A DNA stretch of 64,000 nucleotides. Source: Candidatus Latescibacterota bacterium. GTDB taxonomy: Bacteria > Latescibacterota > UBA2968 > UBA8231. Of this stretch, positions 1 through 64,000 are shown one piece after another; the stretch's first letter is position 1, and every line of letters begins with the position of its first letter. The stretch covers positions 3,454 through 67,453 of the forward strand of contig SLHA01000044.1 of NCBI GenBank assembly GCA_007136405.1, read 5' to 3'. The notes beneath the pieces are model-generated. The model did not search any database and was not told where the DNA came from. It was given only the letters and a program-made list of their open reading frames with translations. Position numbers and translations under genes: made by a program.

Positions 1-148
1 CCTTGATGTTCTGCGGGGTATCGAAATCAGGTTCGCCGGCCGAAAGGGCGATGACGTCGACGCCGTCCCGGCGCATGGCCGCTGCCCTGGCCGAAATAGC
101 CATGGTGGCCGACGGCTGCACGCGCTGAACGTTGTGAGCGAGCGGCAT
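1..148 (-). CDS. PLP-dependent class I/II (aspartate) aminotransferase, 5' part only (runs off window start)
   Basis: Manual translation MPLAHNVQRVQPSATMAISARAAAMRRDGVDVIALSAGEPDFDTPQNIK; GEPDFDTP motif; GAGGAG SD upstream. Confidence 0.85.
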   Translation of the reverse strand, partial: MPLAHNVQRVQPSATMAISARAAAMRRDGVDVIALSAGEPDFDTPQNIK

Positions 149-163
149 CCTAATCTCCTCTGG

Positions 164-1378
164 TCAGGTGGTATACTCTGCGTTGATGCGGACGTACTCG
201 TAACTCAGGTCGCAGGTGAAGATCGTCGCTCCGCCACCGCCGGCGACGCCCAGATCGATGCCGATGGACACTTCCTTGCCCGCCATGGCGGCACTCAACG
301 CCTGGGCATCGAAGGGCTGTCCGGCGCCGCCGCCGTAGATGCGCACACCACACAAGGTCACCGTGGCTGCGCCGGGATCGAAGGCGACGCCGGCATATCC
401 CATGGCGCAGAGGATCCGTCCCCAGTTGGGGTCGTTACCGAATATCGCCGTCTTCACCAGCATGGAGTTGGCCACCGCCAGACCGACCTGTCGTGCCGCC
501 ATCTCGTCCACGGCGCCCTGGACATCGACGCTCACCAGCTTGGTAGCGCCTTCACCATCGCGGGCGATCTGCCTGGCCAGATTGCAGCACACGGCCTCCA
601 GCCCGGCATACAGACGTCCGACCGCCGGATCGTCGCCAGAGGTCAGCCGGGGAGCGCCGCTGGCGCCGTTGGCCAGGAGGATGACCGTGTCGTTGGTGCT
701 CATGTCGCCATCGACGGTGACGCAGTTGAAGGAGCGGCGCACCGCCCGACCGAGCAGTTCCTGGAGCAACTCAGGCTCCACAGCCGCGTCCGTGGTGATC
801 GCCGCCAGCATGGTGGCCATGTTCGGGGCAATCATGCCCGAACCCTTGGCCATACCACCGAGGCGCACTGCCGATCCCTGGCAGTCCAGTTCCACGGCGC
901 ACGTCTTGGGCACGGTGTCCGTGGTCATGATGGCTCGGGCTGCATCGGCACCACCTTGCGCCGACAGAACCGTTGCCGCCGCCTTGACTCCGGCTGTGAT
1001 CCGGTCCATGGGCATGGGTACCCCGATAACCCCGGTGGAACAAACCAGCACCGTGGCGGCATCCAGACCCAGGGCAGCCCCGGCAATGGCACACATCGCC
1101 TCGGCGTCCCGCCTGCCCTGCTCTCCTGTACAGGCATTGGCATTGCCGCTGTTGAGCACCACAGCACGGGCGCAGCCGTCCTGCAGATGCTCGCGGTCCA
1201 CATGGATAGGGGCCGCCTGGACGCGGTTGGTGGTAAACACCGCCGCGGCGCTGGCCGGGGCGGTGCTGACCACGAGGGCCACATCCTTCCTGTTCGTACC
1301 CGGTTTGATGCCCGCCGACACACCGGCAGCCAGATAACCCGCCGGTGTCGTCACCGTACCCCCGTCGATCCAGTTCAC
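164..1378 (-). CDS. argJ: Bifunctional ornithine acetyltransferase / N-acetylglutamate synthase
   Basis: NSGNANACTG, GMAKGSGMIAPNMATML, DGEGATK, TCDLSYEYVRINAEYTT motifs. Confidence 0.97.
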   Translation of the reverse strand: MNWIDGGTVTTPAGYLAAGVSAGIKPGTNRKDVALVVSTAPASAAAVFTTNRVQAAPIHVDREHLQDGCARAVVLNSGNANACTGEQGRRDAEAMCAIAGAALGLDAATVLVCSTGVIGVPMPMDRITAGVKAAATVLSAQGGADAARAIMTTDTVPKTCAVELDCQGSAVRLGGMAKGSGMIAPNMATMLAAITTDAAVEPELLQELLGRAVRRSFNCVTVDGDMSTNDTVILLANGASGAPRLTSGDDPAVGRLYAGLEAVCCNLARQIARDGEGATKLVSVDVQGAVDEMAARQVGLAVANSMLVKTAIFGNDPNWGRILCAMGYAGVAFDPGAATVTLCGVRIYGGGAGQPFDAQALSAAMAGKEVSIGIDLGVAGGGGATIFTCDLSYEYVRINAEYTT

Positions 1379-3033
1379 CGCGTCATCCCCTCTTGTTGGC
1401 TGTCAATCATGGCCGCAGCCGCAGTGCCCGCGCCGTTGCTGGCCGCGGCCGCCGGCAGGATTCCCGCGTCTTTCATCAGTTTGTAATGCAGACTGTCCGC
1501 CAGGGCGATCCAGCTCGCGTCGATGATGTTTTCCGACACTCCTACCGTACCCCATACATCGCGACCGTCGGTGGATTCGATCAGCACGCGAACCTTGGCG
1601 GCGGTGCCATCGCGGCTGGACAGCACTCGCACCTTGTAGTCCTCCAGGTGGACCTCACGAATGGAGGGAAAATCTATTTCCAGACCTTTGCGCAAGGCCT
1701 GGTCCAGCGCGTTCACCGGCCCGTCACCTTCGGCCACGGTGTGGTGTACGCGACCGTCCACCCGGATTTTGACGATGGCTTCCGATTCCTCGTCCTGGTC
1801 CCCGGTTTTACGGTTGATCGTCCGGAAACTGACCAGCGAGAAGCGATCCTTGTATCTGCCCTGGACGCGTTGCGCCATCAACACGAACGAACCCTCTGCC
1901 GCCTCGTACTGGTAGCCTTCGTGCTCCAGCCGCTTCACCCTTTCCAGCAGACGCCTGACACTCGGATCGCGCTTGTCGAGTCCCGGACACAGGCGTTCGA
2001 GCTTGCTGACGATGGTACTGGTGCCGGCCTGGTCCGAAAGCAGGTAGCGCCGGTTGTTGCCGACCACTCCGGGATCGCAGTGCTCGTAGGCTGCCTGTGC
2101 CTTCATCATGGCGTCCACGTGAACGCCCCCCTTGTGGGCGAAAGCGCTCTCGCCCACATACGGCTGGTTGTGATCGTGGGCCACATTAGCCACTTCGCTG
2201 AGGAACCGCGAGGCGTCCATCAAGCCGCGCAGCCGTTCGCTGCCGATGGTATGCCGTCCTAGCTTGAGCTCCAGATTGGGCAGGAGCGCGCACAGATTCG
2301 CATTGCCGCAGCGTTCACCGTACCCGTTGATGGTTCCCTGGATGTGAACCGCTCCGGCCTCGACGGCCAGGAGAGTATTGGCCACGGCCACACCGGTATC
2401 ATCATGCGTGTGTATGCCCAGAGGCACGCCGAGACGGTCGCGCATCTGCCCGGTGATCCGGAATACCTCCGACGGCATGGCGCCGCCGTTGGTGTCGCAG
2501 AGCACGACGATGCGGGCGCCGCCGCGCTCGGCAGCCAGCAGGGTACTCAGCGCATATTCCGGATCCGCGCCATATCCGTCGAAAAAGTGCTCGGCGTCAT
2601 AGATCACCTCGCGTCCGCGCGCCACCAGGTAGGCCACGGAATCCTCGATCAAAGCCAGGTTCTGTTCCAGACTGCAGCGCAGCACCTGCTGCACATGCAG
2701 TTTCCAGCTCTTGCCGAAGATGGTCACGGTTTCCGTCTCGGCGCGCAGCAGGGTATCCAGCGTGGGATCCTGAGCCGGACTCAAACCGGCGCGGCGCGTA
2801 CTGCCGAAGGCGGTGACGCGGGAGCGCAGGGGTAGCCGGCGCACTTCGCGAAAAAAAGCCAGGTCTTTCGGATTGGTGGGGTTCGGCCAGCCGCCCTCGA
2901 TGAAGTGCACGCCAAGGTCGTCAAGCCGCTGCGCGATGATCAGCTTGTCATCCAGGGAATAGGCGATCCCCTCCGTCTGGGCGCCATCGCGCAGCGTCGA
3001 ATCATAGATCTCTATCTGTGATGGCGTGGACAT
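1375..3033 (-). CDS. cimA: Citramalate synthase (LeuA-like CimA)
   Basis: YDSTLRDGAQTEG, YDAEHFFDG, GYGERCGNANL, AFAHKGGVH, WGTVGVSENIIDASW; start trimmed to MSTPSQ. Confidence 0.92.
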   Translation of the reverse strand: MSTPSQIEIYDSTLRDGAQTEGIAYSLDDKLIIAQRLDDLGVHFIEGGWPNPTNPKDLAFFREVRRLPLRSRVTAFGSTRRAGLSPAQDPTLDTLLRAETETVTIFGKSWKLHVQQVLRCSLEQNLALIEDSVAYLVARGREVIYDAEHFFDGYGADPEYALSTLLAAERGGARIVVLCDTNGGAMPSEVFRITGQMRDRLGVPLGIHTHDDTGVAVANTLLAVEAGAVHIQGTINGYGERCGNANLCALLPNLELKLGRHTIGSERLRGLMDASRFLSEVANVAHDHNQPYVGESAFAHKGGVHVDAMMKAQAAYEHCDPGVVGNNRRYLLSDQAGTSTIVSKLERLCPGLDKRDPSVRRLLERVKRLEHEGYQYEAAEGSFVLMAQRVQGRYKDRFSLVSFRTINRKTGDQDEESEAIVKIRVDGRVHHTVAEGDGPVNALDQALRKGLEIDFPSIREVHLEDYKVRVLSSRDGTAAKVRVLIESTDGRDVWGTVGVSENIIDASWIALADSLHYKLMKDAGILPAAAASNGAGTAAAAMIDSQQEGMTR

Positions 3034-3162
3034 ACACAGCTCCCGCTGTTGGCCTGTTACAGTGGAACACGGCCCGCGCGCCGAACGCCGGTGACGCAAC
3101 CGTCATCCTCTGCAGGCCTGCCTGCCGCACACGGTTGCGAACGTGCGGCTCTTACGCCGCGT

Positions 3163-4224
3163 TCACGTCGCTTTGGCGACCGCCTCGGCCACCATGTCGC
3201 CCACCTCCGAGGTGCTGTATCCCATGCGTCCTGCACCCAGATCGTCGATCCGTGTGAGCGCATGGGCGATAGCCTGCTCCACCCGGCTGGCCGCCCTGTC
3301 CTCGCCCAACGTTGCCAGCATGAGCTGACAGGCGCCGATGGCAGCCATCGGGTTGATGACATTCTGCCCGGTGTACTTGGGCGCCGACCCCCCGATAGGC
3401 TCGAACATGGAGACGCCTTCCGGGTTGATATTGCCTCCAGCCGCGATTCCCATGCCGCCCTGGATCATGGCGCCCAGATCGGTGATGATGTCTCCGAACA
3501 TGTTGTCCGTGACGATGACGTCGAACCATTCCGGGTTCTTCACCATCCACATGCAGGTGGCATCCACGTGGGCGTATTCACGTTTGATATCCGGGTACTC
3601 CGCCGCGCCCAGCTCGTGGAAGACGCGCTCCCACAGGTCGAACGCATAAGTCAACACATTGGTCTTGCCGCAGAGCGTCAGCGTCATGTCTTGGTGGCGC
3701 TTGCGGGTGTATTCGAACGCATAACGCAGGCAGCGTTCGACACCCTTGCGGGTGTTGATGGATTCCTGGACCGCGACCTCGTCCGGCGTACCGCGTTTGA
3801 GACAGCCGCCGGCGCCGGCGTACAGACCCTCGGTGTTTTCCCGCACGACGACGAAGTCGATATCCTCCGGTCCCTTGTCCCGCAGCGGCGTGGGAACGTT
3901 GGGATACAGTTTGACCGGTCGCAGGTTGATATACTGATCCAGCTCGAAACGCAGACGCAGCAGGATGCCCTTTTCCAGGATTCCGGGCTTGACGCCGGGA
4001 TGACCGATGGCGCCCAGGTAAATGGCGTCGAAGGCACGCAACTCCTCGACAGCAGAATCCGGCAGGATCTCGCCCGTGCTCAGGTAACGTTCGCCGCCGA
4101 AGTCGAACTCCTGGGTCTGATAGCGAAACCCCTCTGCTCCGGCTGCCGCTTCCAGCACCTTCAGTCCCTCTCGGACCACTTCCGGTCCCGTGCCATCGCC
4201 AGGTATGACCGCGATTGTATACAA
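3163..4224 (-). CDS. leuB: 3-isopropylmalate dehydrogenase
   Basis: [38 protein letters not shown]; operon context. Confidence 0.95.
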
Positions 4225-4292
4225 AACACCCTCCCTGTTGTGCTGCGGCGGAAGCCGCCCCGTGCGGCAGCCACAGCGTGATCATGTTGAAG

Positions 4293-4889
4293 TCAGCCGA
4301 ACGCGCCATCGATGTATGGCAGTCTGGCCGCCGCTGCCTCGATCTGCGCCCCGGCTTCCAGCAGTTGTCCCAGTGAATCCCACCTGCCCGTGACCAGTTG
4401 CTCACGCGCCCCCTCCGGTATGCCGATCGGCAGCGTCAGGGAGCCGCAGGTTACGGTGAGCTGGGTGAGATTCAAGGATACGATGAGCGCCGGATCCGCC
4501 TCCACCATGTCCTGCAGCCGCGCCACGTCCGACGGCGGCAGCACGACACACGGCAGACCGTTGGCCACACAATTACCGAAGAAAATTTCCGCATAGGACT
4601 CGCCGATGAAAGCGCGTATGCCGGAGCGCATGAGCGCCTGGGGGGCGTGCTCCCGGGACGAGCCGCAACCGAAATTGGCGTTGGTGATCAGTATGGAAGC
4701 ACCCTGGTAGCGCGGATCGTCGAATGGATGCCCGCCGCCGGCACGGTCGTCTTCGAAGGCGTGCCCGCCCAGTTCGTCAAACGTCACCGTGCGCAGGAAA
4801 CGGGCCGGGATGATGCGGTCCGTGTCGATGTCTGCACCCCGCAGTGGCAAGGCCCGTCCGTGTATATTGGTCACATGACTGTCGTTCAT
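4293..4889 (-). CDS. leuD: 3-isopropylmalate dehydratase small subunit
   Basis: DIDTDRIIPARFL, NFGCGSSREHAPQAL; start at MNDSHV with GGAGGAG SD. Confidence 0.96.
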   Translation of the reverse strand: MNDSHVTNIHGRALPLRGADIDTDRIIPARFLRTVTFDELGGHAFEDDRAGGGHPFDDPRYQGASILITNANFGCGSSREHAPQALMRSGIRAFIGESYAEIFFGNCVANGLPCVVLPPSDVARLQDMVEADPALIVSLNLTQLTVTCGSLTLPIGIPEGAREQLVTGRWDSLGQLLEAGAQIEAAAARLPYIDGAFG

Positions 4890-4902
4890 TCCAGCTCCTC
4901 CC

Positions 4903-6306
4903 TCAACCGAGTACCGCGCGGACATCCACGACCGCGCCCTCCAGCGCCGCAGCCGCCACCATGGCCGGGCTCATCAACAGGGTCCTGCCGGTGGCGCTGC
5001 CCTGACGGCCTTTGAAGTTGCGATTGCTGGACGAGGCGCATACCTGGCGCCCCTGCAGCTTGTCCGGGTTCATGGCCAGACACATAGAGCATCCGGCGTG
5101 GCGCCATTGGAATCCCGCTTCGGTAAAAATCTTGTCCAGTCCCTCGGCTTCCGCGGCGGCGCGCACCTGACGCGAACCGGGCACCACGATGGCGGTGACG
5201 TGCGGCGCCACTTTGCCCTTGCAGGCGATGCCGGCGGCTTCCCGCAGATCCGACAGACGGCCGTTGGTGCATGAGCCGATAAAAGCGACATCGATGCTCG
5301 TGCCCGCGAGCCGCTGGCCGGGACGGAAGCCCATGTAGTCCAGGGCCTCGCGCGCACTGCTGCGGGCCTCCGCCGGCATGCGCTCCGGATCCGGAATGGT
5401 CGCACCCACCCCTGCCGACTGGCCCGGGGTGATGCCCCAGGTCACGGTGGGCTCGATGGCGGCCGCATCGACCATGACCTGGTCGTCGTATGCCGCGTCA
5501 GCATCGGAAGCCATGCACTGCCACCAGTCCACGGCTCGCGTGAACGCCTCATCCGCGGGAGCATAAGGCCTGCCCCGCAGATAGTCGAAAGTGGTGGTGT
5601 CCGGATTCACGTACCCGGCGCGCGCGCCACCCTCGATGGACATGTTGCACACGGTCATGCGCTCCTCCATGGACATGGCGTCCACAGTGGTGCCGGCGTA
5701 TTCATACGCGAACCCCACGCCGCCGTTCACGCCCAAACGGTTGATGATATGCAGAATGACGTCCTTGGCGTATACGCCTGGCGGCAGCGTGCCATCCACC
5801 TGGATCCGCCGCACCTTCAGCGGCGCCATGGCCAGACACTGGGTGGCCAGCACATCCCGGACCTGGCTGGTTCCGATACCGAATGCCACCGCTCCGAAGG
5901 CGCCGTGCGTGGCGGTGTGGCTGTCGCCGCAGGCCACGGTCATGCCGGGTTGCGTGAGACCGAGTTCGGGGCCGATGATGTGGACGATGCCCTGGCGTTC
6001 GTCGTCCGTGTTGAACAACGGCAGAGCGAAGTCGCCGGCATTCTGTTCTATGGCCTGCAGCATCCGTTCCGCCAGGACATCCTGATACGGCCGCTGCAGT
6101 CGATCCGTCGGCACGATGTGGTCCACGGTGGCGAACGTGCGTTGCGGGAAGCGCACCTCCAGACCGCGCTCCCGAAGCATCTGGAAGGCCTGTGGACTGG
6201 TCACTTCATGCACCAGGTGGAGTCCGACGAACAGCTGCGTCTGTCCACCCGGCAAGGTGCGCACCGTGTGCGCGTCCCAGACTTTGTGCAGTAACGTCCT
6301 GCCCAT
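4903..6306 (-). CDS. leuC: 3-isopropylmalate dehydratase large subunit
   Basis: [44 protein letters not shown]. Confidence 0.97.
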
Positions 6307-6320
6307 GTTGTGTCCCCCCG

Positions 6321-7871
6321 CTATACGGTTTCGGTCTGCTGCTGACTGCGTTCGATGCGCATCTCCAGACGGTTGAGCGCGTCGACATAGGCTTTGGAGC
6401 TGGCCTCGATCACGTCTGTGGAGATTCCCCGTCCCTTGGAGTTCACCCCGTTCTTCGACACCCGGACCATCACTTCGCCCAGCGCCTGGCTGCCACTCGT
6501 CACAGCGCGAATGGAATACTCCTCCACCTTCACCCCGGCTTTGGCTGCCTGGTCTATGGCCATGTACGCGGCGTCCACCGGACCGTCGCCACAGGCGCTT
6601 TCCAGCACCTCCCGGCCGTCTACCCGCAGACGCACCGTGGCCGAAGGAACCGTGCCTGTGCCGCTGATGGCGTGCAGGTATTCGAGCACGTACTTCTGTG
6701 GCACCTGGCGGATCTCATCTCCGGCGATGGCCAGCAGGTCATCGTCGTAGACCTCCTTTTTCTTGTCGGCAATCTCCAGAAAACGTTCGTACGCCTTGTT
6801 TAGATCCGCCCCGGACAAGTGGTATCCCAGCTCCCCCAGACGGTGCTGCAGGGCATGGCGCCCCGAACGGGCAGTGAGAACGATCTCCGTGTCATCCAGG
6901 CCGACGTCCTCCGGCGCCATGATCTCGAACGTGTTGCGCGTCTTCAACACGCCATCCTGGTGAATGCCCGAACTGTGCGCGAAGGCGTTGCCACCGACGA
7001 TGGCTTTGTTGGGCGCTACGGCAATTCCCATCAACCGGCTTACCAGCCGGCTGGTGGCAATCAATTCCCGGGAGGTTACACCGACCTGGAGTCCGAAATA
7101 ATCCTGGCGTGTCTTGACCGCCATGACCACCTCCTCCAGAGAGGCATTGCCCGCCCGTTCTCCCAGGGCGTTGATCGTGCATTCCACCTGGCGCGCTCCG
7201 TGGCGCAGGGCAGCCAGAGAGTTGGCGGTGGCCATGCCCAGATCGTCATGACAATGGACGCTGATGACCGCCTGATGGATGTTGGGTACGCGCTCCAGCA
7301 GTGCGGCGATCATGGCACCGAACTGCTCCGGAACAGCGTAGCCGACGGTATCCGGTATGTTGATCGTGCTCGCTCCAGCGGCGATGGCCGCCTCCACCAC
7401 TTCGTAGAGGTAGGCCGGATCCGTGCGCGTGGCGTCCATGGGCGAAAACTCGACGTCCTCACAGAAACCGCGTGCCTGCTCCACGGCGGTCACCGCCATC
7501 CGCAGAACTTCGTCCGCGGTTTTTCTCAACTGGCCCCGCAGGTGAATTGCCGACGTGCCGACAAAAGTGTGAATGCGCGCGCGCGCCGCTCCGGCCAGCG
7601 CTGCAGCGGCCCGCTCCACATCCTGCGGTAAGGCCCGGGCCAGGCCGCAGATCGCCGGACCGTTCACCTCGTTGGCGATACGCCGCACGGCTTCGAAGTC
7701 CTCGTGGGAGGAAATGGGGAATCCGGCCTCGATGACATCCACCCGAAGGCGCGCCAGCTGCTGGGCGATCTCCAGTTTCTCACGCACTGTCAGCGAAGCC
7801 CCCGGGGTCTGCTCCGCATCGCGCAGTGTGGTGTCGAAGATGATCAGGCTTTTTGCGTCCATGTCGCTCAC
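6321..7871 (-). CDS. leuA: 2-isopropylmalate synthase
   Basis: [45 protein letters not shown]-terminal regulatory domain. Confidence 0.96.
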
Positions 7872-7880
7872 TCTCCCGTA

Positions 7881-7994
7881 TCACGTCTGCCGGATGTGGG
7901 AATGCGGGCAGGTGGAGCCGTCCGGCCAGCGACTCCCCTGCCTGTCAAGGTCGAGGTCACTGGTACCGGCATTGCTGTCGAGGCTGAGCTCCAT
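7881..7994 (-). CDS. Putative 37-aa small ORF in leuA leader (MELSLDSNAGTSDLDLDRQGSRWPDGSTCPHSHIRQT)
   Basis: AAGGAG SD 9 nt before ATG; stop lies 9 nt before the leuA GTG; below ORF-track length cutoff. Confidence 0.35.
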   Translation of the reverse strand: MELSLDSNAGTSDLDLDRQGSRWPDGSTCPHSHIRQT

Positions 7995-8083
7995 CCGCGA
8001 ATTCTCCTTTTTCAGGCTGCAGTGAAAGGCCCTTTGGGTATGATGCACGAACACACCTGGATCACTGCCTGAGGTATTCTGCC

Positions 8084-8152
8084 AAGGCTTCGTTTCGTTT
8101 TCGGTTGTCGGCGGAGGCGAAAGGAAGCGAAGCCTTACAGGTAAATAAGGCT
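8084..8152 (-). promoter_or_regulatory. Attenuator-like alternative hairpins at the end of the leader peptide
   Basis: AAGGCTTCG...CGAAGCCTT inverted repeat (8084-8092/8128-8136) extended by TTC/GAA and TTTCG/CGAAA; competing AGCCTTA/TAAGGCT stem (8146-8152/8131-8137). Confidence 0.6.
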
Positions 8153-8278
8153 GCTAATAAGAATCAGGCTAAGCAGTATGAACGGAACCGCAGGAAGGGA
8201 GACCGGAACCGTCACAGGATGACGGCGTGCGGCCGGGAAACACGGGGAATGGACGATGGTATATTCCTGAGCGTGCAT
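8135..8278 (-). CDS. Putative Leu/Ile-rich leader peptide, 47 aa (MHAQEYTIVHSPCFPAARRHPVTVPVSLPAVPFILLSLILISSLIYL)
   Basis: Between a near-consensus promoter and leuA; last 14 codons contain 6 Leu and 4 Ile. Confidence 0.7.
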   Translation of the reverse strand: MHAQEYTIVHSPCFPAARRHPVTVPVSLPAVPFILLSLILISSLIYL

Positions 8279-8325
8279 GGAGTCCTGCGTCTCCGGATTC
8301 GTCTAGCGAAGAGGTACAATTACGC

Positions 8326-8354
8326 AATATAGCCGGGATGCCCCGGCCTGTCAA
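8326..8354 (-). promoter_or_regulatory. Sigma70-type promoter of the leu/cimA operon
   Basis: TTGACA-17 nt-TATATT on minus strand. Confidence 0.8.
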
Positions 8355-8478
8355 CACGATGTGGACGGCGTACCCGTGTGCCGCAGGAACCGGCGGAGGC
8401 GATAGACACGGGCACGCCGCCTTGGATCAGTATGTCCGAAGCAATGTCCGCAGCGAGCGTGGGGCGGCGCCTAGCCGC

Positions 8479-9579
8479 TCAGTTGGCGCCGCGCCCCCCA
8501 ACCCCCTTGGTGTCCGCGTTGATGGCCCGGGCCTCCTCATGTGGCCGCAGATCGCGCGTGGCCCGGCCGGCGCGCCACATCTCCGAGTTGCGCATCTCCG
8601 CCAGTTCAGCCGCCAGCTTGTCCTGGTAGTCCGGTGCGCCGCAGACTTCGATGACGCGCTTTGTTTCGGCGCCGCTTTTGACCCGTTCGTACAGTTCCTC
8701 GAAGACCGGCAGCACCGCTTCCCTGAACCGCGGTTTCCAGTCCAGCGCACCACGCTGCGCCGTGGCCGAGCAGTTGGAGTACATCCAGTCCATACCATTC
8801 TCATCGACCAGGCGGATGAGGCTTTGCGTGAGTTCTTCCACGGTCTCGTTGAAGGCCTCGCTGGGGCTGTGACCGTTGGCTCGGAGTACCTGGTACTGGG
8901 CCTCCATAACGCCTGCCAGGGCGCCCATCAACACTCCCCGCTCGCCCGTCAGGTCGCTGTATACCTCGCCGGCGAATGTGGTCGGGAACAGGTAACCGGA
9001 GCCGACGGCGATGCCCAGCGCCAGCGCCCGTTCACGCGCCCGGCCGGTGTAGTCCTGTTCCACGGCGAAGCTCGAGTTGATGCCGGCACCGGAAAGGAAG
9101 TTGCGCCGCACGGACGTACCCGAGCCCTTTGGAGCCACCAGGATCACGTCCACATGGTCAGGCGGAATGACGCCGGTGAGATCCTTGTAAGTGATGGAGA
9201 ACCCGTGCGAGAAATACAGTGCATCCCCCGGATTCAGGCATTCCTTCAGCGACGGCCACAAAGCTTTCTGGGCCGCGTCCGAGACGAGGAACTGCACCAC
9301 GGTTCCCCTGCTGGCCGCCTCTTCCACCTCGAACAAGGTCTCGCCCGGCACCCAGCCATCACCCACAGCACGGTCCCAGTCGCTTTTGAAGCGGCTTGCC
9401 TGCCCGATGATGACATCCAGGCCGTTGTCCTGCATGTTGAGGGCCTGGGCCGGTCCCTGGACGCCGTAACCGATGACCGCAATGCGCTCCTTGGCAAGCA
9501 CATTGCGTGCCTTGTCCAGGGAGAACTCCTCGCGCGTGATCACTTCCTCCTGAACTCCTCCGAAATCGATGATCGCCAT
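8479..9579 (-). CDS. ilvC: Ketol-acid reductoisomerase
   Basis: IGYGVQGPAQALN, YFSHGF, VAPKGSG, SDLTGERGVLMG, EAFNETVEE. Confidence 0.96.
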   Translation of the reverse strand: MAIIDFGGVQEEVITREEFSLDKARNVLAKERIAVIGYGVQGPAQALNMQDNGLDVIIGQASRFKSDWDRAVGDGWVPGETLFEVEEAASRGTVVQFLVSDAAQKALWPSLKECLNPGDALYFSHGFSITYKDLTGVIPPDHVDVILVAPKGSGTSVRRNFLSGAGINSSFAVEQDYTGRARERALALGIAVGSGYLFPTTFAGEVYSDLTGERGVLMGALAGVMEAQYQVLRANGHSPSEAFNETVEELTQSLIRLVDENGMDWMYSNCSATAQRGALDWKPRFREAVLPVFEELYERVKSGAETKRVIEVCGAPDYQDKLAAELAEMRNSEMWRAGRATRDLRPHEEARAINADTKGVGGRGAN

Positions 9580-9798
9580 GTCTTGCTCCTTCTGACGGTA
9601 AACTGGCCGGGTGCGGTCCAGTGATGGTTCCTGGTTCGGTAAACCTCAAAACTTAACCTTCCGAGTCAAACCGGCAAGCGTCGACCCCAACCTGCCCCTC
9701 TGCACCTCACGTTGGATAGAGACCGGCAAGCCCTCTTGGCGCCACCTGTCCGGTAGCTTTACTTAGGCTTGCATAGCCTTGACCTGGTGAACACACCC

Positions 9799-10797
9799 AT
9801 GCCGGACCAATACACTGTGGAAGAAGTTGCGGACCATGCCGAATGGGACGCCTTCCTGGCCACCGCACGGGGCGGGAACCTGTTCTCCTCCAGCCGCTGG
9901 CTGGCTTGCGCCCAGGCCGCACTGCCCGGCAGGGTCGTGCTGCTGGGCTGCCGCCGCAACGGCCGCCTGGTGGCCGGGGTTTCCGGACTGGATCGACCCA
10001 GCCGTTTCGGGCGCCGCTTCGCAACCCCTGACCTGACCCCGCACGGCGGCATCCTGTGCGCCCCGGTGGCCGGTAAAGGTCCTGCCAGGGCCGAAGCGGA
10101 ATACCACCGCGCCGCCGGTCTGCTGGCCGACCACCTGACGCGGCACTACGGCCATGTGCATCTGACTCACACACCGGCCGTAGGCGATACCCGGCCCTTT
10201 CTGTGGGCTGGCTGGAACGTATACCCCCGGTACACCTACTGGCTGGATCGGCGCGATCTGAAGGCGCTGTGGGAGAGGGTGGAAAGACGCACCCGTACAG
10301 CCATCCGCAAAGCGGAACGCGCCGGCTATCACCTGCACACCGTTTCCGACCTCAGCCTGCTCGAGGCGCTGTACGAGCGCGTCTACCAGCGCCAGCAAGG
10401 CGGACCACCCGTCGGCGCCGCTACGCTGCGCCGCTTTGCCTCTCATGTGCTGGAAAACGGGCTGGGCGAAGCCTGGGCCACCTCTGCACCGGATGGCCGG
10501 CCGGCGGCCGTCGTGGTCTTCGTGAGGGAGGGCGACACCGTGTATGCCTGGGTGGCCGGAGCAGATCCGGAACAGGCCTCCAGCGGTGCCGCTCCCTATT
10601 TGTACTGGAGCTTTCTGCGGCAAACCGAATGCACTCGGTTCGATTTCGTCGGTGCCAACATGCCGGGTATCGCCATGTTCAAGCGCGGCTTCGGCGGGGA
10701 CCTGGTGCCGTATTATGCCACCGAAGGCTTCGGCTCGGTTTTTCTGCGGGCCGTCTGCGCGGTTCGCACCCTCGGACGCCAGCTGCGGGGCTGCTGA
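9799..10797 (+). CDS. GNAT-family (FemAB/Acetyltransf_6-like) acyltransferase
   Basis: R..IRKAERAG, FDFVGANMPGIAMFKRGFGG C-terminal signature. Confidence 0.75.
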   Translation: MPDQYTVEEVADHAEWDAFLATARGGNLFSSSRWLACAQAALPGRVVLLGCRRNGRLVAGVSGLDRPSRFGRRFATPDLTPHGGILCAPVAGKGPARAEAEYHRAAGLLADHLTRHYGHVHLTHTPAVGDTRPFLWAGWNVYPRYTYWLDRRDLKALWERVERRTRTAIRKAERAGYHLHTVSDLSLLEALYERVYQRQQGGPPVGAATLRRFASHVLENGLGEAWATSAPDGRPAAVVVFVREGDTVYAWVAGADPEQASSGAAPYLYWSFLRQTECTRFDFVGANMPGIAMFKRGFGGDLVPYYATEGFGSVFLRAVCAVRTLGRQLRGC

Positions 10798-10987
10798 CGC
10801 CCCTGGCGCCACGACTCCCTTGAGCTGCGCGGTGATGCGCGCCATATTCATGAGCCCGGGCAGTCCCGCGGAGCTGGCCGGCGAGTATGCGCCTCAGACG
10901 TCAGCCGTCATCTTGTTCAGGCCGGTCACACCCGCTGGTTCCGGCACCTATCCCGGCCGGAACGGAGACACCGAAGCAAGCCGTACG

Positions 10988-11968
10988 ATGCAGTCTACCC
11001 GAAAATGGAGGGATCTCGTGAAAGCAATGGAAGCCTTGGGGGGCAGGCGGCCGCTGGAGGCCGAACAGTTCGCCGAAAGAGCGTATGCCTATGCGCTCAA
11101 CCCCCTGCGCAACCCGCTCAAGGAAATCATGGACAAGTGCCCGTCCGTCGAAGAGACGCCGCCCGTACTCGGCATCTTCAACGATATTCCCTGGCATCGT
11201 TTCCGTGAGTCCGAGGCCCACGCCTGGGCCAAGGCGGGCTTTCTGTGGATCGTCAACGATGCCGAGCATTCCCAGTGGGAAGGCAACTATGGCCGTGAAC
11301 AGAACGCGGCCGAGGGACGCCTGGGCCTGCTGTCCGTGCAACGGCTGCACCGTGAGGCGCTGAGCGCGTATGGCGACGCGTACCAGTTGGGCGCGCGCGC
11401 CACGCTGCGTCCGTACGGCACCACATACGAGGACGCGGAACGCTATCTGCGCTCTGTCAACTTCCCGGTTCCCGGTCAGGCCACACCATATGATCGTGGT
11501 GGCTATCCGGTACGCACCGGTGACCGGACCATGATGTTCACTCCGGATGATCTGCGCGGGGCGGAAACAGAAGTCCAGGGCTGGGTCCAGTTCGAGACCA
11601 AGGAGTACATCGTGGACCGCAAGCTACGGGACCAGATCCTGGATCTCATGGTTCAGCAAGGGCGGAACAAGTCCTGTGGCTTCGTGGGACCATTCGACGC
11701 CATCTTGCGCGAGGGGGATCTGCCGGAAATCAATGATGCGGTCAACGAACTGTTCAGGGCAGCGGCCAAGGTGGGTATTCATACAGGGCGCGTCGTCGGC
11801 TCTGGCTCCATGGAGGATCCCAAGGACATAGAGGACGCCATGGTCGTCGCCATCGAGAACGGCGCCCGGCTCATCTCGGTTCATCCGCTGACCAGCGATA
11901 TGACCTATCGTGGCGCCGCCGCCATGGCGGAGCCGTTTTTCCGGGCCTGCGAACGCTGCGGGTTCTGA
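10988..11968 (+). CDS. HpcH/HpaI-like class II aldolase family protein
   Basis: GFLWIVNDAEH, VQFETKE, FVGPFD match the HpcH/GarL D.EH, QIET and FIGP.D motifs; TTGAGC-17-CATATT upstream; start trimmed. Confidence 0.65.
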   Translation: MQSTRKWRDLVKAMEALGGRRPLEAEQFAERAYAYALNPLRNPLKEIMDKCPSVEETPPVLGIFNDIPWHRFRESEAHAWAKAGFLWIVNDAEHSQWEGNYGREQNAAEGRLGLLSVQRLHREALSAYGDAYQLGARATLRPYGTTYEDAERYLRSVNFPVPGQATPYDRGGYPVRTGDRTMMFTPDDLRGAETEVQGWVQFETKEYIVDRKLRDQILDLMVQQGRNKSCGFVGPFDAILREGDLPEINDAVNELFRAAAKVGIHTGRVVGSGSMEDPKDIEDAMVVAIENGARLISVHPLTSDMTYRGAAAMAEPFFRACERCGF

Positions 11969-12037
11969 GGTTCCGCAGGAAGCCGGGCAGACACGTCGGG
12001 GCGCGGGTTGTCGCCCCCGCCTGCGTCCCGACGGCAG

Positions 12038-12586
12038 CTAGCGATCGGCCGGTCCCCGGTCGTCTGGATCCGGGAAGTCGACGCGCACACCATCTACGAT
12101 CCAGTAACCGCTGAGGCCATCCTCGCCCATTCCGGCCTCGCCTTCCACCGCACCGGAGTAGGCGCCGGAGATCAGCAGATCCACCGTATAAGAATAATGG
12201 GTGGCGTCCCGGAACAGGTATTCTGCCATACCGTTCAACCATATAAGACCGTCGTTGGAGTAGTTTTCGAAATACATGGTGTACAGAGTTCCCACCCGGG
12301 GAGGTTCTTCTTCCAGTACCTCCAGGATCACTGTGCCGCTGTGCTCGCCTGGATACGTACCCGCATCATCGGCCATCGCTTCAGACAGAATCGTGGTCAG
12401 CTCGAGATGAACCTGGTCGATGTTCTCCGGAGTGATCTCGTCGCCCGCGGGGGCGTCGTTTCCCGGGCCGATGGGACTGGTGTCGTTCGCCGGATCATCA
12501 TCATCGCCGCAGCCGGTGACCACAACGCAGCCGAGGCCCAACACAACAGACAGCATCAAGCGCCTGGTGGCGGTCAAGGTTATCAT
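12038..12586 (-). CDS. Hypothetical acidic lipoprotein
   Basis: GGAGGTG SD; signal peptide with VTG-C lipobox followed by GDDDDP. Confidence 0.75.
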   Translation of the reverse strand: MITLTATRRLMLSVVLGLGCVVVTGCGDDDDPANDTSPIGPGNDAPAGDEITPENIDQVHLELTTILSEAMADDAGTYPGEHSGTVILEVLEEEPPRVGTLYTMYFENYSNDGLIWLNGMAEYLFRDATHYSYTVDLLISGAYSGAVEGEAGMGEDGLSGYWIVDGVRVDFPDPDDRGPADR

Positions 12587-12777
12587 GACGGTACACCTCC
12601 TGTTGAAATCAGGCAGAGACAAAAGTGCGACCCCATGAGGGAACCTCGTGATGGCTGTATACCTGTCAACAACCGGTTCCGCCATCCAGAACAGCCGACA
12701 GCATAGGAGCATGTTCAAACGGGGCATCGCCTCCTGGCGGCTGTTTCCCATGCCGGATGAGTACCAGAACCCCTGCC

Positions 12778-12806
12778 TTGCACACCGCCAGACTCGAACT
12801 TATCTT
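12778..12806 (+). promoter_or_regulatory. Putative sigma70 promoter for 12944 ORF
   Basis: TTGCAC-17 nt-TATCTT. Confidence 0.5.
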
Positions 12807-12943
12807 GCCTGCACGATGACTCGCATCACGCATACACCCGGTCATCGTGGGTGCAGCCAGTCGGCCAGCCCCGCAGGAACGCACAGTCCGGGTAGACGCT
12901 GAGATATCCGCTGCGGAGCCCATCCATAACGGAGGCAATTATC

Positions 12944-13666
12944 ATGAACCGAATCGTTACGCTGTTGGGGTTGGTCATCATGGCCAGCGTGGCACAACCT
13001 GCGGACGCGACCATATCCTCTCCATTGTTCTATGAGCCCTACGCCGTATTGCCGGGCATAGGCGGCGGATTGGGAATCAACGCGGGCCTGACATCAGCCG
13101 ACTTCAGCAGTATCGGCGATGCCAGCGACACCTACCTGATGGCCAAATACTCCATCACAGACCAGCTTGAGGCTGGCATGCGTATCACCTCCGGATGGCT
13201 GCACGACCACCGGGACTCGTTTTCGGATGTGGTTATCGGGGTCAAGCACGGCCTCACCATGATGAGCGCCGTGACGGCCGGTATGGCGGTGTACAACGAG
13301 CACGACAAGATCGGCGTATCAGCCGGTTACCTGCACGCCATGCGGGCAGGGGGCATGAACATCAACAGCCACTTTCAGGCAGGGTTTATGAGAGGTTACG
13401 CCCCTGATGGCGTGGTCATCAGCCTGAACGTTGAACCCCGGCTCGAACTGGGCGACCGGCTCATAGGCTACATGGATGTACTGCTGCGGACCAACACGGA
13501 CCATTTGCGGAATAATTGGGCCTTCGACATCTGGCCCAACATCGATGTGCTGATCATGGACTCGCTGATCATCAACGGCGGCATCACGCTGGGCATAGGC
13601 GGCAAGATGAAGCAGCAAGACCCGGGTATCCACCTGGCCGCTCTGTTCGTAGCACCGCTGCACTGA
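12944..13666 (+). CDS. Secreted hypothetical protein, probable outer-membrane beta-barrel
   Basis: GGAGG SD, Sec signal peptide, alternating hydrophobic beta-strand pattern. Confidence 0.6.
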   Translation: MNRIVTLLGLVIMASVAQPADATISSPLFYEPYAVLPGIGGGLGINAGLTSADFSSIGDASDTYLMAKYSITDQLEAGMRITSGWLHDHRDSFSDVVIGVKHGLTMMSAVTAGMAVYNEHDKIGVSAGYLHAMRAGGMNINSHFQAGFMRGYAPDGVVISLNVEPRLELGDRLIGYMDVLLRTNTDHLRNNWAFDIWPNIDVLIMDSLIINGGITLGIGGKMKQQDPGIHLAALFVAPLH

Positions 13667-13722
13667 CCTTCCGGCGCGGCATCACCTGCCAAGTCGGCAC
13701 TCTGGGGCCGTGAGCGTCTTGT

Positions 13723-15006
13723 TCAGCCGCGCGTGTAGCACGGGCGTCCGAAACCATCGTTGGTCACGTGACTTCTGGCCGGAACCTCGGCGTAGTCCGG
13801 GATGACCAGATCCAGCCGCGAGCTGTTTTCCACTATGGTTCCCGCGCCCACGCGCACTCCTTCTCCCAGACGTATGCGGCCGGGCATGGCGTCGCCCGAT
13901 TTGATCGTACCGATGAACGCGGACGCGCCGATGCGGCAGGTCGAGCCGACTTCAACATTGCCATGGATCTCCGTGTTGGGCCCGACGACCGCGTCATCAC
14001 CGATGCGCACGGAACCGAAAAGTCCTACGTCTGTGCCGACAAACACGTAGTTGCCTACCAGGGGATGACGCTGTTGCACCTTTTCGCTCAAACCTCCCAT
14101 GGTGCACGGTAGCAGATGACAACCGCTGCCGATCACTCCGGTCTGCCCCGTGGTGACGCCGTGATGGGTATGGTCGAGGAAGTTGGCGTCCCCGATGCGG
14201 GTCTCCGGATGCAGGTCTGCCTGGTAATACCGTCCGCCAAGCTCGGAAACAGCCCGCGGCAGGAACGGAACCGGCGTTCTCTCCAGTTCGGAATTACCCG
14301 TGACCGGGCCCCTGTGCGTGAGGGCGTGGGCGGCATCGTGGTAGAGCAACACGCGCCATCCGGGATAGGTGCACATGACCAGCTGGAGCTGATAGTCGAC
14401 CGCGGCCTCACAACCCAGATCGTGCATGAACCGCCGGTAGTGGTCCATGTCCCGGCTGCGAATGGACCGCTCGAGTTCGGCGGCGAAATCGACGGCGGCC
14501 AGCCCGGCCGAATGCTGCGGACAATTGTGCATCAGGTACGCATCCCAGACCGCCGGATCGCGCAGCGACGCGAACCGGTTCCACAACGCCCGCTGCTTCA
14601 GGTGCGGCAGCTCGTACAGCAATCCGAAGGCGTTGTGCAGAGCCCTCTCCTCCATGTCGCCGCTTTCACCGGCTGCCAGCAGCGACTGGGCGATCATCGC
14701 GTACAACTGGTCGGCCAACTCTCGGAGACCGTGCCGCAACGGTTCGCACCGGCTGTCCGGCATGCGGGCGTTGTGCGAGCCCGGAGCCACGCACTCGAGC
14801 AGGTTCCCCAACACCGTTTCCAGAATATCGCGATTCACGAACCCGCGTCCTGAACGCTGTGCCAGCAATTCCGGATCTACGGATTCGATCCGCATCGCCG
14901 CTTCTTCCTCCGCTACATAGGTGCCCCGGATATAGATCAGCAGCTCATCGAGCAGCGCGTTCCGGTGCCGCGCATACCGACTATCGAACAACGTGGATGA
15001 AGACAT
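13723..15006 (-). CDS. Divergent serine O-acetyltransferase-like hexapeptide-repeat acyltransferase
   Basis: RDPA..., YPGW, VPFLPRAVSE, DLHPETRIG..FLDH, RHPLVG and extended LbH repeats. Confidence 0.7.
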   Translation of the reverse strand: MSSSTLFDSRYARHRNALLDELLIYIRGTYVAEEEAAMRIESVDPELLAQRSGRGFVNRDILETVLGNLLECVAPGSHNARMPDSRCEPLRHGLRELADQLYAMIAQSLLAAGESGDMEERALHNAFGLLYELPHLKQRALWNRFASLRDPAVWDAYLMHNCPQHSAGLAAVDFAAELERSIRSRDMDHYRRFMHDLGCEAAVDYQLQLVMCTYPGWRVLLYHDAAHALTHRGPVTGNSELERTPVPFLPRAVSELGGRYYQADLHPETRIGDANFLDHTHHGVTTGQTGVIGSGCHLLPCTMGGLSEKVQQRHPLVGNYVFVGTDVGLFGSVRIGDDAVVGPNTEIHGNVEVGSTCRIGASAFIGTIKSGDAMPGRIRLGEGVRVGAGTIVENSSRLDLVIPDYAEVPARSHVTNDGFGRPCYTRG

Positions 15007-15468
15007 ATCGCCGCCGCTTTGACTGGGTTGGTATTGGTATCGATGAACAGCCGCCTGACCCGCCAGCGTCGATGGCCTGGCATCTGGGCGGCAAGGAACC
15101 GCGAACGCACCGACACGGCAAACGGGTCGCAAGCAGACTCACCGCCAGGTATGCCGCCACGTTTCAACGGCCGGCGGACGTCCCATGGTTCCGGGCGCCT
15201 GATAGTATCAACCCGGGAGGCCGGGCAGGCAATGGCTTACGGTGCTTTCAGGGCCGCAGCGGGCTGGCTGCAGGAGTGCCGGCCGTCCGGCACCGGAACC
15301 GCGCCGGCGTCCCGTCTGGCCAGACTCACCCGCTGACCAGAGTCGCTTCCCGGCGCGGGCCGCTAGCGGCACGGCGGCAGCCGGCCAGCGCTTGCGTGTC
15401 CCCTGAACCGGCTTACCTTTGCCGGCAGACAGGCATCCCATGCATCTATACTAAACGGAGCCATAGGC

Positions 15469-16266
15469 ATGCATCCATTCGAGGACCTGCAGGTCGCCGA
15501 CGACCAGGCAGGCATACACTGGTTCGGCCAGAGCAGCTATGCCATCAAGGACTCTCAGGGAACCATCGTCCAGGTGGATCCCTACTTTCCGCGCGAACGC
15601 CCGCCGGACCGGTTCGTCCATGCGCGCTCGCCCCTTGATGAAGCCACCCTGCCCACGGACTTCATCCTGTTGACCCATCACCACGGTGATCACACCTGCA
15701 TCGAATCGATCCTGCGGATACAGGCGGCCTATCCGGAGGTGTGCTGCATCGGTCCGAAGGAGAGCGTACAAGCCGTGCAGGAAGCAGGCATTCCGGTGGC
15801 ACAGACACAGACGCTGACCGCAGGTCAGAGCGCTGCCATGAACGGCATGACGGCGCATGCCGTCTGGTCCAAACCGCCGGGAGGCATACCGGCCGAGAGC
15901 ATCGATCCGCCCGGTGTGGAGCACCTGGGGTACGTGATCGACACGGGCGCGGCTCGCATCTACCTCTCCGGTGATCCGGTCCATTCGTTCGCCGAGCACG
16001 AGGAACTGGTGGCACCGGTCCGGGCGCTGCAGCCGGATATCGGTTTTCTGACCACGCATCCGTCGGAAGGCGAGTTCCCCTTCCTGGAGGGAGCCGCCAG
16101 GTTGGCCAGGAAAATCGGCCTGAAAACCGCCGTGCCTTCGCACTATCAGTGCTTCGTCCGGCGCGACTACGATCCTCAGGAGTTTATTCGGGCGCTGCAC
16201 GGTGCCGGTGGGGTCCAGGGGCTGATCATCGCCTATAACCAGTCGGTCCTGTACAGCCCGCGGTGA
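15469..16266 (+). CDS. MBL-fold metallo-hydrolase (UlaG-like)
   Basis: WFGQSS, VDPYF, THHHGDH, YLSGD, VPSHY. Confidence 0.85.
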   Translation: MHPFEDLQVADDQAGIHWFGQSSYAIKDSQGTIVQVDPYFPRERPPDRFVHARSPLDEATLPTDFILLTHHHGDHTCIESILRIQAAYPEVCCIGPKESVQAVQEAGIPVAQTQTLTAGQSAAMNGMTAHAVWSKPPGGIPAESIDPPGVEHLGYVIDTGAARIYLSGDPVHSFAEHEELVAPVRALQPDIGFLTTHPSEGEFPFLEGAARLARKIGLKTAVPSHYQCFVRRDYDPQEFIRALHGAGGVQGLIIAYNQSVLYSPR

Positions 16267-16316
16267 AGGCGGCAGACATCGACGTTGCTGCGTGAGACTC
16301 CTGTGAGTAGCATGAC

Positions 16317-16354
16317 GCGCTGGATGCCGGACGGAGACCCCGGCGTCCAGCGCG
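16317..16354. terminator. Hairpin between convergent genes (possible bidirectional terminator)
   Basis: CGCGCTGGATGCCGG...CCGGCGTCCAGCGCG inverted repeat; no U-tract. Confidence 0.45.
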
Positions 16355-16380
16355 AATATCAGATTGCATCCAACAGGAAT

Positions 16381-17178
16381 TCACCACCCCAGCTTGGATG
16401 ACAGATTGCGAAAAAAGTAGTTCCTATCCAGGTAGAGCAACTTGGCCGTATACGGCGCCTGGGTCAGGCTTACATGCTGTCCCGGTTCCAGTTCACAGAC
16501 CTTGCGTCCGTCACTGATCAGACGGATGTCACAGTCCCTTGAATCCTGGGCAAGGTGCAGCCGGATCGTCGCATCCGGTGTCAGTATCAGAGCCCGGGAA
16601 GAGAAGTTGTACTCGTTGATTCCGTCCAGCACCAGACAACGCACGTCCGGCATGACGATAGGCGCTCCCGTCGACAGCAGCAACGCGGTGCTGCCTGTGG
16701 GCGTCCCGACCACGACCCCATCACCGCGAATGGTGCGGATCTTGGTATCATCCACGAATACGTCCACGTGGATCAGATGGTAGCTGGTGCCGACGATGAC
16801 TTCGTTGACCGACCGCACCGAACCACCCGGATACTCACACTGCAGCACCAGGCGTTCGCTGATGATGTAATCTCCCGCCAGTACCTGCCGGATGATCCGG
16901 TCCATATCATTGCGGTCTCCGGCGGTGAGAAAACCCACGGTACCGAAGTTGATCGCCAGCACCGGACACCGGTAGAACAAGTCCAGCGCGCGCAGTACCG
17001 TGCCATCTCCGCCCATGGCGATGACCAGGTCCAGCTCGTTGACCGCTTGGGTATTCCCGTTCAGGAGAACCAGGGATATCCCCAGTTTGGCGAGCAAGTC
17101 CCCCAGTTCCCGCACCGGATACCGCTCACTCGGATCCCGCAGGAACAAACCTACCCGTTTCAGTTCGAGATGGCCCAT
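16381..17178 (-). CDS. nadK: NAD(+) kinase
   Basis: GGDGT, INFGTVGFL, VNE, DGVVVGTPTGSTA. Confidence 0.9.
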   Translation of the reverse strand: MGHLELKRVGLFLRDPSERYPVRELGDLLAKLGISLVLLNGNTQAVNELDLVIAMGGDGTVLRALDLFYRCPVLAINFGTVGFLTAGDRNDMDRIIRQVLAGDYIISERLVLQCEYPGGSVRSVNEVIVGTSYHLIHVDVFVDDTKIRTIRGDGVVVGTPTGSTALLLSTGAPIVMPDVRCLVLDGINEYNFSSRALILTPDATIRLHLAQDSRDCDIRLISDGRKVCELEPGQHVSLTQAPYTAKLLYLDRNYFFRNLSSKLGW

Positions 17179-17196
17179 AGCTCCGGCACGCGCGCT

Positions 17197-18465
17197 CTAA
17201 ACATTCTTGATAAGCTGCAGATCACCCGTGCGGGCGGCTTCCAGCACAGGTCCCATGTATTCATCCACGGTTTCGGCTGTCAGTTTGATCGGCATGTTCT
17301 CCAGCTTCATGCGCAGCTGGGGGTTTTTCGCAGCCTGCAGAGCCCGGTCGATATGATCCGGTGAAAAACCAGGCACTTCGTCCAGGGTGGCCGGCGATCC
17401 GATGCGTCGTTCGAACGCGATCATGGCTTCGGCTACCGCGAGTCCAAGCGCCCGGCCGCTGAGCGATTCCACGTCCTGCCTGGCGTACCCCGCATCGGCG
17501 AATATACGGCCGACCATACGCAGCGGCTCCTCCACCGCCGGAGCGAAGAACACGGTATAATACGGGTTCATGATGGCACACGCGCGTCCATGGCTCAGAA
17601 TGTCCACCAGGGAGAAGCTGGTCAGGTGGGCGCCGTTGGTGCCACCCAGCATGATGGCGTAACCGCCCAGGTCCGTAGCCAGACCCAGGGCTTCGCGACC
17701 TTCGCCGTCCGCGGGATTGTCCATCACCTGAGGCAGGTACTCGACCACCAGCCTGATGCCGGTACCGGCCACAACCTGCATCTGCTTCTGGTACGGTTTG
17801 CCCACCGAGTCGTAGAGCACCTCCAGACAGTGGGCGATGCCGTCCAACGCACCGTCCGCGGTCAACTCCGGCGGTGCCCCCAGCGTGACCGCATAGTCGA
17901 AGACCGGCAGCTCCGGCACGATGGCCTCGTCCACGATGAGTTTCTTCTGCCCGGTATGGATATCGGTGATGTTGGAGTACTTGGTCAGGTGCGCCCCGGA
18001 GCTGGCGGCCGTCTGTATGGCGACGAACGGCGTGAGCTGCTTGTCGGATCCCTCGAGTGTCTGGGTAACCAGACCGGCGCCGAAGTAGTCTTCGATTTCT
18101 CCGCCGAGTACCTGCAGCGCATCCGCGGCCTTGATCGCATCCAGTGTGCTGCCTCCCCCGAACCCCACCAGCACATCCGCCTGCAGCCGTTTCAGGGCAG
18201 CGGTGATGCGCTCCAGGTCTTCACGCGGAGCGTTGGGCCTGGCACCGGGCTCCTCAGCGGCGATCTGCACTCCGGCGGACCGCAGCGACGTGCGCAGTGT
18301 ATGGAGGTAGCCTTCAGCACCCGGAAAGTCGTCAACGATCAGCGCCGCCCGGGTTCCAAGGCCGGCGGCGGCCGGTCCCGCCTGGGGCAGAACTCCTGAC
18401 CCGTGGATGTACCGATCTCCCTTGAATTCACTCAACAACGCGCGCGCCTGCGTAAATCCACTCAT
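17197..18465 (-). CDS. Iron-containing alcohol dehydrogenase family protein
   Basis: GFGGGSTLDAIK, TAASSG, DGIAHCLE, SHGRACA; GGAGGT SD. Confidence 0.85.
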   Translation of the reverse strand: MSGFTQARALLSEFKGDRYIHGSGVLPQAGPAAAGLGTRAALIVDDFPGAEGYLHTLRTSLRSAGVQIAAEEPGARPNAPREDLERITAALKRLQADVLVGFGGGSTLDAIKAADALQVLGGEIEDYFGAGLVTQTLEGSDKQLTPFVAIQTAASSGAHLTKYSNITDIHTGQKKLIVDEAIVPELPVFDYAVTLGAPPELTADGALDGIAHCLEVLYDSVGKPYQKQMQVVAGTGIRLVVEYLPQVMDNPADGEGREALGLATDLGGYAIMLGGTNGAHLTSFSLVDILSHGRACAIMNPYYTVFFAPAVEEPLRMVGRIFADAGYARQDVESLSGRALGLAVAEAMIAFERRIGSPATLDEVPGFSPDHIDRALQAAKNPQLRMKLENMPIKLTAETVDEYMGPVLEAARTGDLQLIKNV

Positions 18466-18483
18466 TCTCATACCTCCCGAATG

Positions 18484-18513
18484 TCTGGGTACAACATATC
18501 TGGGTGTAACATA
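18484..18513. repeat. 15-bp direct repeat x2 just upstream of Fe-ADH SD
   Basis: TCTGGGTACAACATA / TCTGGGTGTAACATA. Confidence 0.7.
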
Positions 18514-18620
18514 GGAACGCCGGGGCGCAGGAACGCTCTGGCGCTCATACCTCCATGTGTCCGACCGCGACAATATGCGGTCTATTCCGCATCACAGCAA
18601 TCAGCTTGTGTCCGATTGGC

Positions 18621-18658
18621 AAAAAAAAGGCCGGACTGGAGCATACTCCGGTCCGGCC
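18621..18658 (-). terminator. Rho-independent terminator
   Basis: 13-bp GC stem GGCCGGACCGGAG-TATG-CTCCAGTCCGGCC followed by T8 on minus strand. Confidence 0.9.
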
Positions 18659-18677
18659 CCCCGCTTGAACGCGACCT

Positions 18678-19577
18678 TCAGGCCGATGTGCGCGCCTCCT
18701 TGCCGGCCAGATCCTCCAGTACCGTCAGCAGCCCGGAATGATCCAGCTCTCCCCGGTCCTTACTCATAGCCGTGTTGAACAGTTCATGAACGATACCGGT
18801 AACCGGCAGCGGGACCTGAAAGTCGTTGCCGGTCTGCATGACGATATTGAGGTCCTTGTAATGCAGGCGGATACGGAAACCTGGATCGAAATCTCCGTTC
18901 ACCATGCGCTCTCCCCGGTTTTCCAGAATTCCGCACCGGGCCAATCCGCCGCCCAGCACCTGGACGATCTTCTGAGGATCGACTCCGGCCTTGGCCCCCA
19001 GCACCAGAGCCTCGCTGACGCCGGCAATGGTCACCGCCACGAGCACCTGGTTGCAGGCCTTGACCGTCTGTCCGGCCCCGGACGGACCACACAACACGAT
19101 GTTCTTGCCCATGATCTGGAAGACGGGCAGCACCTCGTCAAAGGTCTCCTGTTCCCCGCCCACCATGATGGACAGGGTGGCATTCCTGGCGCCGACATCA
19201 CCCCCGCTGACCGGTGCGTCCAGGCACTTCACCCCCTTCTCAGCCAGGGCCTGGCTCACCTTGACCGCGACGCTGGGCGCGATGGTGCTCATGTCCACGT
19301 GAATATCGCCGGCGCTCACCCCGGCGATGATCCCGTCCTCGCCCAGGGCGACAGCTTCCACGTCCGGAGAATCCGGCAGCATGGTGATGATCAGCGACGT
19401 TTTCCGGGCGACTTCGCCCGGGGAGTGCGCCTCCGCGGCGCCGGCTCCGACGATTTCGGCCACGGCGTTCCGGTCCACATCGTGAACGACGAGCTCGTAC
19501 CCCGCCTCCAATAGATGCCGGGCCATGGGACGCCCCATGATCCCCAGACCGATGAAACCGATCGTGTGCTTTGCCAT
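18678..19577 (-). CDS. garR: 2-hydroxy-3-oxopropionate (tartronate semialdehyde) reductase-like
   Basis: GFIGLGIMG, LDAPVSGG, GAGQTVKACNQ, PGFRIRLHYKDL. Confidence 0.8.
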   Translation of the reverse strand: MAKHTIGFIGLGIMGRPMARHLLEAGYELVVHDVDRNAVAEIVGAGAAEAHSPGEVARKTSLIITMLPDSPDVEAVALGEDGIIAGVSAGDIHVDMSTIAPSVAVKVSQALAEKGVKCLDAPVSGGDVGARNATLSIMVGGEQETFDEVLPVFQIMGKNIVLCGPSGAGQTVKACNQVLVAVTIAGVSEALVLGAKAGVDPQKIVQVLGGGLARCGILENRGERMVNGDFDPGFRIRLHYKDLNIVMQTGNDFQVPLPVTGIVHELFNTAMSKDRGELDHSGLLTVLEDLAGKEARTSA

Positions 19578-19628
19578 ATGGTAACACTCCCTTGTTTCGG
19601 GTGAAACGGGCCTATATGGTTGGGCGAC

Positions 19629-20540
19629 TCAGCGCTTACGAGCCTGAAGGCCGTGCTGCAGTTCGTAGGCCTTGATCAGCGCCTGTGTCCCCTCCTGCCC
19701 GAGTCCGGCGTGCTGCACCGCATTCAGGCATTGATGCGCCAGACAGAGCCCCGGCATGGATACTCCCAGTTCATTGGCTGCCTGCAGGACCAGCCGCAGA
19801 TCCTTCTGCTGCAGATCCACCATGAACCCCGGAGCGAAATCGCCTGACAGTATTCTAGGGGCGAGATTGCTCATCATCCACGAGCCGGCGGCTCCACCGC
19901 TGATGGCTGCCAGGACCTTCTCCAGATCCAGTCCTGCAGCCGCAGCCAGCATGAGCGACTCCGCGACCGCCAGGTTGTTGAGTGCACCGGCCACCTGGTT
20001 GCACAGCTTGGTGGTCTGTCCGGCGCCGTGGCCGCCGATGAGGTTGATGCTGGAGCCCAGCACCTCGAGTATCGGCAGGCATTCCTGGAAAACATCGGAA
20101 TCACCGCCAACCATGATCGACAACGTTCCGTTCCGGGCACCAACGTCTCCACCACTCACCGGTGCGTCCAGCATGTCGATCTCAGCCTCGCCCAGTCTGG
20201 CGGCGATGTCGCGCGTGACCCGGGGCGATATGGTGCTCATGTCGATGACCACCGTACCGGGTGGCGCGTCATGAATGATGCCGCCGGATCCCAGCACGAC
20301 CTGCTCCACATCCGGGGAGTCATTTACCATGGTGATGACGACATGGGTATCCGTCGCGGTTTCGCCCGGAGTGGCCACCCGCTGACCGCCGGCATCCACC
20401 ACTTCCTGGACACGCGGGCGATCCGTTCGGTTGTACACTTTGACTTCATAGCCGGCTTCGATCAGGTTGATGGCCATGGGCGCCCCCATGATGCCCAGAC
20501 CTACGAAGCCCACTCGCGTCTTTTCAGGTGTGACTGGCAT
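19629..20540 (-). CDS. NAD(P)-dependent beta-hydroxyacid dehydrogenase (3-HIBADH/GarR family paralogue)
   Basis: GFVGLGIMG, LDAPVSGGD, GAGQTTKLCNQ, PGFMVDLQQKDL. Confidence 0.85.
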   Translation of the reverse strand: MPVTPEKTRVGFVGLGIMGAPMAINLIEAGYEVKVYNRTDRPRVQEVVDAGGQRVATPGETATDTHVVITMVNDSPDVEQVVLGSGGIIHDAPPGTVVIDMSTISPRVTRDIAARLGEAEIDMLDAPVSGGDVGARNGTLSIMVGGDSDVFQECLPILEVLGSSINLIGGHGAGQTTKLCNQVAGALNNLAVAESLMLAAAAGLDLEKVLAAISGGAAGSWMMSNLAPRILSGDFAPGFMVDLQQKDLRLVLQAANELGVSMPGLCLAHQCLNAVQHAGLGQEGTQALIKAYELQHGLQARKR

Positions 20541-20600
20541 CCGTCCTCCTGCCGTGGAGCGGTGGGTGTGCAACGTCCCCGCGCGATGCGAGGATCGGTG

Positions 20601-22418
20601 TCAGTAGATCAGGTTGAATTCGTGGCGATAATCTTCGATGTCCGCCGCATCGAAGACCGCTACGAACCAGTTCTGCACGACCTGCTCGCGCTTGCGGGCC
20701 AGGAGTTCATCGTGCAGCTGCTGATGTTGGGCCGCAAGAGCCTCTGCGTCAATCTCGGACCGATCGAGGACCTTGATCAGGTAGGCGCCACGCGGCGACA
20801 TCTCTACCACCTCACTTACCTCGCCTGGTGGCGTGCGGAACGCGACCCCCGTGAAGGCGGTTTCCCTGCCGACGCCCGGAACCGCCTCCGCGCGCCGGAA
20901 AGGCTCCGGAGTTCTCACCGTCAACTCCGCCTGGTCCGCGGCCGCGGCCAGACCCTCGGTAACGGCCATGCGGCGAACCTCCTCCAACCGCTGCGCGGCC
21001 AGCGCCGTCTCTTTCTGCTGGGTCAACGCTCGCGTCACCGTATCGCGCACCTCCTCCAGCGGAGCCACTCCGGCGTCGCGGCGCCTGGCCAGCTGAGCGA
21101 TCCATAGACCGTCATCGTTGCCGGATACCGGTGTCAACGCGCCAGGTGAGCGTGTGAACATCATGTTGACCATCCAGGCCGTACCCTCGCCGAGGGCGGG
21201 GATGGACGCATCACGTGGTAGAAAGCCGGTATCTCTGATTTCCATCCCCGCAGCCCGAGCCGCCGCGGCCAGCCCCTGCTCTTCGGCCTGGGCGTGAAGC
21301 TGCTCGGCCCGCTCGCGCAACCGATCCGCCGTACGGCGCGAAGGACGGTGCTGCAACAGGATATGCCGAGCCCGGACCTTCTCCTCGCCGTCTTCCTCGA
21401 AGCGTTCTTCCAGCTTGATGAGGTGCCAGCCAAAACGTGTCTCCACCGGCTCGGAAACCTCCCCCTCCTCAAGCGCAAAGACCACTTCATCGAATTGAGG
21501 CACCATGCGACCGCGACCGAAGCTGCCCAGATCGCCACCGCGTGGCGCCGAGCCCGGGTCCTCGGAAACCTGCCGGGCCAGGGTGGCGAAATCCGTGCCG
21601 GCATCGATCTCCTGCGCCAGCATGTCGATCTCCCGGGCGACCGCTGCCGAGTCTTCAGCAGTCGGTACCTTGGGGAAATAGACGTAATCCATACGCACCT
21701 GCTCCGGGTGCTCGTATTCCTGCCGGTTGCGCTGGTAGTATGCGACGATCTCCTCTTCCGTAATCCCGAGACCTGCCTCCTCGAGCCGGACGGGGCGAGC
21801 GTGGACATACTCCACGGTGACCGTCTGATGCTGCTCGGCAAAGTACTCCCGCACCTCGCCGGGGGTCACATGTACGCTCTCCATGAGCAGACGTTGCAGT
21901 TTGTAGTTGCGCAATTGCTCGCGCATCATGCTTTCGATCTGCATCACGAAAGCCTGGTTGGCGGGGTCGCTCAGGGCGGCCGGGTCCGTGATGAACTGCT
22001 CGTACTTTACCGGATCGAACTCGCCATCGGTCTGGAAAGCTTGGAGGTTCCGCACCGCCTGAGGTGGAAATCTGCGGGTGTATTCCGCCACCTCCTCATC
22101 GGTGACCGTGATGTCCAGCTTCTCCATCTCCTGACGTAGAACGATGTCGCGGACGAAATACTCCCACGTCTCCTGAACCAGCTCCGCCTGATCCGGACGC
22201 CGCTCTTCCCTGGCGCGACTCTGGGCGGCGCTGCGCAGGACATCCTGGAACACGTTGAAGGATATCTCTTCACCGTTGACCACTCCGACATTGACCCCTC
22301 TTCCACCCCTGCCGACACGCGAAAAGTCTGCGCCCCATTCGACCACGATCAAGCCGACAAAGGCGAAGATCACCAGCCACAGGATAATCGCGGTTCGTTC
22401 CCGCAGTTTGGTCATCAT
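20601..22418 (-). CDS. PpiD/SurA-like membrane-anchored peptidyl-prolyl isomerase
   Basis: N-terminal TM, SurA_N-like region, parvulin motif [30 protein letters not shown]. Confidence 0.85.
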
Positions 22419-23461
22419 GGCTCGTCGTTCTCCTGCTGTTTGCTGTCCTCTGCTGGAATACTGGCGGCCGGTGCGTCTGCACCGTGCGAATACCGAAGCA
22501 AGCATCCGGTCATATGACCATCGCCCAGATCGGTCAGTTCCGGCACGACGCGCCGGCAGACATCCTGGCATTCCGGACAGCGCGGGTGAAAGGGACATCC
22601 GGCTGGCACCGCCGACGGGTTTGGCACATCGCCGCTCAGAATGGCCCGTCGCCGCGCTTGTCGTGGATCCGGTACGGGTACGGCCGCCAGCAATGCTCTG
22701 GTGTACGGATGCGAAGGGTCACGGTAAAGCTGGTCGCGTGTTGCCAGCTCCACGATGCGTCCCAGATACATCACGGCCACCCGATCCGATATGTGGCGTA
22801 CCACGCTGAGATCATGAGCGATGAACAAGTAGGTCAGATTGAGCTGTTGCTGCAAGTCCTGCAACAGGTTGATGATCTGTGCCTGAATGGAGACATCCAG
22901 CGCCGAGACGGGTTCGTCGGCAACGATGAAATCCGGGTGGACAGCCAATGCCCGGGCTATTCCAATGCGCTGCCGCTGACCGCCGCTGAACTCATGGGGA
23001 TAACGCCGCGCGTACGCCGGCGAGAGCCCGACCATGTCCAGCAATTCGCCAACCCGTGCATCGATGTTGCGCCGCTCCGTGAGCCGATGGATCCGCAGCG
23101 CTTCCCCGATGATACCGCCCACGGTCATGCGCGGGTTCAGCGAGCTGTACGGATCCTGAAAGATGATCTGCATTCTACGGCGCTGTCGACGCATGGCCTT
23201 CGTATCGAGGCTCATGAGGTCCACCCCATCGAAAAGCACCGTCCCCGACGTCGCCGTGATGAGCCGCAACAGCAACCGGCCCAGGGTGGTCTTGCCGCAG
23301 CCGCTCTCCCCTACGACTCCCAGAGTCTCCCCCTGCCGGATGCGCAGATCCACGCCGTCGACAGCCTTGACATAGCCGCGCACCTTGCCCCACAGTCCCG
23401 CGGTGATCGGATAGTGCTTGCGGAGACCTTCCGCCTGGACAAGGGGACGGCTATTGCGCAT
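22415..23461 (-). CDS. Oligo/dipeptide ABC transporter ATP-binding protein (OppF/DppF-like)
   Basis: [37 protein letters not shown]. Confidence 0.93.
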
Positions 23462-24509
23462 GGCCGCTGACCCTGGCCTGGTCCGCCTGGTCGTCCTTGC
23501 CGGTCATACCGGCGTACCAACACGCGGCCGCGTGACCCTCGGTGAGTTCACGCAGCACGGGCTCCTGCTGCCGGCAACGTTCATCCGCCATGGCGCAACG
23601 AGGCGCGAAGCGGCAGCCTGCCGGGAAGGCCCGGGAGTCGGGCACCATGCCCGGAATGATTTCAAGCCTGTCGCGGTACTGATCCAATCTGGGTACCGAA
23701 GCCATCAGTCCGCGCGTGTAGGGATGAGCATACTCAGTGAACAAGGTGAGAGTATCCGCCTCCTCCACGATCTTACCGGCGTACATTACCGCTACCCGGT
23801 CCGCCATCTCCGCGATGACGCCCAGATCATGGGTGATGAGCAGGACGGCCATGCGAAACTCGTCCTGCAACTGGCGCAGCAGGTCCAGAATCTGCGCCTG
23901 GATGGTCACGTCCAGCGCAGTCGTCGGCTCATCCGCGATGAGCAGCAGTGGATTGCAGACGAGTGCCATGGCAATCATGACCCGTTGCCGCATGCCACCA
24001 CTGAGCTGGTGCGGGTATTCGTTGATCCTCTGTTCCGGAGCCGGGATACCCACGCGCCGCAGCATGTCCAAGGCCCGCTCGCGCGCCTCACTGCGACTGA
24101 CGCGCTGGTGCAGCCGCACGGCTTCCATGATCTGGAACCCGCACGTGAGTACCGGGTTCAGACTGGTCATGGGCTCCTGGAAGATCATGGCAATCTCGTC
24201 ACCGCGGATCCGGCACATCTCTCCTTCATCCAGATCCAGCAGCGACCTGCCTTTCAGCTGGATGGACCCCGTCTCAATCCGGCCCGGCGGCTGCGGAATC
24301 AGGCGCATGACCGACAGGGCGGTAACGCTTTTACCGCAGCCGCTTTCGCCTACCAGGCCCAAAGTTTCGCCCCGGTCCACGTGAAAGGAAACGCCGTCGA
24401 CGGCCAGCCCCGTACCCTCCTCGGAGTGGAAATACGTCCGCAGGTCGCGGACCTCGAGCAAAGGTTCACGCTGACGCGCGGGTTGGATCGTGTCGGCAAT
24501 CCTGGGCAT
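23451..24509 (-). CDS. Oligo/dipeptide ABC transporter ATP-binding protein (OppD/DppD-like)
   Basis: [35 protein letters not shown]. Confidence 0.93.
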
Positions 24510-24512
24510 GAT

Positions 24513-25394
24513 TCAACAGACAGCCGCGACAGGCTGTGTTTCGGGTGGCGTCAGCGGAGCACGGGCGCTCCGGTCGGCGCGAAGCCTCTCTGCATGCCGG
24601 TAGCGGCTTTCGACCAGTTCGGCGGCCTGCAGGGCCTCGGTTTGGGCCAGACCGTCCGGCTCCAGAACCGCGGGTAAAACGGCGGCGAAACCCTGTGCCA
24701 GAGCGTCGACCAACCGCGGCCATGCCGGGATGCCGGGGCAGCATTCATCGAGCTGGATACTGCCCCGCATCAACCGGTCCAGCCACTCCTGGCGCTGGCT
24801 GCCGGACAAACCCGGGATCAGTTCCACCAGCCGCCTGTGGGCCGGACCGGTCAGCAATGAGCCGTGCTGCAGGATGACGCCGCGCATGCGGCGCTGAGCG
24901 CTACCGACCAGCTTGCGCCCCGCACAGGTCACTTCCGCGCGCGAAGCACTGGAAAAGCACGGCAAGGTAGCCGCCGGTCCCCGGGAACGCTGCCCCTGCC
25001 TGCCGGCGCGTTCCAGTTCCGCGGGTACGCCCGCCCGCTGCAATCCGGCAACCAGGCATGCACCGATCCGTCTGGTGGTGACCTCCACGGACCCGCCCAC
25101 CTGTGGATCATCGACGGCGCAGACCACGCTGTAGGTCAACTCCTCCCAGTGCAGGACGGCGCGCCCGCCGGTGGGCCGGCGCACGATATCTATACCTGCG
25201 GCCCGACAACGCTCCGGATCCAGCTCACGCTGCAGATCCTGTCCATAACCCAACGATACGGCCGGAGGATCCCAGCGGTAAAACCGCAGGACGGGTCGCC
25301 CGCCGCCGGCAACAGACTGGATCAGAGCTTCGTCCACAGCCATGTTGCAGGCCCCGCTGGCCGGGCCGGTGTCGAGCCGGCGCCAGGACCGCAT
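24513..25394 (-). CDS. Lipoate-protein ligase family (LipM-like octanoyltransferase)
   Basis: NMAVDEAL, VRRPTGGRAVLH, RKLVGSAQ, QHGS. Confidence 0.85.
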   Translation of the reverse strand: MRSWRRLDTGPASGACNMAVDEALIQSVAGGGRPVLRFYRWDPPAVSLGYGQDLQRELDPERCRAAGIDIVRRPTGGRAVLHWEELTYSVVCAVDDPQVGGSVEVTTRRIGACLVAGLQRAGVPAELERAGRQGQRSRGPAATLPCFSSASRAEVTCAGRKLVGSAQRRMRGVILQHGSLLTGPAHRRLVELIPGLSGSQRQEWLDRLMRGSIQLDECCPGIPAWPRLVDALAQGFAAVLPAVLEPDGLAQTEALQAAELVESRYRHAERLRADRSARAPLTPPETQPVAAVC

Positions 25395-26146
25395 TACAGG
25401 ACACCCAGCCGCTGCAGCGCATCTCGCGCCGCCATCTGTTGCGCATTCTTCTTGCTGCGGCCCTCGCCTCTTCCCAGAATCCGGCCGTTCACGCTCACCT
25501 CCACGCTGAAAACCTTGCAGTGGTCGGGTCCCGCTTCGGCATGCACCAGATAGCGGGGATGTCCGTCTCCGGTACTCTGGGCGTGTTCGAGCAGTTTGCT
25601 CTTGTAGTTGGTGTAATCCTCCCGCTCGATCAGTTCACCGAAGTCGTCCAGGATGAGTTCGTCCACCAGGCGACGCGCGGCCCCCAGGCCTCCATCGAGG
25701 TATACCGCGCCGATGATGGCCTCCAGAACATCGCCCAGGATGGAAGGCTGTCGCGCGCCTCCCGCCTGGCGTTCTTCCGGGCTCAGCAGCACATATGCAT
25801 CCAGCTCTGCGGCCTCCGCCTTGCGCGCCAGCACGGTGCGGCTGACCACCAGCGACTTCATCTCGGTCAGATCCCCCTCCCGCCGGTTCGGGTAACGCCG
25901 ATAGAGGAAATCCGCCACGATCAGATCCAACACAGCGTCGCCGAGAAATTCGAGCCGCTCGTTGGAATCTATCCCGTGCCCGAAATTCGCGTACACGTAC
26001 GACCGGTGCTTGAGCGCCCGAATCAACAATTCGTCGTCTCTAAAGCGGTAATGCAGCCGCTTCTCCAGTTGCCGCCTGAGACCGCGTTCCGTACCGGAAC
26101 CCGTTCGTTTCAGGCGATCAAGTATGAATGTGCGAAACAATCCCAT
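25394..26146 (-). CDS. rnc: Ribonuclease III
   Basis: NERLEFLGDAVL signature, EAIIGAVYLDGG, dsRBD NYKSKL...SKKNAQQ. Confidence 0.97.
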   Translation of the reverse strand: MGLFRTFILDRLKRTGSGTERGLRRQLEKRLHYRFRDDELLIRALKHRSYVYANFGHGIDSNERLEFLGDAVLDLIVADFLYRRYPNRREGDLTEMKSLVVSRTVLARKAEAAELDAYVLLSPEERQAGGARQPSILGDVLEAIIGAVYLDGGLGAARRLVDELILDDFGELIEREDYTNYKSKLLEHAQSTGDGHPRYLVHAEAGPDHCKVFSVEVSVNGRILGRGEGRSKKNAQQMAARDALQRLGVL

Positions 26147-26231
26147 GGATACCGCACCCGGGGTGTGCTGGGCCTGCATGCGTCTTCACGTTGAACCGGC
26201 ACCGGGATACTCCGGCGCCCGCCCATGGGTA

Positions 26232-26290
26232 CCGGGTGTCACGTCCTGACTGCCGCGTGTACACGGACAATAGAGGTGCGTGACACCCGG
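26232..26290 (-). promoter_or_regulatory. Long hairpin in rnc leader (candidate RNase III site)
   Basis: Perfect 12-bp arms CCGGGTGTCACG / CGTGACACCCGG with further imperfect inner pairing. Confidence 0.5.
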
Positions 26291-26331
26291 AATGCCAGGT
26301 GGCTCCGGCGCAGGCGGCGGAGAAGGCGGGA

Positions 26332-27576
26332 TTATCCGGCAAACCGGCCGAAAACCAGGACTGCGTTGTGCCCGCCGAAACCGAATGAAGTGTTGATCGC
26401 GTAACGCACCGGCATGCGACGGCAGATGTTGGGCACGTAATCCAGATCACACTCGGGATCCGGGTCTTCGAGGTTGATCGTCGGCGGGATGACACCGTGC
26501 CGGAGGGACAACACGCAGGCTACGCTTTCCACCGCCGCCGTTGCACCCAGCAGATGGCCGGTCATGGACTTGGTGGAACTCACTGCCAGCCGGCCGGCAT
26601 GCGCCCCGAAAACGGCCTTCAACGCCGCGGTTTCCTGCACGTCGCCCAGCAGTGTCGACGTGCCGTGGGCGTTGACATAGTCGATCGCATCAGGCGCCAG
26701 CCCGGCATCGCGCAACGCCGCGCGAATGGCCCGTGCCCCGCCCTCTCCGCCCGGAGCCATCGCCGTCTGATGATAGGCGTCCGCCGTGTACCCTACGCCC
26801 AACACCTCCGCCAATATGTCCGCGCCACGCTTCCGGGCGTGCTCCATGTCTTCCAGAATCAGTGCCGCCGCGCCTTCACTGAGGACGAAGCCGTCCCGTC
26901 CCCGGTCGAACGGGCGACTGGCCCTGGTCGGTTCATCGTTGCGCGTGGACAGGGCCCTGGCGGCGGCGAAACCGGCGATGGAGATGGGTGTCACCGCAGC
27001 CTCCGAACCGCCCCCGACCATCACCTCGGCCTCGCCGTACTGGATCTTGCGGGTGGCTTCCCCGATGGCGTGAGCCGCCGAAGCACACGCCGAAACCGCG
27101 GCGTAGTTGGGTCCTTTGGCGCCCAGTTTCATGGAGATCATCCCAGCCGCCATGTCACAGATCATCATCGGGACGTACATGGGGCTGATGCGGGCAGGCC
27201 CCTTTTCCATGAGCACCGTGTGCTGCTGCTCATGGGTTCCGATGCCACCGATCCCCGATCCCCAGATGACTCCGATCCGTTCCGGATCCTCGCGTTCCAG
27301 GTCCAGGCCGCTGTGCCGCACGGCCCGGCTGGCGACCGCCACCGCGTAATGCGTGAACGCATCGTTGCGGCGGATCTCCTTGCGATCCAGTTCGGGAGAG
27401 GGATCGAAATCCTTGAGTTCCCCCGCGATGCGCACGTCATGAGACCGCGCATCGAAACGCGTGATCGGACCGATGCCGGAGCGCCCGTTCTGCAAGGCGT
27501 CCCAGAACGATGTCAGGTCTCCGCCGTTGGGGGCCACTACCTCCATACCGGTGATGGCCACACGTCGCTTGGTCAA
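26332..27576 (-). CDS. fabF: 3-oxoacyl-ACP synthase II
   Basis: SACAS, ASRPFD, NAHGTST, KSMTGHLLGA, SFGFGGHN; TTG start after AGGAG. Confidence 0.96.
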   Translation of the reverse strand: MTKRRVAITGMEVVAPNGGDLTSFWDALQNGRSGIGPITRFDARSHDVRIAGELKDFDPSPELDRKEIRRNDAFTHYAVAVASRAVRHSGLDLEREDPERIGVIWGSGIGGIGTHEQQHTVLMEKGPARISPMYVPMMICDMAAGMISMKLGAKGPNYAAVSACASAAHAIGEATRKIQYGEAEVMVGGGSEAAVTPISIAGFAAARALSTRNDEPTRASRPFDRGRDGFVLSEGAAALILEDMEHARKRGADILAEVLGVGYTADAYHQTAMAPGGEGGARAIRAALRDAGLAPDAIDYVNAHGTSTLLGDVQETAALKAVFGAHAGRLAVSSTKSMTGHLLGATAAVESVACVLSLRHGVIPPTINLEDPDPECDLDYVPNICRRMPVRYAINTSFGFGGHNAVLVFGRFAG

Positions 27577-27660
27577 AGTTTCACTCCTGATCCAAGGCGG
27601 TGCGGGCACGGTGCAACCGCGAGCCGGCGCCCGCCACGAGACTACGGCCTGCGGTCCGCC

Positions 27661-27900
27661 TCAGGTCCGGCTATTTTCGTCCAGATACTTGATCGCGTCA
27701 GCCACCGAGGTGATCTTCTCCGCATCTTCGTCCGGAATGTCGATTCCGAACTCTTCCTCGAACGCCATCACGAGTTCCACCGTGTCCAGCGAATCCGCAC
27801 CCAGATCATCGATGAACGAAGCCTCGGGTTTGACCTGATCAGCGTTAACCCCGAGCTGCTCGACGATGAGCTCACGCACTCTGTCTTCAATGGAAGCCAT
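27661..27900 (-). CDS. acpP: Acyl carrier protein
   Basis: [20 protein letters not shown]. Confidence 0.98.
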
Positions 27901-27998
27901 GGGATCCTCCCTGTGGTATGGTTTTATGGCTCAGTTTCCGGACTCAATGACGGAAATGAAGGCTTCGAATAACGACTACTGCACCTGCATCGGCAAGC

Positions 27999-28454
27999 TT
28001 ACACGCGGTCAGCGAGCACGGCCATGATCTCCGCCTCGGCGGCAATCTGACCATCGACGACCGCCTGGCCGCGCAACTTGCAGGTTGCCCGGCGCGCTCT
28101 GGTGACATCCACTTCCAGTATCAGCCGGTCTCCCGGCACTACCTGCTTGCGAAACCGGACACGATCCATGCCGGCGAAAAAAGGAATCTTGCTGCCGGGA
28201 TCCTCCATGGCCGAGAGCATCATGATGGCCCCCGCCTGTGCCATGGCTTCCACGATCAGTACGCCCGGCATCACGGCATATCCGGGAAAGTGTCCCTGGA
28301 AGAACGGCTCATCGGCACTGACATTTTTTACTGCTACGATGCGCTCGGCAGGGATCAACTCCGTCACGCGATCGATGTACAGAAAGGGGTACCGGTGCGG
28401 TAAAAGCGCTTTGATGGACTCGATGTCCATGATCTGTGAAGACTGTTTTGCCAT
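27999..28454 (-). CDS. fabZ: 3-hydroxyacyl-ACP dehydratase
   Basis: LPHRYPFL, FFQGHFP, MPGVLIVEAMAQ. Confidence 0.96.
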   Translation of the reverse strand: MAKQSSQIMDIESIKALLPHRYPFLYIDRVTELIPAERIVAVKNVSADEPFFQGHFPGYAVMPGVLIVEAMAQAGAIMMLSAMEDPGSKIPFFAGMDRVRFRKQVVPGDRLILEVDVTRARRATCKLRGQAVVDGQIAAEAEIMAVLADRV

Positions 28455-28522
28455 ACGGTCCTGCATTCCTGGTGAGGCTGCCCCGAAACAGGCAAGCCGG
28501 GTGCGCTCCGAACCGGCATGGA

Positions 28523-29275
28523 TTACATGGCCATTCCGCCGTTGACCGCCAGTACCTGTCCGGTGATGTAGGAGGCGTCCTCCGAGGCAAGAAAGACCAC
28601 TGCCCGGGCCACGTCTTGCGGCGTACCGGGACGCCCCAGAGGTACCTGCGACAGCATGGCCTGGCGGGCCCCTTCCGGCAGTTTGTCCGTCATCTCCGTG
28701 GCGATGAATCCGGGCGCGACGGCGTTGACCGTGATGTTGCGGCCGGCCAGCTCCCGCGCCAGTGAACGGGTCAGGCCCAGAATGCCGGCTTTTGAGGCGG
28801 CATAGTTGGCCTGGCCGGGATTGCCGTTGGTGCCCACCACCGAGGATATGCTGATGATGCGTCCGCGGCGTGCCTTGATCATGGGCCGGACGGCAGCCTT
28901 GCAGCAGTTGAAGACCCCTTTCAGGTTGATATCGAGCACGGCATCCCAGTCATCTTCGCTCATGCGCATGAGCAATCCGTCACGGGTGATGCCCGCATTG
29001 TTGACCAGAATGTCGATGCGGCCCAGCCGCTCCACCGTTCGCTCCACGCCCTCCTGCACGGATACGGGGCGCGAAACATCCATCTGAACGGAAATACTGC
29101 CGTTCGGCAGCTCGTCAGCGACCTCTTGAGCCGCCACAACGTCGATGTCCGCCACCGCCAGCCGCGCTCCTGCCGCCGCCAGAGCCTCTGATATGGCCCG
29201 GCCGATGCCTCGGCCTCCGCCGGTCACCAGGGCGACACTGTCGCGCAGACGGCGATCACTCAGGATCTGTTCCAT
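28523..29275 (-). CDS. fabG: 3-oxoacyl-ACP reductase
   Basis: TGGGRGIG, NNAGITRD, GQANYAASK. Confidence 0.95.
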   Translation of the reverse strand: MEQILSDRRLRDSVALVTGGGRGIGRAISEALAAAGARLAVADIDVVAAQEVADELPNGSISVQMDVSRPVSVQEGVERTVERLGRIDILVNNAGITRDGLLMRMSEDDWDAVLDINLKGVFNCCKAAVRPMIKARRGRIISISSVVGTNGNPGQANYAASKAGILGLTRSLARELAGRNITVNAVAPGFIATEMTDKLPEGARQAMLSQVPLGRPGTPQDVARAVVFLASEDASYITGQVLAVNGGMAM

Positions 29276-29329
29276 ACGAGAAGGTTACCTCCGATGTAAC
29301 TTCCCGAACCGCATGTACGTCCGGGATCG

Positions 29330-30355
29330 CTATGTATTTCCGGGATCGCTCCGGTTTTCCCACCGCAGCAGTACGCTGCCCCATGTATAACCCCCGCCCA
29401 CCCCGGCCAGCAGAACCAGATCCCCCGATTCCAGACGTTCCTGCTGGAAGGCCTCTGACAGGGCGATCGGGACGGTAGCCGCCGTGGTGTTGGCGAAGCG
29501 ATCGATGTTGACCATGACTTTTTCGGCAGGCAGCTTCAGCCGCTGCGCCGCTGCCTGGATGATGCGGTAATTCGCCTGATGCGGCACGAACAGCTTGAGA
29601 TCCGCGCCGGTGAGTCCGTTGCGCTCGAGCACCGTGGCGCAGACCTCGGCCATGCGCGCCACGGCGAACTTGAACACCGACCGTCCGTCCTGTTGCACGT
29701 AGTGCAGGCGCTGGTCCACCGTTTCATGGGATGCCGGCATCATACTGCCTCCCGCGGGCACGGACAGACAGCCGGCGCCGGCTCCATCTGCGCGCAGCTC
29801 GAAATCCAGCAGTCCCGCGTTGGCCGTCTGAGCGGGTTCCAGCAACACGCCACCGGCTCCGTCCCCGAAAAGGATGCACGTGGAGCGGTCGGTAAAATCC
29901 GTGATGGCACTCATCTTGTCCGCACCGATGACCAGCACCTTCCGATGCGCACCGGTCTGGATGAACTGAGCGCCGGCCACCAACGCGTAGATGAAACCGG
30001 TGCAGGCGGCAGACAGATCATAGGCCCATGCACGAGTGGCGCGTACGGCATGCTGGACCAGACAGGCAGTGGAAGGGAAAAGCATGTCCGGCGTGGCGGT
30101 AGCCACTATGATGAGATCGATCTCGGCAGGATCCAGATCACGGGCCGCGATGATCCTCTCAGCCACCTTGATGGCCATGTACGAGGTGGGCTGCCCGTCC
30201 AGGATATGGCGCTCGACGACCCCGGTCCGCTCCCGGATCCACTCATCCGATGTATCGACGAGTTTCTCCAGATCATGGTTGGTCAGAACTCTGTCCGGCA
30301 GGTACCGCTCCACCGCGGTAATGATGGCGCCATGTTGACCGGTGCGTTGTCCCAC
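29330..30355 (-). CDS. fabH: 3-oxoacyl-ACP synthase III
   Basis: DLSAACTGF, FGDGAG, PHQAN, ANT, GGGYTWG. Confidence 0.95.
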   Translation of the reverse strand: MGQRTGQHGAIITAVERYLPDRVLTNHDLEKLVDTSDEWIRERTGVVERHILDGQPTSYMAIKVAERIIAARDLDPAEIDLIIVATATPDMLFPSTACLVQHAVRATRAWAYDLSAACTGFIYALVAGAQFIQTGAHRKVLVIGADKMSAITDFTDRSTCILFGDGAGGVLLEPAQTANAGLLDFELRADGAGAGCLSVPAGGSMMPASHETVDQRLHYVQQDGRSVFKFAVARMAEVCATVLERNGLTGADLKLFVPHQANYRIIQAAAQRLKLPAEKVMVNIDRFANTTAATVPIALSEAFQQERLESGDLVLLAGVGGGYTWGSVLLRWENRSDPGNT

Positions 30356-30524
30356 ACCCCCTCGCTTCCCCTGAGACGAGTCCAATAGGCAATGACCGTT
30401 TTTCAGACCCTAACCGTCCCGGTGACGCCGGCTCCCGGCATGCAGCTGTTGCGCGTCACACTACCGGCTCCGGTGCGGCCTGGTGCCCGCAGAGCCGCCC
30501 GCCCTGAAGAACCGCATTACGGAT

Positions 30525-30707
30525 TCAGACTTCGGGCTCGACGTAACTTCGCCCCCGGTAGAAGCCACAGCTGGGGCAGACCCGGTGAGGAGCGCTCGGT
30601 TGACCGCAGTGAGCGCAGGAATTCACCGTGGGTATGGCAGCCTTCCAATGAGTCCGCCGCTTGTCACGGCGCGTGCGCGATATTCTCCTTTTAGGTACAG
30701 CGGCCAC
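30525..30707 (-). CDS. rpmF: 50S ribosomal protein L32 (Zn-ribbon form)
   Basis: AVPKRRISRTRRDKRRTH, CxxC...PHRVCxxCGFY. Confidence 0.95.
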   Translation of the reverse strand: MAAVPKRRISRTRRDKRRTHWKAAIPTVNSCAHCGQPSAPHRVCPSCGFYRGRSYVEPEV

Positions 30708-30762
30708 AGGGCATCTCCTTTGTGATTACAGCCGTGCCGGCATTGCCGCGAGCACGAACGAT

Positions 30763-31308
30763 CTACCTGAACTTGATATTCTTCAGCGCCTCCCAGCGCG
30801 GATCCTGCTCCCGGCCGACACACTGACAGTTGTCCCGATTGAGGTCCGTACCGCAATGCGAACACAGACCCCGGCAATCTTTGCGGCAGTAAACCCGCAC
30901 GGGCAGTTCCAGCAATACACCGTCATGCACATGCTCGGCCAGGTTCAGCTCGCGCGTGCCGGGCCGCAGAATGACCAGTCCGCCATCCTCGGCCGCAGCC
31001 TCCAGCTCGTCAGGGGTGGCGTTTTTGAGCTGAAACAGGACCTGCAACTCAGCCCTTACCGGAACCTCCACGGGAACCAGGCAGCGGCAGCACTCGCCGC
31101 GTGCGATGGTCCGTACGGTTCCCGTCAGGGTAAAAGTCTCCATGATACGATGTAGTTGCAGGTGCACGTGAATGACGCCAGGGAAGGCGTAATAGGCATC
31201 CTGCAGGTCCAGACCCGCGGCCGTCACGTCCAGTACGTATTCCGACGCGCCTTCCTGGATCTCGTCCACCGGAAGCACCAGCGGATCCTGGCGATCGGTC
31301 CTTTTCAT
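30763..31308 (-). CDS. yceD: DUF177/YceD family protein
   Basis: ECCRCL, C..DCRGLCSHCG.DLN...C.C, DPRWEALK; position before rpmF. Confidence 0.92.
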   Translation of the reverse strand: MKRTDRQDPLVLPVDEIQEGASEYVLDVTAAGLDLQDAYYAFPGVIHVHLQLHRIMETFTLTGTVRTIARGECCRCLVPVEVPVRAELQVLFQLKNATPDELEAAAEDGGLVILRPGTRELNLAEHVHDGVLLELPVRVYCRKDCRGLCSHCGTDLNRDNCQCVGREQDPRWEALKNIKFR

Positions 31309-31529
31309 GATGCTGCAGCCCCGAAAAAAAACGCAACTCCAGCCAGAGCGCTCCGCGGTGCGTCCAAGGCGCGCCGCGCCGTGCATTGCGGATCCGCGCC
31401 GAAGTCACTGCGGACGATGCCGGGTTCCGCCGTGGCGCTTGCAGCTTCCACCCGGGCAAGGCTCGGACCGATGTTGCTGCTGCCGACACAATCCGGCTTG
31501 ATCATCATCAGTGTGCATCCCAGCTCCAT
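31305..31529 (-). pseudogene. ndk: Nucleoside-diphosphate kinase relic with in-frame internal deletion
   Basis: TLMMIKPDCV..NIG..LARVEAA joined to AEPGIVRSDFG...RALDAPRSA...VAFFF; HGSD replaced by RALD. Confidence 0.8.
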
Positions 31530-31584
31530 GAGTGTTTGCCGCTTTGTATACGGTTCCGGCTGCCGGAACCGGCACAAAAAGATT

Positions 31585-31613
31585 AAGCTACAGACGCCAT
31601 GCCTTTGTGTCAA
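31585..31613 (-). promoter_or_regulatory. Sigma70 promoter of ndk-relic/yceD/rpmF/fab run
   Basis: TTGACA-17 nt-TAGCTT. Confidence 0.65.
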
Positions 31614-31681
31614 CCTTTCCACACACCTTCCGGCCCTGCCTAACTGGCGTTCTCAGAATGGGTTCGGCCCGGCCGGCGCGC

Positions 31682-31710
31682 TTGACAGCCGATACCGGCG
31701 AACGTACTGT
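31682..31710 (+). promoter_or_regulatory. Sigma70 promoter of HD hydrolase
   Basis: TTGACA-17 nt-TACTGT, 8 nt before ATG 31719. Confidence 0.6.
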
Positions 31711-31718
31711 TGGACGCC

Positions 31719-33071
31719 ATGGAACCCATGCTCCTGGTAGACGACGGAAAAGCCATTCGGGATCCGGTCTGGGGGTACATTCACACGCCTCCTCCCGTCC
31801 TCAGTCTTATCGACACCGCGGAGTTCCAGCGTCTGCGTGGCATCACCCAGCTCGGGCATGTCCACCTGGTCTACCCCGGAGCCCGCCACAGCCGTTTCGA
31901 GCATTCCCTGGGTGTCTACCATCTGGCCAAGCAGTTCCTCCACCGCCTGCTGCGCTCTGACTCGGGTCTCCACCTGACCGACGAGGATGTCCGTGTTTTC
32001 ATCGCCGCAACGCTGCTGCACGATATCGGCCATTACCCGTTCTCCCACACCCTCGAGGAACTGCGGCCGTTTTTCGTATCCCACGAAACCCGGGCCCGGG
32101 AGATCATCGAACACTCGTCCGGGGCCATTCGCGCGGTACTGGAGAATGAGTTTCGGGTCGATCCCGCACGCGTCGCCAATGTGATCGACTGCAACCCTGC
32201 CGCACCCACACCATTGGACCGGGACGCACTCCTGGCCGGCATCCTGAGCGGCACGCTGGACCCGGACAAGATCGACTACCTGCTGCGGGACGCCATGTTC
32301 TGCGGGGTGCCCTTCGGTGAAAGCGTCAACCGCGACCGGCTCATCGCGTCGATCACGTTCGACGCCGAAAACCAGCGACTGGCCATCAGCAGTAAAGGGG
32401 TTTCTGCCGTGGAGGCCCTGGTTTTCACCAACTACCTGATGTACCGCAACGTTTACTGGCATCACGCCGTGCGCGCCGCGACGGCCATGCTCAAGCGGGC
32501 GGTGCAGGACATCCTGCTGCACCCGGAGTGCCGGCTCCAGCCGTCACGCTTCCACGGCCTGACGGAAGGAGAACTGCTCATGCTGCTGCAACAGGAACAG
32601 CAACGGCTCGATCTGCACGGATCATCCTGTCTGCTGGCCGGCACCATGCAGCGGAGGTTGCACAAGGTGGGTGCAGTGATCCATCCCGAGGAACGTTCGG
32701 AAACCCTGATGCGGCTCCTCAGCGAGCTGTATACGGACCCGCGACGGCGGCGCACCCTGGAGATCGAACTCTGTCGCATGGTCGGCCGCCGCCTGGGCCG
32801 GAAGTTGCACGGTCATGAGATCCTCATCGATATTCCGGCCTTCTCCAAAAGCCCGGAAGTGGATCTGCGCGTTTTCTACGGTACCGATATCCCGGAGCAC
32901 CGGTCCAATCCGCTGTCCCTGGATGATCCGGCCGTATCCCACCTGCGCGATTCCCTGTTGCTCAATTTCGAGGATCAGGCCAAGGTTTTCCGCATATACT
33001 GCATCGATGACGCGGACATCCGAAGCACCGTGCGGGCCCACGCCAAGCAGTATCTCATTGCCGGTGCCTGA
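31719..33071 (+). CDS. HD-domain phosphohydrolase (YdhJ/SAMHD1-like dNTP triphosphohydrolase family)
   Basis: IRDPVWG, EFQRLR.I.QLG, HSRFEHSLG, LLHDIGHYPFSH, DPDKIDYLLRD. Confidence 0.9.
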   Translation: MEPMLLVDDGKAIRDPVWGYIHTPPPVLSLIDTAEFQRLRGITQLGHVHLVYPGARHSRFEHSLGVYHLAKQFLHRLLRSDSGLHLTDEDVRVFIAATLLHDIGHYPFSHTLEELRPFFVSHETRAREIIEHSSGAIRAVLENEFRVDPARVANVIDCNPAAPTPLDRDALLAGILSGTLDPDKIDYLLRDAMFCGVPFGESVNRDRLIASITFDAENQRLAISSKGVSAVEALVFTNYLMYRNVYWHHAVRAATAMLKRAVQDILLHPECRLQPSRFHGLTEGELLMLLQQEQQRLDLHGSSCLLAGTMQRRLHKVGAVIHPEERSETLMRLLSELYTDPRRRRTLEIELCRMVGRRLGRKLHGHEILIDIPAFSKSPEVDLRVFYGTDIPEHRSNPLSLDDPAVSHLRDSLLLNFEDQAKVFRIYCIDDADIRSTVRAHAKQYLIAGA

Positions 33072-33169
33072 AACGCCGGTGGTTCCCGGGCGTCTACCCG
33101 GCGGTACCCGAACGGTCCTTTCCGTCAACGCATCCGTCCACGCAATTCATACGGCTCCATGAGGTCACC

Positions 33170-34393
33170 ATGTTCATCCGCCCGCTGATCCTCTTGATCG
33201 GGCTGGTCGGTCTGGCTGGTTTGCGGCCCGCCGCCGCCGGTAGCGAAGGATTCCCGGCTCCGCTGCGCGTCGCCGTGGTACCCGCCGAACCGGCGACCGG
33301 CCGTCCCGCCGGAATGGCGGCCTTCGCCCGTGGCACGCTGTCGCGCGAACTGGCACGCAGCGGCAGCTTCGTGCTGGTGGAACGCGAGCGCGTCGACCGG
33401 CTGCTGGAGGAAACAGGGCTGGCACAGTCCGGGATTACCCGCGGTACGACGGAGGCCCGCCTGGGGCTTCTGCTGGATGTTGAAAAACTTCTGTTCGTCG
33501 ACGTCCAGTTCATTTTTCCCCACTACAGTCTCACAGTGCGCATCGTCGATGTGAAAACCGGACAGGTGCAACGGGTGGAGAGTACCAGGTTGGGCCTGCG
33601 CACGGATCAGGCGCAGGAACCGCTGGAGCGTCTGGCCCGCCGGCTGGCCGCGCTCGCCCCGGTACTGGCACCGCCAGCCATGGTTCTCATACCCGCCGGT
33701 GTCGGCAGGATGGGTTCGAGCACCGGTCTGGCCGACGAGCAGCCGGTCCACACGGTGCGTTTGGATTCATTTTATCTGGACCGCTTCGAAGTGACCCGTA
33801 TCGAGTATCACGAATGGCTGGTGGCTGCCGGAAAACGCCGGATCGGTGATATCAGCGATCCCTTCAAACCAGCCACCGGTATGACCTGGCACCAGGCCGC
33901 AGCCTACTGCCGGGCGCAGGGCCGCCGCCTCCCCACGGAAGCGGAATGGGAGTTCGCTGCCCGGGGACCGGATGGCCACCCCTATCCGTGGGGTCATGAG
34001 CAACCGGATGACACGCGTGCATGCTTCGCCCGCACGGCGCACCGCCCGCTGCAGGTGCACACGCTTGCCGCCGGCACCACACCGCTGGGCGTGCACCACA
34101 TGGCCGGCAACGTGGCCGAGTGGGTGCACGACTGGTGGGCACCGGATTATTACACCAACAACCCCCGTGACAATCCCCGCGGTCCCGCCTACGGTGACTA
34201 CAAAGCGGTACGCGGCGGCGCGTACAACAGCCCGATCACGGAGCTGCGCGCCACCGCCCGCAGCTACCACAATCCGGAGCGCGGCGCGGCGCACATAGGG
34301 TTCCGATGTGCCCGGGACGTTGACCCCATAATCCACGGGAACCGGGTCCACCGTCCACCGCCCGGCCGCATGGCGGTACAGCCCTCCCATTGA
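33170..34393 (+). CDS. Secreted SUMF1/FGE-sulfatase domain protein with CsgG-like N-terminal domain
   Basis: Signal peptide; F.LVERER.D.LLEE; RLPTEAEWEFAARG, MAGNVAEW, RGG, IGFRCA. Confidence 0.85.
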   Translation: MFIRPLILLIGLVGLAGLRPAAAGSEGFPAPLRVAVVPAEPATGRPAGMAAFARGTLSRELARSGSFVLVERERVDRLLEETGLAQSGITRGTTEARLGLLLDVEKLLFVDVQFIFPHYSLTVRIVDVKTGQVQRVESTRLGLRTDQAQEPLERLARRLAALAPVLAPPAMVLIPAGVGRMGSSTGLADEQPVHTVRLDSFYLDRFEVTRIEYHEWLVAAGKRRIGDISDPFKPATGMTWHQAAAYCRAQGRRLPTEAEWEFAARGPDGHPYPWGHEQPDDTRACFARTAHRPLQVHTLAAGTTPLGVHHMAGNVAEWVHDWWAPDYYTNNPRDNPRGPAYGDYKAVRGGAYNSPITELRATARSYHNPERGAAHIGFRCARDVDPIIHGNRVHRPPPGRMAVQPSH

Positions 34394-34480
34394 CCGTGGC
34401 GAAAGACACCGTAGTATCGTCCTCTCAACACCGGTGACCGGTGTTGACCCGGCAACCCCTATCGACAGCGGCCGATCTCC

Positions 34481-35686
34481 ATGTCCACTCCCTCGTACCC
34501 CCAACTGCACCTGAAGAAGGCGACCGAGCGTGCCTTGCTCAACGGTCACCCCTGGGTATTCAGCGGCGCCGTGGCTCACTCTCCGCAGGTCGAAGCCGGC
34601 AGCGTGGTCGATGTCGTGGACCATCGCGGCCGATTCATCATGCGCGGCTCGTTCAATCCACACGCCGCCATCTGCGTCAGACGTTTGACCCGCAACCGGC
34701 AGACTGGCATCGATCGCGCGTTCTTCCAGGCGGCACTCGGCACGGCCTTCAGGCTGCGCGCCCGTTCCGGTCTGGCGGCCTCCACCAACGCCATGCGCCT
34801 GGTCCACGGCGAGAGCGACGGCCTTCCGGGCCTGGTGGCAGACGACTACGCCGGTCATGTCGTGGTGCAATTCCACAGCGCCGGCATGGAGACCTTTCGC
34901 GCGGACATTCTCGATGCAATCTGGGATCTGCGCCGGCCCCTGGGGATCTTCGAGCGCAGTGACGTGGGCACCCGCCGGGCGGAAAGACTGCTTGACCGTC
35001 CCACGGGTCTGCTGCGCGGCGCCGCCCCACCCGAACTGGTGCAGGTGCTCGAACACGGCACGCTCCTGGCCGTGGATCTGTACCATGGCCAGAAGACCGG
35101 GTTGTTCCTGGACCAGCGGCAGAACCGTCTGCTGGTCCAGGAACAGGCCGCCGGGGCAAGCGTGTTGAACTGTTTCGCATACACCAGTGCTTTCTCGGCG
35201 CACGCCTTGAGAGGCGGCGCTCGGCGGACGCTCGATGTGGAAATCACGGCTCCGGCGGCACGTGCGGCGCAGATGAACCTGTCCGCCAACCAGGGTCCCG
35301 GGGCCCATTGGGATATCGTGCGGGCCAATGTGTTCCAGTTTCTGGATGATCTGGCTCTCCAGGGTCCCCGGTTCGACCTGGTCATACTCGATCCGCCCTC
35401 GCTCCTGCGCAAACGCGAGCAGCTGTCGCAAGCCATGGGCGTGTATACCAAACTGAACCGCAATGCGCTGCGCCTGGTGCGCAGCGGCGGTCTGCTGGTT
35501 ACCGCCTCCTGCTCGTCCAGAGTCAGTCACGAAGACTTTTTCCAGGTTGTGCGTCGAGCCGCTGCCGGGGCAGGGGTCCAGCTGCGCATTCAATCCATGC
35601 ACCTGCAGCCTGCCGACCATCCCGTCGATCCCGCCTTTCCGGAAGGACGCTACCTCAAGTGTATCAATGCCAGAGTGGTGCGCTGA
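34481..35686 (+). CDS. rlmI: RlmI-like class I SAM-dependent rRNA methyltransferase
   Basis: GHPWVFS PUA domain, HGESDGLPGL, GQKTGLFLDQR, LDPP, ASCS, DHP..FPEGRYLK. Confidence 0.88.
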   Translation: MSTPSYPQLHLKKATERALLNGHPWVFSGAVAHSPQVEAGSVVDVVDHRGRFIMRGSFNPHAAICVRRLTRNRQTGIDRAFFQAALGTAFRLRARSGLAASTNAMRLVHGESDGLPGLVADDYAGHVVVQFHSAGMETFRADILDAIWDLRRPLGIFERSDVGTRRAERLLDRPTGLLRGAAPPELVQVLEHGTLLAVDLYHGQKTGLFLDQRQNRLLVQEQAAGASVLNCFAYTSAFSAHALRGGARRTLDVEITAPAARAAQMNLSANQGPGAHWDIVRANVFQFLDDLALQGPRFDLVILDPPSLLRKREQLSQAMGVYTKLNRNALRLVRSGGLLVTASCSSRVSHEDFFQVVRRAAAGAGVQLRIQSMHLQPADHPVDPAFPEGRYLKCINARVVR

Positions 35687-35780
35687 GTCCGGGCGCCCGT
35701 GTATCTGTACCCACACGACGCGCTGAGTCCGGGTGCCTGTGTATCCCGGGCCCGCATGGCGCGCTGAGTCCGGGCGCCTG
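35659..35780. repeat. Degenerate 40-41-bp tandem repeat (about 3 copies) overlapping rlmI stop
   Basis: GCGCTGAGTCCGGGYGCCY at 35680, 35720, 35761, each preceded by GTGTATC plus 14-15 variable nt. Confidence 0.85.
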
Positions 35781-35894
35781 GGGTCATGCCGCGGGGCCAG
35801 GCACCGCTCCCGAATCCAACCTCGGGTAGTATGTAGCCTGTGCCTGCATTGGGCCCTGCGTGCGCCAAACGGACCTGGCGCAAGCCGGACTTGC

Positions 35895-35923
35895 TTGACA
35901 CCCCGTCACCGGCAAACTATCGT
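35895..35923 (+). promoter_or_regulatory. Sigma70 promoter of uvrC-like/ogt/xerD
   Basis: TTGACA-17 nt-TATCGT. Confidence 0.65.
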
Positions 35924-35958
35924 CCAGAAACACCCCCCGCGGCACCGGGCAAGTGAAA

Positions 35959-37089
35959 ATGACCACAACAACCGCAGGCGCGAGCCTTCGGAGCACGCTG
36001 GACAGGCTCCCGGATCGCCCCGGGGTGTACATGATGAAGGGGCGGCAGGGAACCGCGATCTACGTGGGCAAAGCCAAAAACCTGAGACAGCGTGTCCGCG
36101 CCTACTTCCAGCCCGGGCAACGCGATGGGCGGCGGCAGTTCCGTGCATTGCTGCGCAGCGTACGCAGCATTGACTTCATCATGACAGCCTCGGAACAGGA
36201 AGCGCTGTTGCTGGAAGCCATTCAGATCCGCGCCCTGCGCCCCCGGTACAACGTGTCGCTGAAAGAGAACAGGGAATATCCCTATATCCGGCTCACCAGG
36301 CAGCACTATCCGCGCCTGCTGGCTACCCACGCCTTTGTGGACGACGGCTCGCGGTATTTCGGACCATTCAGCGATATCAGGGCCATGTACCAGACCCTCG
36401 AGCTGGTGGTCAGGCAGTTCGGCCTACGCACCTGCCGGCACCGCCTGCCGGCCGCAAACCGTGTTCCCTGCCTTGAATACCATCTGCATCGCTGCAGCGC
36501 GCCGTGCTCAGGGGGGCTGTCGGAAGCGGACTACGACTTGGCCGTCCAGCGAGCCATCAGCCTGATCGAAGGGCGCGACAGCGCCTACCTGGAATGCCTG
36601 CGCGCCCGCATGGCCGCCGCCGCGGTCAGCCGGAACTACGAGCAGGCGGCCCGCCTCCGGGACCAGCTACGAGCGCTCGAATTCATGCGCAACCGCCAGA
36701 AAGTCTGGCTGGATGAGCCGCTGAACCGTGATGTGGTGGGATGCGCCCGGCATGGCTGCCGGGCCGGCTGCTGTCTGCTGGTTTTCCGCGACGGTCACCT
36801 GCGGGCCAGCCGGCACCAGGTATTGACCGGCTGTCCGGCGGACACGGACACGCACATCGTCCTCGACTTCCTGCGCCGGCAGTACGGCCCGGTTGACCCG
36901 GAATACCCGTTCCCGGACGAAATCCAGACCACGGCGGCACAACCCGGCCTGCCCGAACTCCGCCGCCTGGCCGGGCCCAACCGGCCAGCGCCGGTGTGGA
37001 TTGTGCCAGAAGCTCATCCTGTCATCCAGGATCTGGCCGCGCGGAACGCCCGCTATCTGCTGGAGATCAAACCACCGGACCGGCCATGA
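35959..37089 (+). CDS. UvrC-like GIY-YIG excinuclease, C-terminally short (Cho-like)
   Basis: PGVYMM..IYVGKAKNLRQRV.YF, Cys-rich region, UVR coil YEQAARLRDQ; no RNaseH-like core/HhH end recognisable. Confidence 0.8.
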   Translation: MTTTTAGASLRSTLDRLPDRPGVYMMKGRQGTAIYVGKAKNLRQRVRAYFQPGQRDGRRQFRALLRSVRSIDFIMTASEQEALLLEAIQIRALRPRYNVSLKENREYPYIRLTRQHYPRLLATHAFVDDGSRYFGPFSDIRAMYQTLELVVRQFGLRTCRHRLPAANRVPCLEYHLHRCSAPCSGGLSEADYDLAVQRAISLIEGRDSAYLECLRARMAAAAVSRNYEQAARLRDQLRALEFMRNRQKVWLDEPLNRDVVGCARHGCRAGCCLLVFRDGHLRASRHQVLTGCPADTDTHIVLDFLRRQYGPVDPEYPFPDEIQTTAAQPGLPELRRLAGPNRPAPVWIVPEAHPVIQDLAARNARYLLEIKPPDRP

Positions 37090-37637
37090 ATGCGCTCGAC
37101 AGCAGCCACCGTGAAACCGCTTCATTGACGGATATTGCGACACCCTTCGGCATGGTGCGGCTGGTCTGGCAGGACGAGAACATCGTCAAGGTGGCGCTCG
37201 GTCCCTATCAGCCGGAATCCATCCTTCCGGTCGTGCTCCTGGGCCTGCCGTCCCATGCCCGGGGCCGGCGCCTGGTCGCCGCCTTTCTGGCCTATTTCCG
37301 GGGAGAACAGGTGGTGTTTCCGTGTCCCCTGCCGGAATCGGAGGGAACGGAATTTCAGCGCACGGTGTGGCGCGCCTTGGCCCGCATCCCGTACGGTACC
37401 TGTCAGGGCTACGGCGAACTGGCCGGCGGGCTCGGTATGCCGTCAGGTTCGGCCCGGGCAGCAGGTTCTGCCTGCGCCCGGAATCCGCTGCCCGTCATCT
37501 ACCCCTGTCATCGCGTCGTCGCCGCCACCGGAGCACTCACCGGATTCGGTGCGGGCCTGGCATGGAAAGCAGCACTACTGGAGCTGGAAGGCGTACCGCT
37601 GGATCGAGCTCGAATGCAAGTCACCAGGATGCGCTGA
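37086..37637 (+). CDS. ogt: Methylated-DNA--protein-cysteine methyltransferase
   Basis: GTEFQ..VW..L..IPYG, NPLPVIYPCHRVV; ATGA overlap with upstream gene. Confidence 0.92.
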   Translation: MNALDSSHRETASLTDIATPFGMVRLVWQDENIVKVALGPYQPESILPVVLLGLPSHARGRRLVAAFLAYFRGEQVVFPCPLPESEGTEFQRTVWRALARIPYGTCQGYGELAGGLGMPSGSARAAGSACARNPLPVIYPCHRVVAATGALTGFGAGLAWKAALLELEGVPLDRARMQVTRMR

Positions 37638-37638
37638 T

Positions 37639-38505
37639 ATGGCCCTCTTGCCGGTTTCGCTGCAGCACACCTTGAACCGCTTTCTGACCGCCATGGAGCA
37701 GGACCGCGGTCTGACGTCCAATACGCTGGATGCGTACCGGCGGGATCTCACCCGGTACCTGTCCAGCCTGGTGCAACAGGACGTCGCAACTTTGGATGAC
37801 GTGCGGTCGCGACATGTGCTCAGCTTCCTGCAGCAGCTGCATGACCGGGGAAGGCAGCCATCCACCCTGGCACGCAATATCACATCGTTGAAACGTTTTC
37901 ACCGCTATCTGCTGCTCCAGGGCATCACCAGTCTGGATCCCGTAGCCGAAGTCGAGTCCCCGCGGCTCCAACGGCGGTCGCCGGCATGCCTTTCTGCGCT
38001 CGAAGTCGAACTGCTGCTTGATGCTCCGGATACGAGCAGTCCGCTGGGGCTGCGTGACAAAGCCATGCTGGAGCTGCTGTATGCCTCCGGTCTGCGGGTC
38101 TCGGAGCTGATCGGCCTCACCCTCCCATACCTGCAGCTCGACAGTGGACTGCTCAGGGTTCGCGGACGCGGCAACCGGGAACGCGTCGTGCCCATGGGTA
38201 GCCAGGCCGTCAAGTACAACAAGGCATACCTGGACATCGCCAGACCCGCGCTGGTTGGTCCGGAGTCCGGGGCTGAAGTGTACCTGAATGCCCGCGGCAG
38301 CTCGCTCTCGCGCATGGCGGTCTGGAAGGCGATCAGGACAGCCGCGTCGCGCGCCGGCCTCGAACGCGACATCAGTCCGCATACGCTGCGACATTCCTTC
38401 GCCGCGCACCTGCTGCAGCGTGGCGTCAGCCTGCAGATCGTCCAGGAGTTGCTCGGTCATGCCGATATTTCCACTACGCAGGTGTACGCCCGTATCGACA
38501 GTTAG
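37639..38505 (+). CDS. xerD: XerD-like tyrosine recombinase (C-terminally shortened)
   Basis: NTLDAYRRDL, RDKAMLELLYASGLRVSEL, SPHTLRHSFA.HLL, QELLGHADISTTQVY. Confidence 0.85.
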   Translation: MALLPVSLQHTLNRFLTAMEQDRGLTSNTLDAYRRDLTRYLSSLVQQDVATLDDVRSRHVLSFLQQLHDRGRQPSTLARNITSLKRFHRYLLLQGITSLDPVAEVESPRLQRRSPACLSALEVELLLDAPDTSSPLGLRDKAMLELLYASGLRVSELIGLTLPYLQLDSGLLRVRGRGNRERVVPMGSQAVKYNKAYLDIARPALVGPESGAEVYLNARGSSLSRMAVWKAIRTAASRAGLERDISPHTLRHSFAAHLLQRGVSLQIVQELLGHADISTTQVYARIDS

Positions 38506-38829
38506 CGGGGCTCCACCGCAGACCGCCCGGACTTTTATGAGCAGTACCCGCGGAACCGTGACGCACAGGCAACGCCACCGGCGCCGCACGCCGGCCGGAA
38601 CCGCTGCGACGGGCACCGTCCCTGCCATCGGCATGCAGGCACTGTCCGTCCATCGTCCGCACCGTCCGGGGCTCTCCGGTCAGCCACGCGTCCGTCATAT
38701 CGAAACGCGACGTTCAACCGCCTGCATCGGGCGCCGCAGCCCCGGAGCGACCCCGGGCCCGGAAGCCGCTCCCCGCATGGACGGGAGCAGTGGCCACCGG
38801 AGGCGCCACACCTGTCAAGGCAGCCAACC

Positions 38830-39645
38830 ATGCCGGCACTCCGGAACCTGACCCTCGGCCGCTATGTGCCCACCGCATCTGTGGTGCACGGCCTGGATCC
38901 GCGCACCAAGCTGCTCGCCAGCATCGGTCTGATGGTGTCCGTGCTGGCCACCCCGAACCTCCCGGTTCTGGGCTTGTATTTCGGCTTTCTGGCGGTGAGC
39001 ACCCGGGCCTCCCGGCTGCCTGCTGCCATGCTGCTGCGCAACCTGCAGGCATTCACCTGGCTCTTCCTGTTCACCATCATCATGCACGCCCTGATGACTC
39101 CGGGAACGGTCTTGCTGGCATTTCCATGGTGGAACCTGACCGTAACCCGTGAAGGTGCCCATGGCGGCCTGTTCTACGGCCTGCGTCTGGCTGCGGTCAT
39201 CGTCACCGCGTCCCTGTTGACCCTGACCACGGCTCCTCTCGAACTGACCGGAGGACTGGAGCGTCTGCTCGGACCGCTTCGGCGCATCGGTGTACCGGCG
39301 CACGATCTGGCCCTGATGATCACCATCGCGCTTCGCTTCATACCCGTGCTGATCGACGAAGCCGAGCGCCTGCGCAAGGCGCAGCTCGCTCGGGGGGCGG
39401 ATTTCGGCGGCGGCCCCTTGCGGCGCGCACGCCAGATGATCCCTCTGCTGGCACCGCTGTTCATCTCTGCCTTTGACCGGGCCGACCGTCTGGCCCTGGC
39501 CATGGAGAGCCGTTGTTACCGTGGCGGCGAAGGGCGCACCAGCTACCACGAGCTCCGGTTTCGGCGCCACGACCTGCTGGCTGCCCTGATCGCGACCATG
39601 ATCGGGCTGGGCATCACCATCGTACCGCGCCTGCTGCACCGCTGA
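38830..39645 (+). CDS. ecfT: ECF transporter transmembrane component T
   Basis: LDPRTKL, IALRFIPVL, AQLARG, LALAMESRCY. Confidence 0.92.
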   Translation: MPALRNLTLGRYVPTASVVHGLDPRTKLLASIGLMVSVLATPNLPVLGLYFGFLAVSTRASRLPAAMLLRNLQAFTWLFLFTIIMHALMTPGTVLLAFPWWNLTVTREGAHGGLFYGLRLAAVIVTASLLTLTTAPLELTGGLERLLGPLRRIGVPAHDLALMITIALRFIPVLIDEAERLRKAQLARGADFGGGPLRRARQMIPLLAPLFISAFDRADRLALAMESRCYRGGEGRTSYHELRFRRHDLLAALIATMIGLGITIVPRLLHR

Positions 39646-39739
39646 CGGTTCGCTCGTGAAGCGAGCGACCGGTCAGGACGCCAGGAGCGGTTCAACCGCG
39701 TTGACCCAGCGTCCGCACTCAGAGAGCCATGGAGGCCGT

Positions 39740-40555
39740 ATGGCAGAAGCACAACGCAATATCGGTCTGCTGCTTGAATACGACGGCTCAGCTTTCCAGG
39801 GCTGGCAGATACAGGCTGCAGGACGGACGGTGCAGGGGGAGCTGGCGCGGGCTCTTGGCGTGCTCATCGGCGAGTCCGTCTGTCCGACCGGCTCAGGGCG
39901 CACCGACGCCGGCACGCACGCTCTGGGCCAGGTGGCCAATTTCCGCACTGGCAGTGCCATGCCGCTGGAACGCATCCGGCGCGGTCTCAACGGCCTGTTG
40001 CCGCCGGATCTCGCCGTTCGTGCGGTCGTGTCCGTTCCCATGGATTTTCACGCCCGGTACAGTGCCTGCAGCAAGAGATATCGTTATCGCATCCGCAGGG
40101 GCAAAGCCGCCATGGAGCGTCAGCATGTATGGTCGGTGTTCGAACCGCTGGACATCGACGCCATGCGGCTGGCTGCCGCCTCGATGCCGGGCTCTCACGG
40201 CTTCGCTGCCTTCTGCAAGCAGGATCCCGTACCGTCCAGCTTCATATGCCGGGTGAGCGATGCGGGGCTGACGGAACAAGGCCCGGAGATCGTCTTCGAG
40301 ATCCAGGCTGACCGTTTCCTGCGTCACATGGTTCGCATCCTGACAGGGACGTTGGTCGAGGTGGGATGCGGGCGACGGCCGGTCGACGACGTGGCGCAGC
40401 TGCTCTCCAGCGGCGAACGCCGGCTGGCCGGACCCACCGCGCCGGCTCGCGGTCTATGCCTGCTGCATGTGCACTATCCGCCTGAAACCGGCCTCTACCA
40501 GACCATCGGAACACCGGATCGTGCCGGAGCATCTGCACAACGTTTCCCGGGCTGA
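39740..40555 (+). CDS. truA: tRNA pseudouridine(38-40) synthase
   Basis: EYDGS.FQGWQ, GRTDAGTHA, FHARYSA, FLRHMVR, TAPARGL. Confidence 0.96.
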   Translation: MAEAQRNIGLLLEYDGSAFQGWQIQAAGRTVQGELARALGVLIGESVCPTGSGRTDAGTHALGQVANFRTGSAMPLERIRRGLNGLLPPDLAVRAVVSVPMDFHARYSACSKRYRYRIRRGKAAMERQHVWSVFEPLDIDAMRLAAASMPGSHGFAAFCKQDPVPSSFICRVSDAGLTEQGPEIVFEIQADRFLRHMVRILTGTLVEVGCGRRPVDDVAQLLSSGERRLAGPTAPARGLCLLHVHYPPETGLYQTIGTPDRAGASAQRFPG

Positions 40556-40612
40556 TACACTCCCGCGCTTGACAAGCCGGGTATACTTGTTTGTTATACC
40601 GGTCATTGGCGT

Positions 40613-40641
40613 ATCGATGGTGCATCGATGACGCATCGATG
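40613..40641. repeat. Three ATCGATG units at 11-bp period upstream of htrA
   Basis: ATCGATG at 40613, 40624, 40635. Confidence 0.75.
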
Positions 40642-40702
40642 GCGCCTCGAACGCGCACTCGCCACCGTCTCCGGACGATCAACGTGGCAGAACGTACAGG
40701 GT

Positions 40703-41839
40703 ATGATCACATCGCGTAGACGTTTTGCCGGCAGATGCCCGTTCGCCGTTACGGTTGCTCTCCTGCTGTTGTATGCGGGCCCGCTTATGGCCGTAGACGC
40801 CATCAGCGCATCCCGCCGCACAGCGGTGGTTCAGGCCATCGAACGGGTCCAGCCGGCAGTGGTCAGCGTGCATGTGACCTACCGTGAAAGGGTTCTGGTC
40901 AGGCGCTTCCGGCAGGACCCGTTCTTCGATCTGTTTGCCCCGTTCATGGTCCCCGGCGAACGGGACCGGACGTCGACCGGATCGGGCTTCATCGTGGACC
41001 AGGCGGGGCACATTCTCACCAATGCCCACGTGGTCGGGGATCCGGAAAGGCTGCTGCGGATCGACATCGCTCTGCCCGACGGCCGCAGCCTCGAGGCTCG
41101 CCACGTGGCCTCGGATCATGCCTTCGACCTGGCAGTACTTCAGGTGGGGGCCCAGGATCTTCCGGTTGCGCCTCTAGGTGATTCCAGCGATATTCTCATT
41201 GGCGAATGGGCCATAGCCATCGGCAACCCCTTTGATCTGGGCCCTACCGCGAGCATCGGTCTGGTGAGTGCGTTGAACCGCAATTTCACCAAGCCCCAAA
41301 ACGGGTACTATTACCGCAATATGATTCAGACCGATGCCGCCATCAATCCTGGCAACAGCGGCGGCGCGCTCGTCAATGCAGCAGGGGAAGTCATCGGGGT
41401 CAACAGCTTCATCTATACGGGCGGGGATTACAGCATCGGCTCCATCGGCATTGGGTTTGCCATCCCCATCAATGCGGCTCGCAGTTTTCTTGTGGAGGTA
41501 GAGCAGCATGGCCAACCGCGACAGCCCTGGACTGGGATACTGTATCTTCAGGATCTGACCCGCGTTCTGGCCGAGCAACTGTCGCTGGCATCCACCGATG
41601 GCGCTCTCGTGGTTCAGATTACCCCTGACAGCCCGGCCGATGAGGCGGGCTTGGAACGCGGTGACGTCATCCTGGCCGTCAACCAGGAGCGGGTGCGCAA
41701 CGTGGACGACGCCATCGCCATGTTGAAGGGCTTCAGGGTGGACGAGGAATGCTATTTGGACGTCATTCGTTTCGGTGAAGCGATACGGCTCCGGCTGCGT
41801 CTGGCCGAGATGCCGCAGTCCAGAAGGCGCTGGAACTGA
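40703..41839 (+). CDS. HtrA/DegP-family serine protease with one PDZ domain
   Basis: GSGFIV, LTNAHVV, DLAVL, IQTDAAINPGNSGG, PDZ. Confidence 0.93.
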   Translation: MITSRRRFAGRCPFAVTVALLLLYAGPLMAVDAISASRRTAVVQAIERVQPAVVSVHVTYRERVLVRRFRQDPFFDLFAPFMVPGERDRTSTGSGFIVDQAGHILTNAHVVGDPERLLRIDIALPDGRSLEARHVASDHAFDLAVLQVGAQDLPVAPLGDSSDILIGEWAIAIGNPFDLGPTASIGLVSALNRNFTKPQNGYYYRNMIQTDAAINPGNSGGALVNAAGEVIGVNSFIYTGGDYSIGSIGIGFAIPINAARSFLVEVEQHGQPRQPWTGILYLQDLTRVLAEQLSLASTDGALVVQITPDSPADEAGLERGDVILAVNQERVRNVDDAIAMLKGFRVDEECYLDVIRFGEAIRLRLRLAEMPQSRRRWN

Positions 41840-41904
41840 CCAGGGATACTGGCGGCCACGCGCCTGCAGTCCCACGCCCTGCAACGTCTGTCGGAGATCA
41901 GCTT

Positions 41905-42609
41905 ATGCACCGGAGCTACGTACCTCACATCTTCACCTTGGGGAACCTGTTCTGCGGGTTTCTGGCTCTGCATTACGTCTTCCAGCACTCGTTCGTGCCG
42001 GCCGCATGGCTCATCGTCCTGGGGGCCGTGCTGGACAAAATGGACGGTTTGATCGCCCGCAGGATCGGCACTGGCTCCCCCTTCGGCGTGGAGCTGGATT
42101 CCATCGTCGATGTGTGTACTTTCGGTGTGGCTCCGGCGGTGATGATCTATCAGCGCCACTTGTCATCGCCCTGGGGACTGGGCCTGGCGTTTGTCTATCT
42201 GGTGTGTGGCGCCCTGCGTCTGGCCCGGTTCAACGTCATCAGCCTGTATGCCAAAAAGGGTGACTACTACATGGGGCTTCCCATACCCATGGCCGCCATC
42301 GCCCTGACCCAGTTCATCGTGTACACGGACAGCAGATGGCAGCCGGCCCAGGAAACCATGCTGGCCGCTTCCGTCGTGATCCTTCTGGCAGCGCTCATGG
42401 TCAGTCCCTTCGACTACGACTCCTTGCCGGATATGCGGGCCTCCGGCCGGTGCGAACGGGCCAAACAGAGTTTCCTGGTTCTCGGCATCCTTATGGTACT
42501 GTACGACGCCGAACGTTTCCTTTTTCCCCTAATTGTGGCCTACATCATTTCCGGCATCTACCGGTGGATAGCGGGTCTGCTTCATGATGAAGTCACTCAA
42601 CACGCCTGA
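41905..42609 (+). CDS. pssA: CDP-diacylglycerol--serine O-phosphatidyltransferase
   Basis: P..FTLGNLFCG, DKMDGLIAR...FGVELDS.VD, ALRLARFN, GLPIP. Confidence 0.9.
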   Translation: MHRSYVPHIFTLGNLFCGFLALHYVFQHSFVPAAWLIVLGAVLDKMDGLIARRIGTGSPFGVELDSIVDVCTFGVAPAVMIYQRHLSSPWGLGLAFVYLVCGALRLARFNVISLYAKKGDYYMGLPIPMAAIALTQFIVYTDSRWQPAQETMLAASVVILLAALMVSPFDYDSLPDMRASGRCERAKQSFLVLGILMVLYDAERFLFPLIVAYIISGIYRWIAGLLHDEVTQHA

Positions 42610-42618
42610 CCACCTCCG

Positions 42619-42906
42619 GTGCCGATGCCGAAAGACAAACCTGTAAGCCATCTCATCCTGGTGCTCTTCACCAGCGTCATCGGTGCCAACGTAATCGGTG
42701 AAGCACTCCGGGCGGTGTTGCATTTCGTCGGCGGCCCGGACACCATCGTCGAGCGCGCGTTGCTGCAGTACGTGTCGTGGTCCATCGGCCCGCACATGTT
42801 CAACCTCATCATCCTGTCGTTTTCATTCGACCTGTCACTGCGCTTCAACGTTGTCACCCTCCTGGGGGTGGTCGTAGGCTGGTACTATTTCCGCTACAGC
42901 TATTGA
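42619..42906 (+). CDS. Small membrane protein, DUF4321-like
   Basis: P..FNL.ILSFSF.LSLRFN..TLLG pattern. Confidence 0.7.
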   Translation: MPMPKDKPVSHLILVLFTSVIGANVIGEALRAVLHFVGGPDTIVERALLQYVSWSIGPHMFNLIILSFSFDLSLRFNVVTLLGVVVGWYYFRYSY

Positions 42907-42939
42907 TCGCGCCCCGGAGTCTCAGACGGAGACCTTATC

Positions 42940-43260
42940 ATGTTTGGCATGGGCCAATGGGAACTGCTCATCATCTTTCTGGTCGTTCTGCTGGTGTTCG
43001 GCGCCAAGCGAATTCCTGAAATGGCCCAGGGTCTGGGCAGAGGCATCAAGGAGTTCCGCAAAGCCGTACATGAAGTCCAGGAAGAGATCCAGGTGAACGA
43101 ACCTGCCAACCGCCAGCAAGCCAGTCAGATCAACCCGCCATCGCAGGATGAGTCCCGTCAGGACAGTGCTCAGTCCGGAACTGCCGAAACAGCCCGGTCC
43201 GGGGACAGCGGTGAGGACGCCGGTCACAACTCGCAGTCGTCCACCCGCTCAACCACCTGA
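42940..43260 (+). CDS. tatA: Twin-arginine translocase TatA
   Basis: ELLII..VVLLVFGAKRIPE..GLGRGIKEFRKA. Confidence 0.95.
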   Translation: MFGMGQWELLIIFLVVLLVFGAKRIPEMAQGLGRGIKEFRKAVHEVQEEIQVNEPANRQQASQINPPSQDESRQDSAQSGTAETARSGDSGEDAGHNSQSSTRSTT

Positions 43261-43265
43261 ATCTC

Positions 43266-44717
43266 ATGGCGCTCAATGAACTGACGGCACACGAGCTCAA
43301 AACCTTGCTGGATCGGGGTGAGGTTTCAGCACATGAGGCTACTACCGCGGTCCTCGAACGCATAGAAGCCACGGATGACACCCTGAACGCGTTCATCTCA
43401 GTAGATGCCGAGGGCGCGCTCTCCCAGGCCGCTGCCGCAGACCGGCGGCGCGCCGCCGGCGAAGACCCGGGCATGCTGGGTGGCGTGCCGGTGGCGCTCA
43501 AGGATCTGCTGTGCGTAGCCGGGGGACATACCACCTGCGGATCCCGCATGCTGGAGAACTACATCGCTCCGTACGATGCCACGGTCGTCTCCCGGCTGCG
43601 CCAGGCGGGTGCTGTGATCATCGGCAAGACGAACCTGGACGAATTTGCCATGGGGTCGTCCACAGAAAGCTCGTATTACGGAGTAACCCGCAACCCGCAT
43701 GACAACTCTCGCGTGGCCGGGGGCAGCAGCGGCGGGTCGGCCGCGGCGGTGGCCGCCGATCAGACCATCCTGGCCATAGGCTCGGATACCGGCGGCTCGG
43801 TGCGTCAGCCGGCCGCCTATTGCGGCGTCGTCGGACTCAAACCCACATACGGACGCGTATCCCGCTACGGACTGACCGCCTATGCCTCCTCCCTGGACCA
43901 GATCGGCCCGCTGACCAAAGATGTGCAAGACGCGGCATGGACGCTGGAAGCCATCGCCGGTCATGACCGATTCGATTCCACCTCCATACAGGCCCAGGTA
44001 CCCGCGTATTCGCAGAGCTTCAACCGGGGCATCAAGGGTATGCGCATCGGCCTGGCCCGTGAACACCTGCCTCCGGAGCTGGATGACCGGATCGCTGCGG
44101 TCACCCGGCAGGCTGCCCTGAGCCTGGAGCATTGCGGCGCGGAGCTGGTGGATCTGGAGCTTCCCGTAGCCGGACGGGGAGAGTATTGCCTGAGCTCCTT
44201 TTACCTGATCGCCATGGGAGAGTCCTCGGCCAATCTGGCCCGGTACGACGGGGTGAAATACGGCCACCGGGCCCACGGCGCGACGGACCTGCAGTCCATG
44301 TACCAGAATACGCGCAATCAGGGGTTCGGGGATGAAGTCAAGCGTCGGATCATCCTCGGAACCTATGTGCTCAGCGCTGGTTATTACGACGCGTATTACC
44401 TGAAAGCGCAGCAGGTACGGACACTCATACGCCGTGACTTCGAACAGGCTTTCGCCCGCTGTGACGCCTTGCTGGCTCCGGTTACTCCCGGGCCGGCGTT
44501 CCGTATCGGCGAAAAAACGGACGACCCGTTGCAGATGTACCTGACCGACATCTACACGGTGGCCGTGAATCTGGCCGGCATTCCCGCCATCTCGGTTCCG
44601 TGCGGTCTGTCCGCAGAAGGTTTACCCATCAGTGTGCAGCTACTGGGGCCGCCTCTGCAGGAGGAAAAGCTGCTGCAGCTGGGTCATGCCCTGGAATGCA
44701 GCGCCAGGCCTTGCTGA
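43266..44717 (+). CDS. gatA: Asp/Glu-tRNA amidotransferase subunit A
   Basis: GKTNLDEFAMGSS, GGSSGGSAA, GSDTGGSVRQPA, EVKRRIILGTYVLSAGYYDAYY. Confidence 0.97.
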   Translation: MALNELTAHELKTLLDRGEVSAHEATTAVLERIEATDDTLNAFISVDAEGALSQAAAADRRRAAGEDPGMLGGVPVALKDLLCVAGGHTTCGSRMLENYIAPYDATVVSRLRQAGAVIIGKTNLDEFAMGSSTESSYYGVTRNPHDNSRVAGGSSGGSAAAVAADQTILAIGSDTGGSVRQPAAYCGVVGLKPTYGRVSRYGLTAYASSLDQIGPLTKDVQDAAWTLEAIAGHDRFDSTSIQAQVPAYSQSFNRGIKGMRIGLAREHLPPELDDRIAAVTRQAALSLEHCGAELVDLELPVAGRGEYCLSSFYLIAMGESSANLARYDGVKYGHRAHGATDLQSMYQNTRNQGFGDEVKRRIILGTYVLSAGYYDAYYLKAQQVRTLIRRDFEQAFARCDALLAPVTPGPAFRIGEKTDDPLQMYLTDIYTVAVNLAGIPAISVPCGLSAEGLPISVQLLGPPLQEEKLLQLGHALECSARPC

Positions 44718-44718
44718 T

Positions 44719-44815
44719 GCGTTTGCCTGAACAGCCGGTGCACACCGGTCTGGGAACGGATGATCCGCGATCGAGTAGAATTGCCGAAGCGTTTGCCTGA
44801 ACAGCGGCTTCACAC
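44719..44815. repeat. Direct repeat pair (17-bp identical core, 70-bp period) after gatA stop
   Basis: GCGTTTGCCTGAACAGC at 44719 and 44789, both followed 5 nt later by CACAC. Confidence 0.7.
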
Positions 44816-44941
44816 AGTTCACCGCCGCGCCTGAAGCCCTTTTCCGCCGCTGCCGGAACGGCCCTGAACGTGCGGAACCTGCAACCTTGGGTATGGATCT
44901 CGCAGGCGCGCGGCGTACATCAGACATACCGGAGCCCGATC

Positions 44942-45871
44942 ATGCACCTGTCCCTGATATCGATGATGGCCCTGCTGCTGACCTTCGCGGCGCAATCCGC
45001 GGCCACACACGACAGCGCCGGTACCACGGGGTTCAACTTCCTCAAGATCGGCATGGGAGCCCGTCCTACGGCCATGGGCGGGGCCTTTACCGCCGTGCCC
45101 GCGGACACAGAAGCAGCGTTCTGGAATCCGGCTGGGCTGCACGGCATATCCCAACGCACCGGAGTACTGGCGCTGAACAGCTATCTCGTTGACACGCAGG
45201 CAGGAGCGGCCAGCATAGCGTTGCCAGCCGCAAATCGCACCTGGGGCCTGACCATCCAGTACGTGACCTATGGAGACATGCAGCGGAGAGACGCCAGTGG
45301 ATTGGATCAGGGGACCTTCGGAGCCGCGGACATGGCAGCCTACCTGACCGTGGCGCAACCGGTCTGGCAGGACCGGCTGATCGCCGGAGTGAACCTGAAA
45401 GCCGTTCACTCGTCCATCGACAACTACTCGTCGGATGCCTACATGGTGGATCTTGGATTGCTGCTGCACGGACCTGTGGACGGTATGGTTCTGGGAGCTG
45501 CGCTGCTGAACCTGGGCGGTGTACGCAGCGGCTACGCCGGGAATCACAAGGAGTCCCTGCCGGTCAGTGTACGGCTTGGACTGTCCCACCGTCCAGCTCA
45601 CATGCCGGTTCCCGTGATTCTCCTGGCCGACCTCATCATTCCCAATGACGCCGACGCATACCTGGCATTCGGGGCGGAAGTGAGCCTGCCCGGCGGATTC
45701 CATATACGGCCGGGTTACAGCGCCCAGCAGACCGGATCCGGAGGCGATCAAGCTGTGGGTATCACCGGTGGCATCGGCTTTACCGCCTCAGCCTACGGTC
45801 TGGACTATGCCTACGCTTCCTATCCTGATCTGGGCGATGTCCACCGCGTGTCCATCTCCGGATCCTTCTGA
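44942..45871 (+). CDS. PorV/PorQ-family outer-membrane protein
   Basis: Signal peptide; FLKIGMGARPTAMGGAF, FWNPAGL, DYAY...LGDVHRVSI..F. Confidence 0.85.
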   Translation: MHLSLISMMALLLTFAAQSAATHDSAGTTGFNFLKIGMGARPTAMGGAFTAVPADTEAAFWNPAGLHGISQRTGVLALNSYLVDTQAGAASIALPAANRTWGLTIQYVTYGDMQRRDASGLDQGTFGAADMAAYLTVAQPVWQDRLIAGVNLKAVHSSIDNYSSDAYMVDLGLLLHGPVDGMVLGAALLNLGGVRSGYAGNHKESLPVSVRLGLSHRPAHMPVPVILLADLIIPNDADAYLAFGAEVSLPGGFHIRPGYSAQQTGSGGDQAVGITGGIGFTASAYGLDYAYASYPDLGDVHRVSISGSF

Positions 45872-45923
45872 ACTACCGGTAACCAGGCTGGTATGACCGG
45901 GTGGCGCTGCAGATTCCACCAAT

Positions 45924-46613
45924 TCACCCCCCCAGCTCGCGGATCCGGTCCCGCACCCGTGCCGCCTCCTCGTACGCCTCTTCGGCAATGAGCCGGGCCA
46001 ACTGGACGTTCAACTTTTCCAGGTTGGTCAGAGTATCCGCAGCCGGTTCCGCCGCCGACTCCCCGGTATCCTGTTCACCAGACTCCTCTCCCCCGGTTTC
46101 CGGCGAGGCAGCCGGGGATTCGGCCGAAGCCTCCTCCACTGCTTCTGCCTCCTGCACAGCCCCCCCGGGTTCAACCTCCAGCTCCCGGCCGGCTTCGTTC
46201 AGGACCTCCGGACTCATGAACACCGGCGCGCCCAGCAGTGTGGCCAGAATCATGCCGTCACTGGGCCGGCAGTCCAGATAGAAGACATCGTCATCCGTCC
46301 TGATGAGCAGATGGGCGTGGAAAACATCGTCTTTCAGCGTATGGATCACCAGTTTGTGCACCTTGGCGTTCATTCGCTCCAGAAGACTCTGTATGAGATT
46401 ATGCGGCAGCGGGCGCGGAAGAGGGATCTTTCGCAGTGCCATCACCAGCGCCTGCCCCTCGAAGTGACCGATGGTGATGGGTACGACCTTGCTGGTCTCT
46501 CCCTTGAGAAATACCAGAAAGTTCTGTATGCCACCCACGCCTTGCGCCGTATCGGAGTAGGGGTATATGTTGAATATTCTTACCGGAAGCAGATGGTCGT
46601 TTTCACCAGCCAT
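45924..46613 (-). CDS. Bifunctional nuclease (DUF151) with C-terminal UVR domain
   Basis: PITIG.FE..A, PRPLPH.L, LDCRPSD; E.YEEAARVRDRI. Confidence 0.88.
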   Translation of the reverse strand: MAGENDHLLPVRIFNIYPYSDTAQGVGGIQNFLVFLKGETSKVVPITIGHFEGQALVMALRKIPLPRPLPHNLIQSLLERMNAKVHKLVIHTLKDDVFHAHLLIRTDDDVFYLDCRPSDGMILATLLGAPVFMSPEVLNEAGRELEVEPGGAVQEAEAVEEASAESPAASPETGGEESGEQDTGESAAEPAADTLTNLEKLNVQLARLIAEEAYEEAARVRDRIRELGG

Positions 46614-46714
46614 GGTGCATAGCCCCTTGTGCATCGCCCGCGTGCAGCGGACACCCGGTTCGGCTCTTGACTATTCTCAAATATACTGGCCGCCAGTGGT
46701 TTTTCAAGCCAGGG

Positions 46715-47446
46715 TCACAGCACCCCGCGTTCTTTCAGACTCAGATAGTCCATGGCACTGATGATCACGTGGTCCAGAACCTCGATGCCCATGAGCTGTC
46801 CGGCATCGCGGAGCCGCCGGGTCAACTGGACATCATCCTGACTGGGGCTGACGTCTCCGGATGGATGGTTGTGCGCCAGGATGACACTGGCAGCCGTGCG
46901 TTCCACGGCGATGCGAAACACCTCCCGCGGATGGACGATGGAGGCCGACAGGCTGCCGATGGATACCACTTCCTTGTGGATCAACTGGTTGCGGGCGTTC
47001 AGATAAAGGCACAGAAAGAACTCCTTGTGCTGGTCCCGGATATCCGCCAGCAGAGGAATGACATCAGCAGGTGCAGACAGCACCGGCCGCGTGCCCAGCT
47101 CGCGGCGCAACGCCCGGCGTCCCAATTCGAACGCCGCCACGATCAGGCAAGCCTTGGCACGACCCACACCTTTTACCCGGCTCAGTTGCACCCAGTCCAT
47201 TGCCGCCAGCTCGTCCCGGGTGTGGGTTTTGAGTATTCCCTGTGCCACGAGCTGCACCGACTCACCCCTGTACCCCGTCCCCAGCATGATGGCCAGGAGC
47301 TCTTCGTCCCGCAGCGCCTCGCACCCATACCGCATCAGACGTTCGCGAGGCAGGGCTGCCTGCACCGATTCGATGGCGGACAGCAATGGCTGAGATGCCG
47401 TTTGCGGCCGGGGTGAACCATTGCCAGCAGGCCTGCACAGCTCCAT
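46715..47446 (-). CDS. radC: RadC family JAB-domain protein
   Basis: PRERL..G, ELLAIMLGTG, VHPREVF, AHNHPSGD..PSQDD, LDHVII. Confidence 0.93.
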   Translation of the reverse strand: MELCRPAGNGSPRPQTASQPLLSAIESVQAALPRERLMRYGCEALRDEELLAIMLGTGYRGESVQLVAQGILKTHTRDELAAMDWVQLSRVKGVGRAKACLIVAAFELGRRALRRELGTRPVLSAPADVIPLLADIRDQHKEFFLCLYLNARNQLIHKEVVSIGSLSASIVHPREVFRIAVERTAASVILAHNHPSGDVSPSQDDVQLTRRLRDAGQLMGIEVLDHVIISAMDYLSLKERGVL

Positions 47447-47893
47447 ATCATCCTCCCTCGTTGGTACATCCGGTTTACTGACCGCATGCGCATGATGTGG
47501 GTTCGATGGCCCCTGAGCCTCTCCCCGGACGGAGCGGCGATAGCCTCTCTCGAACCGCGCCCGGACGCTGCGCGGCCTTTGCCCTGTCCCCATCTTCACA
47601 CAGCCTGTGCTGTATTTGCCCTATGGTGACGCACCCATGGAAGCCCGGTCTCGCCCCCGAAAGTACATTTATCTGCAGCGTTGTCCGCTTGGGGGCCAGA
47701 TAGCCGCGGTGGCGGCCTCCGTCTGTGCCCGTTCATCAAGCATTAACCATGCCACCTTGTTCACGCGCATCAGGAAAGCTATATTCTGCCCCTGCCGAAG
47801 GCCTGGACGTCGCTGTAGCCGGATGCTGCAGGGTTGAGGACTGGGCCTGGGTGATCTCATTCCATCCCATCCGCCCTTCTCGCTGAACGCCGA

Positions 47894-49501
47894 GTGATGC
47901 TCCCTGCCTTGATCGCCGCCCCGTCACTGACATTGCGCATCGCCACGCGGCGCGATCAACCGCCCCCCTGGTTGTTGGCCCTTCTGGCTGGCATCATGCT
48001 CAGTCTCGCCTTTCCGTGCCATCCCGGCCATCCGCTGGCCTTCCTGTACCACCCGGTGTGGGCCTGGATCGGCCTGGTGCCGTTGTTCGCGGCCCTGCGT
48101 GTTCCGGCCACCATGCATCCCTTCCAGTCCGGCCTGCTCACCGGCACCACCATGGCCCTGCTGTCCCTGTACTGGGTCGCGCATACCTATGGAGGCGGTC
48201 TTGCGGTAGTCGGGGGAACGCTGTTGCTGGCGCTCTACCTGGGGATGTACGTAGGCCTGTATGCGCTGGCGCAACATTTCCTGCTGTGCCGTTGGGGTGA
48301 CCGGGCGTTGTTGGCCGCTCCCATCCTGTGGACCAGTGGTGAATACCTGCTCTCTCTGGGCGAACTGGGATTTCCCTGGCTGCTGCTGGGACACAGTCAG
48401 GCGGCAATGCCGCGTTTCATCCAGCCGGCCGCCCTGACAGGTGTATATGGCGTATCGTTCTGGGTCGTGAGCCTCAATGTTTTCTGCGCCCTGGCATTAG
48501 CCGGTAAACGACGGGCCCGGCAGGCCATATGGCTCCTGATCATCATGATATCGCTGATTGCGCCGGTGTTGTACGCTGCCACGGTGGTACCGTCGAATGA
48601 CCCTGCGGCCTCGTCCATTCGGGTCAGCGTCATCCAGCACGGTTTCACACAAGCGGATCTGCAGACCCCGGGAGGGCCTGCAACCATGCTTCGGCGGCTG
48701 GAGGATCTGTCGCGCCAGGCCGCCATCGACAATCCAGACCTGCTGGTATGGCCGGAAACCGCGGCACCCTGCCATCTTCGCATCCGTCCGCATTGCCGGA
48801 ACCGCGTCCAGGCTCTGGTGGACGAATTGCAGATCCCCCTGTTGACCGGTGCCTCGGATTACGATCGCGAACGGGACGCACCCTTCAACGCCGCCTTCAT
48901 GCTGCTCCCCGGCCAGTCGATCCTGCCGAGATACGCCAAAATGCACCTGGTTCCTTTCGGAGAACGCACGCCGTACCGTGACCGCATACCGTGGCTGCGC
49001 AGAATCGACTGGTCCCTGATCACCGGAGACCTGGGGCCGGCGGAGTTTGCCCCCGGCACGGAGCGCACGCTGTTCGCACACCCCCAGGCCCCCATCGTGA
49101 TGCTGATATGTTTCGAGGCCGTATTCCCGGATTTCACCCGGCGCGGCGTTCAGTTGGGCGGTCGACTGCTGGTCAACATCACCAATGACTCGTGGTTCGG
49201 AGACACGGCCGGACCTTACCAGCATGCCAGTCTCGCCGCCATGCGGGCTGTGGAGAACCGTACTGCCATGGCACGTTCCGCGTCCACCGGGCTCTCCCTG
49301 TTCGTGGATCCCTACGGGCGCATACACCAGCAGACTTCCCTGGGGGGCGCGGACGTTCGTACGCGCGACTTGCCCGTAGCGGAACGGACGACTCTGTACA
49401 GTCGTCATGGGGACTGGTTCCCCCGAATAGTCCTGCTGGGTGCCATGGCTCTGCTCTGTCTGGCCCTGGCACTGCCTGCGGCCCGAGCGATGAGACCCTG
49501 A
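47894..49501 (+). CDS. lnt: Apolipoprotein N-acyltransferase
   Basis: GFPWLLLG, VWPETA, YAKMHLVPFGE, ICFE, NITNDSWFG, RAVENR. Confidence 0.95.
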   Translation: MMLPALIAAPSLTLRIATRRDQPPPWLLALLAGIMLSLAFPCHPGHPLAFLYHPVWAWIGLVPLFAALRVPATMHPFQSGLLTGTTMALLSLYWVAHTYGGGLAVVGGTLLLALYLGMYVGLYALAQHFLLCRWGDRALLAAPILWTSGEYLLSLGELGFPWLLLGHSQAAMPRFIQPAALTGVYGVSFWVVSLNVFCALALAGKRRARQAIWLLIIMISLIAPVLYAATVVPSNDPAASSIRVSVIQHGFTQADLQTPGGPATMLRRLEDLSRQAAIDNPDLLVWPETAAPCHLRIRPHCRNRVQALVDELQIPLLTGASDYDRERDAPFNAAFMLLPGQSILPRYAKMHLVPFGERTPYRDRIPWLRRIDWSLITGDLGPAEFAPGTERTLFAHPQAPIVMLICFEAVFPDFTRRGVQLGGRLLVNITNDSWFGDTAGPYQHASLAAMRAVENRTAMARSASTGLSLFVDPYGRIHQQTSLGGADVRTRDLPVAERTTLYSRHGDWFPRIVLLGAMALLCLALALPAARAMRP

Positions 49502-49502
49502 T

Positions 49503-50552
49503 ATGACGCACGACGCTAGCCCAACCCCCGGTTCACCGGACCCGGATCGGGAAGCTCAGCCAGATGCCCCGCGCGACCAGTCCTCCCAGACGGACAGGCC
49601 TGCCCCGTATGACCCGAATGGTACCATGCCCCCGCCTGCCACTGAGGATACCTCGCCCGTTGAGCGGAACGACACCCAACCGTCCCAGACGGCTTCGAAA
49701 GGGTCTTCGGGATCGGGCGATATGCCTTTCCTGGACCATCTGGAGGAACTCCGCTGGCGTCTCCTCAAGGTCATCGCAGCCGTGCTCGTCGGAGCGATTG
49801 TCAGCTTCGTGTTCTCGGATCACCTGATGAAACTGCTGACCTATCCGTATGAGGTGGCGGTCTTCAGTCTTGAAGAGCAACGGGCATCAGGGCCTGTGCA
49901 GGCGGTAAGGCAACTGCTGGGCGAATGGTTCGGAGGCGATCCGCCGTTAAGACGGGAAACCACCGAAATAGCCCGTGAATTGCCCGTCGGCCGTAGACTG
50001 CAGGCATTGAAACCGATGACCTACTTTTTCCTGAATCTGCAGATCTCCTTGCTGGGGGGCGTGACACTGGCTCTTCCAGTCCTGTTCTACCAGACCTGGA
50101 GGTTCCTGGCCCCGGGACTGTTGCAGCGTGAGCGAAGGTTGCTGGTGCCTATCGTCCTGCTCAGCGTGTTGTGCTTTGCCACAGGCGCCCTCGTCGCATA
50201 CTGGATCGTGCTACCGCTGGGGCTGCGCTTCTTCCTGGCCCTGGAGCCGCCGGACATGACCTCCCAGTGGGCGGTGGACGAATACCTGAGTTTCGTCATG
50301 CGCCTGCTGCTGGGTTTCGGACTGGTGTTCGAGATGCCCGTGCTCGCGTTCTTCCTGGCGCGCCTCGGTCTGATCACCGCTGCTTTCCTGCGTCAGATCC
50401 GGCGTTACGCGGTCATCGGCATCTTCGTCGTAGGCGCCATCTTCACCCCTCCCGATCCCATCTCGCAGATGTTCATGGCCATGCCCCTGCTGTTGCTGTA
50501 CGAAATCAGCGTCTGGGTGGCGCGCCTGTCGGAACGCAAGCTCGAACCGTGA
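49503..50552 (+). CDS. tatC: Twin-arginine translocase TatC
   Basis: MPFLDHLEELRWRL, W.FLAPGL..RE, FEMP, TPPDPISQ, LYEIS. Confidence 0.95.
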   Translation: MTHDASPTPGSPDPDREAQPDAPRDQSSQTDRPAPYDPNGTMPPPATEDTSPVERNDTQPSQTASKGSSGSGDMPFLDHLEELRWRLLKVIAAVLVGAIVSFVFSDHLMKLLTYPYEVAVFSLEEQRASGPVQAVRQLLGEWFGGDPPLRRETTEIARELPVGRRLQALKPMTYFFLNLQISLLGGVTLALPVLFYQTWRFLAPGLLQRERRLLVPIVLLSVLCFATGALVAYWIVLPLGLRFFLALEPPDMTSQWAVDEYLSFVMRLLLGFGLVFEMPVLAFFLARLGLITAAFLRQIRRYAVIGIFVVGAIFTPPDPISQMFMAMPLLLLYEISVWVARLSERKLEP

Positions 50553-50865
50553 ACCCGGGCAGACCAGACGCATAAGCGGCACCTGCCCACCCCCAGGCAG
50601 GCACCTGACATCGATCAGCTCAGCGAAATCCGAGACCGGCTCGTAAGCGGCCCCGGCAAGCCGATCATGACAGCCGGTAAGGATCGTCCACCGGTGCGTC
50701 CGCCGCCGCAACTGTGCACATTTTCAGCCACGAATTATATTATGTTCCCCCGTCGTGCAGCGGGACACCGCCGCATCCAGACTCGCCCCAGGCATGGCCG
50801 GAATGCACCACCGCAGTGTACGCCATATCGGCGACATGACCTCATCATCAATCAGGAGCCCTTGT

Positions 50866-51663
50866 ATGAAGCATAAAACGACCCGTATCGGACTGGTGGG
50901 ATATGGACAGATTGGTCAGGCGGTGCACCGCATGATCGAAGCCGACACCCAGAACGGCATGGAGGTGGTCTTCATCCATGACCGGTGTCCGGATGCTCAG
51001 GCCCAGGCGCCACCGCAACTCGCGCTCGAGGATCTGGGCGATTTCACGCAAAGCAATCCGGACCTGGTCGTCGAAATGGCCCATCCTGACGTCTCCCGTG
51101 AATGGGGCTGTGCCATACTCGAAAAGACGGACTACCTGCTCGTATCGGTCACGGCCATGGCGGATGCACAGCTGGAGAAGCAACTGCTGGAGGCCGCCTC
51201 GCGCCACGGCACCCGGCTGTTCCTGCCCCACGGAGGTGTCGTCGGCATGGATGCCCTGTATGAGAACCGCGATATATGGGATTCCGTCGAGGTCGTCATG
51301 AAAAAGCCGCCCGCCAACGTGGACTGCGCCGCGGCAGGCATGGACCCGGATCAGATCAAAGAGGAGACCGTCCTGTATGACGGTCCAACCCGGGGTATCT
51401 GCCCCATGTTCCCGCGTAATGTCAACACCCATGCCATCATCGCCCTGGCTGGCATTGGTTTCGACCGCACCCGCTCCGTGCTGGTCGTGGATCCAGCCTG
51501 GAACGTGGCCACCGTGGAAATCCAGGCCTCGGGTGGCGGGATTCAACTCCATACGGAGCGCGTCGAGGGCATCACCGGCGTAACGGGCGCCAGCACGCCG
51601 GCGTCAATTTACAACAGCATCCAGATGGTCGGGTCCACCAGGCCTGGCATTCACCTGCGCTAG
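50866..51663 (+). CDS. L-aspartate dehydrogenase-like (NadX/DUF108) protein, divergent
   Basis: GYGQIG, VVEMAHP, GGVVGMDAL, KPP, FPRNVN, VVDP; AGGAG SD. Confidence 0.8.
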   Translation: MKHKTTRIGLVGYGQIGQAVHRMIEADTQNGMEVVFIHDRCPDAQAQAPPQLALEDLGDFTQSNPDLVVEMAHPDVSREWGCAILEKTDYLLVSVTAMADAQLEKQLLEAASRHGTRLFLPHGGVVGMDALYENRDIWDSVEVVMKKPPANVDCAAAGMDPDQIKEETVLYDGPTRGICPMFPRNVNTHAIIALAGIGFDRTRSVLVVDPAWNVATVEIQASGGGIQLHTERVEGITGVTGASTPASIYNSIQMVGSTRPGIHLR

Positions 51664-51668
51664 CTCGC

Positions 51669-52841
51669 ATGAAACCATTTGCTACCATTGCCGCACAGAT
51701 TCCGCGCTCCGGCATCCGCGAGGTCATGGATCTGGCCTGGGAGGCGGAAAAAGAAGGAACGGTCATTCACCTGGAGGTCGGACAACCGGATTTTGACACT
51801 CCGGATCACATCGTGGAAGCCACGTGTCGATATGCCCGGGAAGGCCACACCCGGTACGTACCCAATGCCGGAATGCCGGCCTTGAGGGAAGCCGCGGCCC
51901 GTTATTTCGAGCACAAGACGGGAGTCGCCACCAGTCCCAACCATATCCTCATCACACCCGGCGCAGTCATGAGCGTGGCTACTGCGTTCCTGGCCCTCCT
52001 GGAAGTCGGTGACGAGGTGCTGCTGCCGGATCCGGGCTGGCCGAACTACACCATGGCCGTGGCGCTGACCCATGGCAAACCCGTGTACTACAGTCTGCTT
52101 CCGGACAACGAATATCTGCCGGACCTGGAGGACCTGCAGAGACTCGTCACCCCGAAGACCAAAATCCTGTTGCTGTGCTCGCCGTCCAATCCCACCGGCC
52201 AGGTTTATTCGGCGGACACCATGCGCGAGCTCATGGCATTTGCACGCGAGCACGATCTCTGGGTTCTTGCGGATGAAATCTACGGTGAAATCGTGTTCGA
52301 CCGGCCCCATGTCAGCGCGCTGCCATTCGATGCGGACGGCAGATCGCTGATCGTATCGGGCATGTCCAAAAGCTACGCCATGACCGGGTTCCGGGTCGGG
52401 TTCACGCGGGCGTCACCCGCATATATCGAGGTTGGCGCCAAGCTGCAGGAGCCTTTCGTGTCCTGCGGATCGGGATTCTCCCAGCTGGCATCTGTCGAAG
52501 CCCTGGACGGACCGCAGGAATGCGTGTCCCGGATGTGCGCCGAGTATCACCGGCGCCGCGACGCCGCGCTGGAGGTCCTGCGGGAATACGGCATGTACCA
52601 ATACACCCCCGGAGGCGCGTTCTATCTGTTGATCGACATCTCGGCCAGCGGCATGGATTCGCGTGATTTCACCTACGAACTGATTCGACAGAAACGAGTC
52701 GCGGTAGCCCCGGGCAGCACTTTCGGCCGGGTTACCAACAACCATGTACGCATCTCCATCGCCTCGTCCGAAACCAACATACGCGACGGAGTACGCCGTA
52801 TATGTGAACTGGTTCAGGAAAGAGGCGCAGCGCGGACGTAG
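51669..52841 (+). CDS. PLP-dependent aminotransferase class I/II
   Basis: GQPDFDTP, SPSNPTG, DEIY, SKSYAMTGFRVG. Confidence 0.93.
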   Translation: MKPFATIAAQIPRSGIREVMDLAWEAEKEGTVIHLEVGQPDFDTPDHIVEATCRYAREGHTRYVPNAGMPALREAAARYFEHKTGVATSPNHILITPGAVMSVATAFLALLEVGDEVLLPDPGWPNYTMAVALTHGKPVYYSLLPDNEYLPDLEDLQRLVTPKTKILLLCSPSNPTGQVYSADTMRELMAFAREHDLWVLADEIYGEIVFDRPHVSALPFDADGRSLIVSGMSKSYAMTGFRVGFTRASPAYIEVGAKLQEPFVSCGSGFSQLASVEALDGPQECVSRMCAEYHRRRDAALEVLREYGMYQYTPGGAFYLLIDISASGMDSRDFTYELIRQKRVAVAPGSTFGRVTNNHVRISIASSETNIRDGVRRICELVQERGAART

Positions 52842-52845
52842 AAGA

Positions 52846-52880
52846 CGGGCCGGGGGCAGCATGTCCCGGCCCGCCTTTTA
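52846..52880 (+). terminator. Probable Rho-independent terminator
   Basis: CGGGCCGGG...CCCGGCCCG followed by CCTTTTA. Confidence 0.65.
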
Positions 52881-53040
52881 TCACTCCCTGCCGCGCCGGA
52901 ACAGCGCGTAGCCGGCAGACCGGCGCCGGTTCACCGGTCACGTGATGGCGCTGGGCAACTGCAGGTTCAGCTGCAGCAGCTGGCGGAATGGCTCGGTCCG
53001 CAACCTGGATCAGGCGCATGAAGCCATCCCGTTCAGGCCG

Positions 53041-54084
53041 TCAGTCTGCAACCTGCTCAGGAAGGCCTGCCGAGGCGATGAGGTACGTGCACCCGGCCGG
53101 ATCCGCAGGCTCTACGGCGAACTCCCTCCGGCTGGGCACCAGCAGCGTAGAGCCCGCCGGCATATCGCAGCTGGTGCGTGTGATCGTCGAACGGCTTCCG
53201 GACACGGTGGCAGCCCCCTCGACGACGGTGAGTGCCAGGAAGGAATCCCCTGCGGCGTGCCGTACGGTTCCTGTCCGAACCTGATACAGATTGAGCCGAA
53301 AATGATCACAGTCCACCAGCAGCGCCCGATCCGATTGGGCCCATGGCAATTCCTGCCACGGACGCGGACCGGGCAGACTGGCGGCGAAATCGATCACCTG
53401 CAGCGCCTGCTCGATGTGCAGTTCGCGGGGTACGCCATCTGTACTGTTTTCCGGGATATCGTAGATCCGGAAGGTCAGATCGCTGGACTGCTGCACCTCG
53501 TACACCACCAGACCGCGACCCAGCGCATGCACAGTACCCGGCGGGACATACACCACATCACCGGGACGCACCGCATGCCAGCGTACCACCTCATCCACAG
53601 CTCCACGGGCGAGAGCCTGCCTGAACGCGGGAGGATCCACACCCGGCCGCAGCCCGTAGGCCACCCGGCCGCTGTCAGACCGTAGGACGAACCATGCTTC
53701 CGCCTTGCCGCTGTCCTGGACGCCGTGGCGGCGGGTGTAGTCGTCGTCCGGATGGACCTGGATCGACAGGTCCCGCTGGGCATCCAGCAACTTGACCAGC
53801 AGCGGGAAGCGGCCGCCATACCGGTCCCATATCCGGGCACCGAGCAACTCGGCCCCGTACTCCCGCATCAGCTCCTGCAGGGTTAGTCCTTCCAGCACCC
53901 CTGCGGCCACGACACTCTGGCGTCCGGGATATACCGAAAGCTCGAACGACTCACCGACCTGGGTTCCGCACGGAACCGCTTTTCCAAAGCACTCCGCCAG
54001 CCGGTGCCCCCCCCAGACCATCGGGCGAAGGTACGGGTTCATGGGCAGTAGATCAGGCAACACCGGAGAGCAGGTTTTTCTCAT
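53041..54084 (-). CDS. manA: Class I mannose-6-phosphate isomerase
   Basis: VWGG..L, GESFELS, FPLLVKLLDA..LSIQVHPDD, GK.EAW, EVQQSSDLTFRIYD, RELH. Confidence 0.9.
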   Translation of the reverse strand: MRKTCSPVLPDLLPMNPYLRPMVWGGHRLAECFGKAVPCGTQVGESFELSVYPGRQSVVAAGVLEGLTLQELMREYGAELLGARIWDRYGGRFPLLVKLLDAQRDLSIQVHPDDDYTRRHGVQDSGKAEAWFVLRSDSGRVAYGLRPGVDPPAFRQALARGAVDEVVRWHAVRPGDVVYVPPGTVHALGRGLVVYEVQQSSDLTFRIYDIPENSTDGVPRELHIEQALQVIDFAASLPGPRPWQELPWAQSDRALLVDCDHFRLNLYQVRTGTVRHAAGDSFLALTVVEGAATVSGSRSTITRTSCDMPAGSTLLVPSRREFAVEPADPAGCTYLIASAGLPEQVAD

Positions 54085-54159
54085 GCGCGTAGGCTCATTC
54101 CATGGCGGGAACATACCCGTGGCATTCGCTGGGGACACGTCATTGAGCCTCCAGGCAGT

Positions 54160-55179
54160 TCAGTGCCCCAGTTCCCGGGCCCTCGCTTCAGCCGCCTGAG
54201 CGTCCGTCAGGCGATCCATCCGAGCATAGATCAGGCTGAGATGACTCCATACAGCGCCGTTGTCCGGAGTCTGCCGCGTGAGTTCCTCCAGCAGGGGTAG
54301 CGCCGCCCGGTCCTCGCCCTGCTGCAGATAGGTCATGGCCAGGTTGAAGCGCGCCTCGGGAGCGGCGGGATGCAGGTCGACCGCCGCGCCATAGTGTTCC
54401 GCCGCGTCACCATAGCGTTCCTGATTCCAGTACAGATTTCCCAATCCGAAATGGGCGGTGTACAGATCCGGATTCAAGGCGAGCGCCCGCTGGTAGGCGT
54501 ACTCGGCGTCCTCCACCTTGTCCAGCTGCTGCTGTACGATTCCCAGGTTGACCCAGGCCTCCGAATCCTCAGGCGTAAGCCGAACCAGCTGCTCCAGTGC
54601 GGCCGCCGCCAGGTCGTAACGAGATTGTTGCAGACACAGGGTCGCCAGACTGGCGACCGTTGCGGTGTCCTCAGGAGCATGCTCAACGGCGACTCCATAC
54701 GTCTGTATGGCCGCATCCATTTCTCCGAGCTGGTAATACGTATAGCCCAAGTTGCGCCAGGCCGCCACTTCCCCTGGTGATATGGTGGTGGCTGCCTTGA
54801 ACGCCTGGTTGGCCATGACATAATCCGGCGCGGGCGCGGTGGCCAGGGTAACCCCTGCGTTATACTGCTGGGTCCAGAAATGCCGGCGCACCTGGGTAAT
54901 GTCTGCGGCGTACCGGGAACTCAACTCGAGCGAGCGCTCCAGCGATTCCGACATGGCTTTCCAGTCCTCTTCCATGCCGTACACCTTGCCCAGCAGATAG
55001 TGAACCTCAGGATTGTCAGGTGCCTCTTCACGCGCCCGCAGCAGTTGTTCCCGCGCGTGTTCCGGCTGATCCTCCTGCAGGTAAAGCTTGGCGGAGATCA
55101 GGGCCGGGCTCTGGCAACCGGTAATGAACATGGAGGCGCCGAGGACCGCGCCGCAGATGAATTTGGGTCTCAGACGCAT
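54160..55179 (-). CDS. TPR-repeat lipoprotein
   Basis: ITG-C lipobox; multiple TPRs (AW.NLG, A..AL.L.P). Confidence 0.85.
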   Translation of the reverse strand: MRLRPKFICGAVLGASMFITGCQSPALISAKLYLQEDQPEHAREQLLRAREEAPDNPEVHYLLGKVYGMEEDWKAMSESLERSLELSSRYAADITQVRRHFWTQQYNAGVTLATAPAPDYVMANQAFKAATTISPGEVAAWRNLGYTYYQLGEMDAAIQTYGVAVEHAPEDTATVASLATLCLQQSRYDLAAAALEQLVRLTPEDSEAWVNLGIVQQQLDKVEDAEYAYQRALALNPDLYTAHFGLGNLYWNQERYGDAAEHYGAAVDLHPAAPEARFNLAMTYLQQGEDRAALPLLEELTRQTPDNGAVWSHLSLIYARMDRLTDAQAAEARARELGH

Positions 55180-55233
55180 CGCTGCCTCCGTCCAGTGGCC
55201 AAGGTAACCGGCGGCCCCGGCGCAGTCTGGCCG

Positions 55234-55527
55234 TCAGCCTGGATGCTGCCGGTCACGGTTGATGCGGTCACGAATTTCGCGCGAGGGCTTGAAGGTTGGA
55301 GCTTTGCGCGGCGGAATGTCGATGCGGGTTCCGGCCCGGGGATTGCGCCCCTTGCGAGCCGCCCGTTCCACCACCTTGAACGTGCCGAAGCCGCGGATTT
55401 CCACGTGCTCCCCCTGTTCCAGCGCCATGCTCACTGCTTCGATGAAACCATCAACAGCGGCAGCCGTATCAGTCTGGGTCAGACCCGTCGCCTGGGCGAT
55501 CTGATGGGCAATGTCAGCCTTCGTCAT
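55234..55527 (-). CDS. hup: HU/IHF-family DNA-binding protein
   Basis: MTKADI, VEIRGFGTF, GRNPRAG, PTFKPS. Confidence 0.93.
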   Translation of the reverse strand: MTKADIAHQIAQATGLTQTDTAAAVDGFIEAVSMALEQGEHVEIRGFGTFKVVERAARKGRNPRAGTRIDIPPRKAPTFKPSREIRDRINRDRQHPG

Positions 55528-55653
55528 GCTGGCCTCCTCGTTAACCATGTCAAACCGGAGCCGGACGGGCGACAAGGGACCACGAGCCGGTCCTGCGGTG
55601 CCGTGACGCTGGCGAGGTTGAGTGTCATGCGGGCATCTGGATAGACGCTGGGG

Positions 55654-55682
55654 AAAATAGCCCACCGTACATCCCCTGTCAA
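55654..55682 (-). promoter_or_regulatory. Sigma70 promoter of HU gene
   Basis: TTGACA-17 nt-TATTTT. Confidence 0.7.
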
Positions 55683-55780
55683 AATCCGTGCTAACAGCCC
55701 TGGTCCGGCATTGGTGGCCGCTGCCGCAGTGTTCCGGCCTTGAACCCGACACCCCTGGAATGTACCTCACCACCAGTGAT

Positions 55781-55874
55781 TGGTGTCGTTACGGCGACGC
55801 TGCCATTCCTGGCTCCGTTCCGGCAACGCTGCCGGCCTGGTGTGGTTTCGGCAACGCTGCCCGTCGTGGTGTCG
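55781..55874. repeat. Degenerate 28-29-bp tandem repeat (about 3.3 copies)
   Basis: TGG....GTT.CGGCRACGCTGCC units at 55781, 55810, 55838; partial at 55867. Confidence 0.8.
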
Positions 55875-55932
55875 GACGACAGTTCGCACCTGACCGGCTA
55901 GCGCTCCGGCCGCCACCAGTCCGGCCGGCCGC

Positions 55933-56319
55933 TCATGCTGGTGTCCGCCGCCGATGTCTGTATATGACCAGCACGTACAAACCAAGGGTGTATATCAGCA
56001 GAGCAACGCCAAGCACATACTGCAACTCCCGTGTCAGCCAGTCGGGATAGAGTATGGGCAACAGGAGGCGCTGGATGAAGCTGGACGCATCACCGGACCT
56101 GCCGGTGAGTTGGCGAAGATAGAGCTCTACTGGAGTCAGCGGACACATCCAACCGCACAGCTCGAGCAACACTCCCCAGGTCACGGCTGGCAGATGGAGC
56201 AGGGCGATACGCCGCCACTTCAGAACCAGCCAGCCCCCCAGTATCACGAATCCTACGAAACCGAAATGCAGCAAGACGATGAGATCAGCGAGCAGGGAGA
56301 TCAGCGGTAGCATAGGCAT
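55933..56319 (-). CDS. DUF2784 membrane protein
   Basis: LAD.IVLLH..FV.FV.LGG, LHLPA..WG, CPLT.VE, SFI..LLPILYP. Confidence 0.85.
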   Translation of the reverse strand: MPMLPLISLLADLIVLLHFGFVGFVILGGWLVLKWRRIALLHLPAVTWGVLLELCGWMCPLTPVELYLRQLTGRSGDASSFIQRLLLPILYPDWLTRELQYVLGVALLIYTLGLYVLVIYRHRRRTPA

Positions 56320-56612
56320 CAGTTGCGAGACATACAGGAGTCCGTCGTGCCGTCTCCACGGAGCAACCCGGGCTGTGGCCGGCAGGACAGCTTGACAAGG
56401 GAGCTACCGGTGCGCTTCATGCCCATGGTGACGGTGTGCCGCCCGCTGCCGCAACGGAACGCGAACACTCGCCGGCAGGTACCACGGCACCCGCGGACTG
56501 CAACCGCCGCAGCGTGTGCAGGAATCGAGACCGGCGTTGCCGCGGATTCAGCGGACGCACGCCGCGCCGAACACGCCATGCTACCGCAACCTCCAGAGAC
56601 GAGGCGCCTCTG

Positions 56613-57815
56613 ATGAACCATAGAGAACGAATGTTGGCCACCATCGACGGCCGCCCCACGGACCGGCTGCCCTGGGCCCCCCGGCTGGACCTGTGGGCCC
56701 TGGCCCTGAATGCTCGCGGTACCCTGCCGGATGCGTACCGGGGCCTGGACACCGCCGGACTCGCCGATGCCATGGGCGTCGCCTGTCACGCCGTGCGCGG
56801 CGACTTCACCATACGCCGTGATCCCGCCGACCTGCTGCTGCGGGGTTTGGGTGTGGACAATCATCCGGATTTCCCCTACCGGGTCGAGCTGATGGACCTG
56901 GAAACGGAATTCGACACCGACGGCGAAAACCTGAGGACCACCATCCATACGCCAGACGGCGATGTATGCACGCACCTGCAGATGACTGCCGCCATGCGGC
57001 GGGACGGCATTTCGCTGCCCTTTTTTCGTTCCCACGCCATCGAAGCCGTGGACGACCTGAACGCCGTGGCTCGTATCTTCGAGCACCTGCGCGTCATTCC
57101 TGCGCCGGAGCGATATGCCGGTTTCCGCCAGCGCATCGGCGATCGCGGCCTGGCCGTGGCCGCCGGACCCATTGCCGCATCTCCCGTGCACCTGATGCTC
57201 CACGAACTGATGCCCATGGACCGATTCTACTACCTGTATGCCGATGCCCGCGCCGCCCTTGAGGATCTGGCCGGACACATGGAACCGTTCTTTACGGCGC
57301 TGTTGGAGGCAGTGGCCCACAGCGATGCCGAGGTGGTGTTCTGGGGCGGTAACTACGATCACGATCTCACCTGGCCTCCGTTCTTTCAGGAGCAGATAAT
57401 GCCCTGGCTACAGCGCGTCGCCGACCGTCTGCACCGTGCCGGCAAACGCGTGCTCACCCACACGGATGGCGAAAACGAGGGGTTGTTGCCGTTGTACCCG
57501 GCCTGCCGCTTTGACGTGGCCGAAAGCGTCTGTCCGCAACCCATGACCCGATGCTCGCTGCGCCAGGTGCGTAAGGCCCTCGACCCTGAAATCACCGTCT
57601 GGGGAGGCATACCCTCCGTCGCGCTGTTGCCGGAGTCCATGGATGACGCGGCTTTCCAGGCCTACCTGGACGACGTCTTCTCCGGGCTGGGCACGGGCGA
57701 CCACCTCATTCTGGGCGTCTCCGACAACGTGCCGCCGGACGCGGATCTGGATCGCCTGGCGGAGATCGGAGCGCGGGCCGCCGCCTTTGGGCCCGTGGTG
57801 CCACCCGCATCATGA
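56613..57815 (+). CDS. Uroporphyrinogen decarboxylase/MtbA-family TIM-barrel protein
   Basis: MNHRER.LA...G.PTDR.P, FFQEQIMPW, HTDG, WGGIP, LILG.SDNVPP. Confidence 0.8.
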   Translation: MNHRERMLATIDGRPTDRLPWAPRLDLWALALNARGTLPDAYRGLDTAGLADAMGVACHAVRGDFTIRRDPADLLLRGLGVDNHPDFPYRVELMDLETEFDTDGENLRTTIHTPDGDVCTHLQMTAAMRRDGISLPFFRSHAIEAVDDLNAVARIFEHLRVIPAPERYAGFRQRIGDRGLAVAAGPIAASPVHLMLHELMPMDRFYYLYADARAALEDLAGHMEPFFTALLEAVAHSDAEVVFWGGNYDHDLTWPPFFQEQIMPWLQRVADRLHRAGKRVLTHTDGENEGLLPLYPACRFDVAESVCPQPMTRCSLRQVRKALDPEITVWGGIPSVALLPESMDDAAFQAYLDDVFSGLGTGDHLILGVSDNVPPDADLDRLAEIGARAAAFGPVVPPAS

Positions 57816-57954
57816 GGCGGCGAAGATGCGAACGCTCCGGGCGACAGATGGCCGGCAGCAACCTGGCCCGGCGCCCCTGACCCGCGCAGTCGGGGCGCGA
57901 CGGGCGGAGCCATATGGCGGTCCGGCACCGCTCCGTTTGCGGATCCGCAAGACG

Positions 57955-58566
57955 CTACCGCTGCATGCCTGCAGTCTGGCGGCCCTGCAGCGTGGCCGCT
58001 AGACGGGCAACCGATGCCCCGATGCTCTGGGTCCGGCGGTGTAATTCCCGGTTGACCAGATGGCCCTGATCATCGAAGGCCTGCCCGGCATGCGCCACAC
58101 CCACCTGGCCTGCCACCACGAGGAAGCCCAGATTGGCCAGATAGAGCCGGGTATGTTGCAGCGAACGGATGCCGCCGAGGGCTCCCGGCGACGCAGAGGC
58201 TATCCCCGCAGGCATGTTTTGGCAGTGGACCGTACCCGGACGACCGGAACCATCAGGCAAAGGCCGTGATACCCAGTCCAGCGTATTCTTGACCAACGGC
58301 GTGAAGAAACCGTTATACTCGGGTGATGCCAGCAGCAGACCCTGGTGATCGGCAAACAGGATCTGGAGTGCCGCGGCGCCTGGCGGCAGGCCTCTATCAG
58401 CCTCCAGATCGCCCTCGTACAGCGGTAACGGATAGGCGCGCAGGTCGACATGGGTAACTCGAGCTCCAGCCTCCTCCGCGCCGTGGGCCATGATGTGAAG
58501 GATTCTGCGGTTGATGGAACTGTCGCGCGTGCTTCCGCACAGGGCCAGCAGACAAGGTTTTCCCAT
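57955..58566 (-). CDS. NADPH-dependent FMN reductase
   Basis: GSTRDSSIN, ASPEYNG, KNTLDWVSR, SASPGALGG. Confidence 0.92.
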   Translation of the reverse strand: MGKPCLLALCGSTRDSSINRRILHIMAHGAEEAGARVTHVDLRAYPLPLYEGDLEADRGLPPGAAALQILFADHQGLLLASPEYNGFFTPLVKNTLDWVSRPLPDGSGRPGTVHCQNMPAGIASASPGALGGIRSLQHTRLYLANLGFLVVAGQVGVAHAGQAFDDQGHLVNRELHRRTQSIGASVARLAATLQGRQTAGMQR

Positions 58567-58627
58567 GAAGGTACTCTCGTCGAGCGGTGGACAGGGGTGC
58601 AGAGTCAGGAAAAGATACGAGGCAAAG

Positions 58628-59941
58628 ATGAATTTCCAAAATTGGCGCACCCGCTGGCGCCCGGGCGCGAATTCACCTGTTCCCGGGCGGCCCCCTGACC
58701 ACGAGCGCGCCTCGGCGTCTCCGGCGGAAGCGAATGCCCCAACCCACCCAGCCCCGGATGGCTCACCTCGTGGAGCGTTGCGATTCGTCGTGCTGTGCGC
58801 CAGCGTCGTCATGCTGGCCTTTCTGGGAACCAATCAGGCATGGAGTGTGTTCATCGCTCCCCTGCGGGACGCGTTCGCGTTCTCGGATTCGCAACTCCAG
58901 TTCGTGTTCACCACGGGTACACTGACGTTCTGCAGCGTCATCATCCTTGGAGGACGTCTCCACGACCGCTTTGGCGTAAGGCCGCTGGCCCTGGCCAGCG
59001 CGCTACTGATGGGTATCGGCTGGTGGTTGGCGTCTGCGGGAGGATCGCGCTACATCTGCCTCTGGCTGGGCATCGGCGTTCTGGTCAGCTCCGGATCGGC
59101 CATGGGATACGTATGCCCTCTGGCCACCGCCATCAAATGGTTCCCCCACCGGGCCGGGCTGGTGGCCGGGCTTTCAGCGGCGGGTTTCGGTTCGGGACCG
59201 ATACTGCTGTCCAACGTCGTCGAGGTACTGCTGAGAAACGGGTGGCCGGCATTGCGGATATTCGGCCTTGTCGGGGGCGTTTGGGCACCGGTCATCCTGG
59301 CCACCGGTCTTCTGCTCGTATCACCGCAAGGCCGCAATCCGGCACTCCGGGCATCCACCTTCAATCGGCGGGATCTGTGGGTCGACATACGCTTCTGGAC
59401 GCTGTTCGCCGGCATGCTCTTCGGTACGCTGCCGTACCTGGTAGTCATGGGCAGCGTCAAACCACTGGGTACGGCCTTCGGCATCGGCGCCGCCGCCGCC
59501 GCCGCAACCATCTCCGTGGTGGCCGGCGGCAATACGGTTGGTCGTATCGCCTGGGGTGTGCTCGTGGACCGCCTGGGGCCGCGCCGGGCCATGCTGGCAG
59601 CACAATACGGCATGCTGGTATCCATCCTGTGCCTGCTCTTGACCGGTCGCGCCCATGCGGTGGCGTTCCTGGTAGCGGCATTCGGCGTCGGTTTCTGTTA
59701 CGGCAGCAATTTCTCCATATATCCGGCCACCGTCTCCCGGCTGTACGGGGCCCACGTCATCGGCTCCGTCTATCCGTTCGTCATGGCGGCCCAGGGGATA
59801 TCGTCTTTCGGTCCCACCCTGAACGGCATGCTGTTCGACCACACCGGATCCTACCTTCCGGGTTTGAGCCTGGCGGCGGTCCTGGCCGCTGCGGGCATCT
59901 TCCTGACTCTGCGTCTGTCCAGGACCATGGCGACTACCTGA
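58628..59941 (+). CDS. MFS transporter, oxalate/formate antiporter (OFA) family
   Basis: AWSVF, G.LHDRFG.R, KWFPHRAGL..G...AGFG, GRIAWG.LVDRLG; start uncertain. Confidence 0.85.
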   Translation: MNFQNWRTRWRPGANSPVPGRPPDHERASASPAEANAPTHPAPDGSPRGALRFVVLCASVVMLAFLGTNQAWSVFIAPLRDAFAFSDSQLQFVFTTGTLTFCSVIILGGRLHDRFGVRPLALASALLMGIGWWLASAGGSRYICLWLGIGVLVSSGSAMGYVCPLATAIKWFPHRAGLVAGLSAAGFGSGPILLSNVVEVLLRNGWPALRIFGLVGGVWAPVILATGLLLVSPQGRNPALRASTFNRRDLWVDIRFWTLFAGMLFGTLPYLVVMGSVKPLGTAFGIGAAAAAATISVVAGGNTVGRIAWGVLVDRLGPRRAMLAAQYGMLVSILCLLLTGRAHAVAFLVAAFGVGFCYGSNFSIYPATVSRLYGAHVIGSVYPFVMAAQGISSFGPTLNGMLFDHTGSYLPGLSLAAVLAAAGIFLTLRLSRTMATT

Positions 59942-60009
59942 GCCGCGGCGGATCGGCGGATCGGCGGATCGCCACCAGACATCCGCTATTGTTGGGGTTG
60001 AGTGGCGGC

Positions 60010-60135
60010 CAGGAGCGGCGGCGAATCGGGGCAGGCGGCGCCCAGGAGCCGCGGCGGATCGAGGCGGGTGGCGCCCAGGAGCCGCGGCGGATCGAGGCGG
60101 GTGGCGCCCAGGAGCCGCGGCGGACCGGCGGATCG
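60010..60135. repeat. 33-bp tandem repeat (about 4 copies) between convergent MFS and YihY
   Basis: CAGGAGCCGCGGCGGATCGAGGCGGGTGGCGCC; CAGGAGC at 60010, 60043, 60076, 60109. Confidence 0.92.
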
Positions 60136-60186
60136 AAGCCATGCACCGCTACCAAGCGGGGCCCGTGGCGCCATTCTGACGCGAAA

Positions 60187-60990
60187 TCAGCGACGAATTT
60201 CGAGGTTGTGGACCAGCTCGGCCCCTATCAGGAAAATACTGGCGGCGAAAAACAGCCACATCAAAAACGTGATGATCGCGGTCAGCGACCCGTAGACCGC
60301 CCCCAGACGCGCCAGTTTGAAGGCCATGTACAGCGTGAAAAGATGCTTGGCCGCCTCCAGGAACAGAGACGCGAACAGGCTGCCCAGAACTGCATGGCGC
60401 AACGCGACAGACCGGCGCGGCAATAGCATGTACAGCGCCGTAGTGACCATAAAAACGAGCAGGACGGGTATGGCGAAGCGCGACAGGAAGTGGGTGGCGG
60501 CGCTCACCTGCAGGTCCGGAAACAATTCCTGGAGCGGATGGAGCAGGGACATGAACCAGGTCGCACTGAAGGAGATGCCGATAAAAACGACCAGCAGGGT
60601 AATGGTAAAAAACGAGATGAGTACCGACATGCCCAGCGGCCTTCTGGCCTCTACCTTGAACACATGCTGTATACCGCTTTCCAGCGCGCCGTACAGTTGA
60701 TACGAGAAAAACGCATAGACCAGCAGATTGGGAATCGCGATATCTTTGAGCCGCATGATCGATTCCAGTTCACGCGTGATCTGATGGGTAGCGTCCGGAA
60801 AAACACTCACCACCTGGTCCAACAGAAACGGGTACATCGGGCTTTCCTGACCGAGCAAGTAGCCGAATATGGAAACCAGAAAGATGAGAAACGGCATGAT
60901 GGCCAGCATGGAGAAACACGATATGGCCCCGGCCAGAATAGGGCCATCATCCTTGAAGAAATCCGACACACTGTCGAGCAGGATCCGCAT
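60187..60990 (-). CDS. YihY/virulence factor BrkB family membrane protein
   Basis: DDG.ILAGAIS.F..L...PF, VYGSL...ITFLMWLF....IFLIGAE. Confidence 0.88.
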   Translation of the reverse strand: MRILLDSVSDFFKDDGPILAGAISCFSMLAIMPFLIFLVSIFGYLLGQESPMYPFLLDQVVSVFPDATHQITRELESIMRLKDIAIPNLLVYAFFSYQLYGALESGIQHVFKVEARRPLGMSVLISFFTITLLVVFIGISFSATWFMSLLHPLQELFPDLQVSAATHFLSRFAIPVLLVFMVTTALYMLLPRRSVALRHAVLGSLFASLFLEAAKHLFTLYMAFKLARLGAVYGSLTAIITFLMWLFFAASIFLIGAELVHNLEIRR

Positions 60991-61074
60991 TCCAGCACCT
61001 CGCTGCCGCACTGACGTGGTCCCGGCAATATGCTATTGTGGCGCCAACCACGTCCGCCGTGCCGCCCGCCCGTA

Positions 61075-61986
61075 TCACCCCAGCGCCACCAGCACCAAAC
61101 CGATGAACATTACCGCCGCGCCGGCGAGTTTGGGAGGATGTCGCGGTTCCTTGAGGACCACGATACCCAGCAGGGTTCCCAACGGGATACTCAGTTGGCG
61201 CAACCCTACTACATAGCTTACGTTGTCGGCAAAAGCAAGAGACACCAGTACGATTGCATAGGTGAAGTGGATGGCCGCGCCGGTCAAGCCGGCATGACGC
61301 AGACCATTGTGCATGACGTGACGCATATCTGCACGTCCCTGGCCGGTAATCCCGATATACACCGCCATCCAGCACGAGGCAACCGCGGCCTGCAGGCAGG
61401 CGTACGCCAGGGTCATCGGAACCATGGGCACCGTCATGAGCGGATGCTCGCGCAGCTGTCGCAGCGCCTCATCGTCGGCGATGGAATACCCGGAGGTTCC
61501 TACGGCCGCCATCAAGGCCAGTCCGCACGTCGGGGTAAGGTAATTGCGCAGGTGCAGATTGCCGAAACGCTCCAGCGGGATGAGGAAGCAGCCACCGACC
61601 ACCAGTCCGATGCCGACGATGCACTGTGTGCTGATCTGCTCGCCTCGTCCCAGCAGGAAGGTGACGACGGCCACCACGATGACCGGCGAGGACCGGGCCA
61701 ACGGATAGGCTACGGACAGGTCTCCCGCTCTGTACGCCCCTGCCAGGCTGACATAGTACAAGGCCATGAAGAGTCCCGTGATGACCAGTAACAGCCATAC
61801 CTGCGCCGGGATGGTCGCGAACATGACCCGTGCATGCCATACAAGCACCGGGGACAGCATCACGGCACCCGTGGTACTCGCCACGAGCAGGAACGCCGCC
61901 CGGGGCCGCTGACTCTTGCCTAGCAGATTCCAGCCCGCGTGCATGACAGCCGAAACGACCACGAGTACGATGGCTATGGGAGACAT
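61075..61986 (-). CDS. EamA/DMT family transporter
   Basis: SAVMHAGWNLL.K, AYRAGDLSVAYPLARS, LRQLSI...LG..VLKE. Confidence 0.9.
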   Translation of the reverse strand: MSPIAIVLVVVSAVMHAGWNLLGKSQRPRAAFLLVASTTGAVMLSPVLVWHARVMFATIPAQVWLLLVITGLFMALYYVSLAGAYRAGDLSVAYPLARSSPVIVVAVVTFLLGRGEQISTQCIVGIGLVVGGCFLIPLERFGNLHLRNYLTPTCGLALMAAVGTSGYSIADDEALRQLREHPLMTVPMVPMTLAYACLQAAVASCWMAVYIGITGQGRADMRHVMHNGLRHAGLTGAAIHFTYAIVLVSLAFADNVSYVVGLRQLSIPLGTLLGIVVLKEPRHPPKLAGAAVMFIGLVLVALG

Positions 61987-62377
61987 GGACCTCCTGGCCT
62001 GTCAGGGTCCTGCAGACAAAGCCGACGGTCCTGCCTGCAATGCGCCTATGGAATTTCGATTCACAGCAAGGGCGATGATGGCGAAAACCGTTGCCCCAGG
62101 CCTGCGGCTGAGTCGGGGAGATGGAACCGGCCGCATGAAACCGGCCTCATAATGTAGGCCGTCCCCCCGCCTACGGCCAGAACCTGATCGCCGTACAGAC
62201 GCTGGAATGCCTGCGTCCGCCCTTCGGTGGGCTGCTTGCCGGCGCCTCGCGGAACCCCTTGGTTGACCTTACGGAATGTCCGGACCAGCTTTTCTGGCAC
62301 GGTACCGCTGGCCGGCACAGAGCGTTTCTGGCCAGCTCCGGCTTCGCCGGCAACAACCCCATGACCGGGAGGCGCCC

Positions 62378-64000
62378 TTGATCTCCGCCAACGTCGTTCC
62401 GCAGGCCCTGATGGCCTCCGGAGATGCCTGCATCCAGAAGCTGCTGACCCGCAAGGACACCGAAGTCATCCCCGCGTTTGCCTGTCGCCTGGACGGCTTC
62501 GTCAATGACACCTTCACCGAGTATGCCAATCCATCCGTCTACCGGCCGTCATCGGTCTGCGCCGCCCGGCTGGTCAGCACGCTGGAAGACACGGTACGCC
62601 GGGCTGGTGAATATTACCTCGCCTTCTCGATGTATACCACTGCGGGTCAGCAGGAAACCATCGACATCCACATCGGCCACCGCTGCGTCGCCCGGGCCGA
62701 AAATCCGGATCCGGACAACCGTCTGCATCTTTTCGTCGTTCCCGGCCGACATGCGTTCAGGGGCGGCGAACCCATCCGCCTGGTCACCGGGGCCACCACC
62801 GGTCCGTGCCGCATCGAAAACCTGGTCCTGCTCTCCGTCAAACCGGAGGTCGAGCCGCGGCAACTGGTCATCACATCGCCCCATGCCGATGTGCGCCTCA
62901 CGGGTGACCGCGCCACCGCATGGATCACCTGGATCGCCAGTCGTCCAGCCACCGGGGTACTGCGCTGGAGACAGGCAGATGGCCCTTCCAGCGTCATCGA
63001 ACTGTCACAGCCTCGCACCAATGGCGAAGTCTCCCTTGCCGGACTGGAACTCGACCGGAAGCACACCTTCCACCTCGAACTCACGGATCCCACAGGAGAG
63101 CTGCGCACGGAGTACGAGGGCAGTTTCGTCACCACGGTGATCTTGCCTCCAACCGTCTCCCGCACCAAATGCCTGGAGATCGTCCGGCGTCGGCGGGGCG
63201 GCCCCTGGCCCGTCTCCGTCGGTGTGCCGCTGCCCGCAGGCACGCTGGCGGACACTCGCCGGATGCGCCTGCTGCAGGGCGGAGACCCCGTTCCCTGTCA
63301 GAGCCGGGCACTGGCTCATTGGGACGATGGATCGATCAAATGGGCCTTGCTGGATTTCGTCGCTGACGGAACTTCAGACTACACCTGGGAATGCGGCACC
63401 GGCATAACCGCCCCCACCAGCGACGCGGGACTGGACTACGTCGAATCCGCGACCGGCATCACGGTCACCACCGGACCCATTCGGGTGGAATGGCGGCATG
63501 ACCACCTGTCGCTCCCGGGCATCGTTTCCACCAGACAGCCCTGTGGCGACTACACCCCGATCACCCCGCCATCGACTGCGGCAGCGGTCACCCTGGTCGA
63601 GGCGAACGACACCACGTACCAGGCCTTGACGCCGGATTCGATCACGCTCGAGGAAACCGGTCCGCAACGGGCCTGCGTTCGCCTGGACTGCACCCATCGG
63701 AGCCAGGCGGGCACCGTTCTGTTCCGGTCGACCTTCCGTATCCATGTGTTCCGCGACAGCAGCCTCATCCGGGTGCTGCACACGGTCGAGAATGACAACA
63801 CCAAAGCGCCCTTCACCACCATCCGTCAGCTCTCCCTGCGCGCCGGATTCGACTTGCGCCAAACGGTCTCCGGACAATTGGAGGGATGCGACGCGGCCCC
63901 GTCCGCTCCGGCGCTGCTGCGGCAGATCCACGATGACACGTTCCGGGTCATGCAGGGCGAAGCCATGCTGCACCAGGGACAACGCGCCGCCGGCACGGCA
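62378..64000 (+). CDS. Large PcRGLX/YetA-like (exo-rhamnogalacturonan-lyase-like) protein, truncated at window end
   Basis: Open frame from TTG (GGGAGG SD) absent from ORF track because unterminated; PVSVGVPLPAG...PCQ..LAHWDDGSIKW, ITVTTGP, LEETGP.RA motifs. Confidence 0.65.
   Translation, partial: MISANVVPQALMASGDACIQKLLTRKDTEVIPAFACRLDGFVNDTFTEYANPSVYRPSSVCAARLVSTLEDTVRRAGEYYLAFSMYTTAGQQETIDIHIGHRCVARAENPDPDNRLHLFVVPGRHAFRGGEPIRLVTGATTGPCRIENLVLLSVKPEVEPRQLVITSPHADVRLTGDRATAWITWIASRPATGVLRWRQADGPSSVIELSQPRTNGEVSLAGLELDRKHTFHLELTDPTGELRTEYEGSFVTTVILPPTVSRTKCLEIVRRRRGGPWPVSVGVPLPAGTLADTRRMRLLQGGDPVPCQSRALAHWDDGSIKWALLDFVADGTSDYTWECGTGITAPTSDAGLDYVESATGITVTTGPIRVEWRHDHLSLPGIVSTRQPCGDYTPITPPSTAAAVTLVEANDTTYQALTPDSITLEETGPQRACVRLDCTHRSQAGTVLFRSTFRIHVFRDSSLIRVLHTVENDNTKAPFTTIRQLSLRAGFDLRQTVSGQLEGCDAAPSAPALLRQIHDDTFRVMQGEAMLHQGQRAAGTA

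Follow-up and report, generated by a model that had tools for sequence, protein, structure and literature searches.

The window analysed here, a stretch of 64,000 nucleotides, raises the question of how a bacterium from an uncultured lineage controls an operon that serves both leucine and isoleucine synthesis. To our knowledge, next to nothing has been described of gene regulation in this lineage, whose closest named relatives are metagenome-assembled genomes labelled Latescibacterota or Gemmatimonadota. The original prediction had placed a leucine- and isoleucine-sensing leader peptide ahead of a leuA-leuCDB-cimA operon. The genes do follow the leader in this order and every one passes its NCBIfam cut-off (leuA 755.6 bits, leuC 714.8, leuD 194.3, leuB 533.9 and cimA 710.9), while ilvC (302.1 bits, NCBIfam) lies upstream of the leader, with its stop at 8479. 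On balance, we think that a dedicated promoter serves the operon and that its leader, about 450 nt long, has two tiers, an ORF1 module followed by a structured element directly before leuA. Close comparison was possible with G001, the only other species of the genus, and with strain P0002, which is about 95% identical (48 differences over 901 nt). The leader is framed by the following features:

8326..8354, minus strand: sigma-70-type promoter with 11/12 consensus matches; hexamers and spacing are the same in G001, and the 95% strain carries no listed difference
8364..8421, minus strand: GC-rich hairpin with 16-nt arms GGCGGCGUGCCCGUGU / ACACGGGUACGCCGUC, between the ilvC stop and the promoter
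6321..7871, minus strand: leuA, 2-isopropylmalate synthase, starting at GTG 7871 or ATG 7862

The promoter is the one that had been proposed, TTGACA and TATATT separated by a 17-nt spacer at 8354-8326 (shuffles: mean of 0.4 sites), and among nine promoter-like sites in 60 kb of the window it is the only one to reach 11/12 matches; it predicts a transcript start near 8319. The arms of the hairpin between ilvC and the promoter are shown paired in the printed alignment and no U-tract accompanies them; this hairpin is a candidate terminator of ilvC or a candidate insulator. Read by eye, G001 has a different GC hairpin directly ahead of TTGACA. For leuA itself, ATG 7862, with GGGAGAG in front of it, is a more likely start than GTG 7871.

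The first tier consists of a short reading frame and the RNA that surrounds its end:

8135..8278, minus strand: ORF1, candidate Leu/Ile leader peptide, 47 codons from an ATG start (coordinates include the stop)
8138..8179, minus strand: control-codon run ILLSLILISSLIYL, ORF1 codons 34-47, recognized from its codons and genome codon usage
8131..8152, minus strand: small hairpin AGCCUUAU/GUAAGGCU, spanning codons 43-47 and the stop and competing with the 5' arm of P1
8080..8139, minus strand: hairpin P1, whose core pairs AAGGCUUCG (8136-8128) with CGAAGCCUU (8092-8084)
8050..8072, minus strand: conserved block CAGGCAGUGAUCCAGGUGUGUUC, kept relative to G001 and without listed differences in the 95% strain

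The 47-codon ORF at 8278-8135 was found as claimed, with the translation MHAQEYTIVHSPCFPAARRHPVTVPVSLPAVPFILLSLILISSLIYL. Its last 14 codons comprise six for Leu (CTG three times, CTT three times) and four for Ile (ATA once, ATT three times), and the assertion that these are largely AT-rich codons in a GC-rich genome is supported by codon usage. The genome is 62.8% GC; across 1,830 long ORFs, CTT makes up 7.1% of Leu codons and ATC 72.6% of Ile codons, compared with three of six and none of four in the tail, where rare codons (CTT x3, ATT x3 and ATA) account for seven of the ten Leu/Ile positions. GC content is 61% in the first 96 nt of ORF1 and 38% in the last 45 nt, and this low GC could in principle have a non-coding cause. 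When all small ORFs of 20-80 codons in six frames of the whole genome were screened (n = 36,165), the ten Leu and Ile among the last 14 residues of ORF1 were the genome maximum, with a runner-up value of seven shared by 19 ORFs, on a measure that was picked after ORF1 had been seen. Codons for Val are absent from the tail, which fits an operon serving leucine and isoleucine only. In this respect the proposed match between leader and dual-pathway operon stands, but the leuA-cimA linkage itself is not specific to the genus, being present in 28 of the 31 relatives that have both genes on one contig. In the window ORF1 has a mediocre Shine-Dalgarno sequence, either GGAG at 12 nt or AGGA at 4 nt ahead of the ATG. 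ORF1 is likely to be a Leu/Ile leader peptide, and it would probably sense shortage of these amino acids through stalling of the ribosomes that translate it.

The stop codon of ORF1 (UAA, 8137-8135) lies within the base of P1, in agreement with the predicted overlap between the stop and the 5' arm of a hairpin. P1 has a folding energy of -18.6 kcal/mol (z -2.8, 2/200 shuffles as good), and its counterpart in G001, which likewise has the stop in its base, reaches -29.3 kcal/mol (z -4.5, 0/200 shuffles as good). A competing stem inside the control codons, also foreseen, is predicted on folding as the small hairpin at 8152-8131, and G001 can form an analogous stem with a z of only -1.7. In these predicted folds, the small hairpin and P1 share a strand and resemble the 1:2 and 2:3 hairpins of an attenuator scheme. 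Folds, consensus and duplex tests revealed no conserved 3:4 partner for the P1 3' arm, and no terminator or Shine-Dalgarno-sequestering structure linked to P1 was found. The conserved block resembles, by eye, the Shine-Dalgarno and start segment of the downstream leader at 15 of 23 positions of its consensus, and duplex tests gave it no pairing partner. Folding of the whole leader gave no gain in stability over shuffles (z -1.18 and -1.19).

In G001 a 47-codon ORF aligns with ORF1 without gaps, at an identical offset from leuA, and shares 14 of its 47 residues (30% identity), including L-S-x-x-L-I-x-x-L-I before the stop. At the shared tail residues (L36, S37, L40, I41, L44 and I45), three of the six codons differ, all by synonymous third-base changes. 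The P0002 counterpart is also 47 amino acids long, with five replacements and five synonymous changes among the listed differences and every Leu and Ile of the tail kept; the three ORF1 sequences available, from two species and one near-identical strain, are too few to demonstrate codon selection statistically. These comparisons bear on a rather doubtful alternative in which P1, the small hairpin and the block are conserved RNA elements of a leader that acts at the RNA level or binds a protein, the Leu/Ile reading being a by-product of a U-rich, low-GC stretch that these structures or a binding site would require. P1 and the block are indeed the best conserved parts, with no listed P0002 differences (none at 8085-8139 for P1) against ten in ORF1, and P1 shows no clean compensatory change among the three sequences. 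Moreover, only 14 of 47 residues are common to both species, third-position GC of ORF1, counted from its codons, is only about 57%, and GCCUUAU within the conserved Leu-Ile codons doubles as an arm of the small hairpin. A protein regulator has also been proposed for the actinobacterial LEU element by the authors who described it (PMC1262725). Yet the start, stop, length and frame of ORF1 are preserved without gaps over 144 nt despite indels in the flanks and low residue identity, and the stop is embedded in P1 in both species. The G001 stretch is not AT-rich and still encodes L-S-I-A-L-I-L-G-L-I, the conserved tail residues differ synonymously only, and the extreme among 36,165 ORFs stands exactly ahead of a Leu/Ile operon.

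It is very unlikely that ORF1 encodes a stable small hydrophobic protein, for instance of the membrane, with a function of its own. Its C-terminus in the window, VPFILLSLILISSLIYL, would suit a membrane helix, and the ORF was called as a gene on 5 and 3 contigs, but the G001 counterpart, ELLRSRLSIALILGLIGP, contains two Arg and a Gly/Pro end and leaves no conserved membrane helix. The 30% residue identity also speaks against such a protein, as do a Pfam search of ORF1 that gave no family match and homologue searches that found nothing beyond the near-identical strain for ORF1 and nothing for the ORF1 of G001.

No U-tract terminator had been expected after the hairpin, and positions 7600-8700 contain no terminator-like site. 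The missing U-tract is uninformative, since U-tract terminators are not enriched in this genome (13, 13 and 8 sites in 60 kb of the window versus 11.2, 9.9 and 10.0 in shuffles). Rho is encoded (TIGR00767, 671.3 bits against a cut-off of 509), and the C/G ratio over ORF1 and P1 is 1.5-2.1 in the window compared with 0.87 in leuA; in G001 the bias is weaker, at 1.2-1.7, and much of the region lies inside P1. This C-rich, G-poor leader and the presence of Rho would also suit an unlikely reading in which ORF1 is translated but reports general translation capacity through coupling or polarity, for example by shielding from Rho, with an incidental hydrophobic tail. Known Rho attenuators that depend on an upstream ORF (mgtA, corA, tnaC and speFL) sense varied signals through the efficiency with which it is translated (PMC12360218). 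Against a general sensor stand the run of rare Leu and Ile codons as an extreme outlier, the Leu-Ile pairs as the part of the peptide retained in G001, and a tail without Val codons that fits the products of the operon. We favour a Leu/Ile leader peptide.

BLAST of the 501-nt leader in 40 relatives returned no match, and because the leader is too diverged for BLAST, upstream regions were gathered through LeuA. In 28 other relatives, the 450 nt ahead of leuA showed no ORF rich in Leu, Ile or Val; among the loci compared, the ORF and its control codons are conserved in G001 and P0002 only. A looser screen (at least eight Leu and Ile) gave 45 matches in 229 loci; those in the ilv-leuA loci of relatives start some 800-1,500 nt before the leuA leader, within conserved upstream sequence, and were rejected as probable alternative frames of the neighbouring ilv genes. 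Metagenome scans yielded no match to a pattern of the P1 3' arm and the conserved block, and a best LeuA identity of 73%, so no genus-level relatives. Within the same genome, no Leu/Ile/Val-rich leader precedes the other branched-chain amino acid genes ilvB, the three ilvD paralogues and ilvE. ORF1 thus appears to be restricted to one genus and may have been added onto an older leader.

That older leader, in the second tier, occupies the space directly before leuA:

7881..8011, minus strand: structured leuA leader common to the phylum, match to covariance model R1 (84.2 bits, E 3e-22)
7881..7994, minus strand: uORF2, 37 codons (MELSLDSNAGTSDLDLDRQGSRWPDGSTCPHSHIRQT), with Shine-Dalgarno sequence GGAG at 8007-8004
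7947..7949, minus strand: conserved CUU Leu codon in uORF2, preceding helix B by 4-5 nt
7932..7942, minus strand: 5' arm of helix B, GGCAGGGGAGU, recognized by pairing and covariation across relatives
7907..7918, minus strand: 3' arm of helix B, GCUCCACCUGCC, with further complementarity to the region around the uORF2 start at 7998-7988 (helix A)
7921..7926, minus strand: segment E3a (GCCGGA), located in the helix B loop, with two alternative partners, E4 (helix C) and the 5' portion of the arm of helix B (helix D)
7889..7894, minus strand: segment E4 (UCCGGC), which forms the 3' arm of helix C and lies a few bases ahead of the Shine-Dalgarno sequence of leuA

R1 matches occur in 86 of 132 genomes of the class, in single copy per genome in all but one, and all 26 strong matches that share a contig with leuA precede it by 10-97 nt, in the same orientation. 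Rfam gave nothing relevant at E up to 10 for positions 7600-8700, and no match at gathering score for the loci of 12 relatives. This element had been overlooked in the original prediction; it is far more widely conserved than the ORF1 module and is probably the main control element.

The stop of uORF2 is 9 nt before the GTG and 18 nt before the ATG of leuA, and its Shine-Dalgarno site is strong. In 48/48 distinct relatives this frame stays open over at least 37 codons, compared with 13/48 and 2/48 for the other two frames. Leu codons occur at two fixed places in uORF2, mostly as CUU and not in a run; at 7947..7949, 45 of 48 distinct sequences encode Leu, 38 of them with CTT. Among the listed differences in the P0002 uORF2, seven are replacements and one is synonymous, and the replacements include Leu5 to Phe, indicating that peptide identity is not selected and that one 'conserved' Leu is dispensable. 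A Pfam search of uORF2 returned one match below the cut-off (Zn_ribbon_IS1595, E 0.051), which was ignored.

Helix B, of 12 bp, is paired in 95.7% of alignment cells, with compensatory changes at six of its 12 pairs. Helix C is paired in 97.2% and changes from G:C to A:U in ten rows, the same ten in which helix D changes from C:G to U:A, as the same column covaries. The covariation score of helices B and C was reached by 0/500 shuffles. Helices B and C cross and both covary, and helix D is an alternative to both; from the sequences, the alternative partners of E3a can allow either a pseudoknot, if B and C form simultaneously, or a switch. In helix A, the uORF2 start and the helix B 3' arm are paired in 81-86% of cells, with no covariation beyond shuffles, and this helix is kept only as a possibility. 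The E2:E3 duplex has an energy of -20.8 kcal/mol, with 11/300 shuffles as good.

Several candidate links within the leader were rejected. The predicted hairpin 'P2' (CAGGCAGUGA...UCACUGCAGCCUG) has several uncompensated P0002 changes in its 3' arm and is absent from G001. Constrained folds pointed to pairing between CCUCC of the P1 loop and the uORF2 Shine-Dalgarno sequence when a ribosome is at the stop, and G001 lacks such a sequence. In a proposed relay, the ORF1 tail would pair with the conserved block, which would otherwise pair with E3. In energy these duplexes did not stand out from shuffled sequences, of which 61/300 and 111/300 were as good for the window and 180/300 and 85/300 for G001. 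With regard to transcription, one RNA-library contig spans 7898-8303 unbroken and without differences, covering ORF1, P1 and most of uORF2, which is weak evidence, as such libraries can hold DNA. Positions 8304-8444 are uncovered, and contigs end at 8303 and 8445 at a depth of 3-6; since DNA runs were equally fragmented, no weight was given to a separate transcript start there.

The sequences show these features and their conservation, the open frame of uORF2 and the covarying pairs of helices B, C and D; translation of ORF1 and uORF2, ribosome stalling and any direction of regulation are inferred. In the first tier, the rare Leu and Ile codons of a translated ORF1 would hold ribosomes back whenever charged tRNA-Leu or tRNA-Ile runs short. 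Since P1 includes the stop in its base and its 5' arm can also pair with the last codons, formation of P1 would be decided by whether the leading ribosome is stalled in the run or has arrived at the stop. P1 could then act through Rho loading on the C-rich leader, through hairpin termination without a U-tract, or through translation, by way of folding of the downstream leader. In the second tier, a strongly initiated uORF2 would be threaded through the alternative helices (the B+C pseudoknot versus D, with or without A) and end at the leuA start, and a ribosome waiting at CUU, about 5 nt ahead of helix B, would block that helix. The most likely role of this tier is to adjust translation of leuA to the supply of leucine; coupling by termination and reinitiation would, if anything, reduce leuA translation upon ribosome stalling.

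More tentatively, the leader at 8011-7881 may represent a new class of leucine-responsive translational switch, onto which ORF1 and P1 have been stacked in one genus as a transcription-level sensor of Leu and Ile. Such a switch would load uORF2 through its near-perfect Shine-Dalgarno sequence and park a ribosome by CUU on the helix B 5' arm, and the parked ribosome would flip the B+C pseudoknot against D and A, thereby setting leuA translation. The result would be a tandem two-sensor leader in which isoleucine control has been added to an operon that feeds both pathways via citramalate.

The leader at 8011-7881 provides a testable, single-copy, leuA-specific RNA element with clear covariation that is absent from Rfam, and the passage of a uORF through a pseudoknot or switch makes its design unusual. 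In practice, R1 offers a covariance model for annotating the leuA leaders of metagenomes. The ORF1 module would be a natural example of a lineage adding a second sensor, built from Leu and Ile codons, onto an existing leader; if it acts without an intrinsic terminator, it adds a biosynthetic operon to the few uORF-controlled Rho or translational attenuators.

The classical enterobacterial attenuators of leu, ilvGMEDA and ilvBN combine a leader ORF carrying end-product codons with alternative hairpins and a U-tract terminator. Like these, ORF1 is short and lies after the promoter and ahead of the first biosynthetic gene, has a run of codons for the pathway end products that is rich in rare codons, and overlaps predicted alternative hairpins, here the small hairpin and P1, with its run and stop. 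In contrast to them, the ORF1 leader lacks a U-tract terminator and an identifiable 3:4 hairpin, mixes Leu and Ile codons without Val to match a leuA-cimA operon, is long at 47 codons and is followed by a second, independent leader; it matches no Rfam leader family.

The uORF-dependent Rho attenuators described in PMC12360218 (mgtA/mgtL, corA, tnaC and speFL) respond to Mg2+, proline, tryptophan and ornithine. As in those systems, the position of a ribosome on ORF1 would set the fold or exposure of the downstream leader, and the leader is C-rich and G-poor in the window, less so in G001, and would need no intrinsic terminator; as in tnaC and speFL, the ORF1 stop codon adjoins the regulated RNA segment. 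Unlike the signals listed there, the signal for ORF1 would be charged tRNA-Leu or tRNA-Ile, and Rho is a candidate only; no rut site is definable from sequence alone.

For the leader at 8011-7881, the closest known analogue would be the LEU element of Actinobacteria, a phylum for which candidate ilvB leader peptides have also been described (PMC1262725), although the two were compared by description only. R1 had no match upstream of leuA in eight loci labelled Actinobacteria, lineages in which the presence of the LEU element is not established. According to Seliverstov et al. 2005 (PMC1262725), the LEU element lies upstream of leuA, contains a uORF with leucine codons, two crossing helices and an alternative fold, and has no terminator, so that translational control was suspected. 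Measured against that description, the second tier differs in belonging to another phylum, in having two fixed, mostly CUU codons rather than a Leu run, and in a uORF2 that extends across the entire structure as far as the leuA start; a stem between the Leu codon run and the leuA Shine-Dalgarno sequence, part of the described LEU element, did not stand out by eye. As far as the description goes, it shares with the LEU element the position directly upstream of leuA, a uORF with Leu codons, crossing helices, an alternative fold and the absence of a terminator.

On the minus strand of the window, the region from ilvC to the leuA operon is laid out as follows:

9579-8479, minus: ilvC, passing its curated NCBIfam cut-off
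8421-8364, minus: GC-rich hairpin between ilvC and the promoter
8354-8326, minus: sigma-70-type promoter TTGACA-17-TATATT, matching 11 of 12 consensus positions
8278-8135, minus: ORF1, 47 codons, the candidate Leu/Ile leader peptide
8139-8080, minus: P1, a hairpin at the ORF1 stop
between P1 and leuA, minus: another 200 nt, the remainder of the leader
following the leader, minus: leuA, leuC, leuD, leuB and cimA, in this order, all passing curated NCBIfam cut-offs

Nine promoter-like sites were found in 60 kb, and the promoter preceding ORF1 was the sole 11/12 match; leuA itself has two possible starts, GTG 7871 or ATG 7862. ORF1 encodes MHAQEYTIVHSPCFPAARRHPVTVPVSLPAVPFILLSLILISSLIYL, and its final 14 codons comprise six Leu (three CTG, three CTT) and four Ile (one ATA, three ATT), in a genome of 62.8% GC in which CTT accounts for 7.1% of Leu codons and ATC for 72.6% of Ile codons. 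Among 36,165 small ORFs (20-80 codons, six frames, 4.29-Mb assembly), this tail is the genome maximum for Leu plus Ile (10/14; the runner-up value, 7, occurs in 19 ORFs), by a measure that was picked after ORF1 had been seen and so does not give a clean P-value. This single extreme ORF lies in the intergenic leader ahead of the sole operon of the genome that makes both Leu and Ile. P1 is predicted to fold at -18.6 kcal/mol (z -2.8) with the ORF1 stop codon within its base, the last ORF1 codons are predicted to pair with the P1 5' arm in a small hairpin, and no terminator-like site was found downstream of P1. On recheck, everything the original prediction had read from the sequence (promoter, ORF, Leu/Ile tail, hairpins and lack of a U-tract) was correct. 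Its interpretation was supported in part: ORF1 is likely a Leu/Ile leader peptide, and a second leader RNA, directly before leuA, had been missed.

Elsewhere at the locus, ilvC has no adjoining ilvB or ilvN in the window, and ilvB is on a different contig. Its product carries a C-terminal extension (...RPHEEARAINADTKGVGGRGAN; 8479-8560, minus) that goes past the ...GMMSWLDKK end of most relatives and is common to the window and genus g7 (...RPREAARQVDGSTRGIGGRGTN at L003, the leuA locus of genome G007). Long ORFs 5' of ilvC (9763-10851, 10901-11350 and 12038-12751, minus) matched no NCBIfam or Pfam family and could be unknown genes, or not the true frames. DNA near-identical to window 7700-8600 occurs in public soda lake, salt lake, alkali sediment and lake water metagenome runs from several studies, two of which may be those that the assembly was built from.

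A DNA search with the leader matched 0 of 40 relatives; since the leader is too diverged for such searches, leuA upstream regions were taken via the LeuA protein, present in 39 of 41 genomes, and this yielded 30 leuA loci. Among these, the ORF1/P1 module was found only in G001, the one further species in the genus, with the same TTGACA-17-TATATT promoter and an ORF (MSSPLAGSPQSPCFGAPRKREQAGRPCPPELLRSRLSIALILGLIGP) of exactly 47 codons that aligns without gaps and lies at an identical distance from leuA (-407 to -263). P1 of G001 is predicted at -29.3 kcal/mol (z -4.5; 0/200 shuffles equal), again with the stop (UAG) in its base. The two peptides share 14 of 47 residues, among them L36, S37, L40, I41, L44 and I45, and three of these six codons carry a synonymous third-base change. 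A conserved membrane helix would be another reading of so hydrophobic a tail, and the two Arg residues in the G001 tail speak against it.

A third ORF1 sequence came from a public-run contig with 94.7% identity over 901 nt (48 differences, 1 gap), whose 47-residue product is 89% identical. Five of the ten listed ORF1 differences are synonymous, Leu28 and Leu36 among them, and the five replacements (T7I, F14S, P25T, F33V and S43G) leave every tail Leu and Ile untouched. This strain has no listed differences in P1 (8085-8139) or in a conserved 23-nt block between P1 and the downstream leader (8072-8050), and 10 substitutions plus an insertion in 8003-8046. With two nearly identical, the three ORF1 sequences are too few to prove selection on codons. 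Leu/Ile codon runs upstream of leuA, which the original prediction had proposed to look for in relatives, are present within the genus; no Leu/Ile/Val-rich ORF was found within 450 nt of leuA in the 28 other relatives' loci, and metagenome scans for genus-level relatives found no more. Judged by these comparisons, ORF1/P1 is a real module restricted to one genus. In the class, leuA and cimA are commonly linked (28 of the 31 relatives that carry the two on a single contig), and this linkage does not by itself account for Ile codons added in this genus only.

The older leuA leader, between P1 and leuA, has the following features:

7994-7881, minus: uORF2, a 37-codon upstream frame directly before leuA (SD 8007-8004)
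7942-7932 with 7918-7907, minus: helix B, 12 bp, covarying
7926-7921 with 7894-7889, minus: helix C, 6 bp, 94.4% paired and covarying in a 24-region alignment

Most relatives have an ORF similar to uORF2, and alignment of 24 such regions showed it to be, before anything else, an RNA structure. In this alignment 92.9% of helix B cells are paired and 34 are doubly changed, covariation matched by 0/500 shuffles. The helix C 5' arm lies in the helix B loop, so the two helices cross, which would make a pseudoknot. Within the class, R1, a covariance model based on helix B, matched 86 of 132 genomes, representing 22 of 31 genera, once each except for one genome with two; in a phylum sample it matched 74 of 151 genomes at E up to 1e-5, five of them from other classes. 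All 26 strong matches with leuA on the same contig are on the same strand, 10-97 nt upstream of leuA. No match below E 0.001 was found in 154 loci (146 leuA loci from other lineages plus, from the genome of the window itself, 8 ilv loci), and no Rfam family matched this leader.

In the model-based alignment of 48 distinct rows, which is fitted to helix B, 95.7% of helix B cells and 97.2% of helix C cells are paired, and 6 of the 12 helix B pairs are compensatory. The loop segment GCCGGA also covaries with the 5' part of the helix B 5' arm (helix D), and the helix B 3' arm could pair with the uORF2 start region (helix A), covariation being absent there. In ten rows, the same throughout, the three columns involved in helices C and D change in step; this covariation comes mostly from one genus, so it possibly reflects one evolutionary event. 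Helix D excludes both B and C, and the older leader would thus have at least two states.

As a reading frame, uORF2 is open for at least 37 codons from a conserved ATG in 48/48 distinct sequences (other frames, 13/48 and 2/48), is preceded by AAGGAGGTGA in most genomes, and terminates at, or overlaps, the leuA start. Single-base indels place its 3' halves in different frames between lineages, and in the 95%-identical strain the listed differences, all of them outside helices B and C, are seven replacements versus one synonymous change. This pattern indicates that uORF2 is real as an open frame rather than as a peptide. Codon 5 is Leu in 47/48 (CTT in 32) and the codon ~5 nt ahead of helix B is Leu in 45/48 (CTT in 38), so that both fixed positions are mostly CUU, a codon otherwise rare.

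Some R1 results stand apart. The two matches in G073 (C1:22393-22522 and C1:5909332-5909461) lie near both ends of one 5.9-Mb contig and may be a single copy, duplicated where the assembly of a circular chromosome overlaps. Weak matches away from the leuA contig (G028:C25:3265-3408 and G002:C167:7843-7932; 32.5 and 28.7 bits) could be chance or relocated remnants; in G028, leuA immediately follows ilvN without a leader. The genus whose LeuA is closest (80% identity; G007, locus L003) lacks both ORF1 and an R1 match; ~140 nt 5' of leuA it retains an SD and start segment in degenerate form (GAGGAGGGGGGTGATGCGAATGGATCC), with an open frame into leuA. This branch of the family seems to be losing the old leader.

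The features, conservation, covariation and open frames of both leaders are established, and from them we infer the ribosome and output steps of a two-tiered operon leader, with uORF2 and helices A-D as the older tier and ORF1/P1 as the newer. In the older tier, leuA translation would be coupled to uORF translation, and probably to leucine supply via the fixed CUU codon; a ribosome waiting at the second conserved Leu position, ahead of helix B, would cover the 5' arm common to helices B and D. Promoter, ORF1 and P1 would have been added upstream in one genus. The leuCDB products also act in the citramalate route begun by CimA, and the rare Leu and Ile codons of ORF1 would therefore report on Leu as well as Ile, the two end products that the operon serves. 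P1 formation would be set by ribosome position: a stall at codons 34-41 would leave P1 free, and a ribosome at codons 44-47 or the stop would cover its 5' arm.

Output through Rho or a hairpin without a U-tract is possible, since Rho is encoded in the genome, the leader is C-rich (C/G 1.5-2.1 in the window, 1.2-1.7 in G001) and this genome shows no enrichment of U-tract terminators. For the P1 3' arm no conserved partner was found, and no 3:4 hairpin was identifiable. P2, another predicted leader hairpin, failed as part of the output mechanism, and so did two other proposals: that the P1 loop carries an anti-SD sequence, and that the conserved block acts as a relay. By eye, this block is similar to the downstream leader's SD/start segment (15/23 positions). 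One RNA-library contig spans 7898-8303, which fits read-through of P1 in some molecules at least, although such libraries can contain DNA.

Taken together, our results point to two stacked leaders: a likely Leu/Ile leader peptide, which lacks a classical terminator, and downstream of it an undescribed leuA leader RNA that occurs phylum-wide. Among the entries listed in literature searches of journals outside subscription, none described a leader of this kind for the lineage. ORF1/P1 would work like classical leu/ilv leader peptides but is without the intrinsic terminator that is a defining feature of theirs, and its design would be nearer to that of uORF-dependent Rho attenuators such as mgtA, corA and tnaC (PMC12360218). 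Two further loci, a metagenome contig and a MAG labelled Sedimentisphaerales, carry a 24-codon ORF, MAKQTKNIKSISTALILLALLLR[L/P] (L068:1271-1345 and L136:1003-1077, both +), ending ~125-155 nt upstream of leuA; it seems to be an independent leucine leader peptide of the classical type, in another uncultured lineage. For the older leader, the closest in concept, compared by description, is the LEU element of Actinobacteria, which combines a leucine-codon upstream ORF, a pseudoknot and an alternative fold ahead of leuA (PMC1262725). Unlike the element as described there, the leader found here belongs to another phylum, shows no run of Leu codons but two at fixed places, and has an upstream frame, uORF2, that spans the entire structure up to the leuA start.
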